This document shows, one piece after another, positions 1-64,000 of a stretch of 64,000 nucleotides of DNA. The notes under the pieces are model-generated. The model ran no database searches. It had not been told where the DNA came from and saw only the letters and a program-made list of their open reading frames with translations. The stretch comes from Escherichia phage FEC19, in the sequence record MH816966; one strand, 5' to 3'. The translations under genes and the position numbers were made by a program. Positions within the stretch are counted from its first letter, which is position 1; every line of letters begins with the position of its first letter.

Positions 1-27
1 GCGAACGCGCCTGCAAGTGAAGAGTTT

Positions 28-369
28 TCATTTGACCTTCTCCAATTGGAATCTTGCTTCTGGAAAGCCTGCGACAAACATGTCACGGCCCTCGACATCA
101 CGCTTCACGAACCAACGCATTCCGCTGACTACCGTGAAGACAATTTGCCTTCCATCAATAATAAGTCCTTTTGCCTCATAAAGCAAATAAGTCTGACCGA
201 CTTTGAAGCTTAACATATCCTTGCTTGTGCTGGTGCACTTGAGCCGCCACTGGGTGAGATTTGATTCGCTTGCTTCGATGTCAACAACCTTACCGCGCAG
301 CGACGATGTGCGCTGAAGCTCTTGCATTTGCTCGTCGAACGTGAGTTCACGGCCTTCTTGCTCTTCCAT
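28..369 (-). CDS. hypothetical early protein (113 aa)
   Basis: Intact ORF in a co-directional tightly packed minus-strand array; no recognisable motif. Confidence 0.45.
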   Translation of the reverse strand: MEEQEGRELTFDEQMQELQRTSSLRGKVVDIEASESNLTQWRLKCTSTSKDMLSFKVGQTYLLYEAKGLIIDGRQIVFTVVSGMRWFVKRDVEGRDMFVAGFPEARFQLEKVK

Positions 370-869
370 TATTCCTCCACGACGCGATAAGCAATGATGT
401 CATAAACGCTTCCGTTGTGCTGCCACAGCCATCCTTCTGAATTGGATGAATAAGAAGACTTCTCTTCATTCCTCCACATCAACATGACCTTCTTACCAGG
501 CACCGGATTCTTGCCGCCAGCCCATTCAATCCAACCTTCATGAGATTCTTCGGGCTTCTTCAAGTGCTCATGCTTCTCACCGATGTGGGCGACAGGTTGA
601 CGGCTTCCGTAATAGAATGCCAACGCAACGTCGTAGGATGGATGGGTGTTGGATAAGCAAATGTCATCACACCAAAGCTCCATGGTGCGCGACTTAAGCG
701 TCATCATATTAGTATACCACTCGATGGTGTAGTGGTCGTTAAGGTTGCCGACAATATAGAAGTTGCGGCAAAAGTGCGCAGCGTCATCCGACTTCTCGCG
801 GCTATAGCTTCTGATTGCGCCTGCCTTTACAGCCATTTCCAATACTGCTTCGAGTTGTTCGATTTTCAT
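369..869 (-). CDS. hypothetical protein (166 aa)
   Basis: ORF abutting its neighbours (start overlaps next stop); His/Trp-rich, no confident family assignment. Confidence 0.45.
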   Translation of the reverse strand: MKIEQLEAVLEMAVKAGAIRSYSREKSDDAAHFCRNFYIVGNLNDHYTIEWYTNMMTLKSRTMELWCDDICLSNTHPSYDVALAFYYGSRQPVAHIGEKHEHLKKPEESHEGWIEWAGGKNPVPGKKVMLMWRNEEKSSYSSNSEGWLWQHNGSVYDIIAYRVVEE

Positions 870-1111
870 TTCTTTACTCCTAGTTCAATTTGATAGCCGA
901 TTGACAATTCATTTTCGCCGATGTTGAATGCATCAACGGGCTGCGACATCACCGCCTTTAAATATACCTTCTTGCGCCGCTTTGCCTTGTACAAACAACG
1001 GTCGCCGCTGCGGTTGTAGATGTTAAGCCAGGTGCGCTTACTGATCTTATAAGGCACATGCGGCTTGATGAATAATAAACGGGCCTTAAGATTGGATGTC
1101 ATAGTATTCAC
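866..1111 (-). CDS. hypothetical basic protein (81 aa)
   Basis: ORF overlapping the upstream gene by 4 nt (coupled); Lys/Arg-rich. Confidence 0.4.
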   Translation of the reverse strand: MNTMTSNLKARLLFIKPHVPYKISKRTWLNIYNRSGDRCLYKAKRRKKVYLKAVMSQPVDAFNIGENELSIGYQIELGVKK

Positions 1112-1410
1112 TTCCCTCCAAACGTTGCAACACGGATGTCGCGACGCGAAAAAGTCAGAACAGTGTCAAGGCTGCCAGCACAGGTTATGAATATATCGTC
1201 TGCAACAAGGTCATACCCGCCGACGCAAAGAATAAATGTGTCATCGCTATTCTTTAATAGCATGATTGCTGCAACACCGTCCTTTTTATTCTTAAAGAAG
1301 AATACTGGCTCACCGCCTTCTTGCGTCTCCTTGAACTCTTTAATTGCACCACAGTTCACGGCTTCTTGCAAAGCATTCAAAACCTTTTTCTTCATTGCTT
1401 CGTTACTCAT
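1108..1410 (-). CDS. hypothetical protein (100 aa)
   Basis: Start refined to ATG at 1410 (MSNEAMKKK) preceded by AAGGAG; the longer ORF-track start lacks an RBS. Confidence 0.5.
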   Translation of the reverse strand: MSNEAMKKKVLNALQEAVNCGAIKEFKETQEGGEPVFFFKNKKDGVAAIMLLKNSDDTFILCVGGYDLVADDIFITCAGSLDTVLTFSRRDIRVATFGGK

Positions 1411-1438
1411 AATCAATTCTCCTTTGCTTGATGAACTA

Positions 1439-1466
1439 AGTATAATACAGGCAAATAAAAAGGCAA
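1439..1466 (-). promoter_or_regulatory. sigma70-like promoter for 1108-1410
   Basis: Minus sense TTGCCT-16-TATACT; -35 lies inside the upstream terminator stem. Confidence 0.4.
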
Positions 1467-1485
1467 GCATTTAGCTCACCTTTTT
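1457..1485 (-). terminator. rho-independent terminator (copy 1 of a duplicated cassette)
   Basis: Minus-strand RNA 5'-AAAAA GGUGAGC UAAAU GCUUGCC UUUUU-3'; the stem uses G-U wobbles that pair only in the minus-sense transcript. Confidence 0.5.
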
Positions 1486-1488
1486 GAA

Positions 1489-1749
1489 TTAAATATTCTT
1501 CGCCTCTTCGTGGAGGCCGACCGACCTTAGTTTTCGTCGCAAGTAAGCTTTCTTTTCACTCTCCCGCCCGGCTGGAGTCACGCGCCAGCGTAATGTGTTC
1601 TCCAGATTCTTGCGTCGGTTGTGCTTGTCGAGTAGCTCTACCAGTGCCTTTGCGTCGTCGAGTGTTAATGCCACGGGCCGCGACCCATTAACGGCTTGTC
1701 GAAGCTTCCGCGCGGCAACGGCTAACTTAGTCATCGGACCTTTGTTCAC
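1489..1749 (-). CDS. hypothetical basic protein (86 aa)
   Basis: ORF followed directly by a hairpin terminator; Arg/Lys-rich, possible nucleic-acid binder. Confidence 0.45.
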   Translation of the reverse strand: MNKGPMTKLAVAARKLRQAVNGSRPVALTLDDAKALVELLDKHNRRKNLENTLRWRVTPAGRESEKKAYLRRKLRSVGLHEEAKNI

Positions 1750-2129
1750 GGCAACTCCTTATTCATAGGCGTGATAGACAACACCTTTACGTCTGTGATG
1801 TCACGGTTGTATTCGCGCTTGATTTGTAGAATCTGGGATTGGATGCGCGCGATAAAGTGCCACGTGATGCCTTCCTTAACGTTAATCCAGGCCGCAAGCT
1901 GAATTGAATCGATTTCACTTCTCAATGTCATCGGTCTGTAAGCAGCACTTTGTGCACCATAAGCAGGCTGTGTATCGTAAGCTGAATACTTGAATGACAC
2001 CAAGAACATTCTTTCTTCAAGCTGACTCTCGCTATTAGGATTCTTATCACAATTAGCCATGTGTCGCAAGAACTCTTCATGCGGAAGATGCATCACATCG
2101 TGACAATACGGACAACGTTTCATTCTCAT
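1746..2129 (-). CDS. small zinc-finger-like protein, paralog A
   Basis: N-terminus KRCPYCHDVMHLPHEEFLRHMANCDKNPNS parallels the neighbouring gene (C-P-x-C ... H ... C ... NPxNS); start chosen to avoid overlap with the upstream stop. Confidence 0.5.
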   Translation of the reverse strand: MRMKRCPYCHDVMHLPHEEFLRHMANCDKNPNSESQLEERMFLVSFKYSAYDTQPAYGAQSAAYRPMTLRSEIDSIQLAAWINVKEGITWHFIARIQSQILQIKREYNRDITDVKVLSITPMNKELP

Positions 2130-2130
2130 T

Positions 2131-2415
2131 TTACACCTCATGCAAGAAAGACAAAGATTTGATGCAGACTATTTCTTTTCCAGATACTTCCTTTATTGTA
2201 TCCAGCAGGCTTTCATACGCCTTTTTGGTGATCACCATTTCTTTCGTGGTAACGATTCCTGTTGCGCCTGAGCCGTCGTCTGCTTCCGCGTGATAATGAT
2301 AATAGTAACGCGTCGAATTTTCAGGATTAGCTTCACAAACGTTAACGTGATGTAAATATTCTTCAACAGGAAGTCGCATAGTTAACAAGCAATGTGGGCA
2401 GCGTTGCACCTTCAT
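2131..2415 (-). CDS. small zinc-finger-like protein, paralog B
   Basis: N-terminus QRCPHCLLTMRLPVEEYLHHVNVCEANPENS; tandem paralog of 1746-2129. Confidence 0.5.
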   Translation of the reverse strand: MKVQRCPHCLLTMRLPVEEYLHHVNVCEANPENSTRYYYHYHAEADDGSGATGIVTTKEMVITKKAYESLLDTIKEVSGKEIVCIKSLSFLHEV

Positions 2416-2648
2416 TTTGCATACTCCATAGCATATTGCTGCAGCTTAAACGCAGCCTTTTGTAATTGTTTGTGACGTTCAAATAACGTCTCACGCTTTT
2501 CAGCAGGGCAATCGGCGCGAAGCATTGTTATGGCAACGCTTGACATAGCATTCAATAAAAACTGAAAACGAGACACCATTCTCAGCTCATTACGCTTGTT
2601 GAAAGACAGCTTACCCAGCGCGGCATTCATAATTGCACCTCGACACAC
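2412..2648 (-). CDS. hypothetical protein (78 aa)
   Basis: ORF overlapping the upstream gene by 4 nt. Confidence 0.4.
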   Translation of the reverse strand: MCRGAIMNAALGKLSFNKRNELRMVSRFQFLLNAMSSVAITMLRADCPAEKRETLFERHKQLQKAAFKLQQYAMEYAK

Positions 2649-2944
2649 GATTCACTAGCCTTGAATCCCCAGCCTTCCAGACCGACTTCGCCGCAGTAAC
2701 GCGCCATTGCACGCTCATCCAAGAACCAACCGTGATATTGCTCTATGTACTTTGGTTTTTCTGAATAACAGTGAATGACTCCGTCGTCATCAATGGCCAC
2801 GTAACGCGTGCCAGGCGCGACTGGTACAACTACGTTTGGGTGGACGATTGGCCAAGGCTTGATGTGTACGGCTGTGTCTAACTTAACGTTTGGCACCCTT
2901 GAAAGGTCTTTGTAAGCGCCCTCGTCCATTCCTAAGTAAATCAT
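2627..2944 (-). CDS. hypothetical protein (105 aa)
   Basis: ATG at 2944 preceded by GAGGTGA; downstream of the duplicated promoter/terminator cassette. Confidence 0.5.
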   Translation of the reverse strand: MIYLGMDEGAYKDLSRVPNVKLDTAVHIKPWPIVHPNVVVPVAPGTRYVAIDDDGVIHCYSEKPKYIEQYHGWFLDERAMARYCGEVGLEGWGFKASESCVEVQL

Positions 2945-2976
2945 AATTCACCTCGCTTGTTAGTCTTGATGAAAAG

Positions 2977-3005
2977 AGTATAAGTATTGATAAAAGAAAA
3001 GGCAA
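2977..3005 (-). promoter_or_regulatory. sigma70-like promoter for 2627-2944
   Basis: Minus sense TTGCCT-17-TATACT; duplicate of the 1439-1466 arrangement. Confidence 0.4.
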
Positions 3006-3024
3006 GCATTTAGCTCACCTTTTT
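2996..3024 (-). terminator. rho-independent terminator (copy 2 of the duplicated cassette)
   Basis: Same 30-bp sequence AAAAGGCAAGCATTTAGCTCACCTTTTTGA as at 1459-1488. Confidence 0.5.
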
Positions 3025-3029
3025 GATAT

Positions 3030-3362
3030 TCATTTTACATAGTGGAGTAGGTCAATCTCTATCTCGTGCCTTGTCCTTGTTATCTTTGTATCACCCGTCC
3101 TGTGGGAGACTTGATGGAAGAAAGAGTCTTTGTGAGCGCATCGTTCAAACATCACGCTGGCAAATCTGCAGCCGCATATTGCATCAAGCTTTGCTCCGTT
3201 AGACAAAAGGTTGAATGTCAATACAGTGTTATCCATCCTTGCATTTTGCTTGATGCAGGACTTTAAGAAGGCGTAAGAATCGGCAAATGATTTGTGCCTT
3301 TTACAAATATCTTTAACCTTTTCACGCTCATGCGCGGCGAGTATCTGATCACGTGTCATCAC
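3030..3362 (-). CDS. hypothetical protein (110 aa)
   Basis: ORF in operon context, followed by the terminator at about 2996-3024. Confidence 0.45.
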   Translation of the reverse strand: MMTRDQILAAHEREKVKDICKRHKSFADSYAFLKSCIKQNARMDNTVLTFNLLSNGAKLDAICGCRFASVMFERCAHKDSFFHQVSHRTGDTKITRTRHEIEIDLLHYVK

Positions 3363-3598
3363 TGCACCTCTGTTATTCCGGTAATGCGAACGATTACGGT
3401 GTCATCTAAATTGAACTGCTGCCGCGCGACGCGCTTGATGTCGTCCTTAAGGTCCGCAATCAACTCCCTTGTTAACACTGTACGCTCTGAGACGTCATAT
3501 TGAACGTCAAAGGTATACTCGCCATAAAATACCGCGCCATTGGGAAGTTGTACGACATAGAATGCCATGTACATTGCATTGATATAATCTTCCATCAT
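3359..3598 (-). CDS. hypothetical protein (79 aa)
   Basis: Start refined to the internal ATG forming an ATGA overlap with the upstream stop. Confidence 0.4.
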   Translation of the reverse strand: MMEDYINAMYMAFYVVQLPNGAVFYGEYTFDVQYDVSERTVLTRELIADLKDDIKRVARQQFNLDDTVIVRITGITEVQ

Positions 3599-3942
3599 AC
3601 ATTCTCCACGGGTCGACGAATGAGTTTGCGTAATCCTTCGGGCCAGACCTTCTTGATGACGGCCTTTGCTGGGCTGGATGAAAGCTTCTTCAGCTTCAAT
3701 AGGACACATCCTTCATCATCGTTCGGTTGCACCTGGATAACGACTCGCGCTTGTCGGTCGATGACCATGACATCCCCAATGCGAATGTCTTTTACCAACA
3801 CGCCCATCTCCTTCGTGCCGGATACGCCATTGATGTGATCAAAACCTTTTCGCAGCGGTTTCATTATTTCTTCTCCTGCCATTTCTCTGACACGCTTCTT
3901 AATCTCTGCGCCAAACAACACTTCGTCTTTAACATGAGCCAT
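3595..3942 (-). CDS. hypothetical protein (115 aa)
   Basis: Start refined to MAHVKD to remove overlap with the upstream gene. Confidence 0.4.
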   Translation of the reverse strand: MAHVKDEVLFGAEIKKRVREMAGEEIMKPLRKGFDHINGVSGTKEMGVLVKDIRIGDVMVIDRQARVVIQVQPNDDEGCVLLKLKKLSSSPAKAVIKKVWPEGLRKLIRRPVENV

Positions 3943-4408
3943 GGTCGAGTACCTTATAGAATTTAGTGGTGAATCGCTCATCGCCATAGTAGCGATACTT
4001 GCCGCCGCCAGTGTTATCAAACCTTACCCATTGAATTAAAGTCTGGTCAGCGTCGTGCGACACGTAAATCACCCGGCCATTAACAGGAATTGCGCCCTCT
4101 TCCGCGTCCTTGCTTATGATTGAATCGCCGTTCTTGATGTCAAATATGTCAATCGGCTTAAGGCGCGGCTTTTTATCAACATAAGTTTGAATAGGAACTC
4201 TTACGCAACGTGATTGATGATGGACAAGTCTTTCAACATGCCTTTTGGTTGGCGGTAAAATCTCGAATGACTCAACGCCTGCAAACTCGCTGTCGATAAA
4301 TTTATTTATTTTCATCCTTAATGGAATTGGGACGTTACATTGACTTGTTGCTGCTAAAATAATTGCTGCTTCTGTTTTACTTAACATTAAAGGGCGATGA
4401 ATGATCAT
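3929..4408 (-). CDS. hypothetical protein (159 aa)
   Basis: Intact ORF in the co-directional early array; no recognisable motif. Confidence 0.45.
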   Translation of the reverse strand: MIIHRPLMLSKTEAAIILAATSQCNVPIPLRMKINKFIDSEFAGVESFEILPPTKRHVERLVHHQSRCVRVPIQTYVDKKPRLKPIDIFDIKNGDSIISKDAEEGAIPVNGRVIYVSHDADQTLIQWVRFDNTGGGKYRYYGDERFTTKFYKVLDHGSC

Positions 4409-4410
4409 AA

Positions 4411-4566
4411 TTAACCTCTGATTTGTGACACAAAACGTTTATAATGTTCTTTGGCTAAGACGCGTGCGCGCTCTTTCGTATGGCCGCTGGCTTCAAGTAC
4501 GCGACGAAGCTGCTTGATTGCGTCTGCTTTACTAACCTTGTTATCGTTAAACTGAAATTTATTCAT
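4411..4566 (-). CDS. small basic protein (51 aa)
   Basis: Not in the ORF track; exactly fills the gap between neighbours, with its ATG overlapping the upstream TGA (ATGA). Confidence 0.3.
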   Translation of the reverse strand: MNKFQFNDNKVSKADAIKQLRRVLEASGHTKERARVLAKEHYKRFVSQIRG

Positions 4567-4784
4567 GCTTCACAAGCCGCCTTAATTTGACGTGGAGTAA
4601 CGATGACTACTTCACCAACCAGTGACTTGTCATCTTCTTTTACCGTATCGATTCGAACGCGATAGTGATTGCGACCGCGTGAATCAGTAAGGTATTGATC
4701 CAGCTCAAGGATGGTGCCTGCGCGCATATTCTGTCCTGACATCCAACGGATACGGTCGCCAGCCTTAAGAGTTTTCTTTCTCAT
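4563..4784 (-). CDS. hypothetical protein (73 aa)
   Basis: Start refined to MRKKTLKAGD; the longer ORF-track N-terminus overlaps the upstream gene. Confidence 0.4.
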   Translation of the reverse strand: MRKKTLKAGDRIRWMSGQNMRAGTILELDQYLTDSRGRNHYRVRIDTVKEDDKSLVGEVVIVTPRQIKAACEA

Positions 4785-4791
4785 CTTCAAC

Positions 4792-5070
4792 TCACTTATA
4801 GTATTTAAACATAGCCGCGCAAAAATCCTGCATGGCATTCTTAATTTGCTTCTTGAACAACGGGTCATGCATCGTTTCAACATTCGTCTTAATCCGAACG
4901 TGACCGATAACATCAAACGCAGTTGCTGGCATCGGCTCATAGATTTCATGATCGTTCAAGATTATATCTAGTCTTGACTCAGAAATCACGGGATAATTCT
5001 TTCCAGCAGTAAACTGGTCATCAATCGATAACGTGCACTTGACAAAGAATACTTTGTATGTAGTAATCAT
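4792..5070 (-). CDS. hypothetical protein (92 aa)
   Basis: Intact ORF in the early array. Confidence 0.45.
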   Translation of the reverse strand: MITTYKVFFVKCTLSIDDQFTAGKNYPVISESRLDIILNDHEIYEPMPATAFDVIGHVRIKTNVETMHDPLFKKQIKNAMQDFCAAMFKYYK

Positions 5071-5276
5071 AGTGAGTCCTTCGGGCCGCAGTAGCGCCCG
5101 TCCAGGTAGCGGTCGTATTGGATTAAAGCGAATGTTTTCAACGAAAGGTTACGGCGCTTAAACAGGTGACCAGTTGATGGATTCTGCTCGTGCGCCGTTG
5201 GATAAAGGCGTGTCAGGTAGTGGATGAGGACTTGTAAAGCTCTACGTTGCTTTGTTATTCTCCCTTGTGTATTCAT
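5067..5276 (-). CDS. hypothetical basic protein (69 aa)
   Basis: ORF with 4-nt overlap downstream; weak RBS. Confidence 0.35.
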   Translation of the reverse strand: MNTQGRITKQRRALQVLIHYLTRLYPTAHEQNPSTGHLFKRRNLSLKTFALIQYDRYLDGRYCGPKDSL

Positions 5277-5466
5277 GGTTGAATCTACCCTCTGTCAATA
5301 TCCGGTCGTGGATTACTATACCAGTACAGCGCAGGCGGTTGGCATTGCTTCGCGCCTTTGCTGCTTGATGAGGATTGAACAAGCCAAACAAACTAGCCTT
5401 AAAGGCAAACTGGTAATATTTGATTAAAGTACTAAGTGCTAACTCAATCCTGTCTAAATTAATCAT
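5242..5466 (-). CDS. hypothetical protein (74 aa)
   Basis: ATG preceded by GAGGTGA; overlaps the next ORF by 35 nt, so one of the two may be spurious. Confidence 0.3.
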   Translation of the reverse strand: MINLDRIELALSTLIKYYQFAFKASLFGLFNPHQAAKARSNANRLRCTGIVIHDRILTEGRFNHEYTRENNKAT

Positions 5467-5505
5467 AATATCACCTCGTCAGAAAAGCAAATATTTTGAT
5501 GATAA

Positions 5506-6153
5506 TTATCCTGTGGCCTGCATATTGCGTACATACTTCTGCTCTAATGAATAGATGAAGTCGGCGACCGTCAATCCTTTTGTGTGCCACTCATACATTG
5601 TGTAGCCTGTATTCAGGAAATAGCCGCGCACCTTGTCCATTGCTTCAGCTTCCTCCATGGAAGCCATCAGCGCGGCGACGTTATCATAAGAAGGCACAAA
5701 TCCCTTCTTGCGTAGCGCATTGCGCAAATCTTTAGTTCTGAATCCAATCTTGCACAGGTCATCACGGCCCGTTGAAGATGCAACCTTCGGCAGTGCAAGG
5801 AACTCTTTGAGGAACATCGAGATGTTCAGGTCGCCTGCATCATCAAGCTTCTGGAGTCGGTTGCGACCGCGACCCTTGAATTCACTTGCACGAGGGTGAG
5901 CGCCAAAACAATGCGCCCCTTCCAATTTAGGGTCGATGATCATCAAATCTTTGCCTACGCGCAATTCAACGTAGTAAAGGTATGTCTCATCGACAAGCTT
6001 CGTGCGTTTACAGGTGATGGAGTCCTTATCGTACCCAAAACCACGCAACACGGTTGAAATCATCCGGTTCATTTCTTCTCCATGAACGTCACTCTCTTTG
6101 TTCAGTTCACCGAGATGTTGAAAGAATTTAGCGATGTTGATTGCTTTATTCAT
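5506..6153 (-). CDS. hypothetical protein (215 aa)
   Basis: ORF immediately downstream of and coupled to the primase-helicase gene. Confidence 0.5.
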   Translation of the reverse strand: MNKAINIAKFFQHLGELNKESDVHGEEMNRMISTVLRGFGYDKDSITCKRTKLVDETYLYYVELRVGKDLMIIDPKLEGAHCFGAHPRASEFKGRGRNRLQKLDDAGDLNISMFLKEFLALPKVASSTGRDDLCKIGFRTKDLRNALRKKGFVPSYDNVAALMASMEEAEAMDKVRGYFLNTGYTMYEWHTKGLTVADFIYSLEQKYVRNMQATG

Positions 6154-7823
6154 CAGAATTCATCCTTATCTCTTCCTAAAGAACGTTTGCGTTCAATAAC
6201 CTTCTTCAAGAATTCAATATCTTCAGGGTCAGACTCGTCGCGGATAAGATACGCTAAGATAGTCATCAAATCAGAAATGTATTCCCCTGCTTCATTCTTA
6301 ATCAGCGGCGTAAAGTAACCACGCTGGTTGCGATAGGTTGCAGGCTCAAATCCAAGCTTCGACATGTGCGGCGCAAGGGTACGTGAGAAAGGCGACTTGC
6401 CGCACTTAGCTCTGAATCCCATAGCGATTGCACCACTGGTGATGTGCCAGCGTCCGCTGTGATGTCGGTCATAAGGCGCGGTGATGACGACTTCAACAAG
6501 GTCGTTGTCGACCATCTCGTCACGGATAACGCCGCGAGCGCGTTCCATTTCGTTCTTGCTGAACTCAGTAAGCATACGAGATGTCTCACCGACAAAGGCG
6601 TTATAACCTGCTTCGCCGTGCTTCTCCATCCACGCAGCGCACTCAGCCATCAGCTGCCAAACGTCTTCTTTCAAAGTTGAAAGGTCAGCTTGGAAGTCTT
6701 TAGACCAGTTCGGTTGCCCGTCCTTGTCGGCGAGTTGGCCAACAAAGATAGGATACACACGACGGTTGCCTGTATCGTCACGTTGCATGCCTGCGTATTC
6801 GTTGCCGTCCATGATAGCAATCCACTGGCGTGGTTTAACCTGCGTGTCTTCAAATTTGAAGTCCAGGTCATCTTCCGTCTTAGTCAGGAATGCTTTCATG
6901 TTTTCGATGTCGGCCTTTTTAAAGCCTGTCATCTCACCAACGTTCGCGATAATTGAGCGACCCGTAATAGCTCGCAAGAACGGGTTGAAGTTCTGCGCGG
7001 CCAAGTTCAACGGAATCGGTGTTGCGTGGCGGTCGTTCATAATAGCTTCGCAAAGTAGCTTACTAAAATAACTCTTCCCTGCGTTCTGGCCGCCGATGAG
7101 CGCAATGGAGATTGGCGCTTGACAGCCAGGGTTGGTCAGGCGGTTATAGAGCGATAGCCAAAAATACACACCGATTTGTCGGTTTAACTCTGTATCGAAC
7201 GGTCGGAATAGCTCGATAAGGTATTTCTCGATGCGCGCAGTGCCGTCCCATTCAGGAAGCTTCTTGTAGAAGAAGTCCATCAGGTCGTCGCGCTGATAAC
7301 GCATGGCCCATTCCTTATAGGATTGAGCGACCTGACGTGAGTTTGGGTTGGACAGACCTGCTGCGTCGACAGCGGCAACTATCTCTGTGACTTCCAATGT
7401 ACGGTCGGTGAATGTTTCGCCGCGATGGTCGACTAAGCGTCCACGAAAAGTATCTTTGTGAGGGAATGGGACAATGCCGCTTCCCTTATCAAACAACGCG
7501 TCGAAAACCGCATAACGGTTCATGTCACTCGTCCGGTCCGCCTGAAGAACAAAATCATCTTTCGTCGGTTTGTAGTGAGGGAACTTGATTACCTGAAGTG
7601 AGGCGAGCAAACGTGCTCTTTCAACCAAGTCTTCTTCGCCGTAGCACTCCATGCGCTCTGCATCTTTCTCAACAGCCTTATGCTGGAGGCTGATTTTAGC
7701 TCTGGTGCCTTGCTGCTCTGCCGCTTGCATCTCTTCTGACACACCAGCGTCTTGAATTTCGTCAAAGATTGCACCAAATTCATCACCTGTATCCTCTGGA
7801 AGATTGTCATGTTCAATTGACAT
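6153..7823 (-). CDS. DNA primase/helicase-like P-loop NTPase (VirE/D5-like)
   Basis: 556 aa with Walker A IALIGGQNAGKSYFSKLL; AGGAGG RBS before the ATG. Confidence 0.65.
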   Translation of the reverse strand: MSIEHDNLPEDTGDEFGAIFDEIQDAGVSEEMQAAEQQGTRAKISLQHKAVEKDAERMECYGEEDLVERARLLASLQVIKFPHYKPTKDDFVLQADRTSDMNRYAVFDALFDKGSGIVPFPHKDTFRGRLVDHRGETFTDRTLEVTEIVAAVDAAGLSNPNSRQVAQSYKEWAMRYQRDDLMDFFYKKLPEWDGTARIEKYLIELFRPFDTELNRQIGVYFWLSLYNRLTNPGCQAPISIALIGGQNAGKSYFSKLLCEAIMNDRHATPIPLNLAAQNFNPFLRAITGRSIIANVGEMTGFKKADIENMKAFLTKTEDDLDFKFEDTQVKPRQWIAIMDGNEYAGMQRDDTGNRRVYPIFVGQLADKDGQPNWSKDFQADLSTLKEDVWQLMAECAAWMEKHGEAGYNAFVGETSRMLTEFSKNEMERARGVIRDEMVDNDLVEVVITAPYDRHHSGRWHITSGAIAMGFRAKCGKSPFSRTLAPHMSKLGFEPATYRNQRGYFTPLIKNEAGEYISDLMTILAYLIRDESDPEDIEFLKKVIERKRSLGRDKDEF

Positions 7824-7889
7824 TTAATCCTCCTGATACGGCTTTGTTATATTGTTGCATGGATATATCCTTTCAGGGTGCGGTAAATA

Positions 7890-7910
7890 AACGCCAGAAA
7901 TCTGGCGTTG
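7890..7910 (-). terminator. hairpin terminator downstream of 7960-8250
   Basis: Perfect inverted repeat ACGCCAG-AAAT-CTGGCGT with U-rich sequence following on the minus transcript. Confidence 0.5.
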
Positions 7911-7959
7911 TATATTAATATAGTAAAACTCAGTTTAAAGCAATATAACTGGTGAACTA

Positions 7960-8250
7960 TCAGCAAGGAAATTGGTCAGCGTATGCCTTTCTCAATTTGT
8001 TTACTGACTGAACAGAATGAAGGTATTGGCAATCGGTGAAGATGCGGCGCAAACAATCCATAGAAGACAGGTCATCGTTAGTAACCACCAGAATCTCTTC
8101 CGAAGGGCAACCAGCTTCTTTGGCAATCTCATTAAGATTTGAGCCATTAATTTCTTCAACACGTTTCACCTCATCGATACCGTAAACATCAACGGCAACT
8201 TCGATGTCGTCATCGCTGATATTCTCACCATAAAGAATTACAATATTCAT
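7960..8250 (-). CDS. hypothetical acidic protein (96 aa)
   Basis: ORF followed by a hairpin terminator. Confidence 0.45.
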   Translation of the reverse strand: MNIVILYGENISDDDIEVAVDVYGIDEVKRVEEINGSNLNEIAKEAGCPSEEILVVTNDDLSSMDCLRRIFTDCQYLHSVQSVNKLRKAYADQFPC

Positions 8251-8369
8251 TTACTCACCCCTGCCAAATAATGTGCCATATCCAATACATATAATAGCCC
8301 CAGGATGATAACAAGGGAAATGATTAATGTGTATTTCTTTACGGCTTTCATATGTATCTATACCTAAAT

Positions 8370-8633
8370 TTACTGTTGAGGATCACCGATGGAGTCTGTC
8401 GCATCCCATTCAACGCGTGCTGTACGTTCTGCTGGTGGACAACCTTCTCCGGCGTAAAGCTCCACCACACCTTCGTGAGAGCAGCACTGGCACTCTACAA
8501 GGTCGCCGTCCTCCCAGGCACCTTCTTCTGCATTGCGATGCTGCCGCACCTTGATCACATCGCTTGCACAGTTAGGACAAGTCGAAAGACTGCTTGTGAC
8601 GTTCCAAACGAACTCGTTGCGGAAAGCACCCAT
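8370..8633 (-). CDS. small zinc-ribbon protein
   Basis: CPNC ... CQCC cysteine pairs; start refined to the internal ATG abutting the upstream stop. Confidence 0.4.
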   Translation of the reverse strand: MGAFRNEFVWNVTSSLSTCPNCASDVIKVRQHRNAEEGAWEDGDLVECQCCSHEGVVELYAGEGCPPAERTARVEWDATDSIGDPQQ

Positions 8634-8634
8634 G

Positions 8635-8925
8635 CTACACCTCTTGATCTCGCTGTTGTTGAATCGCGGCTGCAGCTTCTTCAAAATTGACGGGCTCAAC
8701 GGTAAATGTCGCGCTGACAGTGAAGTTGTTAATCGTCAGCAAAGTATTGAAACGCTCTGCATTCAGATTCATCGCCACGTGCGTCGACACATTAAGGATT
8801 GCACCAACGACTTCTTCCACCGCATAGCCTTTAAACAGAGGAAGAATTTCATTGACAAGCTTCAGCTCGTTCTCCACGCGAAGTTTTTGTGCTTCTTCAG
8901 TGGTCATCATTTTTGGTTCGTTCAT
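8635..8925 (-). CDS. hypothetical protein (96 aa)
   Basis: Intact ORF in operon context. Confidence 0.45.
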   Translation of the reverse strand: MNEPKMMTTEEAQKLRVENELKLVNEILPLFKGYAVEEVVGAILNVSTHVAMNLNAERFNTLLTINNFTVSATFTVEPVNFEEAAAAIQQQRDQEV

Positions 8926-8930
8926 TTTTA

Positions 8931-9074
8931 TTCCTTAACAAATTCAGAGTAGTGTTTGGCCGCAGCCGATTGGTGGTGAGCCATGACACCTTCAAGGGTG
9001 GGAAGCTCTACGTGCTTAGGTTCTAACGAATTTAACAGACCTTCAAGCTCGATGTTCAATTCTTCGCTTTGCAT
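8931..9074 (-). CDS. small hypothetical protein (47 aa)
   Basis: Not in the ORF track; ATG preceded by GAGGTGA and the ORF fills the gap to the next gene. Confidence 0.3.
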
Positions 9075-9132
9075 AAATCACCTCTGCTTCAGTTCATAAA
9101 ATGATTATAGTTGCTAGAAAAATAAAAGCAAA

Positions 9133-10215
9133 CTATTTTATGCCACCTGCGCGACGATTTATCATATCAAGTTGATTCTCAATATAAGGCATGACTACTG
9201 CTTCAACAAAAGCGGTCCAGCCTTTCTTGCCTTCACCTTTCCGGTGACAGTCGTGAGCGCAACCGAAAACGAATTCATGTTCAGCGCCAGGGATTGGGCC
9301 TCGAAAATAAGCGCCGTATGGGTCGCCGTTGGTGTGCTCTTCACCCCAAGGACAGATGATGCGGCATTTACCTGACATGTTTTCAACCACATCGCCATCG
9401 GACCCTTCGCCCATCTTATTGCGCGCAAGGATTTGCTGGGCTATTTTATACCAAACAGCATCATATTTGTATTCGTCAACGTCGATTTGAATTTCACGCT
9501 TTTGCGGCATAACGACGTGGAAACCGAAGGCTTGGCAAATCTCTTCGATTGTGTAGCGCAAGGAATAGTCTGCATGGACAAGTCGGCAGCGGAACGGGTC
9601 GCCGTTCTCATCGACATATTTATAGGGGCCGTCGTGAGTCACACGCTTGTTGTTGATGCACCCAGGAACACGGCCCACGCGCGTCACGTCTTTAATCGTG
9701 TTGTCGCCGCCCTTCTTGAGTACCATGTTTACGAAAGACCCAAGGAATGCTTTGAACTGAATAAGATGGTCAATCGGTTCTTTAAAGAAGTACCACAGCT
9801 GATGGTTGTTCGGCGAAGTCTCGACGATGACGGTTGGTTTTAGGCGCTCGAAAAAGAATTCCAAATCTAAATCGCCCTTTGACCCTTTACCGTGCCCAAT
9901 GTCGTCGACCATCATCGCCATGCCATGACCAAAGGCCGATTCCGTGCGCCAGTATCGCATCTCGCCTGTCTTTGGGTTGGGAGACTTACGCATTGAACTT
10001 ATGCAGGCGTAACCGTTCTGATGTTGCATCAGCGGCTTGCCAAGCTTCCAAGGCTTAGGCCAGAAGCTGCTGTTAATCTTTTTGCCGCGCTCGTCAGTCT
10101 GCACTGTTGCTTCAGGCGCAAACACGGTCATGACGCGTTCATCTTCTGGAATGCCTCTTTGGAGTTCCGTCAAAAACTCTTCGATTATTTTTGCTTCTTC
10201 TCTTAAACTAGCCAT
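9133..10215 (-). CDS. putative primase-polymerase (prim-pol/AEP-like) with C-terminal zinc-binding region
   Basis: VDDIGHG (DxD-like), SPNNHQLWYFF and RVPGCINNK segments resemble prim-pol motifs; C-terminal CPWGEEH ... GCAHDCH cysteine/histidine cluster. Confidence 0.5.
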   Translation of the reverse strand: MASLREEAKIIEEFLTELQRGIPEDERVMTVFAPEATVQTDERGKKINSSFWPKPWKLGKPLMQHQNGYACISSMRKSPNPKTGEMRYWRTESAFGHGMAMMVDDIGHGKGSKGDLDLEFFFERLKPTVIVETSPNNHQLWYFFKEPIDHLIQFKAFLGSFVNMVLKKGGDNTIKDVTRVGRVPGCINNKRVTHDGPYKYVDENGDPFRCRLVHADYSLRYTIEEICQAFGFHVVMPQKREIQIDVDEYKYDAVWYKIAQQILARNKMGEGSDGDVVENMSGKCRIICPWGEEHTNGDPYGAYFRGPIPGAEHEFVFGCAHDCHRKGEGKKGWTAFVEAVVMPYIENQLDMINRRAGGIK

Positions 10216-10244
10216 CTTTCTTTCCTTCGGTGATCAATACCTGC

Positions 10245-10272
10245 AGTATAATATTGAGTGATACAAAGTCAA
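10245..10272 (-). promoter_or_regulatory. sigma70-like promoter for the prim-pol gene
   Basis: Minus sense TTGACT-16-TATACT in the divergent intergenic region. Confidence 0.45.
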
Positions 10273-10375
10273 CAATATTTACCATTTAGTTCACAATTTC
10301 GATTTACTTTGCTTTATACTATATCTGCAATTATACTATCAGAAAATATTTCCGCACTAACAAAGGTCGCCTGAA

Positions 10376-10702
10376 ATGAACGAAAAAGATACGAAGCAAC
10401 GCGAACGTGCAACACACGTCGGCATCGTTGAGTCCTTCCTTAATACAAGACTGAATTCAAGTCTTACAATTATGCGATTCCTGGGTCAACCAGACAGAAT
10501 CAAATTCATCTTTGCCGCAAATCCGGTATCGCTTTACATCCCTGTTGAATCCATGGCGTACCTGGTGCGCGACGAGCAAGGGTGGAAGATACCAAACACG
10601 ACTGTTTTCTTCAGCCACGTTGACGGTGAGATGTTTGAACGAAAAGAAGATTGCCATTTTATTCCAGTATATCTGGACCTTGAAAGCGTAGTGGAGTTAT
10701 AA
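10376..10702 (+). CDS. hypothetical protein (108 aa)
   Basis: First gene of the plus-strand block; stop overlaps the helicase ATG (TAATG). Confidence 0.45.
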   Translation: MNEKDTKQRERATHVGIVESFLNTRLNSSLTIMRFLGQPDRIKFIFAANPVSLYIPVESMAYLVRDEQGWKIPNTTVFFSHVDGEMFERKEDCHFIPVYLDLESVVEL

Positions 10703-11886
10703 TGAACATTCCAGAATTTAATAATGAGCCAGTGATTCAGTTCAACGCGCAACAGATTGATGCCATCGAAAAGGCCGTTGCATGGTACAAGCGATTGCAG
10801 GACGGTAAAACGACGAAGCGCGTGTTTTTCATCGCTGGCTATGCAGGAACAGGTAAAACCTCTATTGCGCGTGAGATTGTGCGCCGTTGTGTCGGTGAGT
10901 ACGGTGCCATTTATATTGCGCCGACCGGAAAGGCCGCCAGCCGATTGAAGCAGAAAGGGTGTCGTGGCGCGAAGACCCTTCACCAGTTCATCTATAACGT
11001 GCGCGGCGTAAATGACGACAATGAGCCAATATTTTCGAGAAAGTCAAAGCTGGACGAAAAGCCGCATCTTGTAGTCCTTGATGAAGCTTCAATGGTTGGC
11101 GAGTGGGATACAGAGCGCCTTCTTGATCACCGCATCCCTGTGCTGGCATTAGGCGACATTGGACAAGTCCCTCCAGTAAAAGCCGCCGCCTACTTTACTG
11201 AAGATGCCGTTGACGTCCTGTTAACCGAAATCATGCGGCAGGGGAAAGAGTCCAACATAATCCGCGCTTCCTTCTTCGTGCGACAGGGCAACCGACTTCC
11301 TCCGCGTGAATACGATGACGTAAAGGTGTTGGCTGAATCGCCGCGCGTTACCGCGCTGAAGAAATTCATGGGCGAAGATGATCAAATTATTTGTTCATAT
11401 AATAGCACTAAAGATAAATGGAATTCATTATTGCGACAAGTGAGCGGACGTATAACGCCAATGCCAGGAATCGGCGAGAAAGTTATTTGCACATTCAACC
11501 AACACGGGCCAGGATTCTGTAATGGCGAGCAAGGGATTGTTATTAGTTATGAGCCAGTGCCGGACTTTGAAAGGGATGAAGACGAGTCTAATGAAATCAT
11601 GTATGTCAATTTGCGCTCGCTTACCGATGGCAAGGATATAAAGGTTAAGATCAATCCTCTTTCCTTCTCTACTGATCAGGAAGTGCGCAAAGAGGCTCAA
11701 CGCGCTGTTGGAGGTATGGACTATGGCTATGTCATAACGGTGCACAAATCGCAAGGCAGCGAGTGGGACAATGTGTGCGTGCTGGAAGAAATCTTGCGCG
11801 GCGTTCCGTATGCCAAGATGATGTACACAGCCATCACCCGCGCTAAGAAGAATCTGACCGTGTACCGTGATTTGAAAGCGCGTTAA
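10702..11886 (+). CDS. SF1 RecD/Dda-like DNA helicase
   Basis: Walker A GYAGTGKTS, Walker B VVLDEASMV, VHKSQGSEWDNV and AITRAKKNL; GTGGAG RBS. Confidence 0.85.
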   Translation: MNIPEFNNEPVIQFNAQQIDAIEKAVAWYKRLQDGKTTKRVFFIAGYAGTGKTSIAREIVRRCVGEYGAIYIAPTGKAASRLKQKGCRGAKTLHQFIYNVRGVNDDNEPIFSRKSKLDEKPHLVVLDEASMVGEWDTERLLDHRIPVLALGDIGQVPPVKAAAYFTEDAVDVLLTEIMRQGKESNIIRASFFVRQGNRLPPREYDDVKVLAESPRVTALKKFMGEDDQIICSYNSTKDKWNSLLRQVSGRITPMPGIGEKVICTFNQHGPGFCNGEQGIVISYEPVPDFERDEDESNEIMYVNLRSLTDGKDIKVKINPLSFSTDQEVRKEAQRAVGGMDYGYVITVHKSQGSEWDNVCVLEEILRGVPYAKMMYTAITRAKKNLTVYRDLKAR

Positions 11887-12045
11887 TGTTGACGTAAATT
11901 TACGAAAAATAAAACTGAAAATCAGTTTAATTAAAGTGGCATCGCCGCCAGAGTTTTTAGTTGCTACTGGCGGCGACTGAAGGCATAATTAAGTTATCCC
12001 AAACGGGGAATATAAAATAAACTAATTTATTTAAGGACTGTGAAT

Positions 12046-12885
12046 ATGGCCGAAGCAATCAAAGTATTATCTAAAGAAGAAAAACAAGCAGCTGCAGCAG
12101 AACGTCGTCGCGTGGCTGAAGAAAAACGCCTGGCTAAAAAGAAAGAAGCCGAAGAAAAACGCCAGAAGCGTGAGCAGGAAAAACAAGCCAAGCGTGAAGA
12201 AGCTGCGCTGAAACGCAAGCAGGCTGCTGATGAGAAGGCTCAGAAGCGTGCTGAAGAAGCAGCGAAGAAAGCCAAAGAGCGTGCAGAAAAGGCTGCTGCT
12301 AAGAAAGCAGAGCGTGAAGCCGCTAAAGCAGCAAAAGAAATCGAAAAGGCAAAGGCTAAAGAAGAAGCCAAGCGCCTGAAAGCTGAACAAGCTGCTGCTA
12401 AGAAAGCAGAGCGTGATCAAGCCCGTGCTGCAGCGAAGGCCGAAAAAGAGAAGGCCAAAGAAGAAGCTAAAGCGAAACGCAAGGCAGAGCGTGAAGCTGC
12501 TAAGATTGCGGCTAAAGAAGCTGCAGAAAAGCAGAAAGAACAGCGTAAGAAAGAAGCTGAAGAACGTCGCAAAGCCATCGCAGAACGTAAGGCTGCTAAA
12601 AAGGCAAACGGTCAGCGTCGTGCAAAAGCAACCCACTTCATCTACACTGGCAATGGCCTGAGCCAGCCGCAAGAGCATTCCACCCGTGGACGCGTTCTGG
12701 CGGCGATCAAAGAAGGCGAAGTTGGCGTGGCGCAGTCTATCGATGAGCTGGGCGAAAAAGTTAAAGATCAACTGTTTGGCGCTTCCGTTCGCTCCTACCT
12801 GAGCAAGCTGGAAGAGATGGGCCACATCGAGTTTGTCGATGTTGAATCCAACGAAGATGCCGAAGACGGTGATCAAGCGGAATAA
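12046..12885 (+). CDS. Lys/Glu/Ala-rich low-complexity protein with globular C-terminal domain
   Basis: About 200 aa of KAKEEAK/AEEKR repeats then an ordinary-composition C-terminal domain; ATG at 12046 with AAGGA RBS preferred over the GTG at 12040. Confidence 0.6.
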   Translation: MAEAIKVLSKEEKQAAAAERRRVAEEKRLAKKKEAEEKRQKREQEKQAKREEAALKRKQAADEKAQKRAEEAAKKAKERAEKAAAKKAEREAAKAAKEIEKAKAKEEAKRLKAEQAAAKKAERDQARAAAKAEKEKAKEEAKAKRKAEREAAKIAAKEAAEKQKEQRKKEAEERRKAIAERKAAKKANGQRRAKATHFIYTGNGLSQPQEHSTRGRVLAAIKEGEVGVAQSIDELGEKVKDQLFGASVRSYLSKLEEMGHIEFVDVESNEDAEDGDQAE

Positions 12886-12912
12886 CCTTAGGACGGTTAT
12901 GCAGCGGTAATT

Positions 12913-12939
12913 GACCCACACTTGTTGTGGGTCTTTTTT
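12913..12939 (+). terminator. rho-independent terminator
   Basis: GACCCACA-CTTGT-TGTGGGTC followed by TTTTTT. Confidence 0.7.
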
Positions 12940-12964
12940 CATCTGTACTAAATAAAATGACTTG

Positions 12965-12993
12965 TTGCTGTAAAATAATTTAGCTATTATACT
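12965..12993 (+). promoter_or_regulatory. sigma70-like promoter
   Basis: TTGCTG-17-TATACT upstream of 13018. Confidence 0.45.
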
Positions 12994-13017
12994 TCTCATA
13001 TCACCCACAAAGGACAA

Positions 13018-14013
13018 ATGAACATGAAACAACCTGTAATGATTATCGGCGGCGGACTGGCAGGACTTATCACCGCGTGTCACTTCCCGAACTCTGTTGT
13101 GTACGAAGCAGGGGAACGAGCGCAACAGCACAAGGCGCTGCTACGCTTTCGCAGCGAAGAAGTAAGCCGTATTACCGGAATCCCTTTTAAGGCCGTGACA
13201 GTTGACAAGGCTGTGTATTTTCGCGGCAACTACTATCACGACCATTGCCCAATCAACCTTGCCAATATGTATTCCATGAAGGTCACCAATCAATTTGGCA
13301 GCCGTTCAATCATGAAGCTTAAGACTGCAACGCGTTATATTGCGCCTGATGACTTTTATGATCAGCTTGTCGACAAACTGGGTGACCGCATATTCTTTGA
13401 TACTCCGGTTGATACTCTTTGCGGCTATAGCGAGACGCCAATCATCAACACGTCGCCGCTGCCAGTAATGATGAAGCTTGCTGGGATTGATCAAAAGCTT
13501 GATTTCTCATTTGATAAAGCAAACATTCGCGTTTACCGCTTTAAGATTAAACGTAAGTGTGATTTGTATCAGACAATTTACTTCCCTGACTACTCCGTCA
13601 GAACTTACCGCGCATCAATTACTGGTGACACGCTTATCATTGAAACAATTCCTTTGGTCAGCGTGAGTGAAGCTGCAGTTGAAGCCGCTGGCGGCATCAC
13701 TCGTTACCGTGACATGAAGCTGCGCGCAGAAGTCGACGAAGTGTTGACAGCCTTTGGCCTCTCATGGAGTGACATTGCTCTTGAAGAAGTTGAAAAGGTC
13801 GACCAGAAATATGGCAAGATTGTCGACATTCCGAAAGACTTGCGACACGCCCTACTCCTGCAGCTGACTATGGATTTGAACGTGTTCAGTGTCGGTCGAT
13901 TTGCTACCTGGCGCAACATTTTGCTTGATGACGTTGCCCATGACCTTGTTGAAGTTGAAAAACTCATCAAAGCAAATAACTATCAAAAATTTGCTTATAT
14001 TGCTAATAAATAA
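13018..14013 (+). CDS. FAD/NAD(P)-binding Rossmann-fold oxidoreductase (possibly UDP-galactopyranose-mutase-like)
   Basis: N-terminal VMIIGGGLAGLITA (GxGxxG); C-terminal VGRFATWRNILLDDV resembles the conserved C-terminal motif of flavin mutase/amine-oxidase-like enzymes. Confidence 0.6.
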   Translation: MNMKQPVMIIGGGLAGLITACHFPNSVVYEAGERAQQHKALLRFRSEEVSRITGIPFKAVTVDKAVYFRGNYYHDHCPINLANMYSMKVTNQFGSRSIMKLKTATRYIAPDDFYDQLVDKLGDRIFFDTPVDTLCGYSETPIINTSPLPVMMKLAGIDQKLDFSFDKANIRVYRFKIKRKCDLYQTIYFPDYSVRTYRASITGDTLIIETIPLVSVSEAAVEAAGGITRYRDMKLRAEVDEVLTAFGLSWSDIALEEVEKVDQKYGKIVDIPKDLRHALLLQLTMDLNVFSVGRFATWRNILLDDVAHDLVEVEKLIKANNYQKFAYIANK

Positions 14014-14014
14014 T

Positions 14015-14043
14015 TTGCTTTCTGCTTCAATGGGCGTATACTT
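14015..14043 (+). promoter_or_regulatory. sigma70-like promoter with -10 inside a palindrome loop
   Basis: TTTGCT-17-TATACT; the -10 lies between 11-bp arms CTGCTTCAATG and CATTGAAGCAG. Confidence 0.45.
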
Positions 14044-14078
14044 TAATCATTGAAGCAGAACTCATAGAGGAAACGAAA

Positions 14079-14525
14079 ATGAAACGAATCACTGGAATCG
14101 CGCTTGCCGCTACTGCTATTCTCGGCACCATGTATATGGAAGCGACTGAAGCTGCCATCCGTACTTCCGATTCAATCGCTGTTTACGATTGCGAAGCGAT
14201 GGACGGCAAGACCTCAGCAACGACTGGTGCAAAGATTACCACTTACATCGGTGTGAACGAGCAAGAAGGTCTGAATATTCAGATTCAAGGATTCACAGGG
14301 AAAGGTACCAACCGTACTCCGTGGATGCAACGTTTCACTTTCGTCCAACCTCGTTCAACTGGCGACTTTATCAATCTGATTGGTGAAAACCGTTCTGGTG
14401 CAGAAATCTTTACATCAATGAGTTCTAATAATGAACCAAAGAAAAGTTTTCAGTTGCTTTATAACGCACAATTCGTTTATCATTGCACCTTCTCTGGTGA
14501 TCAGCAACTAGTGAATTACCGTTAA
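14079..14525 (+). CDS. secreted protein with signal peptide
   Basis: N-terminal MKRITGIALAATAILGTMYMEA hydrophobic signal-like segment; two Cys in the mature part. Confidence 0.5.
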   Translation: MKRITGIALAATAILGTMYMEATEAAIRTSDSIAVYDCEAMDGKTSATTGAKITTYIGVNEQEGLNIQIQGFTGKGTNRTPWMQRFTFVQPRSTGDFINLIGENRSGAEIFTSMSSNNEPKKSFQLLYNAQFVYHCTFSGDQQLVNYR

Positions 14526-14538
14526 TAGGATAATTAAA

Positions 14539-15369
14539 ATGAAAGTTGAATTAATTCGATACACCCAAGATGCACTTGACCTTTTGCTGGAAACAAAGAA
14601 CACGCGCATGACTGGTAAGCCTGTCTCTGAGATGACGGAATCAGAGAAGCAAGAGCATTGGCGCTACATGCTTGATACAATCAAGTCGCCTTTTGACTTT
14701 GTGGACTATATCTTTGACATCACCGATGTTTCAAAGAATATGACCCATCAGATGGTGCGCACACGCACAGGCGCATATCAAGAACGCACCAGCCGCGCTC
14801 AGGAGTCGTCTGCATTTGATGCGATTCGTCCGAAGGCATTCTCACACCAAAATCCAGAGTTGATTGATCAATGTGAAGCATTTGGGACTGATGAAGAGCA
14901 CCAGTCTTTACTTCAAAAGCAATACTTAGCAGAGAAGTGGGATGATGCGATGGCGACTATCGATGTTTTGTATCAAGAGCTTCGCGCGGCTGGCGCAGAG
15001 ATTCAAGATGCACGTGCCGTGTTGCCTTCTAATATGCAAACGCATATCATGGCAAAGTTCAACTTGCGCACGCTGCAACAGATGGCGTCAAACCGCTTGT
15101 GCACGCGCACTCAAGGCGAGTATCAAGAAGTATTCCGCGCGATGGTTGCTGAAGTCCTCAAGGTGCACCCGTGGGCAAATCCATTATTACAGCCGCAATG
15201 CATCGGTATGGGTAAATGCGCGTTTCCTCGTCATGGCAAAGCCCATTGCCCTTGGTATCGTGATTGGATGGATACCACGGCACAGCAAGAAGAGTTGCGC
15301 ATCCAGTTTTGGAGTGCGATGCCAATCACCAACAATCCAGTTGCTAAAGATGGAGTATCAAAAGGATGA
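14539..15369 (+). CDS. flavin-dependent thymidylate synthase (ThyX)-like protein, noncanonical motif
   Basis: VRTRTGAYQERTS aligns to the ThyX RHR-x7-S region and ARAVLPSNMQTHIMAKFNLRTLQQMASNR to the ThyX helix [29 protein letters not shown] (recalled from memory). Confidence 0.55.
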   Translation: MKVELIRYTQDALDLLLETKNTRMTGKPVSEMTESEKQEHWRYMLDTIKSPFDFVDYIFDITDVSKNMTHQMVRTRTGAYQERTSRAQESSAFDAIRPKAFSHQNPELIDQCEAFGTDEEHQSLLQKQYLAEKWDDAMATIDVLYQELRAAGAEIQDARAVLPSNMQTHIMAKFNLRTLQQMASNRLCTRTQGEYQEVFRAMVAEVLKVHPWANPLLQPQCIGMGKCAFPRHGKAHCPWYRDWMDTTAQQEELRIQFWSAMPITNNPVAKDGVSKG

Positions 15370-16238
15370 GCATTAAAAACAGCGAAATCTTAAACGTATT
15401 CGACCTTGACGGAACGCTGTTTGATGACCGTTGGCGCTTAGACCGCATCAAGGTGGCAGGTCCGTTGTCAGACTATGATGACTATCACAGCGGTATTGGT
15501 TATGATCAGTTCTATCCTCACATTGCATCAGCAGTAGAGTCGGCATCTCTTCGCGGTGAGGCGGTTGAATATTGGACTGCAAGGCCAGAAAAATACAGAC
15601 AAGTGACTTTTGAACGTCTGGATAATGTTTTTCCTTTTGATGAATTTACAATCAAGATGAGAGACTATGGCGACAAACGTCCATCAACTATTATGAAATC
15701 TGCATGGCTATCGCACGCATTGCGGCACGGCGATTATCGAATCATCAATGTATTCGACGACCGACAAGACGTACTCGCGCGGATGCAAGATGAAGCATTG
15801 TATTATAATTCCGTTGCTCAAAATAAAATCGCTTTTACATTTAATCTTTGCAAGGCAGGTGAAGTGGTGCAACAATTAGCAATTGATCCAAGCGCAACAG
15901 GGCAAGAAGAGACTAAGGCTGTGGAAGTTGAACAATCTCCGGCAACTGCCGCCGATATTCTTGATGCAATGGCAGCAACCTTCCGTGAGCGCAACGCTGT
16001 CTATGGTGATAACGCTGTGATGGTAGGTCAGGTTATGCAAGTGCTTTTCCCTAATGGCGTGACGTTGAAAACGCCGGAAGACTACCACATGTGGCATCTG
16101 TTCGAGCTTAAGATTGTCAAGCTTACACGCTTCGCAATCAGCGGCCTGAAGCACGAAGACTCTATACACGATGATGGTGTTTACAGCGCCATGTGTGAAC
16201 GTCTTGTTAACGCCCATAATATTAATTTCAATAAATAG
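15366..16238 (+). CDS. HAD-superfamily phosphatase fused to a C-terminal domain of unknown function
   Basis: HAD motif I FDLDGTLF plus downstream T, K and DD motifs; C-terminal about 120 aa with RERNAVYGDNAVMVGQVMQVLFPNG of unknown affiliation. Confidence 0.6.
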   Translation: MSIKNSEILNVFDLDGTLFDDRWRLDRIKVAGPLSDYDDYHSGIGYDQFYPHIASAVESASLRGEAVEYWTARPEKYRQVTFERLDNVFPFDEFTIKMRDYGDKRPSTIMKSAWLSHALRHGDYRIINVFDDRQDVLARMQDEALYYNSVAQNKIAFTFNLCKAGEVVQQLAIDPSATGQEETKAVEVEQSPATAADILDAMAATFRERNAVYGDNAVMVGQVMQVLFPNGVTLKTPEDYHMWHLFELKIVKLTRFAISGLKHEDSIHDDGVYSAMCERLVNAHNINFNK

Positions 16239-16268
16239 TTTACTTGTGCGTTTCGATGAGTTATATTT
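16239..16268 (+). promoter_or_regulatory. sigma70-like promoter with -10 inside a palindrome loop
   Basis: TTTACT-18-TATATT; the -10 lies between 12-bp arms CGTTTCGATGAG and CTCATCGAAACG. Confidence 0.45.
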
Positions 16269-16303
16269 ATCTCATCGAAACGAAGTCCAAAAAGGATAAA
16301 TAA

Positions 16304-16987
16304 ATGAAAAAAGTAATTGTTGTAACTGGCTGCAATTCCGGTCTTGGTAAATCCATTTTTGACACCCTTGGCGCTTACGGTCATGAAGTTGTCGGTATTG
16401 ATTTGGAGAACGGCTATGACATCCGTAACGCGAAACAGATGAAAGAGCTTCTCTCTCAATACGACGTAGAAGGCTTGATCAACTGCGCTGGCGTCAACTC
16501 CAACAACTGGTTCGAAGATGTTAACTACGAAGAGTTCAATCGCGTTATGCACACCAACGCCTTCTCTTTCGTCAACACGACTCAGGCCGCGCTGAAAAGT
16601 CTTATCGACAACAAAGGTTTTGTGATCAATATCGTTTCTAACGCTGCGCATATTCCTATGACGTCCAGCTTGTGTTATAATGCTTCCAAGGCTGCTGCGC
16701 TCATGATTAGCAAGCAGATGGCTCACGAGCTTACGCCTAAATACGGGATCACGGTATTCTCTATTAGTCCTAACAAGCTACGTGGTACTGGCATGTCCAA
16801 ACAAATTGAAGATGCTGTTTGCGCGACTCGCGGCTGGACTCCTGAGTATGCTGCTGAATACCAGAAAAAGGCGTTGATGAATGGATTGGAGACTGAGCCG
16901 CAAGTAATTGCTGACTTCATTCGCCATATCTTAATTACGGGCGCATGGCGCTTTATGTCTGGTACTGATATTCCATTTGGGAAATAA
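16304..16987 (+). CDS. short-chain dehydrogenase/reductase (SDR)
   Basis: Cofactor motif VTGCNSGLGKS (TGxxxGxG) and catalytic YNASKAA (YxxxK). Confidence 0.8.
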   Translation: MKKVIVVTGCNSGLGKSIFDTLGAYGHEVVGIDLENGYDIRNAKQMKELLSQYDVEGLINCAGVNSNNWFEDVNYEEFNRVMHTNAFSFVNTTQAALKSLIDNKGFVINIVSNAAHIPMTSSLCYNASKAAALMISKQMAHELTPKYGITVFSISPNKLRGTGMSKQIEDAVCATRGWTPEYAAEYQKKALMNGLETEPQVIADFIRHILITGAWRFMSGTDIPFGK

Positions 16988-16990
16988 ATC

Positions 16991-17161
16991 ATGACTATCA
17001 AAGTTGTTGTAGAAGTGATTGGCGACGTGGCAGAAGTGAAGATTGATCAAGAAGGCGTTGGATTTGAAGTAATAAGAATCGAAAACGCAAAGATTAACCA
17101 CGAGCGCGTCGGTTCAATTGAGACTTATTCCATAGAAGGCAACACAGTAATTAATCAATAA
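16991..17161 (+). CDS. small hypothetical protein (56 aa)
   Basis: Not in the ORF track; fills the SDR-to-VOC gap; weak RBS. Confidence 0.25.
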   Translation: MTIKVVVEVIGDVAEVKIDQEGVGFEVIRIENAKINHERVGSIETYSIEGNTVINQ

Positions 17162-17181
17162 TATTTAATTAAGGAAACAAA

Positions 17182-17733
17182 ATGCCACATTTTAAAATTG
17201 AACAAATCGCCCTGTCAATTCCAGATGCTCAGCGCGCACAGGATTTTCTGGCTAAAATCGGCCTGACAGAATGGTTCCATGATCATGTTGTTGCTACTGG
17301 TCGCGTATTTGAAGCTGATGACTTTAAAGGTCAGCGCGGCGATTGCACCAACGAAGCTGACTTGCGCTTCAACTATCAAGCTGGCAACGGCACCGATGGC
17401 GGCGCTGGTAAGCCTCTTGAACTTGAAATTCTTGACTACACGAAAGGCCGCAACTGGATTAACGAAAACATCGAATACATCGATGCACATGACAATCAGG
17501 TTAGCCATCTTGGTATGCACGTGACTGCCGCTGAACTTGCTGAATGGCGCAAGTTCTTTAAAGAAGAAGGCATTCAGGTTGCGCAGGAAGTTGTGACCGA
17601 CTCTCACACCAACCCAAACATTGCTGGTCAGCGTCGTTACAACTATGTGATCTTTGATACGCGTGAAATCATTGGTGTCGACCTTAAGTTCATCGTGCGG
17701 TTGAATCAAGACGGTACTCCGTACACTGTATAA
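17182..17733 (+). CDS. VOC/glyoxalase-fold protein (tentative)
   Basis: N-terminus HFKIEQIALSIPDAQRAQDFLAKIGLTEW has the glyoxalase/bleomycin-resistance-like pattern. Confidence 0.45.
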   Translation: MPHFKIEQIALSIPDAQRAQDFLAKIGLTEWFHDHVVATGRVFEADDFKGQRGDCTNEADLRFNYQAGNGTDGGAGKPLELEILDYTKGRNWINENIEYIDAHDNQVSHLGMHVTAAELAEWRKFFKEEGIQVAQEVVTDSHTNPNIAGQRRYNYVIFDTREIIGVDLKFIVRLNQDGTPYTV

Positions 17734-17749
17734 CGAATCGTGAATCTGT

Positions 17750-17775
17750 GGCCGTCCTAATGGGCGGCCTTTTTG
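17750..17775 (+). terminator. rho-independent terminator
   Basis: GGCCGTCC-TAAT-GGGCGGCC followed by TTTTTG. Confidence 0.65.
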
Positions 17776-17787
17776 TAGGAGGCCAAT

Positions 17788-18330
17788 GTGTTATTTCTCC
17801 CTTATGACTTCGAAACAACCGGATTAACCGTGCACCCGAAAGCGCCGCTTGGAATGCAGCCGCGCCCTATTGAATTTGCAGGCCTGTTGACGGATGGAAA
17901 AGAGATTCTTGAAACTTTCGAGTTCATAATTAATCCTGAAATTGTGATTGAAGAAATCATCACAAAGATTACCGGATTAACCAATGAAGACCTTGAGTGC
18001 AATCCACCCTTTATTCATTTCGTTCCGCAACTAAAAGACATCTTCAAGAAGACTGATGCCACTATCGCGCACAACCATGCGTTCGATAAGAACATCCTTG
18101 ATTATGCATTGCAGCGCGAAGGTCTTACACTTGGTGATGTTAATTTTCCAGAAATAAACATTTGTACAGTCGAGCAAACCTTGCCTATTTTTGGCCGAAG
18201 AGTTAAGCTTCAAGAGCTGTATGAATTATATTTCGGAAAATATGAACAGAAGCACCGTGCATTAGACGACGTAATATTACTGCACAAAGTCTGCCAACAA
18301 ATTGGCGTATATGACATCTGGAGTAAATAA
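17788..18330 (+). CDS. DnaQ-like 3'-5' proofreading exonuclease (DEDDh)
   Basis: Exo I LPYDFETTGL, Exo II HNHAFDKNIL, Exo III HRALDDV; GTG start after GGAGG. Confidence 0.85.
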   Translation: MLFLPYDFETTGLTVHPKAPLGMQPRPIEFAGLLTDGKEILETFEFIINPEIVIEEIITKITGLTNEDLECNPPFIHFVPQLKDIFKKTDATIAHNHAFDKNILDYALQREGLTLGDVNFPEINICTVEQTLPIFGRRVKLQELYELYFGKYEQKHRALDDVILLHKVCQQIGVYDIWSK

Positions 18331-21227
18331 TGTTTCCACAATTGAGAGTTCGCAGCGGTTACACGTTCAAAGAAGTATATGGACGGCATCCTGAAATTAT
18401 AGCACGGCTCAAAGAGTTGGGCTGCGAAGTCGCGGCATTAGTTGATAACAATACATGGGGTCACGTTCGCTGGGAAAAGGAATGCCAGAAAAATGATATT
18501 AAGCCTATGTTCGGCATGGAGATTCCAATCATCGACCCTGATGCGGACCCGAAAAAGGGATTCAAACCGAAGGCTTGGATATTGGCGCTTGACCTGAAAT
18601 CCTTTTACAATGCGACCACGCTTGCAACACAGCGCGGCGGATTGACCCGTGCAGAGTTCGGGGCGCTGGATGGCGTCGTTAAATTCTGTGGCGGTGCCGT
18701 GGAGCTGCTGCGGCCAGAGGACTACGATTATATAGACGTCAACCCATCATCGTTCCTTTTGGCCAAGCGCCAGGTATTGGCTCACCGCAGCAACGGAAGG
18801 CCGCTGGTTTTAACCGGATACAACCACATGCCTTCACCTGAGCACGTTGACTTTGCTTATGCTTGGGAAGTGCGCGACACGGTTAAGCCGCACTGCATCG
18901 TTGACGCGGAAGACTTGCGCAAACAGCTTAAAGGAATCCTGACCGAAGATGAGTTGAATCAAGCAACGGCCAATGCGGTTGATATTGCAAACGGAATCGT
19001 TGGGCTTGACCTGAAGCTGCGCAAGGCACCGATTATCCACCTTGCTGGTGACATGGTAAAGCTTGCTCGTGAGGGGATGGAGTACCGCCTCAAAGCAGGT
19101 CACATCAAAGAATGGACGCAGGAATATGAGGACCGATTCAACGAAGAGATTCACCAGATTCAGCTGAAAGATTTCGACTCATACTTTCTGGTGGTAGCGG
19201 ACCTTGTACGATTTGCAAAAACAAAAATGCTCGTCGGACCCGCTCGCGGCTCATCGGCTGGTTCACTGGTTTGTTATTGCCTCGGCATCACGGAAGTTGA
19301 CCCAATCCCGTATAAGCTGCTATTTGCCCGATTCATCGACGTAAGCCGCGCCGACCTCCCTGATATTGATATTGACTTTGAGGACACCAAACGCTATATG
19401 GTGTTTGATTACCTCAAAGAAAAATACGGCGAAATGAACGTTGCAAAGCTTGGAAACATCAACACGCTTAAGGCCAACTCAGTAATGGCTCAGGTTGGTA
19501 AGAAGTTCAACATTGGATATCACGAAACGGCCAACATTAAAAACGCATTGCTTGAATACTCATCCGGTGACGCCCGTTATGGTCACGGTCTGGAGGATAC
19601 CTTTGCAACAACGACCACGGGCCAAGAGTTCGTGGCGAAATATCCTGACGCCGCGCGATGCATGGGTGACCTTGAGATTCACCCTTCTCACACTGGCGTT
19701 CATGCAGCGGGAATCATTGTGTGTAATGACCCAATCTCTGATTACTGTACTGTAACGGCGGAAGGGATTGCGCAAATTGATAAGCCTGACAGCGAATACC
19801 TTAACCTTTTGAAGCTTGATGCGTTGGGCCTTCGTACCCTCGGCATCATTTCTGATACTGGCGTGATAGATGCTGAAACGCTGTACGGAATCAAGCTTGA
19901 TGATCAAAGCGTCCTTGACATCCTTAACGAAAACAAAATGTCAGGCATCTTCCAGTTTGAAGGTGACGCTGTACGCTCAGTAACCAACTTTGTGCACGTT
20001 GATAACTTTAACAAAATCGATAACCTGACAGCACTTGGTCGACCTGGCCCGTTGTCATCCGGTATGGCCCAAAAATACATCGAACGCGCGGCAGGACGTG
20101 CGCCGATTGAGTACGACGTGCCGCAGCTTGAGCCGTACTTAAAAGAGACTTACGGCGTGTTCCTTTACCAAGAGCAAATCATGGCCGTGGTTAAAGAGAT
20201 TGGTTCATTTGACTGGGCGAAAACATCAGCCGTGCGTAAGGCGATGTCAGGTCGTAAGGGTGAGGAATACTTTAACAAGCTTGGCGAAGACTTCGTTGCA
20301 GGCGCAATAAATAACGGCGTACCGGAAGCGGATGCAAGAAAGCTTTGGCAGGCGATGGCGACGTTCGGGTCATGGGGCTTTAACAAGTCACACTCCGTGT
20401 CATACGCGGTCGTAACCTACTGGACCTTGTGGCTTAAACGACACTACCCGTTGGAATTTGCCGCTGCTTGCTTACGCGCTGCTAAGGACGAAGACCAGAC
20501 GATTGCGATATTACGTGAACTTGCGAAGGAAGGCGTGGATTATGTGCCAATCGACCCTGATCACTCTTCAATGAACTGGACCATCGCTAACGGAAAGCTA
20601 ATCGGCGGCATCATGAACGCTAAAGGGTACGGAATGGTGAAGGCGATGAAGTACATCGAAGCACGTGAAGCCGGAACCTTAACGCAAAAGCAGAAGGATG
20701 CATTGGCCAATGCTGAAGTCAAATACGGCGACCTTACAGAGATGCACACCAAGTTCGGCTGGGCATATAATGACCCATATCTTATTGGCGTCACTTCCGG
20801 CGCTTCAATACGCCAGATGAAGGAAGTAGGCGATGATGAGCGTGCAATAGTAATCGGCAAACTGACCAAGAAAGTGCTGGCAGACGAGAACGAAGCAACA
20901 CGCATCCGTAAACGTCTTGAGCGCGGCATTTACACAAAGCACGGCAAACTTAAAAAGGGTCTTCAAGCTGATGGTCGCTACGCAGAGTTTGACCAGTATG
21001 GAAACAAGCTTGAAACTCAATTCATCGACCTTATGTGCAAGGACGATTCGACCGACTCGCCAATGCGCTTCAGGATTCGCCCAGAGAAGTTCCAGAAATA
21101 CGGGAAGTACATTGCAGAGAACGTCGGGAACGGTGCATTCTTCCTGATGAAAGGCCGCAAGCTTGAAGGTATTGATATGTTCATCGTCGACGTTATCAAA
21201 CAGGTGTATCCAGATGGCAACAAATAA
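18330..21227 (+). CDS. DNA polymerase III alpha (DnaE)-like replicative polymerase
   Basis: 965 aa; PHP-like N-terminus and SHSVSYAVVTYWTLWLKRHYPLEFAAA segment; coupled to the exonuclease gene by TAATG. Confidence 0.9.
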   Translation: MFPQLRVRSGYTFKEVYGRHPEIIARLKELGCEVAALVDNNTWGHVRWEKECQKNDIKPMFGMEIPIIDPDADPKKGFKPKAWILALDLKSFYNATTLATQRGGLTRAEFGALDGVVKFCGGAVELLRPEDYDYIDVNPSSFLLAKRQVLAHRSNGRPLVLTGYNHMPSPEHVDFAYAWEVRDTVKPHCIVDAEDLRKQLKGILTEDELNQATANAVDIANGIVGLDLKLRKAPIIHLAGDMVKLAREGMEYRLKAGHIKEWTQEYEDRFNEEIHQIQLKDFDSYFLVVADLVRFAKTKMLVGPARGSSAGSLVCYCLGITEVDPIPYKLLFARFIDVSRADLPDIDIDFEDTKRYMVFDYLKEKYGEMNVAKLGNINTLKANSVMAQVGKKFNIGYHETANIKNALLEYSSGDARYGHGLEDTFATTTTGQEFVAKYPDAARCMGDLEIHPSHTGVHAAGIIVCNDPISDYCTVTAEGIAQIDKPDSEYLNLLKLDALGLRTLGIISDTGVIDAETLYGIKLDDQSVLDILNENKMSGIFQFEGDAVRSVTNFVHVDNFNKIDNLTALGRPGPLSSGMAQKYIERAAGRAPIEYDVPQLEPYLKETYGVFLYQEQIMAVVKEIGSFDWAKTSAVRKAMSGRKGEEYFNKLGEDFVAGAINNGVPEADARKLWQAMATFGSWGFNKSHSVSYAVVTYWTLWLKRHYPLEFAAACLRAAKDEDQTIAILRELAKEGVDYVPIDPDHSSMNWTIANGKLIGGIMNAKGYGMVKAMKYIEAREAGTLTQKQKDALANAEVKYGDLTEMHTKFGWAYNDPYLIGVTSGASIRQMKEVGDDERAIVIGKLTKKVLADENEATRIRKRLERGIYTKHGKLKKGLQADGRYAEFDQYGNKLETQFIDLMCKDDSTDSPMRFRIRPEKFQKYGKYIAENVGNGAFFLMKGRKLEGIDMFIVDVIKQVYPDGNK

Positions 21228-21636
21228 CCGCGAGCAAAAATACATATTCGTTCCTTTGAAGAAGCATTCAGAATCAATATTGAAGCTTCAACGAATCGAA
21301 TCGATGACTGGTGATGGCGTGCCGGACGTAATCGGCACCAACCGGAAAGGTCGCGGCTTTTGGCTTGAAATGAAGTTCTTTGAATCGTGGCCTGCAAGGG
21401 CCACCACTGCACCTTTCAGAAATGCATTTGAGAAAGGTCAGTGCAGCTTTCTTTCTTCGTGGAATGATTGGAAATACCCATCATTTGTTTTGCTTAAAGT
21501 CGATTCTGAGAAGATGTTTTATTTAGTCCACCCTTCGATTGAATTAAAGCGTTATAATATTGCAGACGTTCAACGTGAGATAATCGTGAAGGGAACTATT
21601 CACCACATCATTAAGTATTTAGAGGAATTGTCATGA
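21214..21636 (+). CDS. VRR-NUC-like nuclease
   Basis: GVPDVIGTNRKGRGFWLEMKF; start refined to MATNNREQKY; sits immediately upstream of the SNF2 helicase. Confidence 0.55.
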   Translation: MATNNREQKYIFVPLKKHSESILKLQRIESMTGDGVPDVIGTNRKGRGFWLEMKFFESWPARATTAPFRNAFEKGQCSFLSSWNDWKYPSFVLLKVDSEKMFYLVHPSIELKRYNIADVQREIIVKGTIHHIIKYLEELS

Positions 21637-23156
21637 AAACACAAGGGATGCGCCACCAGCTTCTGGCGCTTGATAAAGCAGGCCGCAGAAAATACTTTGC
21701 CTATTTCATGGAACAGGGTCTTGGTAAAACTTGGACCGCTTTGGCAGAGTTTGAAAAGCACTTCACCGCTGGCGCGTTCGATGCCATGGTAGTCATCGCT
21801 CCAAACGGTGTCCACTCAAACTGGATTCGTCGTGAAGCGCCAGAGCACCTTTCCATCAAGTGGATTGGGCACTACTGGCGCGGCAACGATAAGATGAAAA
21901 CTAAAAAGGGCAAGGCGCTTTGGGAGAAGATGTTTGCTGATCACTACCCCGAAGGCGAAGTGCCTGCGCGCATCTTCTCATTCAACATCGATACTGTCAA
22001 CACACCAGTCGGTTATCAACACATCGAGTCGGTCTTGAAGAAGTACCGCTGCCTGATGATCATCGACGAATCAACGCGCATCAAGAATAACACAGCCAAA
22101 CGCTCCATCAAGGTTGTGGAATTGGGACGGCTGGCAAAGGCCCGTCGAATCCTTTCTGGCACGCCGTTGCCGCGCTCGCCTGCGGATATTTACATGCAAT
22201 ACCACTTCCTTGAAGCAGGATTGCTCGGCACCAAATCATTCCGTGCCTTTAACTCTGAATTTACAGTGCTGCTTGAAGCGCACGACCCAGAGATGCAAGC
22301 CATCCTCAAGAAAATCGGCGGCAATGGCTATGGGATTCCGCAAGTGCCGCGCAAAGACCAGTTTGGCCGACCGATGTACAAGAACCTTGACAAGCTTATC
22401 CGGCTGATGGAACCGCACTATTTTCGTGCAACAAAAGCAGAATACTTGCCTGACCTTCCAGAGAAGGTGTACAAGTTTATTGACTTCGAGTTGTCGCCTA
22501 AACAACGCGATGTTTACGATGAACTCAAGAATGAGTACAACTATTTGATGGAATACAAGGGCGAAGAAGAAAACGTCAAGTTTGAGATGATCGCGTCGCG
22601 CACTAAGATGAAGCAGGTGACATCCGGCTTTGTTAAGGTGTATGATGAGATGGTCTACATGGAAGACAACCCACGATTCACGGCCTTTAAGGATTATGTG
22701 GAAGGTGTGCTGGAAGATGACCCAGAGCGCAAATTCATCGTTTGGGCCATCTTTAAGGAAGAGATGAACCAGATTAAGGACTGGCTTGAGTCTGAAGGCG
22801 TGGTCACTGGTGTATACAATGGTGAAACGTCCAAAGAGCAGCGAGAGTTCTTAATTGATGACTTCCAGAAGAATACAGTCGAGAACGGCGGAACGCAAGT
22901 CTTGGTTTGCCACGCTGCAGCGGCAGGCATCGGCATCACTCTTACCGCCGCTGACTTGGCAATTTATTATTCTTGCAACTACGACAACGAGCTGCGCAAA
23001 CAATCCGAAGACCGAAATCACCGCATCGGCACCAAATCAAGCGTGTTGTATGTTGATTTTATTGGTGTTGATACCATCGACGAAGAAATTCAGCGTTCAC
23101 TCAGTATGAAGTCAATGCTTGCTGATCACATCCTCGACGGCAAAAAGATGAATTAA
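21633..23156 (+). CDS. SNF2-family helicase
   Basis: LMIIDESTRIKN (DExx box), ILSGTPL, and a C-terminal helicase domain; ATGA overlap with the upstream gene. Confidence 0.85.
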   Translation: MKTQGMRHQLLALDKAGRRKYFAYFMEQGLGKTWTALAEFEKHFTAGAFDAMVVIAPNGVHSNWIRREAPEHLSIKWIGHYWRGNDKMKTKKGKALWEKMFADHYPEGEVPARIFSFNIDTVNTPVGYQHIESVLKKYRCLMIIDESTRIKNNTAKRSIKVVELGRLAKARRILSGTPLPRSPADIYMQYHFLEAGLLGTKSFRAFNSEFTVLLEAHDPEMQAILKKIGGNGYGIPQVPRKDQFGRPMYKNLDKLIRLMEPHYFRATKAEYLPDLPEKVYKFIDFELSPKQRDVYDELKNEYNYLMEYKGEEENVKFEMIASRTKMKQVTSGFVKVYDEMVYMEDNPRFTAFKDYVEGVLEDDPERKFIVWAIFKEEMNQIKDWLESEGVVTGVYNGETSKEQREFLIDDFQKNTVENGGTQVLVCHAAAAGIGITLTAADLAIYYSCNYDNELRKQSEDRNHRIGTKSSVLYVDFIGVDTIDEEIQRSLSMKSMLADHILDGKKMN

Positions 23157-23169
23157 TATCAAAAATAAT

Positions 23170-23198
23170 TTGACTTGTCACGGAAGATGAGTCATAAT
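23170..23198 (+). promoter_or_regulatory. sigma70-like promoter
   Basis: TTGACT-17-CATAAT followed by the TCATCGAAACGAA leader motif also seen at 16271-16284. Confidence 0.5.
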
Positions 23199-23230
23199 TA
23201 CTTCATCGAAACGAAATAGAGGAATACAAA

Positions 23231-23494
23231 ATGGTACGCATCCTTGAACGTTACAAAAATGAAGCTACTGGCGCAATCGCGTTCAAACGTCTTTTGGTCA
23301 AAGAAATTGACGGTATGTTCCGCGTTGTAAAAGAGTTTGATTATGGCAACGGTGCTGGGGTGAATACCGTAATTATGCCTGGCATCAAGGCATATAAGAC
23401 TTTAAAAGGCGCTGAGAAGGCTTTGGCGGCTTGGAAACCTGAACGTTATCAAATGACCCGTGTTGAAGGGCTAATGCAAGAAGGTAAAATATGA
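23231..23494 (+). CDS. hypothetical protein (87 aa)
   Basis: ORF downstream of a TTGACT-17-CATAAT promoter. Confidence 0.45.
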   Translation: MVRILERYKNEATGAIAFKRLLVKEIDGMFRVVKEFDYGNGAGVNTVIMPGIKAYKTLKGAEKALAAWKPERYQMTRVEGLMQEGKI

Positions 23495-24048
23495 GCAATA
23501 TTAATTGGGAAGATGATTTGCCGCAGGTTGCTCCTGAGAGCATTCAGGAGCGTCTTGCGCGCTTAGTATCTGAATTGGCAGAGCGCCAAGAAGCTTTGAC
23601 AGAGCTTGAAGATGAAGCTGATATGCAAAAGCAGCGCATCAGTGAAATCAAAACTGTTCTGCTTCCTGGCGTTATGGATGAGCTTGGCGTGTCCGAAATC
23701 AAGCTTGAAGACAAGACCAAAATCAAGGTCGAGTCAAAAGTAAACGCTTCAATCAAGAAAGAAAATGAATTGAAGGTATTCGATTGGCTTGTCAACAATG
23801 GTTACGGCGGCTTGATCAAGTCCAGCGTCACGGCTGAGTTCGGTCGCGAAGAAATCGAGCAAGCGCAAGAGATTGTTGCCGCGCTGCGTGAAGATGGTGT
23901 TGAAGCCACGTTGAAACAAGGCGTTCATTCTGCTACACTGAAGTCGTTTGTAAAAGAACAGCTGGAAGCGGGCAATCCAGTTAGTGAAGATATTAGCGTT
24001 TTTGAATACAAAGAAGCTAAAATAACCTTGCCTAAAAGCAAAAAGTAA
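23491..24048 (+). CDS. hypothetical coiled-coil protein (185 aa)
   Basis: Acidic, heptad-like N-terminus; sits just upstream of the SSB-like gene. Confidence 0.45.
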   Translation: MSNINWEDDLPQVAPESIQERLARLVSELAERQEALTELEDEADMQKQRISEIKTVLLPGVMDELGVSEIKLEDKTKIKVESKVNASIKKENELKVFDWLVNNGYGGLIKSSVTAEFGREEIEQAQEIVAALREDGVEATLKQGVHSATLKSFVKEQLEAGNPVSEDISVFEYKEAKITLPKSKK

Positions 24049-24107
24049 TTTAACCTTTATCTTGAAATCAGGTTGCCACGAAACTTGATACTATAGGAAA
24101 ATATCAA

Positions 24108-24968
24108 ATGTCTAAGAAAGAAACCACCGAAGTTGCAGTGAAAAACACCCAGATGTCCGCTATGGCTGATTTTGTCGACATGACCGATTTTGGCGCTGGT
24201 TTTGAAGGTGCCGATGCCGATGCGTATGCCATTCCTTTTATCGTCGTACTGCAGAAGATGTCTCCTATGGTCGACGAAGATGATCCAAAACACGTTCCTG
24301 GCGCAAAGGCTGGCATGCTTTACAACACCGTTACTGGTGAGTTGTATGACGGCAAGAAAGGCGTGCAGATCATCCCTTGCGCATTCAAACGCACCTTCAT
24401 TCTTTGGGGCGGTCGCGAGTCCGACGATAAAGGCTTTAAAGGTGAATTCACCAAAGAGCACGTTGATGCAGAAGTCGCGGCAGGCCGCGCTGTTGAGATC
24501 AACGGTAAGGTATTCGTGCCGGACGAAAACGGCAAGGTGCACGAGAAGAAATCTCCTTACTACGCAGATACACGCAACCACTTCGTAATTCTGTTGAACG
24601 AAGAAACTGGTGAATTTGGTAGCGCAATGCTGTCTCTGACTTCTTCCATGATCAAGCCGTCTCGCATGCTGATGACCGCTCTGCAGCAGAAGAAAGTTCA
24701 GACTCCGCAGGGTCTGAAAACGCCGCCGACCTTTATGAACATCGTTCGCATGGGTACTGCATCCCAGTCCAAAGACGGCAACACCTGGTCTGTTCTGAAG
24801 TTTGAGCTGGAAGGTCTGGTGCAGGACAAAGGCCTGTACGAAGTCGCCAAGGCATTCCACAACGACGTAGTGGGCGGTAACGTTAACATCGACCGCAGCA
24901 AGCAGGAAGAAGCAAGCGGTGCCGCTGGTCCTGTCAATGAAACTCCTACCGACGCAGAAGAGTTTTAA
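24108..24968 (+). CDS. putative ssDNA-binding protein
   Basis: Acidic C-terminal tail ending in Phe (ETPTDAEEF), as in T7 gp2.5 and bacterial SSBs; AGGAAAA RBS. Confidence 0.45.
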   Translation: MSKKETTEVAVKNTQMSAMADFVDMTDFGAGFEGADADAYAIPFIVVLQKMSPMVDEDDPKHVPGAKAGMLYNTVTGELYDGKKGVQIIPCAFKRTFILWGGRESDDKGFKGEFTKEHVDAEVAAGRAVEINGKVFVPDENGKVHEKKSPYYADTRNHFVILLNEETGEFGSAMLSLTSSMIKPSRMLMTALQQKKVQTPQGLKTPPTFMNIVRMGTASQSKDGNTWSVLKFELEGLVQDKGLYEVAKAFHNDVVGGNVNIDRSKQEEASGAAGPVNETPTDAEEF

Positions 24969-24987
24969 TCGACAATCAAATCAACAA

Positions 24988-25013
24988 GGCTGCCGATTGG
25001 CGGCCTTTTATTT
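24988..25013 (+). terminator. rho-independent terminator
   Basis: GGCTGCC-GATT-GGCGGCC followed by TTTTATTT. Confidence 0.6.
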
Positions 25014-25025
25014 ATCTGGTGCATC

Positions 25026-25544
25026 ATGATAGAAAGAATTGTACCGCTCTTGAAGATTCTGGCCCTTGTTGGCGCGTTTGCCGCTGGATCATACGTTGAA
25101 GACCTGCAGCAAACCAACGCATCACTGGCCAAGGATAATCAATATCTGACATCGCTTAATGAGCGTAAGGACAAGATAAATGCACTCGAAGAGCAAATTG
25201 CATCTTTACAGGTTGAATCGGCATCGGCATATGAGAAAGGTCGCCAGGAAGCGCAACTGGTTGCTGATGACACTATTGCTCGTTACAAGTCTGGGAATAT
25301 CAAGTTGCGCGCGCAACTCAGCTGCTCCCGTGAGTTACTCAGGAGTATGCCCGACTCTGCGACCACTGGACGCCTCTCTATCCCAGAAGGAAACTGTGGA
25401 CTATCAGAAGAAGATGTCAGTTTTCTTGTTCAGTTCGCCGCAGAAACAAATCGATTAAAAGAGAAAGTTAATAGCTTGATTGATACTTATAATCAGGCTA
25501 AAATAAAAATCGATCAATTCAATGCATCAAAGGAAAATAAATGA
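25026..25544 (+). CDS. i-spanin (Rz-like)
   Basis: N-terminal TM helix IVPLLKILALVGAFAAGSYV followed by a long coiled coil; embedded lipoprotein ORF in the +1 frame. Confidence 0.6.
   Translation: MIERIVPLLKILALVGAFAAGSYVEDLQQTNASLAKDNQYLTSLNERKDKINALEEQIASLQVESASAYEKGRQEAQLVADDTIARYKSGNIKLRAQLSCSRELLRSMPDSATTGRLSIPEGNCGLSEEDVSFLVQFAAETNRLKEKVNSLIDTYNQAKIKIDQFNASKENK
25231..25458 (+). CDS. o-spanin (Rz1-like lipoprotein) embedded in the i-spanin gene
   Basis: MRKVARKRNWLLMTLLLVTSLGISSC signal with lipobox ISSC, then a Pro-rich mature part. Confidence 0.5.
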   Translation: MRKVARKRNWLLMTLLLVTSLGISSCARNSAAPVSYSGVCPTLRPLDASLSQKETVDYQKKMSVFLFSSPQKQID

Positions 25545-26164
25545 AACAGATTTATGCAAACATTCGCCAGTGGGCTTCTGACCGTAACATCATCCAAGGT
25601 TGCGACCTTAAGGACCAATACCCGAAGCTTATCAGCGAGTTCGGGGAGTTAACCGACCACGTTGATCAACTCCATGACCTTGTGTTCTTCGACCCTGAAA
25701 TTGGATATACAGAGCAAGCCATCTGTGACTTGCAGGCAGCAATTAAGGACGACATCGGCGATTGCCTTGTTGTGTTGACCATCCTGGCGGCGCAAAACGG
25801 TACTGAAATCGAAAACATTAATGGCGGCGGTTGTGCTGATAAAGGCGCTCACCCTCATTCATTCATCCTTCGCCTGGCAAAGACCCTTGGACGGCTTGGT
25901 GATGCTATTGCTAAGAATCAGACCATGGATATTGACGTCACCATCATGGCCGCAGTCGATTACCTTTCCGGCGTAGCTCATGATTATGGCCTTCGCTTAT
26001 CCGACTGTGCGCAAGCGGCCTACGAAGACATCAAGGACCGCAAAGGTGTCATGTACAACGGAACGTTCATCAAATCTACTGATCCAGCTTATGAGCACTC
26101 CTGCAAAATGGTAAAGAAGCTGGAACTTGAAGACCGTGTGATCAGAGAAGTTACAGGACAATAA
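25541..26164 (+). CDS. MazG-like nucleotide pyrophosphohydrolase (tentative)
   Basis: EFGELTDHV and DDIGDCLVVLTILAAQNG resemble the EExxE and EExxD motifs of all-alpha NTP pyrophosphohydrolases. Confidence 0.45.
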   Translation: MKQIYANIRQWASDRNIIQGCDLKDQYPKLISEFGELTDHVDQLHDLVFFDPEIGYTEQAICDLQAAIKDDIGDCLVVLTILAAQNGTEIENINGGGCADKGAHPHSFILRLAKTLGRLGDAIAKNQTMDIDVTIMAAVDYLSGVAHDYGLRLSDCAQAAYEDIKDRKGVMYNGTFIKSTDPAYEHSCKMVKKLELEDRVIREVTGQ

Positions 26165-26166
26165 TT

Positions 26167-27129
26167 ATGACAGCATTAAAACCAATGAAGGGTTGCCAAC
26201 GTAAGCAGATTATCGAGCGCGGCGAGGACGTGCCGCTGCCTTGCGGACTGTCATTCAAGGTCGATGGCATACGTGCAATGGCGTATGACAACTTGCCAAT
26301 GGGCACTTCCGGCATGCCGTTGCGCAACGTTCAAATCAAAAAAGAGTTCCTCTTTTTGGGTGAACTAATTCACGGACTTGATGGAGAGCTAATCGACGGC
26401 AATCCAAATGATAAGAACGTCATGCAACAGGCCTATACTGCATGCATGAATACTGATGCAATCACTAACTTTACATGGTGGGTGTTTGATGACTTCAGCG
26501 ACCCTGATCTGCCTTTTGAAAAGCGTTATGCAAACTATCGAGCTAGAGTTGCTGAGGTCAATCAGCATCTCATCAACCATGGTCGACGCCCATTCCTTCG
26601 CGCTCTCGAATATCGAAACATCGAAAATATGGAACAGTACGCGGCGATGCAAATCGAAGCAGACCAGCTTGGATATGAAGGCTTGTATGGCAAGTCTTGG
26701 ACGGGCAAATACAAGCATGGCCGCGCGACGCCGAAGTCACGTGATGTGTGGAAGGACAAGCCGTGGACGGATGAAGAAGGATTGATCATAGACTTCGTTG
26801 AGATGATGGAGAACAACAACGAAGCATTCATTGACGAATTGGGTCGCACCAAGCGTTCAAAAGAGGCTGAAGGTTTAGTTGCAAAAGGATACCTTGGCTC
26901 ATTCGTAGTCGTCAATCCGAAATATGTGGATGAGAAAGGTGAAATGATTCCTTTCCGCGTATCCGCTGGTTCAATGCCTATGGCAGAGAGAAAAATGCTT
27001 TGGGAGAATCGCGAGAACTATCGCGATAAATATCTAACGTATAAATTCTTTAACTTCGGCATTGTTGATGTGCCGCGCTCTGCTTTGTATAAATGCTTCC
27101 GTGATATTACCGATATGGAGTATTTTTAA
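26167..27129 (+). CDS. ATP-dependent DNA ligase
   Basis: Motif I KxDG (FKVDGIRAM) and a downstream EGLYGK segment. Confidence 0.8.
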   Translation: MTALKPMKGCQRKQIIERGEDVPLPCGLSFKVDGIRAMAYDNLPMGTSGMPLRNVQIKKEFLFLGELIHGLDGELIDGNPNDKNVMQQAYTACMNTDAITNFTWWVFDDFSDPDLPFEKRYANYRARVAEVNQHLINHGRRPFLRALEYRNIENMEQYAAMQIEADQLGYEGLYGKSWTGKYKHGRATPKSRDVWKDKPWTDEEGLIIDFVEMMENNNEAFIDELGRTKRSKEAEGLVAKGYLGSFVVVNPKYVDEKGEMIPFRVSAGSMPMAERKMLWENRENYRDKYLTYKFFNFGIVDVPRSALYKCFRDITDMEYF

Positions 27130-27203
27130 GACACTAGATAAATAATTGGTGCGGATAATCTATCGCGTTGTTTTATAGAATTTAATATACAGTGTATACA
27201 TAA

Positions 27204-27229
27204 AGCCGGAAATCTCCGGCTTTTCTTTT
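27204..27229 (+). terminator. rho-independent terminator
   Basis: AGCCGGA-AATC-TCCGGCT followed by TTTCTTTTATTT. Confidence 0.7.
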
Positions 27230-27246
27230 ATTTACCTTTCGCCTTA

Positions 27247-27274
27247 TTTACTTTCAAAACCTTCGGCCTATACT
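27247..27274 (+). promoter_or_regulatory. sigma70-like promoter
   Basis: TTTACT-16-TATACT upstream of 27306. Confidence 0.5.
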
Positions 27275-27305
27275 ATTAATATTCGTAATCAAAAGGTGAA
27301 TTATA

Positions 27306-27848
27306 ATGAAATCGAAAACTTTAAAGATTGTTTTGATCACCATCATGGCTATGCTGACAGTCTTGTTCTTCACCAAAAGTGCAGCGGCTGAAAGTATGTT
27401 TACGCCGCCAAATAGTAATGCCAAAGTGTTAACGAGATATTTTAACAACGGCCAATCGTTCGAATTTTGCTGGAACAAATATGATGTGATAAAGGAAAGG
27501 TTTGATAAGGAAAAGATGTGCGTAATGAATGATCGCGGTCGCCAAGTCGTTTCGTTTGTGTTCGGAATGTCAATTGCAAAAGTTGATGCCGCTGAAATCG
27601 TTGTCAGGTATAATACATTGGACAGCGGCCTTGTCGACAAGACATACCCTGTTGCAGTAGACAGCAGGACAGGCGGCGCACTCATACTCACTCCAGAAGA
27701 TAAATCAGATGTCGTTAACATGCTCATCAACAGCAAAGACGTAATCGTGTTTTATCATGTTGAAGGCGTATCAGACTACCAAATGGCCTACTATCCACTG
27801 CCCTTAAGAGATGCTTCAGGTAATGTTAAGACACAGGATGTGCGTTGA
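27306..27848 (+). CDS. secreted protein with signal peptide
   Basis: MKSKTLKIVLITIMAMLTVLFFTKSAAAE; own TTTACT-16-TATACT promoter and AAGGTGA RBS. Confidence 0.5.
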   Translation: MKSKTLKIVLITIMAMLTVLFFTKSAAAESMFTPPNSNAKVLTRYFNNGQSFEFCWNKYDVIKERFDKEKMCVMNDRGRQVVSFVFGMSIAKVDAAEIVVRYNTLDSGLVDKTYPVAVDSRTGGALILTPEDKSDVVNMLINSKDVIVFYHVEGVSDYQMAYYPLPLRDASGNVKTQDVR

Positions 27849-27862
27849 CATGGGTGGTAGTT

Positions 27863-28075
27863 ATGCAGAAAGATTTGGAAGAAAACAAAAGGCTGAAAAA
27901 GGCTTTGACGTCTCAAATCTTGTCCCTGTTGGTAAAGCTTATTGGGGAGTCAATTAGCAACAAGGTGGCACGGGCCGCGATTGTTGGCGTGATTGGCATG
28001 GCGGGGTATTACTTCGACTTGCCAGACATTGATACAAGTTCCGCGCCGCCAGTCCAGGTTGAAGCCGTGAAATAA
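27863..28075 (+). CDS. small membrane protein (70 aa)
   Basis: ATG at 27863 after GGTGG; one predicted TM helix (AAIVGVIGMAGYYF). Confidence 0.4.
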   Translation: MQKDLEENKRLKKALTSQILSLLVKLIGESISNKVARAAIVGVIGMAGYYFDLPDIDTSSAPPVQVEAVK

Positions 28076-28099
28076 ACAAAGGCCCATATGGGCCTTTTT
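28076..28099. terminator. bidirectional terminator between convergent plus and minus blocks
   Basis: Perfect palindrome GGCCCATATGGGCC flanked by an A-run upstream and TTTTT downstream. Confidence 0.7.
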
Positions 28100-28100
28100 C

Positions 28101-28745
28101 TTACATAACTGCTAGTGCATCCTTGTAACGCTTCCGTCGCAAATCCCCATGGTTAGCCGTATTCGGCGCGGCCCCGTTAATCCGCTTCACGGTCGAATCA
28201 AATGCACCCGCATCGGCAAGTGGAATGCAACCGCTGTTCTTGAAGAACCACGCTGCGCTGTCAGCGATGTATTTCGGCTCAGTCAAAATGTCAGGGTTAT
28301 TCAAGGCGTCATACCCTGATTGCTTTGAATACTCTGCATAGTTATCCTTTCCAGTCAGCTGAATGGCACCACGGCCACGGTACTTCCAACCGTCGCCAGA
28401 TGCTACCGAACCATTTCCCATTCGGTTTGCATATGTATTATTGGCGATTTCCATTGGTTTACGGGCAATCGACAACGCCAAGGAGTTTGGTGCGCCACCG
28501 AAACGACCGCTGACGCTGTAACGGCTAGGCCACGTGTTGGCAAGACCCTGTGCAGAGTAGTTGAGATTTTCCACAAATGTTCTCAAGCTGCCTGTCTCTA
28601 CTCCTACGTTTGCAAGGAATGCCGCGATGGCATTCTTGCTTTTGATTCCGTAGTGCTCACAAGCCTGCTTGAAAGGGTCCACCCATTTCTCTGCGACATC
28701 CATGCTGCATCCGGTCCCTTTAGATATTACGTTTGCATTAATCAT
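28101..28745 (-). CDS. endolysin, glycoside hydrolase family 19-like
   Basis: AAFLANVGVETG and RGRGAIQLTGKDNY segments typical of GH19 phage lysins; AAGGTGA RBS. Confidence 0.85.
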   Translation of the reverse strand: MINANVISKGTGCSMDVAEKWVDPFKQACEHYGIKSKNAIAAFLANVGVETGSLRTFVENLNYSAQGLANTWPSRYSVSGRFGGAPNSLALSIARKPMEIANNTYANRMGNGSVASGDGWKYRGRGAIQLTGKDNYAEYSKQSGYDALNNPDILTEPKYIADSAAWFFKNSGCIPLADAGAFDSTVKRINGAAPNTANHGDLRRKRYKDALAVM

Positions 28746-28753
28746 AAATCACC

Positions 28754-30541
28754 TTATGCGCTTCTGTACCAGCCGTTCAAGACGACATATCGCGGCAGAG
28801 TTGAAACAGCCGTTGGGACGGACTGCCCTGCATCGCCAGTGTTACCGACCACATCGTGAGTGTGAGCGGGGAGGGTATATCCATGGCTGTGATTGCCAGC
28901 GTAATTTATATTCAACCCATGAGTGTGTGACCCAGAAGATTGAATATTGTGAACGTGGTTGCCGTTAGTTGAGGTGTTGTATTTATAGTTGTCCCAGTCG
29001 CCGCCCTTTCGACTTCCGAAGTTGTTGTGCGTCCCATCATACACGCCATACCGCGCATCATTCGTATTTGCTTCACCCCAGCTACTGTCATGGTGGTGGT
29101 TGCCTGCTGAATCCATTCCGTGCACGTGAGCACCGTTTTGACTGGTATCGCCTGTGTGGTTATGGTTGCCTGCGTCTCCAGTGGTATTGGACCATGGACC
29201 ACTCTGTCGCGTAGTTATGTTCACGCTGTGATTGTGCAGAGGAAGCATGGCGGCGGTAAGAGTAACAGAGTCTGCACCTCCAGTGTCAAGACCGTTTCTT
29301 GCCGTGCCAGACGTCCTGATGACCATGTTATCAGGCAACCTGGTCCATACCTGACCGTAAGCGCCCAGTTTAGTATTTGGGTTAGTGCCATTAGTCAAGA
29401 ATCGAGTCTCACCGACTTCGAATACATCACCCATAGTTATCAACTTCGCGGCCAAAGCATCGAGTTGGCGCTTTGTGACAAACTGTTGCGGCTCACTAGC
29501 ATCGACACCGATTTGCGCCGCGCCGAATGCTTGAAGAAGACGCCAAACGGTGCCGTCATAAATAATAGTAAAAGGAAGAAGACCGACGATGGACCCTGCT
29601 GGCAGCTCGCCGCCGTCGAATCCAAGGACTGCAACTTTGTTTGCACCAATGGTCACGGTAACAGGTCCGGTGGTCGTTACATCATTGACAATTGTCAGGC
29701 GACTACCTGCTGACGGAGGCCATGAATAACCTGCTGGAACGGTAAGGATTATATCTTGTGCGCCTTTACCTGATGCAAGATTCGGCGTTCCAATTTGCAC
29801 GTCTTGAACAGTTGCATTTTGAATCCAAGCACTCCAAGCGCCAGACGTATAAGAGCGGGTGAAAACATATCCGTTCATTGACGTGTATTGTTGCAGGGCG
29901 AAAGTCTGCGCATTAACCTGCCAAGCGCAAACCTGGAGACGACCTGCAACCTTCGTCGCACCAACCGCGTTCGGGATGTTAGAGCAGAGAGCGGCGACTG
30001 CGTCAGATTGAATAACAATAGTTGTGGAAGTCGTGATATTATCAAAGTCCACAAAGTTTGAAATCAGTCCGCGAACAAAATACGGGTTTTGCGCATCGCC
30101 GCCAGCAGGCATAGGAATATATTTTCGCGCTTCGCTAGGCAGCGTCAATTCCTGCCAAGATTCCGTTTCGCCGTTAGCTGGGACTGCGCTGGTGTTGCCG
30201 TCAACCACGCTCTGGAAAATGCGCCATTCAGGCGCTGAAGGGGTGCCAGAGTTGCTTACAACGATGGCATTTTTCGGGTATCCATCTGGCTTCAAGTCAG
30301 ACGAGAAATACTGTTGAGCGCCGTGGTCCTGGATGAACATAAGGTTGTCGGTGATCAGATTCAGCAACCAGTTCATCGACTCACGTTCAACTGCTTTCGC
30401 GGCGACGTTTCCGGCTTCCAGCGCAAGTGCATAGTCAGGGGTGTAGCCGCGCTGGAAGTTCACATAACCGCTTGGACTTGCATCCGGCACCACGGATACA
30501 TCACCGCTTTGCGCGAAAGGTCTGTTAATAAGTGTTGGCAT
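28754..30541 (-). CDS. tail fibre protein with His-rich C-terminal repeats
   Basis: Start refined to MPTLINRPF; C-terminal HNHSV, NHNHTG, AHVHG, NHHHD, NHVHN, SHTHG, NHSHG, AHTHD repeats resemble metal-binding HxH motifs of long tail fibre tips. Confidence 0.7.
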   Translation of the reverse strand: MPTLINRPFAQSGDVSVVPDASPSGYVNFQRGYTPDYALALEAGNVAAKAVERESMNWLLNLITDNLMFIQDHGAQQYFSSDLKPDGYPKNAIVVSNSGTPSAPEWRIFQSVVDGNTSAVPANGETESWQELTLPSEARKYIPMPAGGDAQNPYFVRGLISNFVDFDNITTSTTIVIQSDAVAALCSNIPNAVGATKVAGRLQVCAWQVNAQTFALQQYTSMNGYVFTRSYTSGAWSAWIQNATVQDVQIGTPNLASGKGAQDIILTVPAGYSWPPSAGSRLTIVNDVTTTGPVTVTIGANKVAVLGFDGGELPAGSIVGLLPFTIIYDGTVWRLLQAFGAAQIGVDASEPQQFVTKRQLDALAAKLITMGDVFEVGETRFLTNGTNPNTKLGAYGQVWTRLPDNMVIRTSGTARNGLDTGGADSVTLTAAMLPLHNHSVNITTRQSGPWSNTTGDAGNHNHTGDTSQNGAHVHGMDSAGNHHHDSSWGEANTNDARYGVYDGTHNNFGSRKGGDWDNYKYNTSTNGNHVHNIQSSGSHTHGLNINYAGNHSHGYTLPAHTHDVVGNTGDAGQSVPTAVSTLPRYVVLNGWYRSA

Positions 30542-30551
30542 TGCCGTTCCT

Positions 30552-33290
30552 CTACACGATGTATTTAATTTTTGATAAAAGGGTTGATGCCCAATCACCA
30601 GTTAAGTCAGTTATGTTCATGCTTGAAACATAACCACCAGCAGCACTTCTCGGAAAGTTTACTGTTGCTACAACATCACCATTAGAAGCAATCAATTGAA
30701 TTCCAGTGGCAAGTGATCCTGGGTTTTTGATGTATATAGAAGTCGCAGTTTTCTTTGCGAAATCTTCGCTTGTTGAAATTGCAAGCGCATTCATCGTACT
30801 ACCAGACACAAGCATCAAGCTTAAAATATCAAGTTCAAGAGTCGTACCAACTTCGGTCGGCAAGTCTTTCCCTGATATCAAACCGATGCTGATGCCGCCT
30901 GTCGATCCATCCCAGGTAGAGCCTTCAACAATCTCAGCGGCAAGGTCAATTTCGATACGTTGCAAATCACCTGCGCCTATGTTGTAGAATTTAGGGATAT
31001 AGCCACCCATCCCATCCGGTACAGTTACAAAAAGTTTTTGACCGTTAACCGTGTTGTTTTTGACTATTGCGATAAACGACAAAGGGCCAGTCAGGGTGCC
31101 AGTGTATTTAGTAGCAAGTACAGCGCGTGCATAACCGGACGCTGGCACAGTCCCTATTGTAGCGGAAAGCTTGAATGATGGGAACTGGTTGGGCACACCG
31201 CTGATTGGCGTCGCTGTGACAGTGTTTACGCCATCCTCAATGATATTGCCAAAAGATGTACCGTCGTTTGGCTGTGTGTAGCGCCAATAGTTAGTGATTG
31301 CCGTGCGTGGTATTTCACGACCAAAGTCATCTCTTGATGCTTTTGAGATTGAATAGTCGTTGACAAGCGCGCCGTCGACGACCTGGTTCACACCTTTCAA
31401 AGATTCAAGCTGGCGTATCACACCGTTGAAGTTGTTCAGCGGCCACTCGTTAATGCCGCCAACTCTGATGATACCGTCAGTGTTAATCCACGCAACACCT
31501 TCCGTTTCAAATCCTACGCGCGTGTCTGTTATGTCGCTGACAGTCAAATCGATATCAGATAAGTCTGCGACTTCTTGGTAAAGCTGCCATCGTATTCCGG
31601 CATTTGCTGGCAAGAATCCTTCATTCCTGTCGCCAACTAGCGTCTTAAAGTTGTCAGACAGGTTGTTGGCGAAATAAGGTCCGATGACGTATTCCATGTA
31701 ATAGTCGGCGGTCGGAGGCGGCGGTACTCCATCCAGCCTGCTAACGTTCCATGAGCGTCTGATTCCATCAGTCTCTGCAATCAGCGTGGCGTTCCCTGGG
31801 TACGGGTAGCCGCCGATTGAGCCAGAGTATGCAAGTGATGAGCCAGGTTGCATGAATGACTCGCCAACTACACCGTTTCTTGTCGTCAGCGGTCCGTTTG
31901 CACAGGAGATGTTATTGAGCGTTCCCGCCGTTACAGACAGGATTGCTGTTCCGTCAGAAGGAGGGTTTTGCGTTCCATAAAAATAAGGCTCAGGCCCATT
32001 TGGATTCTGAACAGGGTCGCAGACGCAAATCGAGTATCCAAACAAAAGGGCATCAGACCCTTCAGGCAATTCACGAGTTTGAGTTGATCCAGCGGCAGTC
32101 GCCTTCAACTCTATTGAAAAGCTGGTACTTACTCCAGAAGCAGCGGTTGCCGTCTGCTCTACAATCCAGATTCGATACCAATCGCCGCCAATTGCTTTTA
32201 TGCCACCACGGTTTGATTCCCTTCTTACTCCATCGAATTTGCCTTTGATGAAATAGCTCAATGACGGGTCCAAGTTGAACTGGCCAGTGACGGGGTCAAA
32301 CAGCTTTCCATTACTCGATGCATCACTATTCTCTGTAACAGAAACAGAAGCGACGTTTTCAGAAAGCACCTTTATGTAGAAGCTATAGCAAACGTTGACG
32401 CCAGCCTGCGAAGGAAGCGAAATTGATTTGGCACTTGGATTATTGGCCAAAGAATACACAGGCTCACCGCTTGAAGCCGTCTTGATGACCCTTACTGCGT
32501 TGGCAAAATTCTCTATGGCCTCGCCTGGGTAATCGCCACACAACTGCCCATAGTAATCAGGCCCACCATACTGTCTGGTATCGCCGCCGACAAGCCCTGC
32601 GCCGGAACCATTTCCCCATGAGTACCAATCTGGGTGCGCCATCCGTGACACGGTGCCTGACACTCCGCTGATGGTCAGCCCGGCGTTGTTGCCATGGCTT
32701 AAAAGTATCTGCTTATAATCATGCTGAATCTCAGTTGACCCCTGCCAGTCGTACAGAAGGAATGAGCCATTGGTTGATTCAGACGAAGACACCGCGCCTT
32801 GAGTATTGTCGGTCACATATGCGTAGCGTGATGAAGAGTAATCCCAAGACTCTCCACGGTTGAAAATCCACTTAAGCATGCGGTTGATACTTTCGATGCG
32901 GCCATCACTTGTAAGCGTCAGATAACGAAGCTTAAGAAGTATGCGCGCTTCTTCGATATTCTTTACAACCTTCCCGCCAGCACCAAAGAAGTTGCCGCCG
33001 ATGTTGTCCGCACCTTCAAAGTTGTCGCGCGTCGGTCCAAACGCCCAGTTGTGCTCATAATTGCTTAAGTCCACAAAGTCTCTTGGTATGCAAAGAATGT
33101 CGCACCAAATATAAATTCCCATTGCATCACAAGTGTCAATGTTAAAAATGTTATTGTACCAGTCAGTCCAAAACTGATCTTGGTATCTTTCATACCAGTC
33201 ACTTTTCTTTTGCACCAAAGATGTAATGTTTGGTGCATTGTTCTGCATCCACTTAAGGTTTTGCAACAGGTTTGTGTCAAACTTTTGCAT
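30552..33290 (-). CDS. large tail fibre/baseplate-associated structural protein (912 aa)
   Basis: Gly/Ser/Thr/Asn-rich beta-type composition; between the baseplate J-like gene and the fibre gene. Confidence 0.55.
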   Translation of the reverse strand: MQKFDTNLLQNLKWMQNNAPNITSLVQKKSDWYERYQDQFWTDWYNNIFNIDTCDAMGIYIWCDILCIPRDFVDLSNYEHNWAFGPTRDNFEGADNIGGNFFGAGGKVVKNIEEARILLKLRYLTLTSDGRIESINRMLKWIFNRGESWDYSSSRYAYVTDNTQGAVSSSESTNGSFLLYDWQGSTEIQHDYKQILLSHGNNAGLTISGVSGTVSRMAHPDWYSWGNGSGAGLVGGDTRQYGGPDYYGQLCGDYPGEAIENFANAVRVIKTASSGEPVYSLANNPSAKSISLPSQAGVNVCYSFYIKVLSENVASVSVTENSDASSNGKLFDPVTGQFNLDPSLSYFIKGKFDGVRRESNRGGIKAIGGDWYRIWIVEQTATAASGVSTSFSIELKATAAGSTQTRELPEGSDALLFGYSICVCDPVQNPNGPEPYFYGTQNPPSDGTAILSVTAGTLNNISCANGPLTTRNGVVGESFMQPGSSLAYSGSIGGYPYPGNATLIAETDGIRRSWNVSRLDGVPPPPTADYYMEYVIGPYFANNLSDNFKTLVGDRNEGFLPANAGIRWQLYQEVADLSDIDLTVSDITDTRVGFETEGVAWINTDGIIRVGGINEWPLNNFNGVIRQLESLKGVNQVVDGALVNDYSISKASRDDFGREIPRTAITNYWRYTQPNDGTSFGNIIEDGVNTVTATPISGVPNQFPSFKLSATIGTVPASGYARAVLATKYTGTLTGPLSFIAIVKNNTVNGQKLFVTVPDGMGGYIPKFYNIGAGDLQRIEIDLAAEIVEGSTWDGSTGGISIGLISGKDLPTEVGTTLELDILSLMLVSGSTMNALAISTSEDFAKKTATSIYIKNPGSLATGIQLIASNGDVVATVNFPRSAAGGYVSSMNITDLTGDWASTLLSKIKYIV

Positions 33291-33296
33291 AGTTCC

Positions 33297-34568
33297 TCAC
33301 ACAAATTTAACGTTGATGAAGCCGCGCATAGTATTCGCCTTATCCCAAGGGTTGGCAATCCACTCGCTGCCGTAATCGGATGGATAATTTGGCGCTGCCT
33401 GTCCGCTTTTTACTGCTGCAATTTTGCAATCTTTAATGTACAGACCTGGATACTCGCAAGACACTGCTGAAGCAATCTCAAAAGAAGATTGAGATTGGCC
33501 CACTGCATATCCTTGCTCGCCGTTAAAATTTCCATTACCGTAATTCAACACAGCGGCAATAATGGATTCGGCATCGGCGGTTGCGGTGCCTCTTACAACA
33601 GTAATATCGACATACAAGTCATATATGACAGCAGTGTTGAACTTTACGAAATAAGACAGTTGCGATTCTTCGTCGACAACTTCTATTCCATCAGGCGAGT
33701 TGACTGGATCACCCTGGTTGGTAGCACCAAAGTCCCACGGCTGGCCGCCCATCTTTGCCTTGAAAATAGTCTCAGCAAAAACTTGCTTATCGAACGTTCC
33801 GCTTGCGCACACCCAGACACCGTTAGGCGTTGAAAAGGTGATGCCGCGCACCGTTCCAGGCAATCCCGTGTCGTTCTCCACGACCATCACCGATTCCACG
33901 CCGTCGACCGACATGGCGCGAGCGCGAATAGCACCAAGCGATGCAATTCCCTGCTGGTAAAGGCGCTTAACGCGAGCGGCCTTTAACGCTCCGTCGCCCA
34001 TGTATTGTGTTCCTGGCACGGTCGTCGTTTCCGACGTTGAATAAGTTCTTGACCATCCGATGACGTCATAACCTTGCACCACTGTGAACTCTTCATCAGG
34101 TGCAACAGTGAATGATCCATAGTCTTTTGACGCAAGAGTCATATTGCTTGTCTTGCCAGTCGAAGCGATTTGAACGTCTTCCAGCACATACCAGTATGTA
34201 CCATTTGAATCAGTAAGAAGACTTCCAGCAGGAATTTCCAGCAGCGGCGTTCCCTCTGCAGTCACACCTTTCAGCATCGTGCTTACGTTTTTTGTGCGCT
34301 CGATACCAAGAAACGCCGCGATTGCATCAAGATATACTCCATATGAGTAGTTAGGGTTGATGAGACTTCCCAATTCGGCATTGTTCTTCATCACTGAAGT
34401 TCTTGCCAACGTCTCTGTTGCGATTAGCGTGCCTTGCGGCGTCGAAGCATCAACATCAAGCCCGACCCCTAAAGACTCAATCCATTCACCTTGAACATCA
34501 GCCAATAAATCTGCCGTGTCAATGGTGATCACACCAGTACTTACTATGTAAGAATATTGTGCACTCAT
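33297..34568 (-). CDS. baseplate J-like protein
   Basis: 423 aa; position between spike-like and fibre genes, as in P2/Mu-type baseplates. Confidence 0.5.
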   Translation of the reverse strand: MSAQYSYIVSTGVITIDTADLLADVQGEWIESLGVGLDVDASTPQGTLIATETLARTSVMKNNAELGSLINPNYSYGVYLDAIAAFLGIERTKNVSTMLKGVTAEGTPLLEIPAGSLLTDSNGTYWYVLEDVQIASTGKTSNMTLASKDYGSFTVAPDEEFTVVQGYDVIGWSRTYSTSETTTVPGTQYMGDGALKAARVKRLYQQGIASLGAIRARAMSVDGVESVMVVENDTGLPGTVRGITFSTPNGVWVCASGTFDKQVFAETIFKAKMGGQPWDFGATNQGDPVNSPDGIEVVDEESQLSYFVKFNTAVIYDLYVDITVVRGTATADAESIIAAVLNYGNGNFNGEQGYAVGQSQSSFEIASAVSCEYPGLYIKDCKIAAVKSGQAAPNYPSDYGSEWIANPWDKANTMRGFINVKFV

Positions 34569-35293
34569 TCTATCATATTCCCAGTTCTGTTTCCAGGCCC
34601 GTTACCGATATGCCCGTGAGTGGATACATCAATGCCGCCGACCGTTGTGCCAGTCGGAAGCGTTGCCGTCGTTCCTTCTTTGCCTTCTATCCCACCATTG
34701 AATGTTGCTTTTCCATTTACTATCAATTGTTGATCGATAGTGGTTATCGGGGTCTTGACGTTTACTCCAGCAGACGCAGTTATGTTTATTGAGTCATCGC
34801 TTAGTGCAATTCTCACAGCGCCGCTGAGGGATTGAATTACCATTGACCCCGCATCCTCTCCGCTTATGGTGTATTTTCGGAATACATCCGGTATGAACAG
34901 TCCATCAGCGAAAGTTTTTACACGGCCATTGGTAGGCGCGGTCGGCTTCAATTCTTCAAGGAATGTCGACAACTCGCGGTCGCCAGCGAATATCCAGCCC
35001 AAGTCGCCTTCCTTCAAAGGGAAGTTGATCACGAATCCGCCGCCGCCGATTGCCAGTACCGGAATTGACACCAAAGGTTGACGCTCCACTGGCTTATCAT
35101 CAAGACTTACGAAATGAATAACAGGTTTTATGACTGCTAAATTTTTCTTGCGGTCATAAGATATTACTTGCGCAGGAATCATGCCATCAGTGGTATACTT
35201 GCCACGGTCCAGCATTCCCTGAAGCGCGGCAAACATACTTGATTTGTCAGTTTGGTTGGGGCTTGTAAGTTGGGTTAACTTTTCTGCCATCAT
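34565..35293 (-). CDS. baseplate spike/assembly protein (gpV-like)
   Basis: N-terminal OB-like segment then Gly-rich C-terminus ending GHIGNGPGNRTGNMIE; AAGGAG RBS. Confidence 0.5.
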   Translation of the reverse strand: MMAEKLTQLTSPNQTDKSSMFAALQGMLDRGKYTTDGMIPAQVISYDRKKNLAVIKPVIHFVSLDDKPVERQPLVSIPVLAIGGGGFVINFPLKEGDLGWIFAGDRELSTFLEELKPTAPTNGRVKTFADGLFIPDVFRKYTISGEDAGSMVIQSLSGAVRIALSDDSINITASAGVNVKTPITTIDQQLIVNGKATFNGGIEGKEGTTATLPTGTTVGGIDVSTHGHIGNGPGNRTGNMIE

Positions 35294-35350
35294 AGACTCC
35301 TTATATCTGATCAACAAATTATAATCTATAAGGAGTCTATAAGCAATATT

Positions 35351-35872
35351 TTAGCGATTTGACTTTGATTCTTTAATGGCAGCTTCGTTTGAGTAGGCTT
35401 CATTAAGTGATTTTGCTATTAAACCATCAAACATGGCAAATGCATCACGCAGTGAATAGTATTCTTCCAACTCCTTTAAAGATGCAAGGCCGTTATTTAT
35501 TAGACTTGCAACCATTGGCTCAAGATAATTAGGCTCTACTGTCGGTGCATCAGCCAAGAATCTATTTGGAATTTTGGTGCTTTTCCAATCGCTAAGGAAT
35601 CCAAAGTTGTGCTTTTTAACGGCTTCCATCAATACTTTCAACACAAGATTAGGCGGCAAGTGATTAGGAATACTTTTCACTTCCTCACTAATTACTTTTT
35701 CAGAATTAAGCCTTACTTTGGACCCGTCATATTTGATCACATAACATTCACTCAATAATTCAAGTGGAGTTAATATACTTATGTCATCCACCATTTCAAA
35801 TGCATCTATTGCGCTAAATTGATGAATTTCATAAGTCACGCCAAACAAGTCGATTATTTTATTCTTTCTCAT
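35351..35872 (-). CDS. hypothetical protein (173 aa)
   Basis: AT-rich gene inside the baseplate module, flanked by AT-rich spacers. Confidence 0.4.
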   Translation of the reverse strand: MRKNKIIDLFGVTYEIHQFSAIDAFEMVDDISILTPLELLSECYVIKYDGSKVRLNSEKVISEEVKSIPNHLPPNLVLKVLMEAVKKHNFGFLSDWKSTKIPNRFLADAPTVEPNYLEPMVASLINNGLASLKELEEYYSLRDAFAMFDGLIAKSLNEAYSNEAAIKESKSNR

Positions 35873-35874
35873 AT

Positions 35875-36747
35875 TTATGCCGATGGTGCAACGCCGCCCG
35901 TCACCGTAAATATATCATCACGACTCGCTAAATCATATTCAAGTTGCATGATGACAAATGTGGTGTCGTTCAAGCTTGGGTTTAAGACTGATTTGAATTT
36001 AACACCTTGTGCAAGCTTCAAATCTGCGTTATACATACAAGTGAAGTCTGCACCCCACTCGTTCCACATCGGTATTCCGACAAATTCCTCAATGACTGTA
36101 ATCTGGTCTGGATTTAGAATTTTGTCTTTATCCTTAACAATTAACGTATCGTCATCAATGTATGCCGCGATGGAGTTGCGTTGATAGTTCTGGATCTCAA
36201 GCAGCAGCGCAGCAGCAACATATGTCGTTCTTCCTGGATTCACAAGGCGCTGATTATTAATCGACGTGTCGCAAATAACAGTATCGATGTCCATTTGTTT
36301 TGCAGACCATTCCACGAACTCTTTGAAAGTCGGGTTGGATGGCGCAGCTTGAGTTATGAACTTCGTTCTGTTTATTTGGTTGGTGTAACAAGTGATTCTG
36401 ATGACTATATTCGGCGGCGGCGCTGTTATCTCAACTGTCGTCACCTGTCCCTTGTATACCAAGTTGCTGCTGATTACGTTTCCCTCTCTGTATCCAGCTT
36501 CAATAGTCACGTTGACGTAGTTCGCCGCCAGCTGACCTTGATCACGCAGACGTTTGTTGAATGCCGTGAAGTTGGAAAGCAGGTACTCTCTCAAGTACCC
36601 TGTTAATCCTGCGACTTCAATCGTGGCCTTATTCTGAACGGAAAGTGCTGCCTTTTTGATTCGGCATCTAAGCATCAATCCTTCATCAAGCACTTGGCTT
36701 GTGCCATCCGGCATAAATAAGGTGACTTTAAGGATTCTCTTTTTCAA
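35875..36747 (-). CDS. tail/baseplate hub protein (tentative)
   Basis: 290 aa immediately downstream of the tape-measure gene. Confidence 0.45.
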   Translation of the reverse strand: MKKRILKVTLFMPDGTSQVLDEGLMLRCRIKKAALSVQNKATIEVAGLTGYLREYLLSNFTAFNKRLRDQGQLAANYVNVTIEAGYREGNVISSNLVYKGQVTTVEITAPPPNIVIRITCYTNQINRTKFITQAAPSNPTFKEFVEWSAKQMDIDTVICDTSINNQRLVNPGRTTYVAAALLLEIQNYQRNSIAAYIDDDTLIVKDKDKILNPDQITVIEEFVGIPMWNEWGADFTCMYNADLKLAQGVKFKSVLNPSLNDTTFVIMQLEYDLASRDDIFTVTGGVAPSA

Positions 36748-36751
36748 ATTA

Positions 36752-38932
36752 TCACCACTTCAAAGGTGTAGCAGTAAGGTTGTTTATGTCGTTGATATCA
36801 TCTTGTTCAAGCACACGCTTAGTCTCAATCGCCGTGCTTCTTGGGTCTTGAGCGCCGTTGACGTTGATGACAACGTTTTTCTGACCCATAGTGATATCAC
36901 GCCCACCAGGTCGACTATTCGCGGAAAGGTCACTGCCGTATTTCTGGAATGCCTCAAGCTGAAATGCCGCAAGACGAGCATTCTTCATCGCTTCGGCCTG
37001 AATGTTCGGTCTTACACCTGGAGTTGAAGCCAGCTGCATGTTTTTAATATAATCCCTTTGCGTTCCAAGTTTAAGGTAAGTTTGAGCAAAGTCAATATCA
37101 CCTTTGTTTACTTGTCCTTGCATCAGCTGCTCAACTGGCACGTTGAGGTATCCTGCAATAGCTTCTTGCAGCTGTCTGTATTGCACCGTTTGGCGGGATT
37201 GTCCCTGTACTGGAGCGTAGCTGCCTTTTGGCGCTTCTACTCCGCTACCGCTAAGCACTGGAGTAACTGGTGCACCTTGCGGCGCTCCCGTGGCGTATTC
37301 TCCATTCGCCTGTCGTTCGAGAGCGGCCATTACCTTGCCAGGGTATGCACGGGTGTTCTTTCCCCATCCGCTGCGGTCATATCCGCCGTGATACATAGTC
37401 AGCGCAAGATTCCAATCGCCATTAGCAGCGGTGAAATATTCCTTGAGAAGTTGAGCGCCGCCCATAATGTTTTGTCTAGGGTCGTTGCCGTCTGTGATGC
37501 CAAGACCCTTGAAGTTGGAAGGCATTATTTGCATCAGTCCGGTCGCGCCTGCTCCGCTTACGGCATTAGGGTTGAATCCAGATTCGACTTCTGTGACGGC
37601 CTTCATCATCGCAACAGGTATTCCATAACGCTTGGAGGCTTCCTCATAGATTGAGTCGTAAGCGGTCGGATTGCCTGACCCCAAGTTATTGCCTACGGTC
37701 GCACCAGTACTTAGTGCTGGTGTTCCAGGTATGGCGGATTGGCCTGCGCTTCGTCCTATCTCACCAGCCCATGCAGCCCACGCTTGTCGCTCATCAATGA
37801 CTCCAGCAAAGGTTGAAACGGCGCTTGAAAACAGGTTTATATCGCGAGTGAAAAGTGCTTGCGCAGAACGTTGTTCAGCCGCGTTTTGCTCCTGGTTCCT
37901 CTGGCGTTTCACATCGCCGTCGGCCATCTGCGTGATCCATCTATCAACGGCACGCTCGTGACGCTCGTTAACAGCCGCTTGTTTATCAAACGGGTGTTTC
38001 AAGTCAGCGATGAAATTGTCGACAAATTCAGACCATCCATCAGACATTCTTTGGAACATCATCTGGAATCCTTCGACTGTATCGGCAGTCTTGCTGACAA
38101 GCGTCGAGAATGCCGGCATCACGTTCTCGCCGATTACCAGTTCAATGCGTCGCCAGTCTTCTTGAATTTGGCCCATGCTGTTTCGTATCGTTTCAAGTGC
38201 GGCCTGCTGTCTTTGCAGCTTCGCGGTTTCTTCGTCGCTTATACGGGTGCTTTCTTTGACTGATTGATTTCGCTCACGAAGCGCACGGACTTCATCAGCG
38301 GTAAAACCTGCCAGAGCACCAATAGCACGAGCGGTTTGCTCATTTACACTTCTCAGCTTTGTGCCAATTTCATCAAGCAGCTGGTTTGTGTCTTTTATGC
38401 CGCCGTTACTGTTGAAAGGACTGGTTCCCATCTTGTTAAGCAACAAGTTGTCCTTGTTCATAACATCTGGGTTGGTGTATGCGTTGAATGCGAGATTAGA
38501 AGCCTTGCTGATCAAATCCCTTGACCCTTGCGCACCAAGAACTCCGCCTGAACTCTCATTCAATTGTCGCTGTAATTGCTCCACGCCAATTGGTGAAAGT
38601 CCTGCTTCAAATCCCAGCTTCCTTTGCGCTTCGTATTCTTTTCGAACATCAACAATGGATTTGACGACGACAGCCAATCCTGCGACAACAGGAACGAGCG
38701 CGGCAAAGCGATAAGTAAGCCGCGCAAGGATTCCGTCAATAGACCCCAGTTCAGCTGTGAGAGGCTTCAGCTCACCAAACACATCTTTGAATGCTCCGGT
38801 GAAGTCTTTACCAGCGGCCTTTGCCTTTTTGTTTGTCTGATCAACCTTATCTTGCAATTGCTCAAGACGATTGATGGACTCTTTCAAGTCCACCGTATAT
38901 TGAAGAACAAATTTTTCTAATGAGTCAGACAC
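36752..38932 (-). CDS. tail tape measure protein with lytic transglycosylase (SLT) domain
   Basis: Long helical N-terminal region; SLT motif EVESGFNPNAVSGAGATGLMQIMP. Confidence 0.75.
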   Translation of the reverse strand: MSDSLEKFVLQYTVDLKESINRLEQLQDKVDQTNKKAKAAGKDFTGAFKDVFGELKPLTAELGSIDGILARLTYRFAALVPVVAGLAVVVKSIVDVRKEYEAQRKLGFEAGLSPIGVEQLQRQLNESSGGVLGAQGSRDLISKASNLAFNAYTNPDVMNKDNLLLNKMGTSPFNSNGGIKDTNQLLDEIGTKLRSVNEQTARAIGALAGFTADEVRALRERNQSVKESTRISDEETAKLQRQQAALETIRNSMGQIQEDWRRIELVIGENVMPAFSTLVSKTADTVEGFQMMFQRMSDGWSEFVDNFIADLKHPFDKQAAVNERHERAVDRWITQMADGDVKRQRNQEQNAAEQRSAQALFTRDINLFSSAVSTFAGVIDERQAWAAWAGEIGRSAGQSAIPGTPALSTGATVGNNLGSGNPTAYDSIYEEASKRYGIPVAMMKAVTEVESGFNPNAVSGAGATGLMQIMPSNFKGLGITDGNDPRQNIMGGAQLLKEYFTAANGDWNLALTMYHGGYDRSGWGKNTRAYPGKVMAALERQANGEYATGAPQGAPVTPVLSGSGVEAPKGSYAPVQGQSRQTVQYRQLQEAIAGYLNVPVEQLMQGQVNKGDIDFAQTYLKLGTQRDYIKNMQLASTPGVRPNIQAEAMKNARLAAFQLEAFQKYGSDLSANSRPGGRDITMGQKNVVINVNGAQDPRSTAIETKRVLEQDDINDINNLTATPLKW

Positions 38933-38935
38933 AGT

Positions 38936-39352
38936 TTACCCCTTGTTTGGAGTCTCGCCGCTGAGGAATGGCGCGATTAATCGCATCGATTCGCCAATAA
39001 ATGCTGCAGCCATTTCGCCGCCAGCTTGTTCCCAGTATCCTTCACGTTCAGCGTGAGTCTCTGGGTTGATTCCGTTTTCCATCAACACTGCTTCGAAAAC
39101 CAATTTCAAGTTTTCCCAGTCGCCAAGATGGTTGTCAATAAGTGCGCCAGTGCTCAGCGGAATTTCTTGCCCGACATCAAGTTCAACCTTTGCAAAGCTT
39201 AACACTTCCATTGTGTATTCTGAACGGAATGCAGGGTCTTTTGACATTGCAAATTCGATGAATCGGCGCTGTATGTTCCAACCTTCCATCGCAGTCATTT
39301 TGCTGATTTTAATTTCTACTTTACGACCAGTTTGTTTATTGGTGATCTTCAT
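38936..39352 (-). CDS. putative tail assembly chaperone
   Basis: Acidic 138-aa protein directly upstream of the tape-measure gene. Confidence 0.45.
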   Translation of the reverse strand: MKITNKQTGRKVEIKISKMTAMEGWNIQRRFIEFAMSKDPAFRSEYTMEVLSFAKVELDVGQEIPLSTGALIDNHLGDWENLKLVFEAVLMENGINPETHAEREGYWEQAGGEMAAAFIGESMRLIAPFLSGETPNKG

Positions 39353-39353
39353 T

Positions 39354-39914
39354 TTATATTCCTACTGTTGATTTTATTTTATTATATAACGAACTCACAG
39401 TTGTAGTCAAACTGACTGGCTCTTTAATAGCCACGCCATTTGACGATTCATCTGCGGACTGTTTAGGGTCAAAGCTTCCTTGAATACTAAATGACGTCTG
39501 TTCAAATGTTATTACAATTGAGACTCCATTCAGGTTTTCTTCTGACTGAGTTATTTCGACATCAGACATCGACATTTTGCTTGCAATTATGCTTCGAGAA
39601 GTTATTGAAAATGTGACTTCATCATTGTCGAATGTATTAATTATGTTTTCAATAGTCGATTGGTCGTTGCAAATTACGTTTAGCGCCATGTGCGCTGGCA
39701 TTATTACTTTTGCCGCCTGTAGATTGCTTACTGAGGATGTACTTGATACTTCCACCACCTGCATCGCCGTTCCAGCAATTGGAAATTGAGTAGTTTCTGC
39801 TGGTGATGTTATTTCTGCAGACACTGGAGAAAGCCTTGTCCAGACAGGAAGCCCTGTCGACTCATTCGTTATGGTCAGAGATTGACCAGAAAGCAGAATC
39901 GAAACAAAGTCCAT
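39354..39914 (-). CDS. tail-associated hypothetical protein
   Basis: ORF packed in the tail operon. Confidence 0.45.
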   Translation of the reverse strand: MDFVSILLSGQSLTITNESTGLPVWTRLSPVSAEITSPAETTQFPIAGTAMQVVEVSSTSSVSNLQAAKVIMPAHMALNVICNDQSTIENIINTFDNDEVTFSITSRSIIASKMSMSDVEITQSEENLNGVSIVITFEQTSFSIQGSFDPKQSADESSNGVAIKEPVSLTTTVSSLYNKIKSTVGI

Positions 39915-40447
39915 CAGAACATCCCCTTGATGCCATTCATCACCTTTGTTGCAACGCCAGTGACGCTGGCAGTAGTCTCTTTTATATAAGCGATGCCGCG
40001 CTCAATGACAGTGGAGTCGGCTGCTTGCGCTGTTTGAATAGACACATCCTGCTGTGTTAATATCTCGTGGAAGACCAGTTGTATGGGTTGTGAAGTTATA
40101 TTGTCAGCATCTTGGCTGAGATTGTTATTTTGCAGCACCATACGTTCAAATATTAGCCCACGAGAATTTATTGTGTATATAGTGGACCTATTTTGCAGCA
40201 TCTTTGCGATTGCTTCGGACGCGCTTTTTGTCTGTGCTATTACAGTCACAGTCAATATTCTAGGCATTTTGACCCTGCCATCGACAATATAGCTTCCATC
40301 CTCCCTTTGGTTCTTGAATATCTTTGCTTGGAGTCTTATTTTAACGTTAACAATCGCCCAACCAAGCGTTGACACTTCCCCAAGGTTGAAGCTTCTTATT
40401 GTGAAGCTTCTGTTGGAAAGACTATATGACAATAAATCGATAGCCAT
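39914..40447 (-). CDS. tail-associated hypothetical protein
   Basis: ORF coupled to both neighbours. Confidence 0.45.
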   Translation of the reverse strand: MAIDLLSYSLSNRSFTIRSFNLGEVSTLGWAIVNVKIRLQAKIFKNQREDGSYIVDGRVKMPRILTVTVIAQTKSASEAIAKMLQNRSTIYTINSRGLIFERMVLQNNNLSQDADNITSQPIQLVFHEILTQQDVSIQTAQAADSTVIERGIAYIKETTASVTGVATKVMNGIKGMF

Positions 40448-40944
40448 TAAATTGACCCCAATATACTCTGCACCACGCCTTTTGCAATTTGTGATGTGCT
40501 CTGTGCGCCGCCGTAGCTGGCAAACACGAATGTGTATCTGTTTGTCTTACGACGACCGGATTGCTCAATGGAGTCGCCAAGCGGACCGCTGATGATGGTC
40601 CCGTTCGAAAATGCTACTCTGCCGCCATCAGGATATGTAATAAGCATTGATGTGACATCCTGTATAGGAAGCCACTTGAATCCGCCTTTACGAGCGGAAA
40701 GCAAAAGCTTTAGATTTATGTCGTCTTCAGTGTTTGGGATCACTGCAATGGATACGCGAACGACGGCGGCCTTGTCATAAATACAAATGCCGCCGTCATA
40801 AGTAAGTTGATAGCCTACTGATTCAACTTCCTCAATAATTAGCGAATCCTGGTCATCAGACAAAGAACTGATATTCAGCCCAACAGGAAAAGATTGGAGA
40901 GCGACAATTCTAATGCTTGTGCCAAATCCACTAATATTGACCAT
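40447..40944 (-). CDS. tail tube-like protein, paralog 2
   Basis: N-terminus MVNISGFGTSIRIVA parallels MINVSGFGASIRLVA of 41895-42362. Confidence 0.55.
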   Translation of the reverse strand: MVNISGFGTSIRIVALQSFPVGLNISSLSDDQDSLIIEEVESVGYQLTYDGGICIYDKAAVVRVSIAVIPNTEDDINLKLLLSARKGGFKWLPIQDVTSMLITYPDGGRVAFSNGTIISGPLGDSIEQSGRRKTNRYTFVFASYGGAQSTSQIAKGVVQSILGSI

Positions 40945-40946
40945 GT

Positions 40947-41213
40947 TTACTCCGCAGATGCAGATTTAACTGCTGCAAGAATTTCATCCTTATAAGAAAG
41001 ACCTTTGATGTCAATCTCATGTTCCTTTGCATAAGCCTTCAATTCAGAGACGCTCATTGAATCAAAATCAACTTTCGATTCCACTGCCTTCTCTTCAACC
41101 TGTTCTTTCTTCTCCGCAACAGGGTTTGAAGTCTTTTTGAATAATTCCGATGCGTCTTCAAATTTTTCGCCAAATTTCATGACGCCATTAGCAAAATGAA
41201 TTACTTGTGCCAT
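40947..41213 (-). CDS. hypothetical acidic protein (88 aa)
   Basis: ORF in the tail operon. Confidence 0.4.
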   Translation of the reverse strand: MAQVIHFANGVMKFGEKFEDASELFKKTSNPVAEKKEQVEEKAVESKVDFDSMSVSELKAYAKEHEIDIKGLSYKDEILAAVKSASAE

Positions 41214-41569
41214 TATTGATTACTCACCTTTATACGTTCGCCATAAATAGTCACCACTTCAGCGGTGAATCCAAGAATACCGTTTTGGATGGTGACAGTC
41301 AATGAGTCGATTCCGGCAACGTCTGCTTTCTTCAGAATAGCATCTGCAATCGACTTTCTCGCACCGTCTTCATCAACGGGCGATTTGAAAACAGTGCCTA
41401 AATAATCGACTCCGTTTTCAACATCGTACAAGTCTTCACCAAGTCGCATTTGATGCGCTGCCTTGATAACTTGTACCATGGCCTTTTCTCCTGACAGAAT
41501 ATTCAAATTTCTTCCATCAGGCAGAAACAGGTCGTTGTTATCATTAACTTCAATCGTTAGAGTTGTCAA
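41213..41569 (-). CDS. hypothetical tail-module protein (118 aa)
   Basis: Coupled ORF. Confidence 0.4.
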   Translation of the reverse strand: MTTLTIEVNDNNDLFLPDGRNLNILSGEKAMVQVIKAAHQMRLGEDLYDVENGVDYLGTVFKSPVDEDGARKSIADAILKKADVAGIDSLTVTIQNGILGFTAEVVTIYGERIKVSNQ

Positions 41570-41895
41570 ATTGCAAACTCCGCTTCAGCAGTTTTCTGGA
41601 ATTCAGCCAACTCAGATTCTGACATGTAATATAAATTACAGCCGCCAGAGTTAAAATTCTCATAATCGGGTGTGCTGTCAAAAATAAAATTGCCGTACCC
41701 AATCATGAGATATTTATAAGGCACCATTGGTATACCACCAAAACAACGTACCCCCTGAATCAACAATTCGCCATTGCGGTAAACATCTGCGCACATGTGC
41801 TCAATTGCGGCGAATATGTGCAGCTGCCAATAAGCACCGTCAACGTTAAAGCTGATATTCTGGTTAGGTACGCTGTCAAGTGGTATTTGATACAT
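41566..41895 (-). CDS. hypothetical tail-module protein (109 aa)
   Basis: Coupled ORF. Confidence 0.4.
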   Translation of the reverse strand: MYQIPLDSVPNQNISFNVDGAYWQLHIFAAIEHMCADVYRNGELLIQGVRCFGGIPMVPYKYLMIGYGNFIFDSTPDYENFNSGGCNLYYMSESELAEFQKTAEAEFAI

Positions 41896-42362
41896 TATAA
41901 AATCTCTTGGTTGCTCACGCCAGTTTTGACTACGTTCTCAAACTTAAAGCGATATTGACGTGTTTTTACACGACCCTGAGACTGGATGCCAGGAATTACT
42001 GAGCCAGTCGTCAAAGTGCCCTTGTTCAGTGTAATGACCATGCCAGAAGGGTAGGTCAGAATAAGGGTGATCACGTCTTTCGCAGAGTTCTTTCGCTTGC
42101 CTACACGGTTAGCCGCTGCCAGAACATCTAAGTTCACATCGCTTTCAGAAGTAGGGATGATGTTGACGCCTACTTCAAGAGGGTTGGCACGGTTCCATAC
42201 TACCAGGTCACCGTTCAATCCCATTGCTGCTTCAGAGATTTGAAGATCAGGCGCGTCAATCGGATCAGCATCATCTGCGAAATCAGAAAGAGTTACACCA
42301 TTTGGAAAAGTGTTTGATGCCACTAAACGAATCGAAGCGCCAAAACCGGAAACGTTAATCAT
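41895..42362 (-). CDS. tail tube protein
   Basis: 155 aa immediately downstream of the sheath gene; paralog of 40447-40944. Confidence 0.6.
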   Translation of the reverse strand: MINVSGFGASIRLVASNTFPNGVTLSDFADDADPIDAPDLQISEAAMGLNGDLVVWNRANPLEVGVNIIPTSESDVNLDVLAAANRVGKRKNSAKDVITLILTYPSGMVITLNKGTLTTGSVIPGIQSQGRVKTRQYRFKFENVVKTGVSNQEIL

Positions 42363-42409
42363 TACAGATTCCTCTCAGAGAGATGGCCGCCAGTTACGGC
42401 GGCAATTAT

Positions 42410-43948
42410 TTAGATAAGAACGTCACGACCTTCAACGCGACGCACAGCATCATCTTTAGAGTAGATTAGCGTGTATGTTGCATAGTATTCGGTGCGCCCA
42501 TCGGAAGTGGTTTCAGTATCAAAATCTACAGTCAGCCAGTAACCGATAGTTTCAACCTGCCGCCAAGCAGTGTTGTCACCGGAAGTTTGCGTGATGTATT
42601 GTTTCTGAATCTCAGTCAGCGCCTTGCCAACAGAGATGGTGCCGTTCACTTTTGCGTTATCCACAGCAACCTGAATCATGGCTTGCACAGTCGCTTTCCC
42701 TTCTTCGTTAGCAGGGACGCGACCAAGATTCAAGAACATGCTGAACAGCTGAGATGTAATAGCAGACTTGAGCCACATTTCGTTGGCATAAGTGTTCATA
42801 TCAACTGCTGCTGTTGACCCGCCCATCAATACGCCGCGCTGGAAGAATGCCAAGGTTTGTCCGGCCTGCTGAGTAGCACCGATGTAGTTCGCACGGTTTT
42901 GATCAGCAGTATCTGCGCGAGAGTCAGTTGAAACAGTCACGTTGCGAGTATCAAACTGATAATACATGTAGTTTTGAGTCGCATTCACAGTATTATAGTT
43001 TGTTGCCGCGAGGATTTCAGCAGGTGCTTGGTCGATGTAATCGTTGGCAAGGTTAGTTGCGCGAATCATCATGCCAACGCCTGAGTACCCTTTCAGAGCG
43101 GTGTAGTATGACCCGATATTAGCGAACGAAGTCGAGAATAAATACATGTACATATTATTCTGCGAATGAGTCCACGCTGCCACAGCGGTAATCTCTTCCA
43201 GAGTTCGGTCTGCTCCAGCGAAAAGGAATGAGCCGAAGTTGTTGGAGATTTCCACAGATGCTGCGATTGCTTCTACCGGACTTGAAACGCCCTGGCCTGC
43301 AACGGTTACGGTGCCAGTGGTGGTCCAACCCAACGCTTGAGACGGGTCGGTCGGTTGGCCTGTGACGTTGATAGACAGGTTGCCTGCACCAGCGGTAGAC
43401 GGTGCTGCTTCCAGCGTGAACTGCTGAGTATTAGCATTCCAATACACTTCTGCATCAGCAAGTGCAGGCACCGATGTGCCACCTTCTGCTGCAAATTTAG
43501 TATTGATTGCCGTTTCCAGAAGTTCAGCAACATTTGCCAGACTTGTCGCTGCTGAAAGGTTAATTGCGTCAGTCAGGTAGTCTGTGCCATCGTAAGTGAT
43601 GCTTAAGATAGCGCCAGTGAATGCCTGAAACGTAGCAAGCACTTTAGGCTCAGTATCACCGATTACCATTGCTGGAATCGCAGTCGACACAATACGCGAG
43701 AAGCTGATCGAATCAGGCGAGTTAATTTGCTTGCTGATGAATCCAAAATATAATGCTGCGCGCTTATATTCTTCGGAAGAATAACCGAAATATGATCCAA
43801 CAGCATCAGCCGTTGAAAATTCTGCTACAATGCCAGGCGGCAGAACTGTATTAGAAGTCATGACGCGAAGAGACAGTTTGCGAACTGCAACAGCCGCGCC
43901 TGCTCCGACCCCTGATACAATTTTAATATAACGAGATTGACTGATCAC
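42410..43948 (-). CDS. tail sheath protein
   Basis: 512 aa Ala/Thr/Gly-rich structural protein just upstream of the tube gene. Confidence 0.6.
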   Translation of the reverse strand: MISQSRYIKIVSGVGAGAAVAVRKLSLRVMTSNTVLPPGIVAEFSTADAVGSYFGYSSEEYKRAALYFGFISKQINSPDSISFSRIVSTAIPAMVIGDTEPKVLATFQAFTGAILSITYDGTDYLTDAINLSAATSLANVAELLETAINTKFAAEGGTSVPALADAEVYWNANTQQFTLEAAPSTAGAGNLSINVTGQPTDPSQALGWTTTGTVTVAGQGVSSPVEAIAASVEISNNFGSFLFAGADRTLEEITAVAAWTHSQNNMYMYLFSTSFANIGSYYTALKGYSGVGMMIRATNLANDYIDQAPAEILAATNYNTVNATQNYMYYQFDTRNVTVSTDSRADTADQNRANYIGATQQAGQTLAFFQRGVLMGGSTAAVDMNTYANEMWLKSAITSQLFSMFLNLGRVPANEEGKATVQAMIQVAVDNAKVNGTISVGKALTEIQKQYITQTSGDNTAWRQVETIGYWLTVDFDTETTSDGRTEYYATYTLIYSKDDAVRRVEGRDVLI

Positions 43949-43960
43949 GTCGGTGTCCTC

Positions 43961-44446
43961 TTATTTAATGACTTGGCTGTTGACAGATTGCCACATAAGA
44001 CTGCTGTGGATTAAAGGCTTGTCGAATCCCTTCACACGTACAGTATATCTGGCGTTTCTTTGCCACGGTCCGTTTTTAATTGATTCGACAATCTTTGCTT
44101 CCATCGCAAGCCCAATTTGACCCAATGCCTGTCTAGCGTCTATTTTACCGGAAAAAATCTTTTTAGCAATTTTATTCTCTATTTCACTGCGCTCACTAAC
44201 GAATAATTCATAGGCATATCTCATGAATGGTCTGGGTGGCACTTCTACCCTGACTGGGCCTTGTCCAAAGTTCAAAACGGCTATGTGACCAAATTCGTTA
44301 AGCCGCGCGACTTCTGAAACCAACATTCCTTCTCCACCAGTTTCTGAAGGGTATCTGGTAGAATCAAACCATCCCGCCTCGACAGTAAGACCCTTCATAG
44401 ATTGAAGCGCCTTAATCTGTTTTTCTATCATTTTTGATTTTGTCAT
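43961..44446 (-). CDS. head-tail connector/tail completion protein (tentative)
   Basis: Start refined to MTKSKMIEKQ to remove overlap. Confidence 0.45.
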   Translation of the reverse strand: MTKSKMIEKQIKALQSMKGLTVEAGWFDSTRYPSETGGEGMLVSEVARLNEFGHIAVLNFGQGPVRVEVPPRPFMRYAYELFVSERSEIENKIAKKIFSGKIDARQALGQIGLAMEAKIVESIKNGPWQRNARYTVRVKGFDKPLIHSSLMWQSVNSQVIK

Positions 44447-44447
44447 A

Positions 44448-45029
44448 TTACACCGGAACGTCACCCAAATCATTATTAACAGCTCTTGCCACTGCAGGAG
44501 TATCAATTGAAATTGCGTTTCTGTGAAGTATTACCAAATCAAAAGAAGGGAATGATTCAAATTGCGACATATCATCATAAAACTTTTCATTATTATTCAT
44601 GTCGATTCGATATACTGAGGCCTGATGCTTTTTGAACCAATCTCTCAGATTAGCTTTATGAGTTATGAATCTTGCCAAATAAGTCAATACGTCATTAGCA
44701 GTAGGCTTTTCTGGGTCACCAGGGACTTCTGGAAATAAGCCACTAATTTGAAAACGTGTTGCGTATATCTGATCTTCAATATCTTTAAATTTGCCGTTTA
44801 CAAATTGAGACTCATCATTGACAAATTCACTTTTCCTCATGGACCATCCAAACGGAACTGAGAATAAAAGGTTAAACCAAATTTGGTCACCAGTCGGAAT
44901 GCCCTGTTGAGTCGGTTGATACTTTTTCTGGACCGGAACAGCAGAAAGGTCTGCACGACTATACGCCGCCAGACCTTCTTCAATTCGCGTTGCCAGCATG
45001 TCAATCAGGTCGACATCTGTCATATACAC
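44448..45029 (-). CDS. head-tail joining protein (tentative)
   Basis: ORF between capsid and sheath genes. Confidence 0.45.
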   Translation of the reverse strand: MYMTDVDLIDMLATRIEEGLAAYSRADLSAVPVQKKYQPTQQGIPTGDQIWFNLLFSVPFGWSMRKSEFVNDESQFVNGKFKDIEDQIYATRFQISGLFPEVPGDPEKPTANDVLTYLARFITHKANLRDWFKKHQASVYRIDMNNNEKFYDDMSQFESFPSFDLVILHRNAISIDTPAVARAVNNDLGDVPV

Positions 45030-45030
45030 C

Positions 45031-45417
45031 TCAAGTAGACACTGGAAAGCTTTGTTTTATTTCCACGGCAAGGCAAGTCGTCCAACCATCTTGGTCAAAC
45101 CATGTCGTTTCATCTTCCATTTTATACGTTTTCCCACCAAACACAAAATAGTCGCCGGAAGCGTCGCGGTCAAGGTCAACAATGTCTTTGTCTACCCAGA
45201 TTTTGACATAGTTCTTTTGAAGCTCCAATCCAAGCTCGACGTATTGATTTCGAAGAACAGCCTGCACCGAAGCAAGTAGCGTGATTGGTTCTTCATAAGT
45301 GGTAACGTAGTTGCGCATTTTATCAAGAGTGCGCCCCTTGTACATGTAATATTGAATCGGTTGGCGACCGATGACCTTTGTCGCAACTCGATATAAGTTT
45401 ACGCCAGGAATCCTCAC
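45031..45417 (-). CDS. head-tail adaptor (tentative)
   Basis: ORF in the connector region. Confidence 0.45.
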   Translation of the reverse strand: MRIPGVNLYRVATKVIGRQPIQYYMYKGRTLDKMRNYVTTYEEPITLLASVQAVLRNQYVELGLELQKNYVKIWVDKDIVDLDRDASGDYFVFGGKTYKMEDETTWFDQDGWTTCLAVEIKQSFPVST

Positions 45418-45878
45418 CAGAATACCCCACCAATTTTACGAAATCCTTCGCGCTCTGGAAGACCGCCAAACGACAAGCCGCCGACAGCCAGTGCTTGCAG
45501 AAGCGCCCAAAGCGCCATGCCATAAGGAGTACTTGAAAGCCAGTATTCCCAACCATCACTTGCAGGCGGCGCTACCTTATTCACGGTGATGTCACCGATT
45601 GTTGCACCAGTCACGAAGCCGCCTTGTTCAACTCCGTCACCAGAAGACACAGACACCTGTTGGTCTGTGGCTATGCATAAAAGATGAGCCGTCATATATT
45701 CCAATGCCAGCTCCAATTTACTGCCATTTAAAACACGACAAGGACTGTCTTGTGATTCAATAAATTCACATGCCATGTCATAGAAAACTTGAAGCGTTGT
45801 GTCAGGGAATTTTACCTGATCAGCAAACTGTGGAAATTTTATTCTGAACTTTTCGTAATCTAATGACATGGCATTCAC
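45414..45878 (-). CDS. head completion protein (tentative)
   Basis: ORF in the connector region. Confidence 0.45.
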   Translation of the reverse strand: MNAMSLDYEKFRIKFPQFADQVKFPDTTLQVFYDMACEFIESQDSPCRVLNGSKLELALEYMTAHLLCIATDQQVSVSSGDGVEQGGFVTGATIGDITVNKVAPPASDGWEYWLSSTPYGMALWALLQALAVGGLSFGGLPEREGFRKIGGVFW

Positions 45879-45883
45879 CTTAT

Positions 45884-46348
45884 TTAAACGCGGAACAAAT
45901 CATCTTCTTGTTCGCCGCTCAATTTAACCTTGATGCGCTTGTCAGCCGTCTCACGCGTCATAGGTGCGAACGGGTCATCTGACATGCCGCGCACTTCTTT
46001 AGCGACAGCTTTATGATTGCCAACGATGTCGTGGTTAACCACTTTAACCAGACCTTTTTCAAGGTGCTGCTTGAATACGTGATGATCTTTTAAATGTTCA
46101 AAATCAGCATCGCTTACAACGGTGACGATTCCTTCAGGAGTCCACAAAGGTGCACCATCAGCGCCTTTTGCCATTTCACCAAAGCCGGAAGTTGCCGAAG
46201 TAAGACCAGCACCGCCCTTGATCAGAATCTGTTTGCGAATATTTGGAAGAGCGCCTGAACCAGCTTTTGCATTCGGGTTTTCTTTCACTTCCGTATAGAA
46301 AGTGTAGTTGACTGACATAGACATAGTTGAAACGATGTATTTTGGCAT
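45884..46348 (-). CDS. hypothetical structural protein (154 aa)
   Basis: First gene after the capsid gene and its intergenic hairpin. Confidence 0.45.
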   Translation of the reverse strand: MPKYIVSTMSMSVNYTFYTEVKENPNAKAGSGALPNIRKQILIKGGAGLTSATSGFGEMAKGADGAPLWTPEGIVTVVSDADFEHLKDHHVFKQHLEKGLVKVVNHDIVGNHKAVAKEVRGMSDDPFAPMTRETADKRIKVKLSGEQEDDLFRV

Positions 46349-46408
46349 TTTGTAGTCCTATTTATATAAGCCTCAGATAAGCCCCTACAGCCCTTGAGGT
46401 CTATTGAT

Positions 46409-46438
46409 ATGGGGCGAAGCCTTTCGACCACGCCCCAT
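46409..46438. other. strong hairpin in the spacer after the major capsid gene
   Basis: ATGGGGCG ... CGCCCCAT, 8-bp perfect arms with a 14-nt loop. Confidence 0.35.
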
Positions 46439-46463
46439 GTGTTTTACTGTGTAATCACAGCAA

Positions 46464-47603
46464 TTAGATACCAGTCATACGGACGACTGCGAAAGGACGC
46501 TTGAGCAGAACGCCTGCTGTTGCGTTTGCGTAGTCTTCAACGTAGCTCTTAGCACGTTTCTCAACGCCCAGAGTCATGAACTTAGTCTGAACCAGCTGGC
46601 TGAATACGGAACCATCGTCGCTTGAACCATCAATTGAGGAATCGATGTGATCAGCGTACAGATATGCCACGTTCAGGAAAGTCGGGTCACTGCCAAGTGC
46701 GCCGTTGAGTTCCGGTGCAGATTTGATCTTCATCTTCGGATAAGTCTGGGTGATCCAGTCACGTACAGAAATACCGAAGTCGGTGGTGTTTGACAGCCAA
46801 TCAATAGAGTTGGTCGGCAGCGCCAGAGTCATATCAACCTTCTCTGGATCAATCTGGTCCTGAGAGTTGACACGGATTTGACGAACCATCAAACGGATGT
46901 CTGCAGTCACCTGTTGGAAGGTCGCAGTAGCCCAGCCGGAAGTGGTGTTTGAAGTCATCGCCGCTGGCAGGTTTGGATCATTCAGGAAGCCGAACGTGCG
47001 GTTGTTCCCGTTGTACCAGCCATAGAAGCCGATTGCGTTACGCATGATTTCCAGAGATACAGCAGCCTGCTGGCGCTTGGTCTCTGCGGAGTTCAGACGC
47101 ATCGCAGACGCGCGACCTTCTTCCAGCATGCCGACTGCCATGCCCATTTCACCACGAACGATGGAGCGGCGTTCAAAGTTTACGTTCCAGCTTGCCAGAG
47201 GAATAGAGGTGAAATCACCATATTCAACTGCGGTGCCAGCTGGTTCAACGATACCCTGAACGATTTCCGCATCTTCCCACTGACCAACGGTGTCAATACC
47301 AACCAGCTCATCGATTTTACGAGCGGCGGTCATGATTTTGACGAAGCCAGGCAGCCACTGTTGCAGGAATTGCAGCGGGGTCGGGATTGATGGCGTGGTC
47401 TGCGGCGCAGTAAACGCGGCGTCACCTACGCGGAAAGCGCCTGCACGGTTTAAGTGCTCAATCTGATCACGCACAATCGCGGAATCAAACACAATACCGA
47501 TACGAGCAAGCTGGGAAACAGCCGCGTCGGTTACGGATTGCATATCAAAAGGACGCACCTTGCTCGCTGGGAGGCGAGAGTGTGTTTGGCTAATGCGAGT
47601 CAT
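46464..47603 (-). CDS. major capsid protein
   Basis: 379 aa; downstream of scaffold-like and accessory genes and followed by a 115-bp spacer with a strong hairpin. Confidence 0.65.
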
Positions 47604-47617
47604 TATTCACCTGCCTA

Positions 47618-48235
47618 TTAACGAGTCAATTGTACAATGGTATAAGTGGAAGACTGGACGCTTGGGCCGGAAAGGGCAATAGTCGTCGGGTCAATCACAA
47701 TACCGCCTGGGATGGCAACCATGCCAGTTGGCAATGAGCCAGTATAGGCGATAATTGCACCAATAGGCAAGTTGTTCGGGTTGTTACCGCTGGAAATGCC
47801 TTTAGGTACATAAGCAAGCAGGTCGCCATAGTTAAGCGTCTGCGGACTGGTGCTTGGGTTGAATACTTCAACTACGAGGCCCGTGCACATATCATAGAAC
47901 TCGCCTTCGCTATATTGAGGCAGAACCATGCTGGCACCCAAAGGGCCAGTAGAGTTGCCATACAGCGCGTAACGCTTGCTATTGCCGAGGATGCCGTAGT
48001 AGTTAGTGCCGCCCAGCTCAACTTCAAAGTCCTGCGCGCCCAAAGTTTTGGTTTGACCAGTACCCATTAAGGATACGTCAGTCTTAAAACCGAACACACG
48101 GCTGATGGCGTTTACGTTTGCGCCTTCGTTAGCGTTGGCAATTCGGCCTGGCTTCCCACGCTGTGGGCCGTCGCGAACGATGTCGCCAGGAAAGCCAGTT
48201 GTATATTGACGGCCTACACTAGTTTGGAAAGTCAT
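47618..48235 (-). CDS. capsid-associated structural protein (possible decoration protein)
   Basis: Gly/Thr/Ser-rich protein between scaffold and capsid genes; start refined to ATG at 48235 (MTFQTSVGRQY). Confidence 0.5.
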   Translation of the reverse strand: MTFQTSVGRQYTTGFPGDIVRDGPQRGKPGRIANANEGANVNAISRVFGFKTDVSLMGTGQTKTLGAQDFEVELGGTNYYGILGNSKRYALYGNSTGPLGASMVLPQYSEGEFYDMCTGLVVEVFNPSTSPQTLNYGDLLAYVPKGISSGNNPNNLPIGAIIAYTGSLPTGMVAIPGGIVIDPTTIALSGPSVQSSTYTIVQLTR

Positions 48236-48237
48236 GT

Positions 48238-49656
48238 TTATTCCCCTTTCAACCAAGCTTCAAACGCTTCGTCAGTTGCTGCAGAATCCGCAGCGGCCTT
48301 TTGTTTTGCGACTACACGCTGTTTTTGACCGTGTTCAACGCCGCGCAGATAATTATCCACCACGTCAAACTCAGCACCATCAACGCACTTCAAGCCTAAC
48401 TTTTTAGCGCCATATTTCGCTACGGACTTGGAGTCCATAGTTGCATGATCAAAGGCACCAACAACTTTAGACAGGCGCTGGTAGAGGCTATTCTTACGAG
48501 CAGAATCAGCGTAGAAAGCAGCAACTGCTGAATCAGATGCCATTGAGTGTTCCCCTTTTGCTGGACCTGGCGACGCTTTCGCCGCTTTTGTCGGTTTGTC
48601 ATCTTTTTCGACCGAAGCCCCCTTTACGTTGCTGTTTTGCAGGCCGCTAACCACATCTTCAGCTTTGTCGCAAGGTGATACATCTTCAGCCTTGACTTCA
48701 ACTTCTTCGTCTTTGACTTCGGCTTCAACTTCTTCTTCATCACCTACCGCGCCACCTTTCAGTTTTGCAATAAGTGCTTCGATTTGGCTGATCAGTTGCG
48801 GAAGCTCGCCGCCAGCGTGAGATTCAGTTTCAACTTCAAACTTCTCTTCACCTTCTGGAGTCTCTTCAGCTTCTGCTTTGACTTCTGGATCAACCATCAC
48901 TTCTTCACGTTCTTCGGTTGAATCCTTCTCTTCTGCTTTCACTTCAACTTCGTCCTGATGAGCAGCTTCGGTGCTCTCTTCATTCAGAAATTGTTCGAGC
49001 GCAGGGATCAGTGACTTCAGCTGTTCAACAGCATTATCACGCGCTTTACCTTTTAACGGTTTTGGCATGTCTAAATCCTCGTTGGATGGTGTTACAGTCG
49101 TCAAACAAAGATGGTCAAAGCAACGACCATCCAGCACCCGTGCACCTGGTACTCGACCAACGTCCACGAGAGCAATGTGGTTGCCGCGAAGAGTTGTCTG
49201 TACCACTTCATACGGCTGCCCGTCAAACTCTCCAGACTGTATGATGAATTCACAGTCATAGCCCAAAGACAAGTCAACCTTTCCAGAATCGATGGCTTTC
49301 TTCAGACGACGGCTAAAAACTTTAAGGTCGCCGCGCATCCATGGCTTGTCATAATAAACATTGCCAGTTAGAACGCCATCAACGCCATACTCTTCGGGTG
49401 CTGTGTTATCCTCATCACCTTCGAATCCAGAAAGCATTTCGTGATTGTCGATGAAAGGGATATTTTTGAATGAATCTATCGCTTCGGGGTCTTTCACCGC
49501 TGACTCTGGGCGATAAACTTTTACGATGCGATTCGGATCACCATCAAGTCCAACCTGACCTGCAGAATAATCAAAAATGCCAAATGACGAAATGGGACAA
49601 CCCACAATCGTCAAGAATCCATTTTTGTCAATTTCGCGTGCCGTTTGCATTCGCAT
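48238..49656 (-). CDS. prohead protease/scaffolding-like protein
   Basis: Globular N-terminal about 180 aa followed by a long acidic Glu/Val/Lys-rich helical region (EEVEAEVKDEEVEVKAED). Confidence 0.55.
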   Translation of the reverse strand: MRMQTAREIDKNGFLTIVGCPISSFGIFDYSAGQVGLDGDPNRIVKVYRPESAVKDPEAIDSFKNIPFIDNHEMLSGFEGDEDNTAPEEYGVDGVLTGNVYYDKPWMRGDLKVFSRRLKKAIDSGKVDLSLGYDCEFIIQSGEFDGQPYEVVQTTLRGNHIALVDVGRVPGARVLDGRCFDHLCLTTVTPSNEDLDMPKPLKGKARDNAVEQLKSLIPALEQFLNEESTEAAHQDEVEVKAEEKDSTEEREEVMVDPEVKAEAEETPEGEEKFEVETESHAGGELPQLISQIEALIAKLKGGAVGDEEEVEAEVKDEEVEVKAEDVSPCDKAEDVVSGLQNSNVKGASVEKDDKPTKAAKASPGPAKGEHSMASDSAVAAFYADSARKNSLYQRLSKVVGAFDHATMDSKSVAKYGAKKLGLKCVDGAEFDVVDNYLRGVEHGQKQRVVAKQKAAADSAATDEAFEAWLKGE

Positions 49657-49744
49657 CCACCCTCAAATAAGTATTGTGTATTATATCTAATGAAAAAAAC
49701 TTAGGCAAACAATAATTATGGTTTGAATATGTATAACAACCGAT

Positions 49745-50030
49745 ATAGCCGCGCCTTAATTAGTGTGATACGGATGATACGGATAAAATGAGGCGTATTT
49801 TTATCCGTATCGGTGTATAAGCCGCGCTATCACTGGTGTGCTACGGATGATACGGATGATACGGATACTTTTCATATATAAGAGTTTATAAAAAAAATAA
49901 AATTAAATTAGATATATAATTTTAAATTAATTTATTTGAATTCCTATAAAGTATCGCGGCAACGCGTATCATCCGTATCATCCGTAAGATTCTTTTGAAA
50001 ACAACTACTTACTTGATACGGATGATACGT
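49745..50030. repeat. iteron-like 9-bp repeat array flanking an AT-rich core
   Basis: GATACGGAT units, direct at 49767-49784, 49843-49868 and 50015-50029 and inverted at 49803-49811 and 49967-49987, around an 80-bp core of over 80% A+T (49869-49950). Confidence 0.7.
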
Positions 50031-50073
50031 CATTATACGCGTAAAATCCTGCGGCAATCCATTGCCAGGCGAT

Positions 50074-50211
50074 TCAGTGAATATTAAAAAGCACTCCAGC
50101 AACTAAAACGCCAATCAGCATCGAGTCGTAAACAGCCCATTTCCAAGAAAGCAAAGAGTTGCAATTAATATTTCGCACTTTAACGTAACGTGACTGAATA
50201 ATCTTTTGCAT
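50074..50211 (-). CDS. small membrane protein (45 aa)
   Basis: Not in the ORF track; GAGGAAG RBS; C-terminal hydrophobic helix MLIGVLVAGVLFNI. Confidence 0.3.
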   Translation of the reverse strand: MQKIIQSRYVKVRNINCNSLLSWKWAVYDSMLIGVLVAGVLFNIH

Positions 50212-50221
50212 AACTTCCTCT

Positions 50222-51142
50222 TTAGTTCAACTTAATTGCGGTGATCTGTCCGTAAACGGTAGATGTCAATGCGTCTGTGCATTGATAGTTTAGATACACA
50301 TTGCCAGGCGCGGCAAGAGTAATTATCTTTGTTGGAATATTGCCGCCGAAACGACCTGCAGCCCGAATGCCAGCAGACATCGTGAATGCATCATCCGTAA
50401 TATCTGAATTACTTGTTGACAATTTTACTGTAATTCCGGTATTCGCTTGAACTCCTTCTGTTGCGACAGTCAACTGACTTGCTGTCACAAGCCATTTCCC
50501 TGCAGGCAGGTTTAATGTTGCCAGATTCACCAGAGTTGTCGGAGGATTGCTTACACTATTGCTTGTGTTTTGCACATTGCTTGCAGCAGCATTAAGAACT
50601 CCAGAACCATCAATTGATAGTGTCGTTCCTACTTTTACGCCACCCAAGGTTGATGCTGATGCAATCGGTAACGAGTATTGAGTAACACTAATTGTACCGT
50701 CACCTGCAACACTTATGCCACTTCCTATCTTGACACCGCCGAGAACAGAAGCCGTTGCCGCTGGTAACGTGTATTGGTTGCCGCTGGATTTGACTACCTT
50801 AACGGCGACAGCATTCTTGGACCCTCCAGACTCCATGCCTATAATCACCGCTTCTCCAAAAGCGATGGTGATTGTAGATGCAGTTAAACCAGTCTGCACG
50901 TCTGTTATGTTCATTTTGGGAACTGAAAGTGTCAGATTCGGCTTGCTGGTAGAATCGCCATCATTACCGATCATAAAGAATTGACCAACTGAATTGTATC
51001 CAGACGCCAATGGCGGACTCAATGGAACAATCAGGTTTTTATCGGATGTAAATTCTGAAACAATCGCCAAACCGTTAGCATATACAGCAGGCAATACTGG
51101 CGTTTGTCCAGATAGAGGAAACGTGCTGATTGGTATCGTCAT
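50222..51142 (-). CDS. fibre-repeat structural protein in the head module
   Basis: Internal repeats LPAATASVLGGVKIGSGISVAGDGTISV and LPIASASTLGGVKVGTTLSIDGSGVLN of the phage fibre-repeat type; start refined to MTIPISTFPL. Confidence 0.55.
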   Translation of the reverse strand: MTIPISTFPLSGQTPVLPAVYANGLAIVSEFTSDKNLIVPLSPPLASGYNSVGQFFMIGNDGDSTSKPNLTLSVPKMNITDVQTGLTASTITIAFGEAVIIGMESGGSKNAVAVKVVKSSGNQYTLPAATASVLGGVKIGSGISVAGDGTISVTQYSLPIASASTLGGVKVGTTLSIDGSGVLNAAASNVQNTSNSVSNPPTTLVNLATLNLPAGKWLVTASQLTVATEGVQANTGITVKLSTSNSDITDDAFTMSAGIRAAGRFGGNIPTKIITLAAPGNVYLNYQCTDALTSTVYGQITAIKLN

Positions 51143-51149
51143 AATGACC

Positions 51150-52001
51150 TCAAATGATTGGTATTTTTCTGCACTTGCAGTGTATTGCCCATCCAGGAGG
51201 ACCGATGTCACCCTTTTTGAACTTCAATTCGCCGCCAACTTCCCATAGGCGCTTGTCATCAAGTTTAAATCTCATTCCGTCGACGTGTTCATGAGAGATT
51301 CGCGGCTCCTTTCCTGCTCCTGAGTGCGCCCATTCAAATTCTTCAACTCCATTCTGGCGCATTCTTTCATCGCTCAGAACGCAATACAATTTGCTTGTCT
51401 GGTCTTTGGCGATTAAGTCGACTCTCTTTGCAGAGAAGTGTTTTACGTTTCGCAGCGCCGCCTGAATGCCTGACGTGCCTTGCTGGGCTGGGTCGGGCGA
51501 AGTCAGTGAAAGCATAACTGCTTCGTACACTCTGTTGTGAATATCCTCGCCAACCTTGGTCACTAGAGTCGTGTTGAACGTCTCGCTTGTTCTAAGAGTG
51601 TTCTCAACGAATTTGTTATATGTGGCCTTTGGCGCTTCTATGCCTGCGGACTTAAGGCTGGCGAATGTAGCAGAAGTGGCACCCTTTTCGACCGACTTGA
51701 TAAAATCAGCGGCAATCTTCGACCCAACACGCGCAAACGCCTTTGCCCATTTCAGCTGCAGACGTTTCATAAGAGTTTGGAATGTTGAATCAGCAGAGTC
51801 TTGCGCAAAGAACTTCTGCACCTGCTTCTTTTCAAGCCATTCTGAAATGCCTGCCTGATAGTCATCAATCATCGCATAGCAAAGACCTTTCATCTCACGA
51901 CGGTAGGCCATCGCAATAGCGTTTGATGGGATTATCGGACTGCCGCGCCCGATTCTATCGGGTGAGCGGCGTTCACGTTTTTTCGAAGCTTTAAAAGCCA
52001 T
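51150..52001 (-). CDS. minor head/head morphogenesis protein (Mu F-like)
   Basis: Position directly after the portal; start refined to MAFKASKKRERR, 1 nt after the portal stop. Confidence 0.6.
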   Translation of the reverse strand: MAFKASKKRERRSPDRIGRGSPIIPSNAIAMAYRREMKGLCYAMIDDYQAGISEWLEKKQVQKFFAQDSADSTFQTLMKRLQLKWAKAFARVGSKIAADFIKSVEKGATSATFASLKSAGIEAPKATYNKFVENTLRTSETFNTTLVTKVGEDIHNRVYEAVMLSLTSPDPAQQGTSGIQAALRNVKHFSAKRVDLIAKDQTSKLYCVLSDERMRQNGVEEFEWAHSGAGKEPRISHEHVDGMRFKLDDKRLWEVGGELKFKKGDIGPPGWAIHCKCRKIPII

Positions 52002-52002
52002 A

Positions 52003-54378
52003 TCAACCTTGCTTCGGTGAATTAGTAGGATTATTGAGTGCTCCGTATGCTTGAGAGCAATCACCCTTCAACCACTCTTTGAATGAGTTCACATCTAATT
52101 CGTGGATTGAGTCGAATCCGTTCCAACCGTTACCAAATGATGCCTGATAAGCTTCTTTTGCTTCTTCTGCTGAATCGAATCCAAGCATGCACTTGTGTTC
52201 ATCGAACTCGCCAGAGTAGTTATCGTTTTGGTTCACGATAAAGACCTTCGGCGACTTCAGATTTGTGCCAACAAAGCAGTCGACTTCATCGCCGTCCGCG
52301 CCCTTGGTGCCTTTGATGAATCCGTAGTGGTGCGGCATCTTGACTGCCCATTCACCGTCAAGGCTGTTTCCTCTACGGATGCTGTTGCGAGGATTCTCAA
52401 TCCCAAGAATCAGCCCATGCAACTTCATCTTAGGTAATGATGCTGCGTCCATCTTTCCAACGTTGTGTCGTAAGTTGACGACATTACCTTTGACGCTTGG
52501 AAGGGTAGACGGTTGCACCGACCGTGAATCTTTTTGAGGGTCAAAATCCACATCCTGACCTTCTTTCAGGTAGTAATCCGCAATACCCTCCAGACCTTCT
52601 TTCAACTGCGTTAGGACATCAACCTGATGGCTTGATTCATCGTCGGTATCGTCCATGTTGATTTCGACAGGCGCTCTGTCAGGGTTTTCCGCCAACTCAC
52701 CGCGCGCGGCACCTTCTGGCATAATGCCTGTTTCACTGTAGAACTGGCCGCCCATCTTAACGACATCAGCTTTCGCCTGTTCAATATCGGCCTTACCTTG
52801 TAGGACTTCACCAGCAGACTTGCCAAGCAATGCCATATTCTCTGGAGACATCCCTGGTGTTTCTTCTGCCGCATCTTCCGGCAGACGGTTGTAGCCGCTG
52901 TTTTTGTCGTCTTTGATGCGGTCGCGCTCTTCATCAGGAGAAATGACGCCAGCATCAATAAGAGTTTTGCCAGTGTTGGCTCGCTTATCATTGATTTCTG
53001 CAAGTTGAGTAGCAGTAAGTGAGCCAACTGGTTCCCATGCAACCTTAACATCGACATCCACCCCTTCTGATTTGAGAAGGATTTTGTAATGGCGGTCGAG
53101 AATTTTTGTCAGGTCATGCTGCTGGCACGTTTCCAACTCTTCGTGATAGCTGACCATCTCGAATTCACCAGTGGCGTTAAAGCCTTTTGGCGAAGTCCCA
53201 AGCAGTTTGGTCGACGGAACTTTTGCGATTGCGGCCACCAGCTGGTACTGGTTCATGATGATGCTGTCGAAGTCTGACAAGTTGATATCAAACTGGTCCA
53301 TCTCTTCTTTTTGGCCAAGCACTTTGACTGCATAGTTGTCGCGGTACTTGATCCACATCATCAGACGTTCTGCAAAAGACCGCTCATTGGCAATCGCCTT
53401 GTCAACGTCGGTCCGCAGCGTGGTTGTACGCTTGGACATCGCCAGCAATGGCGCTTCGTTAGCGGTACGTTCAGCGGCATAGATGCGTTCATAAATCTGC
53501 TGAGTCAGAGGAATGCCGCCGTAAATATAAGTTGGCTTGAGAATATCAGCTGGCTCATCATTGCGCAAGATGATGAGGTGACTTCGATGATAACGTTGTC
53601 CACTGATCACCCAGTATTCTGGATCATAGAAGTGCTGTGATGCAGGGTCGGCGGTGTTTTCAGACGTCAAAAATGGCATCATCCAATAAGGGTCGACCTG
53701 AATGATTCCCTTATAAGACCCCTTTGTCACACCATCAATGTTAAAAGGCTTGCTGTAATATTCTGGGTCATCGCTACGCACATCAAATATGATGACGCGG
53801 ATACCAAAAATATTTTTGAATCGTTCGGCTTCAACTAAGTGCTCTTTGATATTAAATTCTTTATCAATTTGCTTTAGGCGTTCGCTTGCCTGTACTGACA
53901 ATTCTGACTCAGAACTGGATTTGACTTCCCATCCTTTACGGACCGCATCGCGGCCTACCATGGAACAAGCCTTGTTCACCAGCCAGTGCTGCGCGATGAT
54001 GGCGCAAGCTTGATATCCGATAAATGATTGCGATAAGTACCAGTTTTGCAACTGAATAGGTACTGTGTATGGGTTGACTTGCCCTTCTGAACTGATGTTC
54101 TTTAAGGCATTATCCATAACTTTTTTGGATACTGTTGCGGAATCGACTGAGCGACCTTTTATGATTGCAACACCATCGCCATTAATATCAGGCTCATATA
54201 AAGGGAAGTCATCAACCGTTTTAAAGGTCGGTCGATTGCTTTCAGTCTTTTCCCAGCGTTGACCGCTGCCGCGCCTTTCAAGGCGTTCAAACGGTGCCAA
54301 TGGGTCGCCTGGCGGCATCTCCGCTGGTTCGGCTTCTGGTTGCGTCTTCTCCCAGAGTTTTATGCCAAGAATTTTCAT
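52003..54378 (-). CDS. portal protein with C-terminal inorganic pyrophosphatase-like domain
   Basis: Portal-like central region; last about 160 aa carry HHYGFIKGTKGADGDEVDCFVG and GFDSAEEAKEAYQASF, resembling family I pyrophosphatase; start at ATG 54378 (MKILGIK) with GGTGG RBS. Confidence 0.65.
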   Translation of the reverse strand: MKILGIKLWEKTQPEAEPAEMPPGDPLAPFERLERRGSGQRWEKTESNRPTFKTVDDFPLYEPDINGDGVAIIKGRSVDSATVSKKVMDNALKNISSEGQVNPYTVPIQLQNWYLSQSFIGYQACAIIAQHWLVNKACSMVGRDAVRKGWEVKSSSESELSVQASERLKQIDKEFNIKEHLVEAERFKNIFGIRVIIFDVRSDDPEYYSKPFNIDGVTKGSYKGIIQVDPYWMMPFLTSENTADPASQHFYDPEYWVISGQRYHRSHLIILRNDEPADILKPTYIYGGIPLTQQIYERIYAAERTANEAPLLAMSKRTTTLRTDVDKAIANERSFAERLMMWIKYRDNYAVKVLGQKEEMDQFDINLSDFDSIIMNQYQLVAAIAKVPSTKLLGTSPKGFNATGEFEMVSYHEELETCQQHDLTKILDRHYKILLKSEGVDVDVKVAWEPVGSLTATQLAEINDKRANTGKTLIDAGVISPDEERDRIKDDKNSGYNRLPEDAAEETPGMSPENMALLGKSAGEVLQGKADIEQAKADVVKMGGQFYSETGIMPEGAARGELAENPDRAPVEINMDDTDDESSHQVDVLTQLKEGLEGIADYYLKEGQDVDFDPQKDSRSVQPSTLPSVKGNVVNLRHNVGKMDAASLPKMKLHGLILGIENPRNSIRRGNSLDGEWAVKMPHHYGFIKGTKGADGDEVDCFVGTNLKSPKVFIVNQNDNYSGEFDEHKCMLGFDSAEEAKEAYQASFGNGWNGFDSIHELDVNSFKEWLKGDCSQAYGALNNPTNSPKQG

Positions 54379-54540
54379 TGTTAACGCCACCTGACAGTGA
54401 AAGGGAATCAATCTATATTATAAATATTCATGTGTTTGTAAGCAAATGATATGTATGGTGATCATAAATAGTTCATAAAATATTTTGCTTTTGTATCATT
54501 TTGAGTTATATTTTAGTTAACCAAACGAAAGGAGATTGAA

Positions 54541-54957
54541 ATGAGCACAACAATTGTATTTGTCGTCCTACACAACGGCGAAGTCGTTAACGTATGCGAA
54601 TATGAAGAACTGGCAAAGGCCACTGCTGCGCGATACGAAGGTGCTACTATTGACCCGTGGATTTTAGATGCGCGCAACGTCTTGCAGGCGACTTTGGATG
54701 AGTGGCTGTTGGGTCGCAAAGTCTATCCAGTAGACGACATCGACTCAATTCAAGGTGAAACAGTATATTTTGAAGATGAATGCGTTCGCGGCATCGGCAA
54801 ATTTATGGGATTGTGCCCATCTTCATCCAAAAATAAATTTTATCGTATTCAAGTTGAAGAAAACGATATGTTTGACAAAGTTACGCGCTCGATTGTTCCT
54901 GACGGCGGCACTCCAATCTTTATGGCAGAATCAGACATCAAGGGGATCATCAAATGA
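54541..54957 (+). CDS. hypothetical protein (138 aa)
   Basis: Strong AAGGAG RBS; opposite strand to the flanking portal and terminase genes. Confidence 0.5.
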   Translation: MSTTIVFVVLHNGEVVNVCEYEELAKATAARYEGATIDPWILDARNVLQATLDEWLLGRKVYPVDDIDSIQGETVYFEDECVRGIGKFMGLCPSSSKNKFYRIQVEENDMFDKVTRSIVPDGGTPIFMAESDIKGIIK

Positions 54958-55193
54958 GAACGTTAACCGAACTCGATGTTTTGAAAGACGTTGCAGCCGC
55001 GCTGGGCGTAGAATTATCCGAAAAGGCGACACTAGGTGCTTTGCGTCGGGATTTACTCGAAGCTGTTGACCGCAACGATTTTGACCGTAAGTGTATGCAA
55101 AAGAAGATTCGGCAGGCGGTGAGAGCGGGTAAGCGATTCCGTGCCAGGTCGTTTGCCGCAAGAAAGCTTGACCTTCAGCACGGAATGCTTTGA
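54954..55193 (+). CDS. hypothetical basic protein (79 aa)
   Basis: ATGA-coupled to the upstream gene; Arg/Lys-rich C-terminus. Confidence 0.45.
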   Translation: MRTLTELDVLKDVAAALGVELSEKATLGALRRDLLEAVDRNDFDRKCMQKKIRQAVRAGKRFRARSFAARKLDLQHGML

Positions 55194-55196
55194 TTG

Positions 55197-56657
55197 TTAA
55201 AGGTTAGAGAAGAAGCCGGATGCTGCAACGATTGGTTTCATCAATGCCATGATTGCTGCGTCCGCTTTGTTAGGTGATTTGACTCCACGCTTTGCCATAT
55301 CCTTTTTGGATTCAACTTTGAACTTGCCAAGAACAGACGTATCTTTGCGCGGCGCTGACATCTCAAAAAGAAACGTCTCAATCTCTTCAGTAGTCCAAGC
55401 TGGAATCCCAAGTTCCGGTATACCATCGGTGTCGATTGAAATCAATTCATCAGTCGGATATACGGCTTGCCCAGTTGCATATTCGTATGTCTTTCTGAAT
55501 CTCTCTGCAATTTCAGTCCACTTTTGCGCTTTTATGTTTGCGAAATGGTCTTTATTGAGTATTTCAACGTGTGGTAGCTCAAGAAAAACGTCATCAGGAT
55601 CATCAACAGACCCTTGCGCGTTGAACGCATTAAATTCGATTCTTGGAAATGATGGATTTTCATGTATTGCATACTCGTTTAGTTCATCAAACTTTGAACC
55701 AGCAAAAGCGCCGACACCGATGGCGTCATAAGTTATGGAAGCGCCGAATGTAAGCGCATCTTTCCAAACTCCGCTTGCCGATTTCAACAATTCATCTTCC
55801 AGGCCTTCCCACGTCTTGATGCCGCGCAATACGTTTCCTGTGACGAATGCAGTGGCGTTAAGGTCGTCGCCATCGTCCGCTACGTCAAAGCCTATACGGT
55901 TAGACCCTGACAAACTCCAGCCCAGCGTTGGGTGCTTGTGGAGATTAAGCGCGGCCTTAACGAATGCGCGGTTGATTACAGATTTGTCGCCGCCAGTCTT
56001 CGGCACGCCGCCATAAACGTGCTCTGCCTTTTTCGGGTCACGCTCGTACATGCCTGCAATAACGTCCAACATTGTTTGCGACAAGAATGGATTATCTTGC
56101 CAGTTTATCTTTTTAACAATTGCATTCTTCGGCGGTCGCATAACAAAGTTTTGATATACGAAATCGGCCTCTTCATCAGGGTTAAAGATGATCCATATTT
56201 CGGACCCTTCTTTACGTATTGTCGGCTCAATAATGTCCCACTGTTCTTCAGTAAGCGCGTGCGCTTCTTCCAGCCAAAGAACATCAACGCCTTCTGTTGA
56301 TTTGATTTCATCAACGTTACGTGCGATACCATAAAATAGAAATTCAGATTTAGTTCTTTTGTGTTCGATAGAGTTCTTTAATAAATTGAACTCATCTTTA
56401 AAATCAGAAATCTCTATTTTGTCTTTTAATAGTGTATATACAGATTCAGAAATCTTGTTCTGGAATTGTCGAACGCAAAGGAATTTTAATTTGAAGTTTG
56501 CCGCCAAATAAATAGCAAAACCAGCGGCATCGTGCGATTTGGAAGATGCACGACCGCCGTATATTACTTTGTATCGCGCTTTTGTCTTCCAGACTTCTTT
56601 TAAAGCAGGATTCAACTGGTACATGAATTTCCAATTATGTGTTAATATTTTATTCAT
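55197..56657 (-). CDS. terminase large subunit
   Basis: 486 aa; Walker A YGGRASSKSH near the N-terminus and a C-terminal nuclease-like half. Confidence 0.85.
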   Translation of the reverse strand: MNKILTHNWKFMYQLNPALKEVWKTKARYKVIYGGRASSKSHDAAGFAIYLAANFKLKFLCVRQFQNKISESVYTLLKDKIEISDFKDEFNLLKNSIEHKRTKSEFLFYGIARNVDEIKSTEGVDVLWLEEAHALTEEQWDIIEPTIRKEGSEIWIIFNPDEEADFVYQNFVMRPPKNAIVKKINWQDNPFLSQTMLDVIAGMYERDPKKAEHVYGGVPKTGGDKSVINRAFVKAALNLHKHPTLGWSLSGSNRIGFDVADDGDDLNATAFVTGNVLRGIKTWEGLEDELLKSASGVWKDALTFGASITYDAIGVGAFAGSKFDELNEYAIHENPSFPRIEFNAFNAQGSVDDPDDVFLELPHVEILNKDHFANIKAQKWTEIAERFRKTYEYATGQAVYPTDELISIDTDGIPELGIPAWTTEEIETFLFEMSAPRKDTSVLGKFKVESKKDMAKRGVKSPNKADAAIMALMKPIVAASGFFSNL

Positions 56658-56834
56658 ATTATAGTTTGCTTGTACAAGCTATATCAAGTAAAATTATGAT
56701 TCCAGCTTAGTAGTGGATAAAGGGTGATCTTTCGGCCAGATTTTTTCTGGCCATTTTTTTGATTAAAATTCACAAAAAGTTTGCCTTTCTGAAACTCTGC
56801 GTTATAATCATATTAACTCAAAACCGGAGGTAAT

Positions 56835-57050
56835 ATGAAACTCATCGACCGTGCCATCAAAGCCATAGATAACCATTCCACAGCTATTGCATTTGTAATG
56901 GGATTCTGTTTTACTGCTGCGTTTGGCGACGTTCACACATTCAAGTCTGTCATCTTGTGCTGGTCTATCTGGTCCCTCATTTCTCTGGTTTTGATTCTTC
57001 CGATGACGTGGCTTATCCTTACTTGTCTGGAATCTCAAGGTGAAGACTGA
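56835..57050 (+). CDS. small two-TM membrane protein (holin-like)
   Basis: GGAGG RBS; two hydrophobic helices and a charged C-terminus (LESQGED). Confidence 0.4.
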   Translation: MKLIDRAIKAIDNHSTAIAFVMGFCFTAAFGDVHTFKSVILCWSIWSLISLVLILPMTWLILTCLESQGED

Positions 57051-57271
57051 TGAGACTATCAATCAAAGAGCGGGCAAAACGTCCCAAAAGGAGTGAGCCA
57101 AAAGCGAAATATACATGCGTAGGCGGTCCATTCGACGGTCAAGCGATGTGGCTTTCAAAATCTAATCCATCGACGGTTGAGTTTAGCCTTCATGGAATGC
57201 GCGGCAGATACCTGCTAAACAGAGAAACAATCGGCAGCACATTTGTGGAGTGGAAAGAAAATGGCAAGTGA
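57050..57271 (+). CDS. hypothetical basic protein (73 aa)
   Basis: TGATG-coupled ORF. Confidence 0.4.
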   Translation: MRLSIKERAKRPKRSEPKAKYTCVGGPFDGQAMWLSKSNPSTVEFSLHGMRGRYLLNRETIGSTFVEWKENGK

Positions 57272-57494
57272 ATTAACTTTAAAAGTACCAAAAGAAGTGC
57301 TAGATAAGGCATATGCAGATTCTGTAAAAGAATTGGCCGTGGTGCTTGGGATTGAAAATGAATTTAACGTTCAATTGCAATTCCTTAAGGACACGCTTCA
57401 AATTAAAGAGAATAGAGAGGCTGGAAGCGGTGCGCCTTTAGCTCTGGCAATCCTCTATACAGGTCTGATTTTGCAATCTGGAGACGAACTGTGA
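57261..57494 (+). CDS. hypothetical protein (77 aa)
   Basis: Start refined to MASELTLK. Confidence 0.4.
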   Translation: MASELTLKVPKEVLDKAYADSVKELAVVLGIENEFNVQLQFLKDTLQIKENREAGSGAPLALAILYTGLILQSGDEL

Positions 57495-57652
57495 ATCGTT
57501 GGTGCAGTTGGAAGTTGAAACGTCTTGCCTGGGCCAATGCCGCCAATTCTGCTGGCCCAATCACCGCTGGCGTTGGGTCGGTATGGGATGGCGAAGGCCG
57601 TTGGGACTCGCTGTGTGGTACGCGCCTATTCTTTCGCGTAAAATAATTATCA

Positions 57653-57680
57653 CCCTTCCCACTTCGGGAAGGGAATTTAA
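57653..57680 (+). terminator. hairpin, possible terminator or attenuator
   Basis: CCCTTCCC-ACTTC-GGGAAGGG followed by AATTTAAA. Confidence 0.4.
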
Positions 57681-57690
57681 AGAGGTTATC

Positions 57691-58032
57691 ATGAACAACA
57701 CTTTATCACAACTGCTAATCTGGACTATCGCCGCTATCATCGGCACCGTCATTATGATGTCAAGCGCAAAGGCGCAAACTGATATTTGCGGCAGACTTAT
57801 TTCTGAGAATGGCGAGATTTATTATGGCAACTCAAAAGGCGATTATATATCACCTGAAGTTTGCGCTCAGAAGAAGGCGGAAATGCAAAAGCAGTATCAT
57901 GAAGATCAATCCATATCTCAGGCCGCGCTGATTGAATTAAGTATATCAGCCATCATCTTTCTGATCGTTTTTATGCTCATTATTAAACCAAATAATGACA
58001 GCAACCGTCATATTCCTCTCAAAAGAAATTAA
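57691..58032 (+). CDS. membrane protein with N- and C-terminal hydrophobic helices
   Basis: ATG at 57691 after AAAGAGG; the longer ORF-track N-terminus is rejected. Confidence 0.45.
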   Translation: MNNTLSQLLIWTIAAIIGTVIMMSSAKAQTDICGRLISENGEIYYGNSKGDYISPEVCAQKKAEMQKQYHEDQSISQAALIELSISAIIFLIVFMLIIKPNNDSNRHIPLKRN

Positions 58033-58070
58033 GGCTATAATACGGTTGTCGACAAAACGAGGACCGTAAA

Positions 58071-60407
58071 ATGCCAAGGCTAATATTCAAAAACAACTTT
58101 GAGGTCGCGCTTGCTCAGCCAACGACGACTTCAGACACCACAATTACAATCCGCTCAGGGTCGGGCTTTCCGACCTTGGCCGCAAACGAGCGTGTAGTGG
58201 CGACAATCGTCGACGCTGCAACAGGCCTCCAATTCGAAATCATCACAGTAACAGCCGTCGTTGGTGATGTCCTGACCGTTCAGCGTGCACAGGAAGGGAC
58301 TGCAGCGCGTGCATGGGCGGCTGGCGACATGCTTTCCATTCGAACAACTGCTGCGACTTTGACGGGTACTGTCCGAAACTTTGGCGTAATTCCTAATGGA
58401 GTAAACCTTAACGCGCTGAACGGAAGCTGGTTCGGGCAGTATTACCAACTGGCTGATTCTGGGGCATCAATATCACTCAACTATCCTGTCGCACAAGCGG
58501 GAATACTTGAAGTTTTACAAACGGGAGTTTCAACGAACGGATGTGTTCAGCGATACACACCTTACAACACTAACACTGTATACCAGAGGCTGTATAATGC
58601 CATCACATCAACTTGGTCTGATTGGGTTCAAGTTTATAATACGCAAAGCGTTATACCAGTCGCAAATGGCGGTACAGGACAAACGACCATCCAAGGGATG
58701 AAGTCTGCTTTTGGATTCGGAACGGTCGCTGATCAAAACATTGTTCCCACTTCAATGGGCGGTACGGGATCAGCAGACAATGCGCAGGCATGGCTTAACA
58801 TTCGTCCACAAGGGTCGACTCCGCTGGCTGGCGACCCTGTGAATGATTATGATGCCGCAACTAAGCGTTGGGTTGAGAACTTAGTAAATACTGGCACCGT
58901 TGGCCCAAGCATGAACGGTGTTATGAACTATGGCGTCGGTGACTTCCACTTACGCGACAGTCGTGCTTATATTCAACCATATGAAGTCGTTGCTGATGGG
59001 CAGTTGTTAAACCGCGCTGACTGGCCTGAACTTTGGGCGTATGCGCAAATGCTTTCTCCTATTGCTGATGCCGACTGGCTTGCTGACCCAGCGAAACGCG
59101 GCAAGTATTCACTTGGTAATGGCACAACGACATTCCGTGTACCAGACAGAAATGGTGTCCAGACCGGTTCCATACAAGCCTTATTTGGCAGGGGTGACGG
59201 CGGTAATTCATCGGCCAACGGAGTCGTTTCTGAGTCAGGTGCACCAAATATAACTTACTCCGCGCCGCACACAATGGTCACGTTGGCTTCTGCGCCAAGT
59301 CAGGTGGCGACTAATGGCGCTTTTCAGTCGATCACTTCTGGGGACTCTCCAGCAGCAGCAGGTTCTGGTTCAAGATTCATACAAACAAACTTTGACGCTT
59401 CTCGATCAAGCCCTGTATACGGAAGATCAGCAGCGGAAATCGTTCCGCGTAACTTTGTTGGCGTTTGGGTGATTCGTGCATCGGGTGGCTTTGTTGCCGC
59501 GAATACGACTTGGAGCGTTATTAATGGTGACGCAGTAAAACCTGCAACCGGAACGCTTGTCAGAGGCGGCAGTGTAAAATCTGAATATAAAATTGGCACC
59601 AACATTGCGTATCAAGCATTCTTGCAAGCATACGGTAAGATTGATGGATTAACGTCTGAACAAGGTGCTGTGATATCTAATGGGGTGCAAGAATGGAAGT
59701 TTGCGCAAGATGGCACATTTTATTTCCCTAACTCCATAAATCAAATTGGCACGGAAAGGACAGACGGGGCGCTGAATGTTAATGCATATCTCAGACCAAA
59801 AGACCTTGTTGCGCAACCGTTAAACTCAGTAGGCGTTGCAGCGTATGAAAGCAACGGCATGAGGATGATAAACTTCAACCAGTCAACACCTGGGTATGTA
59901 TCATATTTTTCAGGGGATTGGTATGCTGGCAGCTATACATTCGGAGGCGTTCGAGGCACTGGAACTGATTTGATGCACGCGCAAATATCCATAAACAATG
60001 GGCAAGGCGCTGCAGCAGATTTCAAATTCATGCCTGATGGTACTGCTACTGCAGGGAACTGGGTCAGCACGTCTGATGAGAGGGTCAAGACAAATATTCA
60101 AAGGATCTCCGACCCGTTAGGAAAGATGAGATTGATCAAGGGTGTGACTTGGGAGCGCCTTGATAAGTCAGAGAAACCGAATGGCATCGGATTTATAGCT
60201 CAAGATGTAGAAGGTGTATTTCCTGACGCAGTAAAAACTTTGAAATATTCAAACACGGAACTCAAGGATGGGACTGTTGTCGAAGATATCAAGTCAGTTG
60301 ACACTTACGGCGTTGCAGCGGCACTGCACCACGAGGCTATTCTCGCATTGATGGATCAAATAGATGAACTCAAGGCAGAGATAGCCGCGCTGAAAGCAGC
60401 GAAATAA
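58071..60407 (+). CDS. tail fibre/tailspike with C-terminal S74 intramolecular chaperone domain
   Basis: C-terminal SDERVKTNIQRISDPLGKMRLIKGVTWERL and coiled-coil tail, typical of self-cleaving chaperone domains of fibres and endosialidases. Confidence 0.8.
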   Translation: MPRLIFKNNFEVALAQPTTTSDTTITIRSGSGFPTLAANERVVATIVDAATGLQFEIITVTAVVGDVLTVQRAQEGTAARAWAAGDMLSIRTTAATLTGTVRNFGVIPNGVNLNALNGSWFGQYYQLADSGASISLNYPVAQAGILEVLQTGVSTNGCVQRYTPYNTNTVYQRLYNAITSTWSDWVQVYNTQSVIPVANGGTGQTTIQGMKSAFGFGTVADQNIVPTSMGGTGSADNAQAWLNIRPQGSTPLAGDPVNDYDAATKRWVENLVNTGTVGPSMNGVMNYGVGDFHLRDSRAYIQPYEVVADGQLLNRADWPELWAYAQMLSPIADADWLADPAKRGKYSLGNGTTTFRVPDRNGVQTGSIQALFGRGDGGNSSANGVVSESGAPNITYSAPHTMVTLASAPSQVATNGAFQSITSGDSPAAAGSGSRFIQTNFDASRSSPVYGRSAAEIVPRNFVGVWVIRASGGFVAANTTWSVINGDAVKPATGTLVRGGSVKSEYKIGTNIAYQAFLQAYGKIDGLTSEQGAVISNGVQEWKFAQDGTFYFPNSINQIGTERTDGALNVNAYLRPKDLVAQPLNSVGVAAYESNGMRMINFNQSTPGYVSYFSGDWYAGSYTFGGVRGTGTDLMHAQISINNGQGAAADFKFMPDGTATAGNWVSTSDERVKTNIQRISDPLGKMRLIKGVTWERLDKSEKPNGIGFIAQDVEGVFPDAVKTLKYSNTELKDGTVVEDIKSVDTYGVAAALHHEAILALMDQIDELKAEIAALKAAK

Positions 60408-60414
60408 TTCACTC

Positions 60415-60440
60415 AAGGCGCTGAAAAGCGCCTTTACTTT
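60415..60440 (+). terminator. rho-independent terminator after the fibre gene
   Basis: AAGGCGCT-GAAA-AGCGCCTT followed by TACTTTAT. Confidence 0.6.
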
Positions 60441-60460
60441 ATGCGCTATTAAGTTATACT
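60433..60460 (+). promoter_or_regulatory. sigma70-like promoter
   Basis: TTTACT-16-TATACT, overlapping the tail of the preceding terminator. Confidence 0.45.
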
Positions 60461-60488
60461 CATTATACGTTAACAAGTGAGGTGTATT

Positions 60489-60770
60489 GTGAAATTTGAA
60501 GATATTGATAAGGCTCATAAAGCAAAAGCGTTGCCTAAATATGTGATTTGCGGAATTGATCCTGAAGACAACCGCTTGGTTTTCTTGAAACAAGTTGATA
60601 GCAATGATTCTGGCGACGCAGTTAATTGGTGCATCCCTTTGTTTGAGACAGCAGAAGAAGCCCAGAAAGTATTGTCAGAAAGCAATCTGCCTAAACACTA
60701 CAACGTGATTTCACAAGATGACATGGCAAAATTAGTGTTTAATTTTATGGATATTGGGAGAAGGTTCTAA
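60489..60770 (+). CDS. hypothetical protein (93 aa)
   Basis: GTG start after GAGGTG; downstream of a TTTACT-16-TATACT promoter. Confidence 0.4.
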   Translation: MKFEDIDKAHKAKALPKYVICGIDPEDNRLVFLKQVDSNDSGDAVNWCIPLFETAEEAQKVLSESNLPKHYNVISQDDMAKLVFNFMDIGRRF

Positions 60771-60979
60771 TGGAAATTAAATTATTGTCCGATTTCGTAA
60801 AAAGTATTGAAGCCAAAGGCATGACAATCAAGGCTAAGAAAGGCGGCATTGTCTGCATTGACAAACAACAAAGCGATCAAGGCATATCACTTGATGACAT
60901 CAAAACTATGCAAAAGCTTAATAAGAAAGGCGACTTGCACAAGTTCTTGAAGGATATTGGAGCGGTGGACAATGGATAA
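60770..60979 (+). CDS. hypothetical protein (69 aa)
   Basis: Coupled ORF. Confidence 0.4.
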   Translation: MEIKLLSDFVKSIEAKGMTIKAKKGGIVCIDKQQSDQGISLDDIKTMQKLNKKGDLHKFLKDIGAVDNG

Positions 60980-61073
60980 AGAGTCACGACGCTTTGCATT
61001 TTGGGGCACGGTATGCATTGCCGCGCTGTTTGGTATCGCTTATGCAATTGCTTACGCTGCAGCGGCATAAATC

Positions 61074-61469
61074 ATGATCATCGATATTGAAAAGGCTCTC
61101 AAGCGCGAATTGACGCCAGGTGCGACTCCTGGCGAAGAAGCCTACTACCGACCGAAGGCGCAACGCACCAATGAGATTCCGGTCGTGAAGCGGACAGTGA
61201 ATAAGAACGGTCAGCGGTCGCGACCGCGCTCTATCCGGTCCGGTGAAAGGCTGAAAACGATTCGCCAGTGTCTACAACGACTCGAAATCATGGGTTGTCG
61301 CGCTTATATCGACCCTGATGGAAAGGTCATGGTGAGAATTGGCAATAGTACACAACTACAAGACGGATTGCCTTGCGGCGAATCCAGACCCATAGCAAAG
61401 ACCGACCGTGTGGCTACTGGCCGCGAGGTTGAGGAAAGTTGGTTGGGTGCTTTCTTATTAAAATATTGA
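61074..61469 (+). CDS. hypothetical basic protein (131 aa)
   Basis: ORF in the plus-strand late-right block. Confidence 0.4.
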   Translation: MIIDIEKALKRELTPGATPGEEAYYRPKAQRTNEIPVVKRTVNKNGQRSRPRSIRSGERLKTIRQCLQRLEIMGCRAYIDPDGKVMVRIGNSTQLQDGLPCGESRPIAKTDRVATGREVEESWLGAFLLKY

Positions 61470-61476
61470 GGTCGAC

Positions 61477-61671
61477 ATGAATAAAAATGAATCAGTAGCA
61501 TTCTTGCAATGGCTTGAAGGTGTGGTGGAGTATTACGCTCCAAAAGACCGTTTCATCTTTCAAGGTAAAAGCTTCAAGCGCAAAGGCCAAGCCGAGAAGG
61601 CAGCGCGCAAGTACTGGAAGGAAGTTTATTCAGAGTTCTTTCAGCACATCGGCACAGCTGGTATCGATTGA
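61477..61671 (+). CDS. hypothetical protein (64 aa)
   Basis: ORF in operon context. Confidence 0.4.
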   Translation: MNKNESVAFLQWLEGVVEYYAPKDRFIFQGKSFKRKGQAEKAARKYWKEVYSEFFQHIGTAGID

Positions 61672-61766
61672 TGAATCCAATCGTTACAATTAATAAACCG
61701 ATTTGAATGCCGCGCTATGCGGCTTTATTATAATTTAAGTTAATCACCCTCATGAAAGGTAATGAT

Positions 61767-62147
61767 ATGTCAAATAAGAATGATTCTATTCACAATACAT
61801 ATACTAAAGGCAGCGGAATGGCCTTTGGTGGCAGTATCAAAATTGACGCTCCATCTTGCGATTCTGATGGATTGGAAGTCGGCAACCGAGACTTAACATG
61901 GGTTTTACGTCGCCAATCCGATTTAGAAGAGAAGCTGGAAAATATTGAGCGTTCTCTTGAAAGTCTTCGCGACCAGCTTTTTGGTTGTCCTGAAGATGAT
62001 TCAAAACCTGGACCATATGCATCCAATCATGGTTTGATTGATAATATGCTTGCTATTACCGCTCGATCAATTGGTAAAACTGTGTCCATTGAATCATTGA
62101 TCAGTCAGATTGCGGATGGCTTTGGTGATGCCCATAAGAGTGAATAG
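61767..62147 (+). CDS. hypothetical protein (126 aa)
   Basis: Start refined to ATG at 61767 after AAAGGT; followed by a terminator. Confidence 0.4.
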   Translation: MSNKNDSIHNTYTKGSGMAFGGSIKIDAPSCDSDGLEVGNRDLTWVLRRQSDLEEKLENIERSLESLRDQLFGCPEDDSKPGPYASNHGLIDNMLAITARSIGKTVSIESLISQIADGFGDAHKSE

Positions 62148-62176
62148 TGGGTGTTGCTGATTTAACCGTGAATCGT

Positions 62177-62202
62177 GGGTCGCTGTGGCGGCCCTTTCTT
62201 TT
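62177..62202 (+). terminator. rho-independent terminator ending the plus-strand right block
   Basis: GGGTCGC-TGTG-GCGGCCC (one G-U pair) followed by TTTCTTTT. Confidence 0.6.
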
Positions 62203-62216
62203 GCCTGCCGCGCAGG

Positions 62217-62679
62217 AGTGTACTGCAAATTTACTGTGGGCACAAAATAGTACGGTACTGTCTAGGACTTTTTCTTTGAAAAGTTAGTGGACCAAATGTG
62301 TCGTATTTTGATTAGTGTACTGCAAATTTCATCAAGTACCAAAACGCACCAAAAGACCCATGCCCTAAAAACCACACGAACGCAATAATCAATCGCCGTT
62401 ACAGTTTCCAGCGTTACAATTAGAAAGCGAATGATTCGGCGCATAATAATATGAAGCATAATAGTTCGAAAGCGAATGATTGCGCGCAGAATAATATCGG
62501 TTGGGATTATTCTAGATGTCGGTAATTTCGCATGCGTACTATTTTCGGGCGAAGGGTCGGCATATTTCTCGTTTTAGTTCGGAACGAAGGGAAAGTTTTG
62601 CGCCTTTATAAAACAACGACTTGCGCGACCCGCCTTAACGTTCCGATATAGGTGTCTATATAAAACAACGACTTACGCG
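62217..62679. repeat. direct-repeat-rich noncoding region
   Basis: 16-bp AGTGTACTGCAAATTT at 62217 and 62314; about 30-bp GAAAGCGAATGATT...ATAATAT at 62424 and 62468; 22-bp TATAAAACAACGACTT(G/A)CGCGA at 62606 and 62658. Confidence 0.6.
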
Positions 62680-62802
62680 ATGTTCTCCATTTAACGTAAT
62701 ACCTGTTATGCGAACTAAGGCGCATCTCGATGAAGATTATGCGACGAAGAAGGGAAGGATAAAGGAGTTTTCGCGGAGAAGCGCATCGAGATAGGGGCGA
62801 AG

Positions 62803-62824
62803 AAAAGCCGCGACTAAGCGCGGC
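62803..62824 (-). terminator. rho-independent terminator ending the CpG-rich minus-strand gene set
   Basis: GCCGCG-ACTAAG-CGCGGC with a U-run following on the minus transcript. Confidence 0.55.
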
Positions 62825-62850
62825 CTATTAGTAACGGTGGGTGATTATAA

Positions 62851-63060
62851 TTAAAGGAATAATCCGGCGCGTTTAATTTGCCCAAGGACGTTATCGCGAC
62901 GGCGACGCATAACCGCGTATTTAACTTCTTCTTCGTATCCCCAGCCGCCGATGGATAACATCGAGTTCATATTATCGCATAATTCCTTAAGCTCGCGAAA
63001 CATATCGATTACGGCGGAGCGATGGGCGCGCGCGTTAAGAGAGTTATTCATATTAATCAT
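62851..63060 (-). CDS. hypothetical protein (69 aa), CpG-rich island
   Basis: ORF with codon composition distinct from the rest of the window; followed by a minus-strand terminator. Confidence 0.4.
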   Translation of the reverse strand: MINMNNSLNARAHRSAVIDMFRELKELCDNMNSMLSIGGWGYEEEVKYAVMRRRRDNVLGQIKRAGLFL

Positions 63061-63070
63061 TTTCTTCTCC

Positions 63071-63361
63071 TTAAAGGCTTACGATTTTAAAGAAAGTTAC
63101 TTCGCCGCCGAGTTGCGGTACAGCGATATATTCGCCGCCGATTTCGGTAATCGTATAAACGAAGCCGTTAATCGTTACGCGGTAGGATACGATGTCCTCG
63201 TCGCGATACTTGTAAAGGTCGAGGAAGTTGATCGGCTCATAAATAGCCTCGATAGTCGCGTCGACGTTAAAAAGATAGACGTGTTTAAGTTTTTCACCAA
63301 ATACATTGGAGTTTTCGGAAGTCTCGACGCGAGCGTCGCGGATAGCGGCTAAAGTAATCAT
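63071..63361 (-). CDS. hypothetical protein (96 aa), CpG-rich island
   Basis: ATG preceded by CTAGGAG RBS and the conserved promoter/leader cassette. Confidence 0.45.
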   Translation of the reverse strand: MITLAAIRDARVETSENSNVFGEKLKHVYLFNVDATIEAIYEPINFLDLYKYRDEDIVSYRVTINGFVYTITEIGGEYIAVPQLGGEVTFFKIVSL

Positions 63362-63429
63362 AATATTCTCCTAGTTAGTCGGGAGGGTAGCGACCTATTC
63401 GCTACCTCATCCCCTCTCGATATAAAACA

Positions 63430-63457
63430 TTATAGTCTTAGTGTACGAATAAGTAAA
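63430..63457 (-). promoter_or_regulatory. promoter of conserved right-end cassette (copy 1)
   Basis: Minus sense TTTACT-16-TATAAT with conserved flanks, upstream of 63071-63361. Confidence 0.5.
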
Positions 63458-63468
63458 GCACTTTTTCG

Positions 63469-63771
63469 TTATTTTGCGATAAAATATTTATAAGCCTTAT
63501 CGCCTTCTACGTCGATATACTCGACGATAATTAATTCTTCGCCGCGTGGCGTAACCGTCTCGATAAGGGTAACGGCTTCGTCGTCGGTCTTCGCGAAGCG
63601 GATTGCGCTACGTTCGGCATACTTAATATCGTCGAAGGATAATCCGACGAAGGCGACGGCGCGCGCTTTAATAATGCTCGTTTCGAGTTCCGCGTTAACG
63701 GCGGCGATAAGAGAGCGAACGGTTAAGCGGTCTTCGTCGTAAGTAAGGATAGAAGAGATTAAAGTGGTCAT
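63469..63771 (-). CDS. hypothetical protein (100 aa), CpG-rich island
   Basis: Start refined to ATG at 63771 after GGGAG; its own TTTACT-16-TATACT promoter. Confidence 0.45.
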   Translation of the reverse strand: MTTLISSILTYDEDRLTVRSLIAAVNAELETSIIKARAVAFVGLSFDDIKYAERSAIRFAKTDDEAVTLIETVTPRGEELIIVEYIDVEGDKAYKYFIAK

Positions 63772-63827
63772 AATAAAACTCCCGGTGCTAGTAGAAGGAA
63801 GGGCCATCGCCCGTCTCGATATGAACA

Positions 63828-63855
63828 AGTATACGCGAGTGTACGAAGAAGTAAA
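63828..63855 (-). promoter_or_regulatory. promoter of conserved right-end cassette (copy 3)
   Basis: Minus sense TTTACT-16-TATACT followed by the GTTCATATCGAGACGGG leader, upstream of 63469-63771. Confidence 0.45.
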
Positions 63856-63899
63856 GAAAAAAGATAAAATAATTTATCGCATTTTTATCGAAAAAGTGC

Positions 63900-63927
63900 T
63901 TTACTTTTTTCTACACTATATTATAAT
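63900..63927 (+). promoter_or_regulatory. promoter of conserved right-end cassette (copy 2)
   Basis: TTTACT-16-TATAAT driving a plus-strand gene whose ATG is at 63998 (truncated by the window end). Confidence 0.5.
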
Positions 63928-64000
63928 GTACTCATATCGGGACGGGATGAGTTAACGAATAGGTCGTTAACGCCTCTCCCCAACTAGGAGTTTATTATGG

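What the first reader, a model, noticed from the sequence alone, without database searches (positions are those of the whole stretch)
11942..11976. Perfect 10-bp inverted repeat without a U-tract between the helicase and the KAE-rich gene
TCGCCGCCAG-N15-CTGGCGGCGA is a GC-rich perfect palindrome not followed by T residues, so it is unlikely to be a simple intrinsic terminator. It may be a protein-binding site or an RNA processing or stability hairpin.
Basis: seen in the sequence. Interest (0 to 1): 0.35.

Follow-up and report, generated by a model that had tools for sequence, protein, structure and literature searches.

The report
Stem-loop wrapped around a phage promoter
This is a real GC-rich hairpin in a Wifcevirus coliphage whose loop holds the -35 box of the next gene's promoter; it is most likely an ordinary stem-loop/promoter junction acting on transcripts that arrive from the upstream helicase operon, not a new kind of element.

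Summary
The palindrome TCGCCGCCAG-N15-CTGGCGGCGA is at 11942-11976, as described. The window is a Wifcevirus, a PB1-like E. coli myovirus. The palindrome is unlikely to be chance. Perfect inverted repeats of 10 bp or more occur 7 times against 1.55 expected, and 6 of the 7 lie in the roughly 11% of the window that is non-coding.

The right arm forms the first 10 nt of the spacer. This promoter is conserved in position and sequence across four phage genera. The palindrome sequence is confined to Wifcevirus, and most other genera carry different hairpins at or just upstream of the same promoter.

Among 20 Wifcevirus genomes the arms vary at a near-synonymous rate (5 of 20 sites). The remaining 139 nt of the spacer are almost invariant. 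Pairing on the + strand is mostly kept, but covariation is not significant.

The best reading (about 0.45) is an RNA stem-loop on helicase-operon read-through transcripts. It would be the attenuator or 3'-stabiliser half of a composite stem-loop/promoter cassette, like the PeSLs of T4-type phages. A sequence-specific operator is unlikely. Interest is low.

The parts
11942..11951 (+). Left arm TCGCCGCCAG. It lies immediately upstream of the T-run and the -35 box, about -54 to -45 relative to the predicted start site.
   Evidence: Read. Three of its 10 sites are polymorphic among 20 Wifcevirus genomes: C11943T, C11946T and G11951T.
11952..11966 (+). 15-nt loop AGTTTTTAGTTGCTA. Its first 3 nt (11952-11954) pair with 11963-11965, which leaves an 8-nt apical loop and a bulged A at 11966. 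Its last 6 nt are the -35 hexamer.
   Evidence: Fold. None of the 15 sites is polymorphic in 20 genomes.
11967..11976 (+). Right arm CTGGCGGCGA, which forms the first 10 nt of the 17-nt promoter spacer.
   Evidence: Read. Two of its 10 sites are polymorphic: G11973A in Eco4M-7, and G11975A in Bas99, where it restores a U-A pair.
11961..11989 (+). Sigma70-type promoter of the KAE-rich gene: TTGCTA (11961-11966), N17, CATAAT (11984-11989). The predicted start site is near 11996, so transcripts from this promoter contain neither arm.
   Evidence: Found by the scan. The same -35/N17/-10 sits 70-83 nt after the helicase stop codon in Kyle, PA1, MTx, MyoSmar, TropicalSun, L011, L012, L013 and L021. 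It belongs to a set of about 11 TTGCYT-N16-18-TATAAT-like sites lying upstream of genes in the window.
11860..11941 (+). Invariant stretch upstream of the hairpin. It covers the helicase 3' end and stop codon, a promoter-like TTGAAA-N17-TAAATT (11872-11900), the palindrome CGTAAATTTACG (11893-11904), the A/T hairpin AAACTGA-AAA-TCAGTTT (11912-11928) and AATTAAAGTG (11929-11938).
   Evidence: It is the longest invariant run (83 nt, 11860-11942) in the 2.3-kb alignment of 20 genomes. AATTAAAGTG is identical in Kyle. The 11912-11928 hairpin sits where other genera carry their large hairpin.
11997..12048 (+). Predicted 5' leader of the KAE-rich gene. It has a small hairpin at 11997-12009, an A/T inverted repeat at 12015-12032, a Shine-Dalgarno AAGGA at 12033-12037 and the ATG at 12046.
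   Evidence: The start codon matches the one annotated in WFH, WFC and Mansfield.
10702..11886 (+). Dda/RecD-like helicase gene. Its operon is probably driven by the promoter at 10309-10337. Read-through from this operon is the only predicted source of RNA that contains both arms.
12046..12885 (+). KAE-rich gene, annotated as 'TolA' in some relatives and assigned to phrog_4765 (unknown function). It has its own canonical terminator at 12913-12933.
   Evidence: The protein scored highly in mass spectrometry of vB_Eco4M-7 preparations (PMC7048862).

Best explanation
The palindrome encodes an RNA stem-loop of 13 pairs (about -24 kcal/mol). It forms only on transcripts that read through from the helicase operon.

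It is the stem-loop half of a composite stem-loop/sigma70-promoter junction. The arms sit in the two sequence-unconstrained slots on either side of the -35 box, just upstream of it and in the spacer. The constrained T-run and -35 hexamer are left in the loop.

On read-through RNA the hairpin would attenuate or pause upstream transcription, or act as a 3'-exonuclease barrier, or both. It would thereby define and stabilise the 3' end of the helicase message. It would also insulate the promoter of the abundantly made KAE-rich protein. Transcripts started at that promoter (near 11996) lack the hairpin entirely.

Shown here: the structure, the promoter overlap, the promoter's conservation, the pattern of variation, and the presence of other stem-loop/promoter composites in the same genome. 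Inferred: that the RNA form is the active one, and that its effect is attenuation or 3'-end protection.
For: 1. The hairpin is very stable and forms in context, with pair probabilities of 0.88-0.998.

2. The -35 box lies in the loop and the right arm in the spacer of a promoter kept at the same distance from the helicase stop codon in Wifcevirus, Kylevirus, Myosmarvirus and metagenomic relatives.

3. In 8 of 10 lineages the segment from the stop codon to the -10 box folds significantly better than shuffled sequence (z = -2.5 to -8.3). The hairpins differ in sequence and lie just upstream of or across the promoter. Position and structure are conserved while sequence is not.

4. Within Wifcevirus the arms vary at 5 of 20 sites. 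That is indistinguishable from helicase third codon positions (151/395, p = 0.34). The rest of the spacer varies at 2 of 139 sites (Fisher p = 3.5e-4). The identity of the arm bases is therefore not under selection.

5. Six of the seven haplotypes keep all 13 pairs on the + strand (-19 to -24 kcal/mol). The changes run C-G to U.G to U-A at one pair. G11951T simply swaps G-C plus a bulged A for U-A plus a bulged C. The - strand is always weaker.

6. The same genome holds other stem-loop/promoter composites. Perfect inverted repeats bracket the -10 box at 14020, 16249 and 35292. Two identical 27-nt cassettes at 1458-1484 and 2997-3023 have the -35 box inside the 3' arm of a hairpin followed by a T-run.

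7. There is a precedent. PeSL cassettes of T4-type phages RB49 and phi1 combine a sigma70 promoter with a stem-loop that can overlap the -35 or -10 box. One such stem-loop cut reporter expression about as much as rrnB T1 (PMC2839356).

8. In the related phage 14-1 and five other Pseudomonas phages, only 84 of 268 mapped transcript 3' ends were canonical intrinsic terminators, yet most fold stably (PMC10914365).
Against: There is no U-tract, so efficient intrinsic termination is not expected. Where the phage clearly needs termination it uses canonical terminators.

Covariation is not statistically supported. No pair has changes on both sides, and 351 of 500 shuffles score at least as high.

Eco4M-7 carries a C.A mismatch that drops the energy to -12 kcal/mol.

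All five arm polymorphisms are G/C<->A/T changes. Sites 11943 and 11951 fail the four-gamete test. Both features fit mutational hot spots or decay as well as they fit structural selection.

The closest outgroups, Kyle and PA1, lack this hairpin, and the PA1 segment is not significantly structured.

No transcript-end data exist for any Wifcevirus in the searchable literature.
Confidence: 0.45

Rival explanations
1. The palindrome has no dedicated function. It is a quasi-palindrome sitting in the two unconstrained slots of a promoter (upstream of the -35 box and in the spacer). It was created or kept near-perfect by template-switch mutation and is now drifting.
For: The arms evolve at the synonymous rate while everything around them is frozen. 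The perfect form is unique to this isolate. All changes are G/C<->A/T and appear recurrent, as shown by the four-gamete failure. Covariation is not significant. Kyle and PA1 lack the palindrome. Divergence within the genus is too small (pairwise identity at least 93.7%) for retention of pairing to prove selection. That quasi-palindromes are templated-mutation hot spots is my own knowledge.
Against: A 10-bp, 80% G+C complementary pair in a 27% G+C spacer is very improbable by chance. Perfect inverted repeats are about 35-fold enriched in non-coding DNA of this genome. Several of them bracket promoter boxes in the same way. Other genera have their own hairpins at the same junction.
Confidence: 0.2
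2. The palindrome is a DNA operator. A dimeric phage or host regulator binds the two 10-bp half-sites that flank the -35 box and represses or activates the promoter of the KAE-rich gene.
For: The sequence has perfect dyad symmetry centred about 2 bp upstream of the -35 hexamer. The KAE-rich gene is a self-contained unit with its own promoter and terminator.
Against: The half-sites are the least conserved part of the spacer. Their centre-to-centre spacing is 25 bp, which is atypical for a dimeric HTH operator (my own knowledge). No other non-coding copy of the half-site exists. The excess of TCGCCGCCAG words comes from Leu-Ala-Ala codons in minus-strand genes. Kyle keeps the promoter and an almost identical C-terminal segment of the KAE-rich protein (GASVRSYLSKLEEMGH) but has no palindrome, which argues against autoregulation through it. 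The four promoter-bracketing inverted repeats all differ in sequence, so each would need its own protein.
Confidence: 0.12
3. The hairpin is part of a longer leader or small RNA that starts at an upstream promoter (TTGAAA-N17-TAAATT, 11872-11900, start near 11907). In this reading the GC stem-loop is a processing or stability element, or the 3' stem of a roughly 70-nt RNA.
For: The 83 nt from 11860 to 11942 are the most conserved stretch in the 2.3-kb alignment. A promoter-like site scoring 9 of 12 lies inside that stretch. The whole spacer folds with z = -4.2 to -4.8. Invariant single-stranded parts combined with variable but paired stems is the usual pattern for a structured RNA.
Against: There is no Rfam match. 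There is no U-tail to end a small RNA. The putative upstream promoter is weak and is not recognisably conserved in Kyle. The conserved block can equally be read as UP-element or activator DNA for the downstream promoter.
Confidence: 0.12
4. The palindrome acts as a single-stranded DNA hairpin used in replication, for example as a priming signal for the RepB-type primase encoded 1.7 kb away, in the manner of RSF1010 ssiA/ssiB.
For: The primase at 9133-10215 matches PF16793 (RepB_primase) at E = 1.6e-36. The hairpin is stable as DNA on both strands. It lies within the replication gene module.
Against: A much better origin-like region exists elsewhere, with 9-bp iteron-like repeats flanking a roughly 100-bp A/T block at 49760-50050. 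The hairpin sequence is not conserved in genera that share the primase. Its placement tracks promoter boxes rather than replication features.
Confidence: 0.04

Closest known systems
PeSL (promoter-early stem-loop) cassettes of T4-type phages RB49, phi1, PST and nt-1 (Arbiol et al. 2010, PMC2839356; Comeau et al. 2014, PMC4122927)
   Same: PeSLs are intergenic composites. They run from the upstream stop codon in an A/T-rich stretch, through a sigma70-like promoter and a stable stem-loop, to the SD and ATG. The stem-loop may overlap the -35 box, overlap the -10 box, or lie between them. It is interpreted, and in one case shown, to be a terminator or attenuator for upstream transcription. The window has this layout here, at 14020, 16249 and 35292, and as two identical copies at 1458-1484 and 2997-3023.
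   Different: PeSLs are sequence-conserved, multi-copy motifs of about 100 bp. They are tied to ORFan shuffling in the hyperplastic regions of T4-like phages. This stem is single-copy and lies at a junction that is syntenic across four genera of PB1-like phages. No recombination role is indicated.
Canonical Rho-independent (intrinsic) terminator
   Same: It has a G+C-rich stem-loop downstream of a stop codon, on the sense strand.
   Different: It has no U-tract. Only 1 U occurs in the first 8 nt after the stem. The loop is large (15 nt, or 8 nt with the inner pairs). ARNold- and TransTerm-based annotations of relatives do not call it a terminator.
Hairpins that form only in read-through transcripts because a promoter lies inside them: T4 genes e, soc, 49 and I-TevI (review PMC3014915)
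   Same: A promoter is nested in a hairpin, so transcripts from that promoter lack the structure while upstream-initiated transcripts have it.
   Different: In T4 the 3' arm sequesters the SD or AUG. Here the right arm ends 57 nt upstream of the SD, so no translational block is expected. The inverted repeat at 35292-35340 does fit the T4 pattern; this one does not.
3'-stabilising stem-loops without U-tracts, such as REP elements and the processed 3' ends of Rho-terminated mRNAs in E. coli (my own knowledge, not checked in papers here)
   Same: It is a stable hairpin in a 3' UTR with no U-tract, which is the expected form of a 3'-to-5' exonuclease barrier.
   Different: It is not a repeated family. 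It has no similarity to any sequence in 5,426 complete E. coli genomes.
Dyad-symmetric operator overlapping a promoter
   Same: It is a perfect inverted repeat centred on a promoter element.
   Different: The half-sites are variable rather than conserved. The spacing is 25 bp. There is only one site and no identified cognate protein.

Membership tests
Intrinsic (Rho-independent) terminator | G+C-rich stem-loop on the transcribed strand | tested here: met
   The stem has 13 pairs, 9 of them G-C, at -24 kcal/mol.
Intrinsic (Rho-independent) terminator | U-tract of about 7-9 nt immediately 3' of the stem | tested here: not met
   The 3' flank is CUGAAGGCAUAAUUA. The consensus scan does not call it, whereas it does call 12913-12933.
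Intrinsic (Rho-independent) terminator | Transcript 3' ends map at the site | not testable with these tools
   No Wifcevirus transcriptome was found in the paper library.
PeSL-type promoter/stem-loop cassette | Sigma70-like promoter with an A/T-rich upstream region, lying between an upstream stop codon and a downstream SD/ATG | tested here: met
   The promoter is TTGCTA-N17-CATAAT. The spacer is 27% G+C outside the arms. The promoter is conserved across genera.
PeSL-type promoter/stem-loop cassette | Stable stem-loop overlapping or adjoining the -35 or -10 box | tested here: met
   The -35 box lies in the loop and the right arm lies in the spacer.
PeSL-type promoter/stem-loop cassette | Multi-copy motif conserved in sequence across many intergenic regions | tested here: not met
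   The arms are single-copy in non-coding DNA. Only the promoter consensus recurs. One other cassette is repeated twice, at 1458 and 2997.
PeSL-type promoter/stem-loop cassette | Association with ORFan insertion, deletion or recombination | tested here: not met
   The order helicase, spacer, KAE-rich gene, mutase-like gene is syntenic from Wifcevirus to Myosmarvirus and Luteibacter phage Pluto.
PeSL-type promoter/stem-loop cassette | Stem-loop reduces downstream expression of upstream-initiated transcripts | not testable with these tools
   This needs a reporter assay or transcript mapping.
Operator of a dimeric DNA-binding regulator | Half-site sequence conserved among close relatives | tested here: not met
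   5 of 20 arm sites are polymorphic against 2 of 139 in the rest of the spacer, p = 3.5e-4.
Operator of a dimeric DNA-binding regulator | Cognate protein binds the site | not testable with these tools
   This needs EMSA or footprinting. There is indirect evidence against autoregulation by the KAE-rich protein, because Kyle lacks the site.
T4 gene e-type translational hairpin | 3' arm sequesters the SD or start codon of the downstream gene | tested here: not met
   The right arm ends at 11976, while the SD is at 12033-12037.
Structured RNA family in Rfam | Match to a curated covariance model | tested here: not met
   Only two chance-level lncRNA matches were found (E = 0.5 and 4.2), far below the gathering scores.
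Evolutionarily supported RNA helix | Compensatory changes on both sides, above the shuffled control | tested here: inconclusive
   94.5% of cells are paired and the series CG/UG/UA is seen at one pair. However, no pair changes on both sides and 351 of 500 shuffles score as high.

The most novel reading that the evidence does not exclude
Promoter-embedded hairpins may be a general device of PB1-like (Lindbergviridae) phages. There are four perfect ones plus a duplicated terminator/promoter cassette in this genome, and different hairpins at the same junction in other genera. The device would mark where an RNA originated. Transcripts arriving from upstream fold and are stopped, trimmed or silenced. 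Transcripts born at the embedded promoter do not fold. Each gene would thus have a built-in switch between early read-through and autonomous expression. Together with the invariant 83 nt upstream, this site could even encode a small regulatory RNA or leader.
Probability: 0.15. Interest if true: 0.45.

Novelty: new member of a known kind. Interest (0 to 1): 0.22.

Why it matters
On its own it matters little. It refines the annotation of one intergenic region in Wifcevirus phages, which are candidates for E. coli O157 biocontrol and are reported to replicate unusually fast.

It identifies a conserved promoter for the abundant KAE-rich protein. It also shows that this phage group, like T4-type phages, packs stem-loops into and around its sigma70 promoters.

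That is useful for anyone engineering these genomes. A synthetic vB_Eco4M-7 assembly system already exists (PMC11074155, title seen). Edits near gene junctions would hit overlapping promoter and hairpin signals.

Tried and rejected
1. Repeat family. TCGCCGCCAG with at most 1 mismatch occurs 18 times against 3.7 expected. The other copies have unrelated flanks and lie in ORFs, mostly as CTG-GCG-GCG on minus-strand genes. This reflects coding sequence (Leu-Ala-Ala codons), not a repeated element.

2. Known RNA family. Rfam at a permissive threshold gives only noise.

3. Host-derived element such as REP. There is no match in 5,426 complete E. coli genomes.

4. More relatives for covariation. The formal covariation test on 7 haplotypes was not significant.

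5. Autoregulation by the KAE-rich protein. The protein has no Pfam domain and no PDB relative, and belongs to phrog_4765 of unknown function. Kyle keeps its C-terminal segment and the promoter but not the palindrome. I rejected this as unlikely.

6. Origin or priming site. I considered this because of the RepB-type primase. I downgraded it because an iteron-like, A/T-rich region lies at 49760-50050.

7. Terminator on the minus strand. The 3' flank there is UGCCACUUUAAUUAAAC, there is no reason for antisense transcription, and the minus-strand hairpin is weaker in every haplotype.

8. Other perfect inverted repeats as a source of extra substitutions. Their arms are almost invariant in the relatives compared (4-10, depending on the repeat), so they gave no added power.

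9. Literature. I found no transcript mapping for any Wifcevirus. The data for the Pbunavirus 14-1 are not transferable, because synteny downstream of the helicase is lost there.

Full report
**Observation.** The sequence at 11942-11976 reads TCGCCGCCAG AGTTTTTAGTTGCTA CTGGCGGCGA. The two 10-nt arms are perfectly complementary and the loop is 15 nt. The next bases are CTGAAGGCATAATTAAG, with no T-run. The site lies in a 159-nt spacer between a Dda/RecD-like helicase gene (10702-11886) and a Lys/Ala/Glu-rich gene whose annotated start is the ATG at 12046. Folded as RNA, the helix continues inward for three more pairs across a bulged A, giving 13 pairs at about -24 kcal/mol. In a 400-nt read-through context every pair has a probability of 0.88-0.998. 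As DNA either strand gives about -13.4 kcal/mol, with z below -5.

**Is it more than chance?** Perfect inverted repeats with arms of at least 10 bp and loops of 3-30 nt number 7 in the window. 100 Markov simulations gave 1.55 +/- 1.13, with a maximum of 5. Six of the seven lie between ORFs, which make up roughly 11% of the window.

**What the window is.** The region is 94.5-98.5% identical to 27 GenBank records of Wifcevirus, for example WFC, WFH, ECML-117, vB_Eco4M-7 and Bas98-101. These are E. coli/Shigella myoviruses distantly related to the Pseudomonas PB1-like phages. The window reads minus-strand genes to 10215, then plus-strand replication and nucleotide-metabolism genes from 10376 to about 27900, then minus-strand structural genes.

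**The missed context: a promoter inside the hairpin.** A sigma70-type site, TTGCTA (11961-11966), N17, CATAAT (11984-11989), overlaps the palindrome. The -35 hexamer forms the last six bases of the loop. The right arm forms the first ten bases of the spacer.

This promoter is credible for two reasons:
- It belongs to about 11 TTGCYT-N16-18-TATAAT-like sites that sit just upstream of genes in the correct orientation.
- The same -35/N17/-10 arrangement is found 70-83 nt after the helicase stop codon in Pantoea phages Kyle and PA1, Serratia phages MTx and MyoSmar, Erwinia phage TropicalSun and four metagenomic relatives. All of them keep the gene order helicase, spacer, KAE-rich gene.

The predicted start site, near 11996, lies downstream of both arms. 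Only RNA that reads through from the helicase operon (probable promoter at 10309-10337) can therefore contain the hairpin. The KAE-rich gene also has its own canonical terminator at 12913-12933, which is the one annotated in WFH, WFC and Mansfield. Its protein scored highly in mass spectrometry of vB_Eco4M-7 preparations (PMC7048862).

**Comparative evidence within the genus.** In 20 Wifcevirus genomes the spacer is more conserved than the flanking genes:
- 166 of 1185 helicase sites are polymorphic, and 151 of those are third codon positions.
- In the spacer, 0 of 55 sites upstream of the stem, 0 of 15 loop sites and 2 of 69 downstream sites are polymorphic.
- 5 of the 20 arm sites are polymorphic.

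The arms differ from the rest of the spacer (Fisher p = 3.5e-4). They do not differ from third codon positions (p = 0.34). The 83 nt at 11860-11942, which end at the first base of the left arm, form the longest invariant run in the 2.3-kb alignment.

The arm changes are as follows:
- C11943T occurs in 17 of 19 relatives and gives a U.G wobble.
- C11946T occurs in EC150 and gives a U.G wobble.
- G11975A occurs in Bas99 and turns the U.G pair into U-A.
- G11951T occurs in 10 of 19 relatives. It replaces G-C plus a bulged A with U-A plus a bulged C.
- G11973A occurs in Eco4M-7 and gives a C.A mismatch.

Six of the seven haplotypes keep 13 pairs on the + strand (-19 to -24 kcal/mol). The minus-strand hairpin is weaker in every case. 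This pattern fits a + strand helix whose base identity is free to vary.

It is not proof, however. The formal pair count finds no changes on both sides of a pair, and 351 of 500 shuffles score as high. All five changes are G/C<->A/T. Sites 11943 and 11951 occur in all four combinations, so recurrent mutation at a quasi-palindrome, or simple decay, is a real alternative. The perfect 10/10 form exists only in this isolate.

**Comparative evidence between genera.** The palindrome sequence is absent outside Wifcevirus. In 8 of 10 lineages, though, the segment from the helicase stop codon to the -10 box folds better than shuffled sequence, with z from -2.5 to -8.3. PA1 and Pluto are the exceptions.

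The structures are large hairpins that end 6-12 nt before the -35 box (MTx, MyoSmar, L011, L012, L021). Some are accompanied by a second inverted repeat inside the promoter. In L013 a 9-bp repeat has its right arm in the spacer next to the -10 box. A hairpin at this junction is therefore positionally conserved, with unrelated sequences. None of these hairpins has a U-tract either; they are followed by A-rich, UP-element-like linkers.

**The same design elsewhere in this genome.** Three other perfect inverted repeats bracket a promoter box:
- 14020-14060 has its left arm in the spacer, TATACT in the loop and its right arm at +1.
- 16249-16282 belongs to the promoter TTTACT-N17-TATATT and has the -10 box in the loop.
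- 35340-35292 on the minus strand belongs to TTGCTT-N17-TATAAT. It has the -10 box in the loop, and its right arm covers the SD up to one base before the ATG.

Two identical 27-nt cassettes at 1458-1484 and 2997-3023 place the -35 box TTGCCT inside the 3' arm of a hairpin whose T-run is the promoter spacer. Four of 11 promoter segments contain a hairpin of -18 kcal/mol or better, compared with 7.5% of random 79-nt segments. By contrast the phage's canonical terminators are short G+C stems with tetraloops and T-runs.

**Mechanism I commit to.** The palindrome is the stem-loop half of a composite stem-loop/promoter junction. Its arms occupy the unconstrained slots around the -35 box and the constrained bases sit in the loop. 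On helicase-operon read-through RNA it folds, and then either attenuates or pauses transcription, or blocks 3' exonucleases. This would define the 3' end of the upstream message and insulate the promoter of the KAE-rich gene. Transcripts from that promoter are unaffected.

The closest described system is the PeSL cassette of T4-type phages. In PeSLs the stem-loop may overlap the -35 box, overlap the -10 box or lie between them, and one stem-loop reduced reporter expression about as much as rrnB T1 (PMC2839356; PMC4122927). This site works like a PeSL but is not a member of that family. It is single-copy and it lies at a syntenic rather than a hyperplastic junction.

In the related phage 14-1 and five other Pseudomonas phages, only 84 of 268 mapped 3' ends were canonical intrinsic terminators, although most fold stably (PMC10914365). 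Hairpin-associated ends without a U-tract are therefore common in phages. I put this explanation at about 0.45. The structure, overlap and conservation pattern are shown; the RNA-level activity is inferred.

**Rivals.**
- A functionless quasi-palindrome drifting in free promoter positions (0.20).
- A DNA operator (0.12). This is disfavoured by the variable half-sites, the 25-bp spacing, the absence of any other site and the absence of the palindrome in Kyle despite a conserved downstream protein.
- Part of a leader or small RNA from a possible upstream promoter at 11872-11900 (0.12). The invariant 83 nt motivate this reading, but there is no Rfam match and no terminating U-tail.
- A single-stranded DNA priming hairpin for the RepB-type primase (0.04). 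A far more origin-like iteron and A/T region lies at 49760-50050.

**Verdict.** The feature is real and was read correctly as 'not a simple terminator'. It is best understood as an ordinary promoter-embedded stem-loop. It is a new member of a known kind and of low interest on its own. The genome-wide habit of wrapping perfect hairpins around promoter boxes is the more interesting by-product, and it can be tested directly with transcript-end mapping.

Noticed in passing
window 49760-50050: This is an iteron-like array. It holds at least six copies, in both orientations, of GATACGGATGATAC (9-bp period TACGGATGA). A 22-bp perfect inverted repeat (49842-49863 / 49965-49986) flanks a roughly 100-bp, almost pure A/T block. 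The motif occurs nowhere else in the window (6 matches against 0.29 expected). It is a candidate replication origin or multi-site protein-binding region, upstream of the promoter at 49708-49680.
   Followed up: partly
window 35292-35340 (minus strand): A perfect 14-bp inverted repeat surrounds the -10 box of TTGCTT-N17-TATAAT. The left arm lies in the spacer. The right arm, TATAAGGAGTCTAT, covers the Shine-Dalgarno sequence and ends one base before the ATG of the baseplate-spike gene. This is the architecture of T4 genes e, soc, 49 and I-TevI, in which the ribosome site is hidden only in read-through transcripts (PMC3014915).
   Followed up: partly
window 14020-14060 and 16249-16282: Two more perfect inverted repeats (13 bp and 12 bp) have the left arm in a promoter spacer, the -10 box in the loop and the right arm at the start site. 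Neither has a T-run. Their arms are nearly invariant among the relatives compared (10 and 5). A similar motif, GTTTCGATGAG...CTCATCGAAAC, appears around a promoter in metagenomic relative L021.
   Followed up: partly
window 1458-1484 and 2997-3023 (minus strand): Two identical 27-nt cassettes read AAAAGGTGAGCTAAATGCTTGCCTTTT. Each is a hairpin whose 3' arm contains the -35 box TTGCCT and whose T-run serves as the promoter spacer. These are true terminator/promoter composites, repeated in the early region in a PeSL-like manner.
   Followed up: partly
window 11860-11942: This is the longest invariant run (83 nt) in the 20-genome alignment of 10700-13000. It covers the helicase 3' end, a promoter-like TTGAAA-N17-TAAATT, the palindrome CGTAAATTTACG (the core ATTTACG is also kept in Kyle, PA1, MTx and MyoSmar), an A/T hairpin and AATTAAAGTG. 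The reason for such strong constraint is unexplained.
   Followed up: partly
window 42386-42403 (minus-strand gene gap between ORFs 42410-43948 and 41895-42362): A short G+C hairpin, GCCGCC-N6-GGCGGC, lies in a 47-nt gap between two large minus-strand ORFs (identities not checked). It has no clear T-run and may be another stem-loop without a U-tract.
   Followed up: no
L011 3656-3692, L012 3660-3711, L021 3653-3697, L038 2663-2707 (relatives): The metagenomic relatives L011, L012 and L021 share a large hairpin just upstream of the promoter of the KAE-rich gene. Its apex is conserved (TCGGAA - A/T loop - TTTCG) and it has a G.U wobble at the same position, which pairs only on the + strand. The basal stems differ in sequence. 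MTx (L038) and MyoSmar carry a large hairpin at the same position without the full apical motif. This may be a conserved structured element in its own right.
   Followed up: partly
window 12046-12885: The KAE-rich 'TolA' protein belongs to phrog_4765 (unknown function) and has no Pfam or PDB relative. Its C-terminal 90 residues or so are well conserved with Kyle and look like a small globular domain behind a long charged repeat. It scored highly in published mass spectrometry of vB_Eco4M-7 and is annotated as a structural protein in TropicalSun.
   Followed up: partly
window-wide: The 10-mer TCGCCGCCAG (at most 1 mismatch) is 5-fold over-represented, at 18 against 3.7 expected. This is because CTG-GCG-GCG (Leu-Ala-Ala) is frequent in the minus-strand structural genes. 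It can give a false impression of a repeat family.
   Followed up: yes

What the first reader, a model, noticed from the sequence alone, without database searches (positions are those of the whole stretch)
12046..12885. Extremely Lys/Glu/Ala-rich repeat protein with a globular C-terminal domain
About 200 residues are almost entirely K, E, A, R and Q in short repeats, predicted to form a long charged helix, followed by an ordinary-composition domain of about 80 aa. This resembles histone H1-like or nucleoid-associated proteins and TolA-like spacers more than any standard phage replication protein. It has its own promoter and terminator.
Basis: seen in the sequence. Interest (0 to 1): 0.5.

Follow-up and report, generated by a model that had tools for sequence, protein, structure and literature searches.

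The report
Charged-rod winged-helix phage protein
This is a real, very highly expressed gene of an E. coli Wifcevirus phage whose product is a predicted 26-nm single alpha-helix with one lysine/arginine face and one acidic face, ending in a small winged-helix domain and an acidic tail. It is conserved across PB1-like phages, has no known function, and its common database label 'TolA' is wrong.

Summary
ORF 12046-12885 (+) encodes 279 aa, and residues 11-195 are 94% K/E/A/R/Q. AlphaFold2 predicts one unbroken helix (residues 10-185) followed by a winged-helix (WH) domain and an acidic tail.

The window is a Wifcevirus. The gene is a core gene of PB1-like myoviruses (Pbunavirus, Myosmarvirus, BcepF1, Carpasinavirus and a Vibrio phage), almost always between a Dda-like helicase and an FAD-type protein, with a sigma-70-like promoter and a strong terminator.

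- **Expression.** It has the highest share of E. coli-preferred codons of 69 ORFs in the window. Published mass spectrometry found it in CsCl-purified particles of two Wifceviruses.
- **New feature.** K/R recur every 3.65-3.70 residues with D/E in antiphase, giving a helix with one basic and one acidic face. This is conserved although sequence, length (about 80-210 aa) and net charge (-23 to +18) are not.
- **TolA.** Membership fails: no membrane anchor, no TolA C-terminal domain, BLASTP E 0.22.
- **Linker histone H1.** Only an analogy: WH fold, but no linker-histone profile, reversed domain order, and many orthologues are acidic.

Best reading (about 0.4): an abundant DNA-associated architectural protein of the replication module. 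Rivals are a self-assembling scaffold or adaptor, packaged cargo, or a KfrA-like regulator.

The parts
11940..11978 (+). Stable hairpin or inverted repeat (arms 11942-11951 and 11967-11976, 15-nt loop) between the helicase stop codon and this gene. The loop contains the -35 hexamer. Possibly a 3' end structure of the upstream transcript, or an operator.
   Evidence: 10-nt arms, 100% complementary. RNA fold -24.6 kcal/mol, z -4.1, 0 of 200 shuffles as stable. There is no U-tract after the stem. Not conserved in other genera.
11961..11989 (+). Sigma-70-like promoter: TTGCTA, 17 nt, CATAAT.
   Evidence: 9 of 12 matches. The same TTGCnn-17-nATAAT arrangement is seen upstream of the Serratia Hera and Xanthomonas XcP1 orthologues (read by eye). 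No transcription start data were available to me.
12033..12037 (+). Shine-Dalgarno AAGGA, 8 nt before the ATG.
   Evidence: Sequence.
12046..12885 (+). CDS, 279 aa plus stop; member of phrog_4765 (unknown function).
   Evidence: phrog_4765, E 6.6e-84; 95-99% identical DNA in 24 of the 27 matching Wifcevirus records, 90-95% in 3. Peptides detected by mass spectrometry in vB_Eco4M-7 and ECML-117. Highest share of preferred codons of 69 ORFs in the window.
12073..12600 (+). Residues 10-185: predicted single continuous alpha-helix, about 26 nm long, 4% hydrophobic. K/R form a stripe with a 3.70-residue period and D/E lie on the opposite face. Contains a degenerate 33-residue duplication.
   Evidence: helix 10-185. 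(periodicity power 12.6-14.8 depending on region limits, 0 of 300 shuffles reach it; D/E phase +172 degrees; basic face 61-67% K/R, with no D/E in three of its four angular bins). (duplication).
12610..12636 (+). Residues 189-197, GQRRAKATH: conserved basic arm joining the helix to the winged-helix domain (family consensus G-x-R-R-P-K/R-A-T-H).
   Evidence: (R191 and R192 nearly invariant).
12634..12837 (+). Residues 197-264: winged-helix-like domain (strand, H1, strand, H2, H3, strand). Invariant or nearly invariant residues: G204, S212, R214, R249, K254, L255, H260.
12838..12882 (+). Residues 265-279: acidic tail DVESNEDAEDGDQAE. An acidic tail of variable length occurs in most orthologues.
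   Evidence: tail net charge -1 to -16 in six genera. Low pLDDT.
12913..12939 (+). Intrinsic terminator: GACCCACA-loop-TGTGGGTC followed by TTTTTT.
   Evidence: A GC-rich hairpin plus T-run directly follows the gene in all six genera examined.

Best explanation
The gene encodes a very abundant cytoplasmic protein of the phage's replication and nucleotide-metabolism module. It most likely acts as a DNA-associated architectural protein.

**Shown**
- Residues 197-264 are predicted to fold as a winged helix, preceded by a conserved basic arm (G-x-RR-x-K-A-T-H).
- A predicted helix of about 176 residues (about 26 nm) carries a continuous K/R stripe on one face and Glu/Ala on the other.
- The protein ends in an acidic tail.
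- The gene is a monocistronic unit with promoter-like and terminator-like signals, top-ranked codon adaptation and mass-spectrometric detection.

**Inferred**
- The winged-helix head and its arm anchor the protein on DNA. The conserved R249 and K254 on the third helix and S212/R214 at the start of the first helix would make the contacts.
- The basic stripe of the rod lies along the phosphate backbone or bridges to a second duplex.
- The acidic face and tail limit aggregation, tune DNA affinity or recruit partners such as the neighbouring Dda-like helicase. This would resemble the acidic tails of T4 gp32 and T7 gp2.5 (my own knowledge).
- Some protein travels with packaged DNA or co-purifies with it, which would explain its variable detection in virion preparations.
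For: - **Conservation.** The conserved polar residues sit on the putative recognition helix and at the start of H1, and the RR arm is nearly invariant.
- **Helix.** One long helix is predicted.
- **K/R stripe.** The 3.65-3.70-residue period exceeds all 300 shuffles in 13 of 18 family representatives, with D/E in antiphase. E. coli TolA domain II lacks it (power 0.4).
- **Abundance.** The share of preferred codons is 0.755, rank 1 of 69 and above the major capsid protein at 0.743. The CTD alone gives 0.747, and all 25 Arg codons are CGT or CGC.
- **Regulatory signals.** Promoter-like and terminator-like sites are present. A strong terminator follows the gene in all six genera examined, and the promoter arrangement recurs in at least two of the other five.
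- **Translation.** Mass-spectrometry score 1197.6, seventh of 33 proteins, in CsCl-purified vB_Eco4M-7.
- **Ghost particles.** The protein is absent from the list for LiCl/DNase-treated ghost particles of PB1-like phage SCUT-S1, while the neighbouring helicase is listed. This fits loss together with the DNA.
- **Neighbourhood.** A helicase lies upstream and an FAD-type protein downstream in nearly all of 29 IMG/VR loci, and also in a distant orthologue.
Against: - No DNA-binding test is possible with these tools.
- Whole-protein charge is not conserved (-23 to +18), and the PB1-like JG024 orthologue has pI 5.6. A simple polycation model therefore fails.
- Foldseek finds no significant PDB match (best E 0.35), and a family profile finds no solved relative by sequence.
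- The helix prediction is for a monomer. A charge-zippered dimer or bundle was not examined.
- The preferred-codon list was recalled from memory.
- The absence from SCUT-S1 ghosts is weak evidence. Trypsin cuts the K/R-rich part into very small peptides, and I inferred the orthologue's ORF number from gene order.
Confidence: 0.4

Rival explanations
1. Self-assembling scaffold or adaptor. The rods, each with a basic and an acidic face, zip together laterally (basic face against acidic face) into dimers, bundles or filaments. The winged-helix head acts as a protein-binding module, as in RPA32C or ScpB, and recruits replication or assembly factors such as the neighbouring Dda-like helicase. DNA is not the primary ligand.
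For: - D/E lie in antiphase to K/R in nearly all orthologues.
- Many orthologues are near-neutral or acidic overall. That suits charge-complementary self-association better than DNA coating.
- The winged-helix core is acidic.
- High abundance suits a scaffold.
- The helicase neighbourhood is conserved.
Against: - There is no hydrophobic seam: 4% hydrophobic residues and no heptad signal (power at period 3.5 is about 1).
- AlphaFold2 shows no hairpin.
- The nearly invariant RR arm and the conserved R/K on the third helix look more like nucleic-acid contacts.
- Helix length varies from about 80 to 210 aa. That argues against a precise ruler, though not against a scaffold.
Confidence: 0.25
2. Packaged internal protein. 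The protein is loaded into the capsid with the genome, possibly injected with it, and shields or organises the incoming DNA. Wifceviruses are reported to be fairly resistant to restriction.
For: - Detected in CsCl-purified particles of two Wifceviruses. In vB_Eco4M-7 its score exceeds those of the portal and the major capsid protein.
- Not seen in the symmetric cryo-EM reconstruction of E217, as expected for a disordered internal protein (19 gene products built).
- Missing from DNA-free ghost particles.
- Restriction resistance of Wifcevirus is noted in PMC11990801.
Against: - Stoichiometry is inconsistent. The score is 1197.6 in vB_Eco4M-7 (major capsid protein 936) but 3.21 in ECML-117 (major capsid protein 110) with the same method.
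- The same preparations contain clearly non-structural proteins: helicase, endolysin and reductase.
- The gene lies in the replication module behind a host-type promoter rather than in the late structural block.
- The 'putative structural protein' label in PB1-like records traces to LBL3 ORF66, whose note reads 'putative cell wall associated hydrolase'. That is similarity-based. The orthologue in phage 14-1 is annotated 'hypothetical'.
Confidence: 0.15
3. Site-specific regulator or partition-type protein resembling KfrA. The winged-helix domain recognises a specific operator, for example the inverted repeat overlapping its own promoter, and the helical tail mediates multimerisation.
For: - A perfect 10-bp inverted repeat (11942-11951 and 11967-11976) overlaps the -35 hexamer and spacer of the promoter.
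- The gene is monocistronic.
- The architecture, a winged helix plus a long helix, recalls KfrA of IncP plasmids (my own knowledge).
- Distant winged-helix relatives sit in a mobile element beside replication genes.
Against: - The inverted repeat is not conserved in the other genera.
- Codon adaptation equal to the capsid protein's is atypical for a regulator.
- There is no Pfam KfrA_N hit or any other HTH family hit.
- The domain order is reversed relative to KfrA.
Confidence: 0.1
4. True TolA-like envelope-spanning protein, or a cell-wall-associated protein, as written in many database records.
For: Only the K/A/E-rich composition and the annotations 'TolA protein' and 'putative cell wall associated hydrolase'.
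Against: - No hydrophobic segment: the maximum 19-residue hydropathy is 0.61.
- No TolA C-terminal domain, whereas E. coli TolA scores 2e-38 on PF06519.
- BLASTP against E. coli TolA gives E 0.22.
- The charge periodicity differs.
Confidence: 0.02

Closest known systems
TolA domain II (Tol-Pal system), the usual database label
   Same: A long helical stretch rich in Lys, Ala and Glu, followed by a small globular C-terminal domain.
   Different: No N-terminal membrane anchor, no TolA C-terminal domain (PF06519), and no significant alignment (E 0.22). TolA domain II lacks the 3.7-residue K/R stripe (power 0.4, against 12.6-14.8 here). The phage protein is cytoplasmic by sequence.
Linker histone H1/H5
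   Same: A winged-helix globular domain joined to a long Lys/Ala-rich extension, and high abundance. H1 is a DNA-associated architectural protein, which is only inferred here.
   Different: - No match to the linker-histone profile. The Foldseek match to yeast Hho1p GII is not significant (E 2.2).
- The charged part is N-terminal, predicted helical and rich in Glu. The H1 tail is C-terminal, disordered and rich in Pro (my own knowledge).
- Many orthologues are net acidic.
Phage histone-like proteins: phi29 p6 and SPO1 TF1 (my own knowledge)
   Same: Very abundant early or middle phage proteins that coat or organise phage DNA. p6 uses an N-terminal amphipathic helix with a basic face and has an acidic C-terminal tail.
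   Different: No sequence or fold relationship was found. p6 is about 100 aa with no winged helix or rod, and TF1 is an HU-type dimer. DNA binding is demonstrated for them and not for this protein.
KfrA of IncP plasmids (my own knowledge)
   Same: A helix-turn-helix or winged-helix DNA-binding head plus a very long alanine-rich alpha-helical tail, encoded by a monocistronic gene with an operator at its own promoter.
   Different: The domain order is reversed, there is no KfrA_N Pfam hit, and the KfrA tail is a heptad coiled coil. Here there is no heptad signal and only 4% hydrophobic residues.
Charged single alpha-helices (ER/K motifs, e.g. myosin VI/X, caldesmon) and designed (EAAAK)n helices
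   Same: A hydrophobic-poor helix rich in E, K, R and A, expected to be stable as a monomer. Opposite-charge pairs at i/i+3 and i/i+4 are enriched (z 2.9 in the window, up to 4.9 in orthologues).
   Different: Typical ER/K helices alternate blocks of E and K, so charge repeats about every 7-9 residues around the whole helix (my own knowledge). Here K/R repeat every 3.7 residues on one face and D/E sit on the other.
11-residue-repeat helices (group 3 LEA proteins, apolipoproteins, alpha-synuclein, type I antifreeze proteins; my own knowledge)
   Same: A periodicity of about 11/3 residues that keeps one stripe on one side of a long helix. Here there is a 33-residue duplication, which is 3 x 11.
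   Different: Those helices have a hydrophobic or ice-binding face. This one has a basic face and an acidic/alanine face, no hydrophobic face, and a winged-helix domain attached.

Membership tests
TolA (Tol-Pal system) | N-terminal transmembrane anchor (domain I) | tested here: not met
   The maximum 19-residue Kyte-Doolittle hydropathy is 0.61, well below about 1.6. The N-terminus MAEAIKVLSKEEK is polar.
TolA (Tol-Pal system) | TolA C-terminal domain (Pfam PF06519) | tested here: not met
   E. coli TolA hits PF06519 at 2e-38. The phage protein and its CTD hit no Pfam family at E below 0.05.
TolA (Tol-Pal system) | Sequence similarity beyond composition | tested here: not met
   BLASTP with composition adjustment gives a best E of 0.22 over 28 residues.
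Linker histone H1/H5 | Globular domain matching the linker-histone family (PF00538) | tested here: not met
   No Pfam hit. The Foldseek match to Hho1p GII has E 2.2 and probability 0.11. Only the generic winged-helix fold is shared.
Linker histone H1/H5 | C-terminal, strongly basic tail; protein net basic | tested here: not met
   The charged region is N-terminal, predicted helical and 21% Glu. Orthologue net charge ranges from -23 to +18.
Winged-helix fold (superfamily level) | H1-strand-H2-H3-strand topology with a three-helix core and a small sheet | tested here: met
Winged-helix fold (superfamily level) | Nucleic-acid binding through the third helix and a wing or arm | not testable with these tools
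   There is only indirect support: conserved R249 and K254 on H3, S212/R214 at the start of H1, and the RR arm.
Charged single alpha-helix (ER/K type) | Long helix with very few hydrophobic residues and a high E+K+R content | tested here: met
   Residues 10-185 are predicted as one helix, with 4% hydrophobic, 36% K+R and 22% D+E residues.
Charged single alpha-helix (ER/K type) | Alternating blocks of acidic and basic residues giving i to i+4 salt bridges all around the helix | tested here: inconclusive
   Opposite-charge pairs at i/i+3 and i/i+4 are enriched (z 2.9), but not in every orthologue (BcepF1 z -0.2). The dominant K/R period is 3.7 with the charges on separate faces, which is not the usual ER/K pattern.
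KfrA-like plasmid proteins | KfrA_N DNA-binding domain at the N-terminus, with a heptad coiled-coil tail | tested here: not met
   No Pfam family was hit. The globular domain is C-terminal. Power at period 3.5 is about 0.7-1.2.
Virion structural protein | Reproducible, stoichiometric presence in purified particles | tested here: inconclusive
   This rests on the literature only. The protein is present in CsCl-purified vB_Eco4M-7 (score 1197.6) and ECML-117 (score 3.21). It is not listed for SCUT-S1 ghost particles. The mass-spectrometry tables for Pa193 and FoX6 were not available. The 'structural' label in PB1-like records is similarity-based.

The most novel reading that the evidence does not exclude
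PB1-like and Wifcevirus phages may run a minimal chromatin-like system. An abundant rod-shaped winged-helix protein would coat or bridge the phage genome through its basic stripe while presenting an acidic outer face. It would be handled by the phage's own SNF2-type translocase (21633-23156) and Dda-like helicase. The coat would organise replicating DNA and hide it from host nucleases, contributing to the restriction resistance reported for Wifceviruses. The helix with one basic and one acidic face at a 3.7-residue period would then be a previously undescribed DNA-coating module.
Probability: 0.1. Interest if true: 0.8.

Novelty: new variant of a known kind. Interest (0 to 1): 0.45.

Why it matters
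Pbunaviruses are among the Pseudomonas phages most used in therapy, and Wifceviruses are their E. coli relatives. This is one of their most highly expressed conserved genes, yet it is either unannotated or mislabelled 'TolA' or 'structural protein'.

Correcting the label is useful in itself. Showing that the conserved feature is a charge-segregated helical rod on a winged-helix head, rather than a polycationic tail, gives a concrete testable hypothesis for how these phages organise or protect their DNA.

The rod may also interest protein engineers. It is a natural, rigid single helix up to about 30 nm long with two faces of opposite charge.

Tried and rejected
- **Profile libraries.** Pfam, NCBIfam and PADLOC gave nothing significant for the whole protein or the CTD. 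The best hit was Csa3 wHTH at E 0.011. PHROGs gave only phrog_4765, of unknown function.
- **Solved structures by sequence.** A single-sequence search and a 33-sequence family profile both gave nothing below E 0.4.
- **Fold searches.** Foldseek against the PDB had a best E of 0.35. Foldseek against BFVD returned only orthologues. The AFDB library was unavailable.
- **Word-indexed protein search.** It returned only fragments, 3 and then 9 proteins. Full-length low-complexity members evidently escape the index, so I used tblastn on phage records and the exhaustive HMMER search instead.
- **Experimental promoter and terminator data.** I tried to obtain these for the phage 14-1 orthologue from the ONT-cappable-seq paper, and virion mass-spectrometry tables for Pa193 and FoX6. 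No supplementary files are held.
- **The 'putative structural protein' label.** I traced it in the hope that it rested on proteomics. It goes back to a similarity note in LBL3, so I do not count it as evidence.
- **Canonical coiled coil.** Rejected: no 3.5-residue signal and 4% hydrophobic residues.
- **Fixed-length molecular ruler.** Rejected: orthologue helices range from about 80 to 210 aa.
- **Antisense ORF 12067-13131.** Rejected as a mirror artefact of the codon composition.
- **Contexts of distant winged-helix relatives.** These were mostly on short contigs and uninformative.
- **IMG/VR search with the 33-sequence alignment.** It failed because no stretch was conserved enough. The 7-sequence alignment worked.
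Full report
**What is there.** The window is a Wifcevirus, an E. coli/Shigella myovirus. Positions 11000-14000 match 27 phage records: 24 at 95-99% identity and 3 at 90-95%. They include RCIP0363, ECO71P1, WFH, ECML-117 and Bas99/100.

ORF 12046-12885 (+) encodes 279 aa. The ATG is preceded by AAGGA at 8 nt, and the curated Bas99 record has the same 840-nt CDS, labelled 'hypothetical protein'.

Residues 11-195 are 94% K/E/A/R/Q with net charge +28. Residues 196-279 have ordinary composition, net -11, and end in an acidic tail.

'Short repeats' is the one loose point. DNA-level tandem repeats are negligible. At protein level there is a degenerate 33-residue duplication and significantly more repeated 6-8-mers than in shuffles.

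**Regulatory signals and expression.** A sigma-70-like site (TTGCTA-17-CATAAT, 11961-11989) lies upstream, and a hairpin plus T-run (12913-12939) lies downstream.

In five other genera (Pbunavirus JG024, Myosmarvirus Hera, BcepF1, Carpasinavirus XcP1 and Vibrio phage JSF39) the orthologue is also followed at once by a GC-rich hairpin and T-run. In at least Hera and XcP1 it is also preceded by a TTGCnn-17-nATAAT arrangement.

A very stable hairpin (11940-11978; -24.6 kcal/mol, z -4.1) sits between the helicase stop codon and the -10 element, and its loop holds the -35 hexamer. Its role is open: transcript end, attenuator or operator.

The gene uses E. coli-preferred codons more than any other of the 69 ORFs in the window. 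Its share is 0.755, against 0.743 for the major capsid protein and a median of 0.52.
- The ordinary-composition CTD alone scores 0.747, so this is not a side effect of K/E/A content.
- All 25 Arg codons are CGT or CGC, and 9 of 10 Leu codons are CTG.
- The preferred-codon list is from my own knowledge.

Published mass spectrometry on CsCl-purified particles found the orthologue, called 'TolA protein', in two phages. In vB_Eco4M-7 it gave 7 peptides, 25.8% coverage and a score of 1197.6, seventh of 33 and above the portal and capsid proteins. In ECML-117 it gave 2 peptides and a score of 3.21 (PMC7048862). The ORF is therefore translated and abundant.

**Family and neighbourhood.**
- tblastn with the CTD finds it in 355 phage records: 293 Pseudomonas (PB1-like), 25 Escherichia, 9 Serratia, 6 each of Burkholderia and Xanthomonas, 3 Pantoea, and others including a Vibrio phage.
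- An exhaustive HMMER search of 1.84 billion representative proteins gives only 45 clusters. This is a small, lineage-restricted family, equal to phrog_4765 of unknown function.
- In 29 IMG/VR loci with 49-99% CTD identity, a Dda-like helicase lies upstream and an FAD-type 330-aa protein downstream in nearly all. ThyX and polynucleotide kinase follow further on.
- A distant orthologue with a helix of only about 80 residues keeps the same order.
- Every full-length member has the same plan: a non-conserved N-terminus, a K/E/A/R/Q-rich region of about 80-210 aa, a basic arm (G-x-RR-P-K/R-A-T-H), a conserved domain of about 70 aa, and an acidic tail.
- The CTD is conserved far above shuffles (z 7-21). 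The helix region is conserved only weakly (z 1-7).

**Structure.** With a family alignment, AlphaFold2 predicts the CTD with core pLDDT above 90 as strand-H1-strand-H2-H3-strand. It predicts the full protein as one uninterrupted helix over residues 10-185 (about 264 A at 1.5 A per residue), followed by that domain.

- Foldseek finds nothing significant in the PDB and only orthologues among viral models.
- A family profile finds no solved relative by sequence.

The result is a winged-helix fold without a close characterised relative. The conserved residues are G204, S212, R214 (start of H1), R249, K254, L255 (H3), H260 and R191/R192 in the arm.

**The unexpected feature.** In the window and five orthologues from other genera, K/R positions show a sharp periodicity at 3.7 residues, with power 9-16 against a null mean of 1.
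- Across 18 representatives at or below 50% identity, the peak lies at 3.65-3.70 and exceeds all 300 composition-preserving shuffles in 13. D/E are 140-180 degrees out of phase.
- On an 11/3 helical wheel, four adjacent angular bins are 61-67% K/R. Three of them hold no acidic residue and the fourth is 22% D/E. The opposite side is Glu/Ala/Gln.
- The period is not 3.5, so there is no heptad coiled coil. Hydrophobic residues make up only 4%.
- E. coli TolA domain II, the protein this gene is usually named after, has no such signal (power 0.4).
- The 33-residue duplication (3 x 11) fits the same register.

The conserved property is thus a helix with one basic and one acidic face, not bulk charge. 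Whole-protein net charge ranges from -23 to +18, and the PB1-like orthologue has pI 5.6. The Wifcevirus version is the most basic of those examined.

**What it is not.**
- *TolA.* There is no membrane anchor (maximum hydropathy 0.61) and no PF06519 domain, which E. coli TolA hits at 2e-38. BLASTP gives E 0.22.
- *A proven virion structural protein.* The 'putative structural protein' label in PB1-like records goes back to LBL3 ORF66, whose note reads 'putative cell wall associated hydrolase'. The orthologue in phage 14-1 is 'hypothetical'. It is not among the 31 proteins of SCUT-S1 ghost particles. Its mass-spectrometry signal relative to the capsid protein differs more than 100-fold between two Wifceviruses prepared the same way.
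- *A linker histone.* There is no profile match, the domain order is reversed, the charged part is a Glu-rich helix, and many orthologues are acidic.

**Most likely mechanism.** I favour an abundant DNA-associated architectural protein of the replication module, with confidence about 0.4.

The shown steps are the winged-helix fold prediction, the conserved basic arm, the basic stripe, high expression, and the conserved position beside the Dda-like helicase.

The inferred steps are these:
- the head and arm bind DNA;
- the basic stripe lies on the backbone or bridges a second duplex;
- the acidic face and tail prevent aggregation, tune affinity or recruit partners;
- the protein co-purifies or is co-packaged with DNA.

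Phage phi29 p6 is the nearest functional analogue, by my own knowledge. It is abundant, has an amphipathic basic helix and an acidic tail, and organises phage DNA.

The rivals, with my confidence in each:
- charge-zippered scaffold or adaptor in which the winged helix binds proteins (0.25);
- packaged cargo protecting the injected genome (0.15);
- KfrA-like autoregulator using the inverted repeat at its promoter (0.1);
- true TolA-like protein (0.02).

**Novelty and value.** I found no functional study of this family in the searchable literature. The most detailed recent Pbunavirus annotation paper does not discuss it.

It is a new variant of a known kind: a winged-helix protein with a charged helical extension. 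The extension has an unusual and strongly conserved charge geometry. Interest is moderate, because nothing here overturns current understanding. Still, it is a top-expressed core gene of therapeutically used phages, and the hypothesis is clear and cheap to test.

Noticed in passing
window 13018-14013 (+): The next gene encodes a 331-aa protein with an N-terminal GGGLAGL dinucleotide-binding motif. It belongs to phrog_4828 (unknown function) and has no Pfam, NCBIfam or PDB-sequence hit. One record (phage Mansfield) calls it UDP-galactopyranose mutase. It follows the K/E/A gene in nearly all related loci, so the helicase, rod protein and FAD-type protein form a conserved trio.
   Followed up: partly
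window 11940-11978: Very stable hairpin (10-bp perfect arms, 15-nt loop; -24.6 kcal/mol, z -4.1) between the helicase stop codon and this gene. Its loop contains the promoter's -35 hexamer and no U-tract follows. It could be a transcript-end or attenuator structure, or an operator. It is not conserved in other genera.
   Followed up: partly
window 12067-13131 (-): A 354-aa antisense ORF rich in F, S, L and C runs through the whole gene. It is a mirror artefact of the GAA/AAA/GCT codon composition, not a gene.
   Followed up: yes
window 21633-23156 (+): SNF2-related translocase (PF00176 at 8.6e-22, plus Helicase_C) in the same replication block. A 2025 paper on Pbunavirus Banzai likens its orthologue to chromatin remodellers.
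   Followed up: partly
window 23491-24048 and 24108-24968 (+): These are Pam3 gp33-like (DUF7307) and Pam3 gp34-like proteins encoded outside the main structural block. By size and gene order they appear to correspond to vB_Eco4M-7_71 and _70, which published mass spectrometry detected in virion preparations. ORF 24108-24968 has the third-highest share of preferred codons in the window. They are probably true virion proteins.
   Followed up: partly
window 17182-17733 (+): A 183-aa protein with a weak glyoxalase-fold hit (E 8e-4, below the curated cut-off). It has one of the highest shares of preferred codons. It appears, by size and gene order, to be the 'glyoxalase family protein' (vB_Eco4M-7_77) that scored 718 in the virion preparation. 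Its function is unknown.
   Followed up: no
P0034, P0036, P0037, P0039, P0041-P0046; locus L008 8001-8747: Distant relatives of the winged-helix domain carry a different, well-conserved N-terminal domain (…ADLxETYNALTGKSIKKFENR…) instead of the charged helix. One lies in a mobile element beside RepB_primase, DUF5906, DUF932 and DUF2786 genes. This is an uncharacterised sister family.
   Followed up: partly
P0030-P0032 (137-148 aa); L009 861-1280: Miniature family members in metagenomes have only a short, arginine-rich helix of 30-55 residues before the same winged-helix domain, and pI 10-11.
   Followed up: no
L025 (IMG/VR 3300020045_015028) 22-609: In this one related contig the Dda-like helicase homologue lies on the opposite strand upstream of the rod-protein gene, unlike all other loci.
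   Followed up: no

What the first reader, a model, noticed from the sequence alone, without database searches (positions are those of the whole stretch)
13018..17733. Enzyme cluster of unknown function inside the replication module
Six adjacent co-directional genes encode a FAD-Rossmann oxidoreductase (GxGxxG plus a mutase/amine-oxidase-like C-terminal motif), a signal-peptide protein, a ThyX-like protein with an altered motif, a HAD phosphatase fused to an unassigned domain, an SDR and a VOC-fold protein. This is not a standard phage dNTP-synthesis set (no ribonucleotide reductase, dCMP deaminase or kinase seen). The mix of redox, phosphatase and thymidylate-synthase-like chemistry next to the polymerase genes suggests a nucleotide or DNA base/sugar modification pathway. 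Two of the promoters here have their -10 inside perfect palindromes.
Basis: partly seen in the sequence, partly recalled or inferred. Interest (0 to 1): 0.8.

Follow-up and report, generated by a model that had tools for sequence, protein, structure and literature searches.

The report
Candidate phage DNA thymidine-modification operon
A seven-gene operon beside the DNA polymerase of this E. coli phage, built around two unusual flavin enzymes, is conserved across roughly a thousand phage lineages and is the best available candidate for making the sugar-decorated thymine recently found in the DNA of related therapeutic Pseudomonas phages, whose genes are still unassigned.

Summary
Window 13018-17733 is a single operon bounded by terminators in a Wifcevirus, an E. 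coli myophage. It encodes a UGM/PPO-like flavoprotein with no Pfam family and a Wifcevirus-only signal-peptide protein. It also encodes a divergent ThyX-like enzyme, a HAD phosphatase fused to a DUF6378-like four-helix domain, an SDR, a 56-aa ORF and a divergent VOC protein.

The module is not peculiar to this phage. In 56 of 56 complete related viral loci the order is flavoprotein, ThyX-like, HAD/DUF6378, then exonuclease and Pol III alpha. SDR and VOC are present together in 40 of the 56. In GenBank phages the flavoprotein and this ThyX clade each occur in 357 records, in the same genera.

Two papers give the context. Pbunaviruses carry the three-gene core, and their DNA holds a sugar or polyol-type hypermodified thymidine at TG sites with no assigned genes. 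[quoted passage not shown]

My best reading, at about 0.5, is that this module makes that class of modification. The chemistry, the origin of TG selectivity and the state of Wifcevirus DNA are all untested. The main rival is ordinary dTMP supply plus unrelated accessory enzymes.

The parts
12913..12933 (+). Intrinsic terminator (8-bp stem followed by a T6 run) that ends the upstream Lys-rich gene and marks the 5' boundary of the operon
   Evidence: terminator scan. (RNA fold -14.3 kcal/mol, z -4.2). Annotated as a terminator in phages Mansfield and phiKTN6.
13018..14013 (+). Flavoprotein of 331 aa (or 329 aa from the ATG at 13024). It has a GxGxxG Rossmann motif and a UGM/PPO/amine-oxidase-like fold, and belongs to a discrete, uncharacterised phage family (phrog_4828).
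14022..14058 (+). Hairpin or palindrome with perfect 11-bp arms and a 15-nt loop containing TATACT. It may be a regulatory or RNA-processing element.
   Evidence: sequence. (-18.9 kcal/mol, z -5.8). Flanking 95 nt identical in six Wifcevirus genomes.
14079..14525 (+). 148-aa protein with a signal-peptide-like N-terminus. It is a Wifcevirus-specific insertion and probably not part of the conserved module.
   Evidence: Found only in Wifcevirus loci.
14539..15369 (+). ThyX-like flavoenzyme of 276 aa. RHR is replaced by RTR, the His53 equivalent by Phe and the His178 equivalent by Arg. All five nucleotide-phosphate arginines are kept. The protein has four invariant Cys, three of them in a C-terminal extension.
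   Evidence: Pfam Thy1 6.6e-29. TIGR02170 score 78.8, below the 87.9 cut-off. Alignments. Statistics over 69 sequences.
15366..15860 (+). HAD phosphatase domain of the polynucleotide-kinase-phosphatase (PNKP) type. It has the DLDGT motif and no kinase domain.
   Evidence: Pfam HAD_PNKP 5.4e-08. phrog_4889, phrog_415 and phrog_505. Family alignment.
15939..16238 (+). DUF6378-like four-helix domain fused to the HAD domain. It is a separate ORF in many relatives, and it is the universal third partner of the flavoprotein and the ThyX-like enzyme.
   Evidence: 26 of 31 members match DUF6378. AF2 pLDDT 93.6. Stands alone in Ralstonia phage L089.
16249..16282 (+). Hairpin or palindrome with perfect 12-bp arms and TATATT in the loop. 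It overlaps a sigma-70-like site at 16239-16267.
   Evidence: (-18.9 kcal/mol, z -5.7). Conserved in Wifcevirus.
16304..16987 (+). Classical short-chain dehydrogenase/reductase of 227 aa, with cofactor and catalytic motifs intact
   Evidence: Pfam adh_short 1e-31. PDB FabG-type hits around 1e-12. Conservation. Co-occurs with the VOC gene.
16991..17161 (+). 56-aa acidic ORF with no family match, found only in some Wifceviruses
17182..17733 (+). Divergent VOC-fold (glyoxalase/epimerase-type) protein of 183 aa. Q8, E82, H109 and D167 are invariant.
   Evidence: Glyoxalase_4 8e-4. 18 of 30 orthologs match. Conservation. No PDB sequence hit.
17750..17769 (+). Intrinsic terminator (8-bp GC-rich stem followed by a T5 run) that closes the operon ahead of the exonuclease and Pol III alpha genes
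   Evidence: Annotated as a terminator in phage Mansfield.

Best explanation
Claim. Window 13018-17733 is one operon whose conserved core is three proteins: a UGM/PPO-like flavoprotein, a divergent ThyX-like flavoenzyme and a DUF6378-like domain. The DUF6378-like domain is usually fused to a PNKP-type HAD phosphatase, and the core is usually followed by an SDR and a VOC protein. I think this is a thymidine-hypermodification module. It would make the class of sugar or polyol-decorated thymine found chemically in Pbunavirus DNA, and in Wifcevirus it would be the missing "genome protection mechanism" against restriction.

Proposed working, with shown and inferred steps kept apart.
1. The ThyX-like enzyme binds a uridylate or thymidylate-type nucleotide. 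Shown: the ThyX fold and all five phosphate-binding arginines are conserved. Inferred: it uses flavin-N5 chemistry to create or transfer the carbon on C5 as a reactive methylene rather than simply finishing dTMP.
2. Inferred: a small sugar or sugar phosphate is joined at that carbon. This fits nucleoside masses 362 and 390, which equal thymidine + C4H8O4 and thymidine + C5H8O5.
3. The HAD phosphatase removes a phosphate. Shown: the catalytic motifs are intact. Inferred: the substrate.
4. Inferred: the UGM/PPO-like flavoprotein does the ring-opening or redox step on the sugar, or on the C-H next to the base.
5. Inferred: where SDR and VOC are present, they epimerise or isomerise and then reduce a carbonyl in the side chain. 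SDR/VOC-bearing phages such as this one should therefore carry a different side chain from Pbunavirus.

How TG selectivity arises is unresolved.

Likelihoods. Module makes the modification: about 0.5. The specific chemical scheme above: about 0.15-0.2.
For: Operon structure. Terminators flank the cluster at 12913-12933 and 17750-17769.

Conserved module.
- Of 56 IMG/VR loci with a complete interval from the flavoprotein gene to the exonuclease gene, the ThyX-like gene is present in 56, the DUF6378-like domain in 56 and the HAD domain in 54. SDR and VOC occur together in 40 and are both absent in 14. The gene order is always the same.
- In GenBank phages the flavoprotein gives 357 full-length records and this ThyX clade also gives 357, in the same genera.
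- The same trio is linked in the unrelated 206-kb Rhizobium phage RHph_Y65 and in a 40-kb Ralstonia phage.
- The flavoprotein family is discrete and large: 1138 clusters at 50% identity.

Deviations from canonical ThyX. Across all 69 sequences the His53 equivalent is Phe, RHR is R[T/S/N]R and the His178 equivalent is Arg. The score is below the NCBIfam thyX equivalog cut-off.

Literature.
- Pbunavirus F8 and 14-1 DNA contains hypermodified thymidine (nucleoside masses 362 and 390) replacing about a quarter of T at TG sites. The authors note the absence of known modification genes (PMC12191111).
- Pbunavirus has the core trio.
[quoted passage not shown] The window has 13 EcoRI, 9 EcoRV and 4 EcoKI sites.

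No other candidates. No other enzyme-like candidates were found in the genome.

F8 versus 14-1. These two phages carry different modifications. Between them the HAD fusion is the most diverged enzyme, at 79% identity against 94-99% for its neighbours.
Against: - There is no direct chemical data on Wifcevirus DNA and no genetics on any of these genes.
- A TG-specific modification of about 25% of T implies an enzyme acting on DNA. No DNA-binding or base-flipping enzyme, 5-hmdU kinase, aGPT-Pplase or glycosyltransferase was recognised.
- The ThyX-like active site looks like a mononucleotide site, so the enzyme could be an ordinary thymidylate synthase.
- Actinophage ThyX-like proteins share the non-His motif (RQR) and a Cys cluster, yet occur without the flavoprotein. 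Those deviations alone therefore do not prove coupling.
- Most of the 56 loci belong to one broad PB1-like lineage, so some of the synteny may reflect common descent.
- Pbunavirus is modified without SDR or VOC.
- F8 is cut by EcoRI while Wifcevirus resists it. Either the chemistry or motif differs, or another anti-restriction factor acts.
Confidence: 0.5

Rival explanations
1. The cluster is an ordinary nucleotide-supply module. The ThyX-like protein is a bona fide flavin-dependent thymidylate synthase of a phage-specific lineage. The HAD enzyme is a nucleotidase or 3'-phosphatase. The flavoprotein, SDR and VOC are accessory redox or cofactor enzymes that support very fast replication. DNA modification, if Wifcevirus has any, is encoded elsewhere, and restriction resistance comes from another factor.
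For: - Pfam Thy1 matches at 6.6e-29 over the full-length profile.
- All five dUMP-phosphate arginine equivalents are invariant.
- This is the only thymidylate-synthase-like gene in the genome.
- The module always sits immediately upstream of the exonuclease and Pol III alpha genes.
- In RHph_Y65 it lies next to dUTPase and RNR genes.
- Similar non-His ThyX-like proteins occur in actinophages without the flavoprotein.
- A Lys-rich virion protein encoded just upstream could protect the DNA instead.
Against: - ThyX needs no partner flavoprotein, SDR or VOC in any known system (established knowledge of ThyX). Yet the flavoprotein and the DUF6378-like domain accompany this clade in 56 of 56 loci and in 357 versus 357 GenBank records.
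- The three hallmark histidines are all replaced, and the thyX equivalog cut-off is not met.
- Pbunavirus DNA is demonstrably hypermodified on thymine, and no other candidate genes are known.
Confidence: 0.3
2. The genes are auxiliary host-takeover (moron) genes that act on cell-envelope sugars. An example would be galactofuranose or O-antigen remodelling by a UGM-like enzyme, an SDR and a secreted protein. On this view they do not act on nucleotides or DNA.
For: - The flavoprotein's best structural match is UDP-galactopyranose mutase.
- Phage Mansfield annotates it as UGM.
- A signal-peptide protein sits in the operon.
- Wifceviruses depend on O-antigen as receptor.
- PHROG labels the SDR family as an auxiliary metabolic gene.
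Against: - The module is conserved, fused into the replication gene block, in phages of Pseudomonas, Xanthomonas, Serratia, Rhizobium and Ralstonia, whose envelopes differ.
- The signal-peptide gene is Wifcevirus-only.
- The module is strictly linked to a nucleotide-binding ThyX-like enzyme.
Confidence: 0.06

Closest known systems
Thymidine hypermodification pathways of phages M6, ViI, PaMx11, SP10 and PhiW-14 (Lee et al. 2018; PMC8989533)
   Same: The outcome is the same: a bulky group on the C5-methyl carbon of a fraction of thymidines, which protects the DNA from restriction. A thymidylate-synthase-superfamily enzyme and a flavoprotein are involved, and the genes sit among the replication genes.
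   Different: Those pathways use a ThyA-type dUMP hydroxymethylase, a P-loop 5-hmdU DNA kinase and an aGPT-Pplase amino-acid:DNA transferase. None of these was found here. This module has a ThyX-type enzyme, a UGM/PPO-like flavoprotein, HAD, DUF6378, SDR and VOC. The appended group in the Pbunavirus relatives is sugar or polyol-like, not derived from an amino acid.
Canonical flavin-dependent thymidylate synthase ThyX (e.g. T. maritima TM0449, PDB 1O26)
   Same: It belongs to the same Pfam Thy1 family. The Q75, R78, R80, R90, R147 and R174 equivalents are conserved.
   Different: The His53 equivalent is Phe, His79 is Thr/Ser/Asn, His178 is Arg and Tyr91 is Ala/Val. About half of the family has an all-or-none four-Cys C-terminal extension. 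The score is below the NCBIfam equivalog cut-off. It always comes with a partner flavoprotein and a DUF6378-like domain.
UDP-galactopyranose mutase, protoporphyrinogen oxidase and amine oxidase flavoproteins
   Different: Identity is only 12-17%, and no Pfam or PDB sequence match was found. At about 310-330 aa it is smaller. It forms a discrete family of about 1100 clusters that does not grade into the large cellular families. Its substrate is unknown.
5-hydroxycytosine arabinosylation in RB69 and DLP3 (PMC13326640)
   Same: This is a precedent for a thymidylate-synthase-superfamily enzyme repurposed with a flavin to make a non-methyl C5 substituent, which is then sugar-decorated.
   Different: That enzyme is a ThyA homolog acting on dCMP. 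The sugars are added by recognisable glycosyltransferases using UDP-arabinose. Here the base is thymine and no glycosyltransferase was recognised.
Base J (glucosyl-hydroxymethyluracil) of kinetoplastids
   Same: It is a sugar attached to the thymine methyl carbon at a subset of T in DNA. The Pbunavirus masses fit 5-hmdU + pentose - H2O (390) and 5-hmdU + tetritol - H2O (362); this is my own arithmetic on the figures.
   Different: Base J is made on DNA by Fe/2-oxoglutarate dioxygenases (JBP1/2) and a glucosyltransferase (established knowledge). No such domains were found here.
T4 polynucleotide kinase/phosphatase
   Same: The N-terminal domain of the 290-aa protein matches the PNKP phosphatase (HAD) domain and has the DxDGT motif.
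   Different: There is no kinase domain. It is fused to, or encoded next to, a DUF6378-like domain instead. The database label "polynucleotide kinase/phosphorylase" is therefore misleading.

Membership tests
ThyX (flavin-dependent thymidylate synthase) | Match to Pfam Thy1 (PF02511) above the gathering score | tested here: met
   101.5 bits against a cut-off of 24.8, covering profile positions 2-191 of 191.
ThyX (flavin-dependent thymidylate synthase) | NCBIfam TIGR02170 thyX equivalog cut-off | tested here: not met
   78.8 bits against a cut-off of 87.9.
ThyX (flavin-dependent thymidylate synthase) | ThyX signature motif RHRxxSxxxxSxR, together with His53 and His178 (T. maritima numbering) | tested here: not met
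   The window has RTRTGAYQERTSR. Across 69 family members the middle residue is T, S or N and never H. The His53 equivalent is Phe in 69 of 69 and the His178 equivalent is Arg in 69 of 69.
ThyX (flavin-dependent thymidylate synthase) | Arginines that bind the dUMP phosphate (R78, R80, R90, R147, R174) | tested here: met
   R74, R76, R86, R159 and R186 are invariant in 69 of 69 sequences.
ThyX (flavin-dependent thymidylate synthase) | Catalyses dUMP + CH2-THF + NADPH -> dTMP; complements thyA | not testable with these tools
   This needs an enzyme assay or a complementation test.
UDP-galactopyranose mutase (Glf/UGM) | Sequence membership (Pfam GLF domain, or similarity to solved UGMs) | tested here: not met
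   No Pfam family matched even at E <= 10. There was no PDB sequence hit with the single sequence or the profile, apart from the GxGxxG stretch.
UDP-galactopyranose mutase (Glf/UGM) | UGM-type FAD fold | tested here: inconclusive
HAD phosphatase, PNKP type | Pfam HAD_PNKP above the gathering score, plus the DxDGT nucleophile motif | tested here: met
   33.5 bits against a cut-off of 27.6. Residues FDLDGT, TARP and FDDRQD are present and conserved.
Polynucleotide kinase (as annotated in databases) | P-loop kinase domain | tested here: not met
   No kinase family was found in the Pfam, NCBIfam or PHROG domain coordinates. The rest of the protein is the DUF6378-like domain.
DUF6378 | Match to PF19905 | tested here: inconclusive
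   The window copy gives no hit. Of 31 orthologous domains, 26 match at E <= 1 (best 1.3e-05), all below the gathering score.
MazG-like all-alpha NTP pyrophosphohydrolase (considered for the C-terminal domain) | Detectable homology or fold match to MazG-type proteins | tested here: not met
Short-chain dehydrogenase/reductase | Pfam adh_short above the cut-off; TGxxxGxG; catalytic Ser-Tyr-Lys | tested here: met
   110.4 bits against a cut-off of 26.6. VTGxxxGLG, S112 and YNASK are conserved in 45 orthologs.
VOC (glyoxalase/bleomycin resistance/dioxygenase) superfamily | Pfam Glyoxalase family above the gathering score; paired metal ligands | tested here: inconclusive
   20.1 bits against a cut-off of 27. 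Of 30 orthologs, 18 match Glyoxalase_4 (best 7.5e-06). Q8, E82, H109 and D167 are invariant and resemble a glyoxalase I/epimerase-type site. There is no PDB sequence hit and no structure model was made.
Known thymidine-hypermodification system (ThyA-type hydroxymethylase + 5-HMUDK + aGPT-Pplase) | Presence of these three enzyme families | tested here: not met
   None was found among the operon proteins or ten further unknown ORFs, nor in the annotation of the complete Wifcevirus Bas99 genome.
Thymidine hypermodification (as a phenotype) | Non-canonical thymidine derivative in virion DNA | not testable with these tools
   It has been shown only for Pbunavirus F8 and 14-1. For Wifcevirus the only evidence is indirect, from RM resistance.

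The most novel reading that the evidence does not exclude
The flavoprotein, the ThyX-like enzyme and the DUF6378-like domain would form a new, flavin-based route to hypermodified thymine. This route would use none of the known parts: no ThyA-type hydroxymethylase, no 5-hmdU kinase, no aGPT-Pplase, no JBP and no glycosyltransferase. A ThyX-derived enzyme and a UGM/PPO-like enzyme would use flavin-N5 iminium or hydride chemistry to join a sugar-derived carbon chain or a sugar hydroxyl to the C5 carbon of uracil or thymine. SDR and VOC would diversify the side chain. On this reading about a thousand phage lineages, including therapeutic Pbunaviruses and Wifceviruses, carry a family of sugar or polyol thymidines.
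Probability: 0.3. Interest if true: 0.9.

Novelty: new variant of a known kind. Interest (0 to 1): 0.77.

Why it matters
Pbunaviruses are among the phages most often used for personalised therapy against P. aeruginosa, and Wifceviruses are candidate biocontrol agents against E. coli O157. A 2025 preprint showed that Pbunavirus DNA carries an unexpected sugar or polyol thymidine that host END nucleases sense, but it could name no biosynthetic genes. The BASEL study left Wifcevirus restriction resistance unexplained.

This operon gives both open questions a concrete and directly testable gene set: three core genes and two optional ones. It also predicts which uncultured phages are modified, and that phages with and without SDR/VOC differ in side-chain chemistry.

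If confirmed, it would add new enzymology for modifying DNA: a ThyX-derived enzyme with a partner flavoprotein. It would also help predict phage host range against restriction and modification-dependent defences.

Tried and rejected

2. The flavoprotein as a true UDP-galactopyranose mutase, as annotated in phage Mansfield. There is no sequence membership, and PPO scores nearly as well.

3. Membership of the known thymidine-hypermodification system. The defining enzymes are absent.

4. Random incorporation of a modified dNTP as the explanation for the Pbunavirus restriction pattern. Under 25% random substitution, the enzymes reported as blocked (mostly 2 T per site) would cut better than those reported as cutting (mostly 4-6 T per site). 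That is the opposite of what was observed. This is my own arithmetic on the data, and it means a sequence-specific step on DNA is needed.

5. Looking for a second thymidylate synthase in RHph_Y65, to test whether its ThyX-like gene is redundant. I inspected only about 69 of 207 kb and found none, so this is inconclusive.

6. Comparing F8 with 14-1 to pinpoint the gene that sets the 362 versus 390 difference. The HAD fusion and three small ORFs are the most diverged, but much of the HAD difference is linker indels. This is only a weak lead.

7. The afdb50 fold library was unavailable.

8. Rfam found nothing in the window.

9. I found no restriction-digest data on Wifcevirus DNA in the vB_Eco4M-7 paper.

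10. "Altered ThyX motif proves coupling to the flavoprotein". I weakened this claim after finding that the Gordonia phage Sadboi ThyX-like protein also has RQR, a non-His residue at position 53 and a Cys cluster, yet has no flavoprotein partner.

Full report
**What the window is.** The 4.7-kb stretch is 93-98% identical to about 27 Escherichia and Shigella myophages of the genus Wifcevirus; the best match is vB_EcoM-Ro157lw at 98%. In these records the genes are annotated as hypothetical, "thymidylate synthase", "polynucleotide kinase/phosphorylase" or "FabG-like reductase". One record calls the first gene "UDP-galactopyranose mutase".

**Check of the observation.** All have AGGA/GGAG-type ribosome-binding sites. 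Strong intrinsic terminators lie just before the cluster (12913-12933) and just after it (17750-17769), so it is one transcription unit. It sits between a Lys-rich protein gene and the DnaQ-like exonuclease and Pol III alpha genes.

The domain calls hold:
- ThyX-like: Pfam Thy1, 6.6e-29.
- HAD_PNKP: 5.4e-08.
- SDR (adh_short): 1e-31.
- VOC: weak, Glyoxalase_4 at 8e-4 and below the Pfam cut-off. At family level 18 of 30 orthologs match.

The two palindromes with -10-like hexamers in their loops are real. They fold strongly as RNA (z about -5.7). They are identical across Wifcevirus genomes that differ by 2-6% elsewhere. Whether they are promoters is untested. The promoter scan found no more sites than chance would give.

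**The cluster is a widely conserved module.** A profile of the flavoprotein retrieved 80 IMG/VR loci at 40-100% identity. Among the 56 loci that contain the whole interval from the flavoprotein gene to the exonuclease gene:
- the ThyX-like gene is present in 56;
- the C-terminal domain of the "HAD fusion" is present in 56, often as a separate ORF of about 95 aa;
- the HAD domain is present in 54;
- SDR and VOC are present together in 40 and both absent in 14.

The order is always flavoprotein, ThyX-like, HAD/C-terminal domain, SDR, VOC, exonuclease, Pol III alpha. The signal-peptide protein and the 56-aa ORF are Wifcevirus-only.

In GenBank phages the flavoprotein gives 357 full-length records, and so does this ThyX clade, with the same genus counts (Pseudomonas 292, Escherichia 25, Serratia 9 and so on).

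The same trio is linked in two other settings:
- the 206-kb Rhizobium phage RHph_Y65, in a different family, where it lies beside dUTPase and RNR genes;
- a 40-kb Ralstonia phage, which lacks the HAD domain.

The minimal core is therefore flavoprotein + ThyX-like + the four-helix domain.

The flavoprotein family is discrete. It has 1138 clusters at 50% identity at E <= 1e-3 and 782 at E <= 1e-30, among 1.84 billion representatives.

**The individual proteins.**

*ThyX-like enzyme.*
- It keeps the equivalents of Q75, R78, R80, R90, R147 and R174 of T. maritima ThyX, the nucleotide-binding residues.
- In all 69 family sequences the His53 equivalent is Phe, the middle His of RHR is Thr, Ser or Asn, and the His178 equivalent is Arg.
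- It scores below NCBI's thyX equivalog cut-off.
- Thirty-eight of the 69 carry a C-terminal extension with four Cys that are all present or all absent. This is the signature of a metal site.
- A caveat: the Gordonia phage Sadboi ThyX-like protein (27-30% identical) also has RQR, a non-His residue at position 53 and a Cys cluster, but no flavoprotein partner. These deviations therefore mark a broader phage lineage.

*HAD domain.* It has intact catalytic motifs and no kinase domain.

*SDR.* Its cofactor and Ser-Tyr-Lys motifs are intact.

*VOC family.* Q8, E82, H109 and D167 are invariant. From general knowledge of the superfamily, this pattern is more like glyoxalase I or epimerase-type proton-transfer enzymes than dioxygenases.

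**What the literature adds.**

[quoted passage not shown] The exception is EcoP1_I (PMC11990801). Site avoidance does not explain this, because the window has 13 EcoRI, 9 EcoRV and 4 EcoKI sites.

A 2025 preprint on END nucleases (PMC12191111) shows the following for Pbunavirus, the distant relatives that share the core trio:
- DNA is cut by EcoRI, HindIII, XbaI, DraI and BsaI.
- LC-MS finds a novel thymidine-derived nucleoside of 362 u in F8 ("erythrose/threose sugar alcohol derivative") and 390 u in 14-1 ("circularized aldopentose derivative"). It replaces about a quarter of T.
- The authors stress that Pbunavirus lacks known modification genes.

I found no later paper that assigns genes.

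**Interpretation.** The most economical reading is that the conserved module is the missing pathway. The masses equal thymidine + C4H8O4 and thymidine + C5H8O5. They fit either 5-hmdU ethers or glycosides (258 + 122 - 18 and 258 + 150 - 18) or C-linked chains (dU + pentose - O and dU + hexose - H2O). This arithmetic is mine.

The enzyme set fits that chemistry:
- a ThyX-type enzyme for chemistry at C5 through a flavin-N5 methylene;
- a second flavoprotein whose nearest folds open sugar rings through flavin-N5 adducts (UGM) or abstract hydride next to conjugated rings (PPO);
- a phosphatase to remove the phosphate of a sugar-phosphate donor;
- an epimerase or isomerase-type VOC and a carbonyl reductase to tailor the side chain.

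Because Pbunavirus lacks SDR and VOC and Wifcevirus has them, I predict a different side chain in Wifcevirus. That could also explain why Wifcevirus resists EcoRI while F8 does not.

I put the link between module and modification at about 0.5 and the detailed scheme at 0.15-0.2.

**What does not fit.**
- A TG-specific modification needs an enzyme that reads DNA. My arithmetic shows that random incorporation of a modified dNTP predicts the opposite restriction pattern.
- The ThyX-like site looks like a mononucleotide site, and I recognised no DNA-binding or base-flipping protein, kinase or glycosyltransferase in the operon or elsewhere in the genome.
- Most supporting loci belong to one broad PB1-like lineage, so synteny is partly inherited.
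- The main rival, at about 0.3, is that the ThyX-like protein simply makes dTMP. On that view the neighbours are unrelated accessory enzymes, and restriction resistance has another cause, for instance the Lys-rich virion protein encoded just upstream.
- An envelope-sugar "moron" role is unlikely, at about 0.06.

**Novelty and verdict.** The genes are in public records, but as hypothetical or mislabelled proteins. The phenotype is published for Pbunavirus without genes. The link proposed here is new and testable, and if true it is a new variant of thymidine hypermodification with different enzymology.

Its interpretation is partly supported: it is strengthened by independent experimental literature and by comparative genomics, but it is not demonstrated.

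Noticed in passing
window 12040-12885 (+): A 281-aa Lys/Ala/Glu-rich protein (pI 9.7, 77 K+R) lies directly upstream of the operon, separated from it by a terminator. Its phiKTN6 ortholog is annotated as a structural protein. It might be a virion-packaged DNA-binding protein and an alternative source of restriction resistance.
   Followed up: partly
window 14022-14058 and 16249-16282: Two perfect-arm hairpins (11 and 12 bp) have -10-like hexamers in their loops. RNA folding gives z about -5.7. They are identical across six Wifcevirus genomes that otherwise differ by 2-6%. They are likely regulatory or RNA-processing elements; no Rfam family matches.
   Followed up: partly
window 14079-14525 (+): A 148-aa protein with a signal-peptide-like N-terminus is inserted between the flavoprotein and ThyX-like genes, in Wifcevirus only. 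It has no Pfam or PHROG match.
   Followed up: no
window 14539-15369 (ThyX-like), residues C188, C221, C227, C237: These four Cys are either all present, together with a C-terminal extension (38 sequences), or all absent (31 sequences). This suggests a Zn or Fe-S site not known in canonical ThyX. A similar Cys cluster is seen in the Gordonia phage Sadboi ThyX-like protein.
   Followed up: partly
window 25541-26164 (+): A separate MazG-like pyrophosphatase gene (phrog_1992, 3e-62) lies between the spanin and DNA ligase genes. It may take part in shaping the dNTP pool.
   Followed up: no
window 23491-24968 (+): Two conserved proteins of unknown function match Pam3 gp33-like (DUF7307) and Pam3 gp34-like families. 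They lie in the replication block downstream of the UvsW-like helicase.
   Followed up: no
L058:6419-6916, L033:2255-2896, L050:8431-9264, L020:12925-13263: Some metagenomic versions of the module carry extra genes. These are a T4 endoV-like pyrimidine-dimer DNA glycosylase (Pyr_excise, 3.6e-14), a second HAD_PNKP with CxxC pairs, a 278-aa protein with a DDN motif and no Pfam hit, and a sigma70 region-4-like HTH protein.
   Followed up: partly
L005 (phage F8) versus L088 (phage 14-1): F8 and 14-1 carry different thymidine modifications. Between them the HAD-DUF6378 fusion (79% identity) and small ORFs 58, 60 and 61 (78-82%) are much more diverged than the flavoprotein (97%), the polymerase (96%) or the Dda helicase (99%).
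   Followed up: partly
window 13018 / 13024: There are two in-frame ATG codons. Relatives annotate the 329-aa form that starts at the second ATG, and its spacing from the AGGA ribosome-binding site is more typical.
   Followed up: no
whole window: TA is under-represented (observed/expected 0.67) and GC over-represented (1.29). TG/CA is not avoided (1.16). XbaI and BsaI sites are nearly absent, at one each.
   Followed up: no
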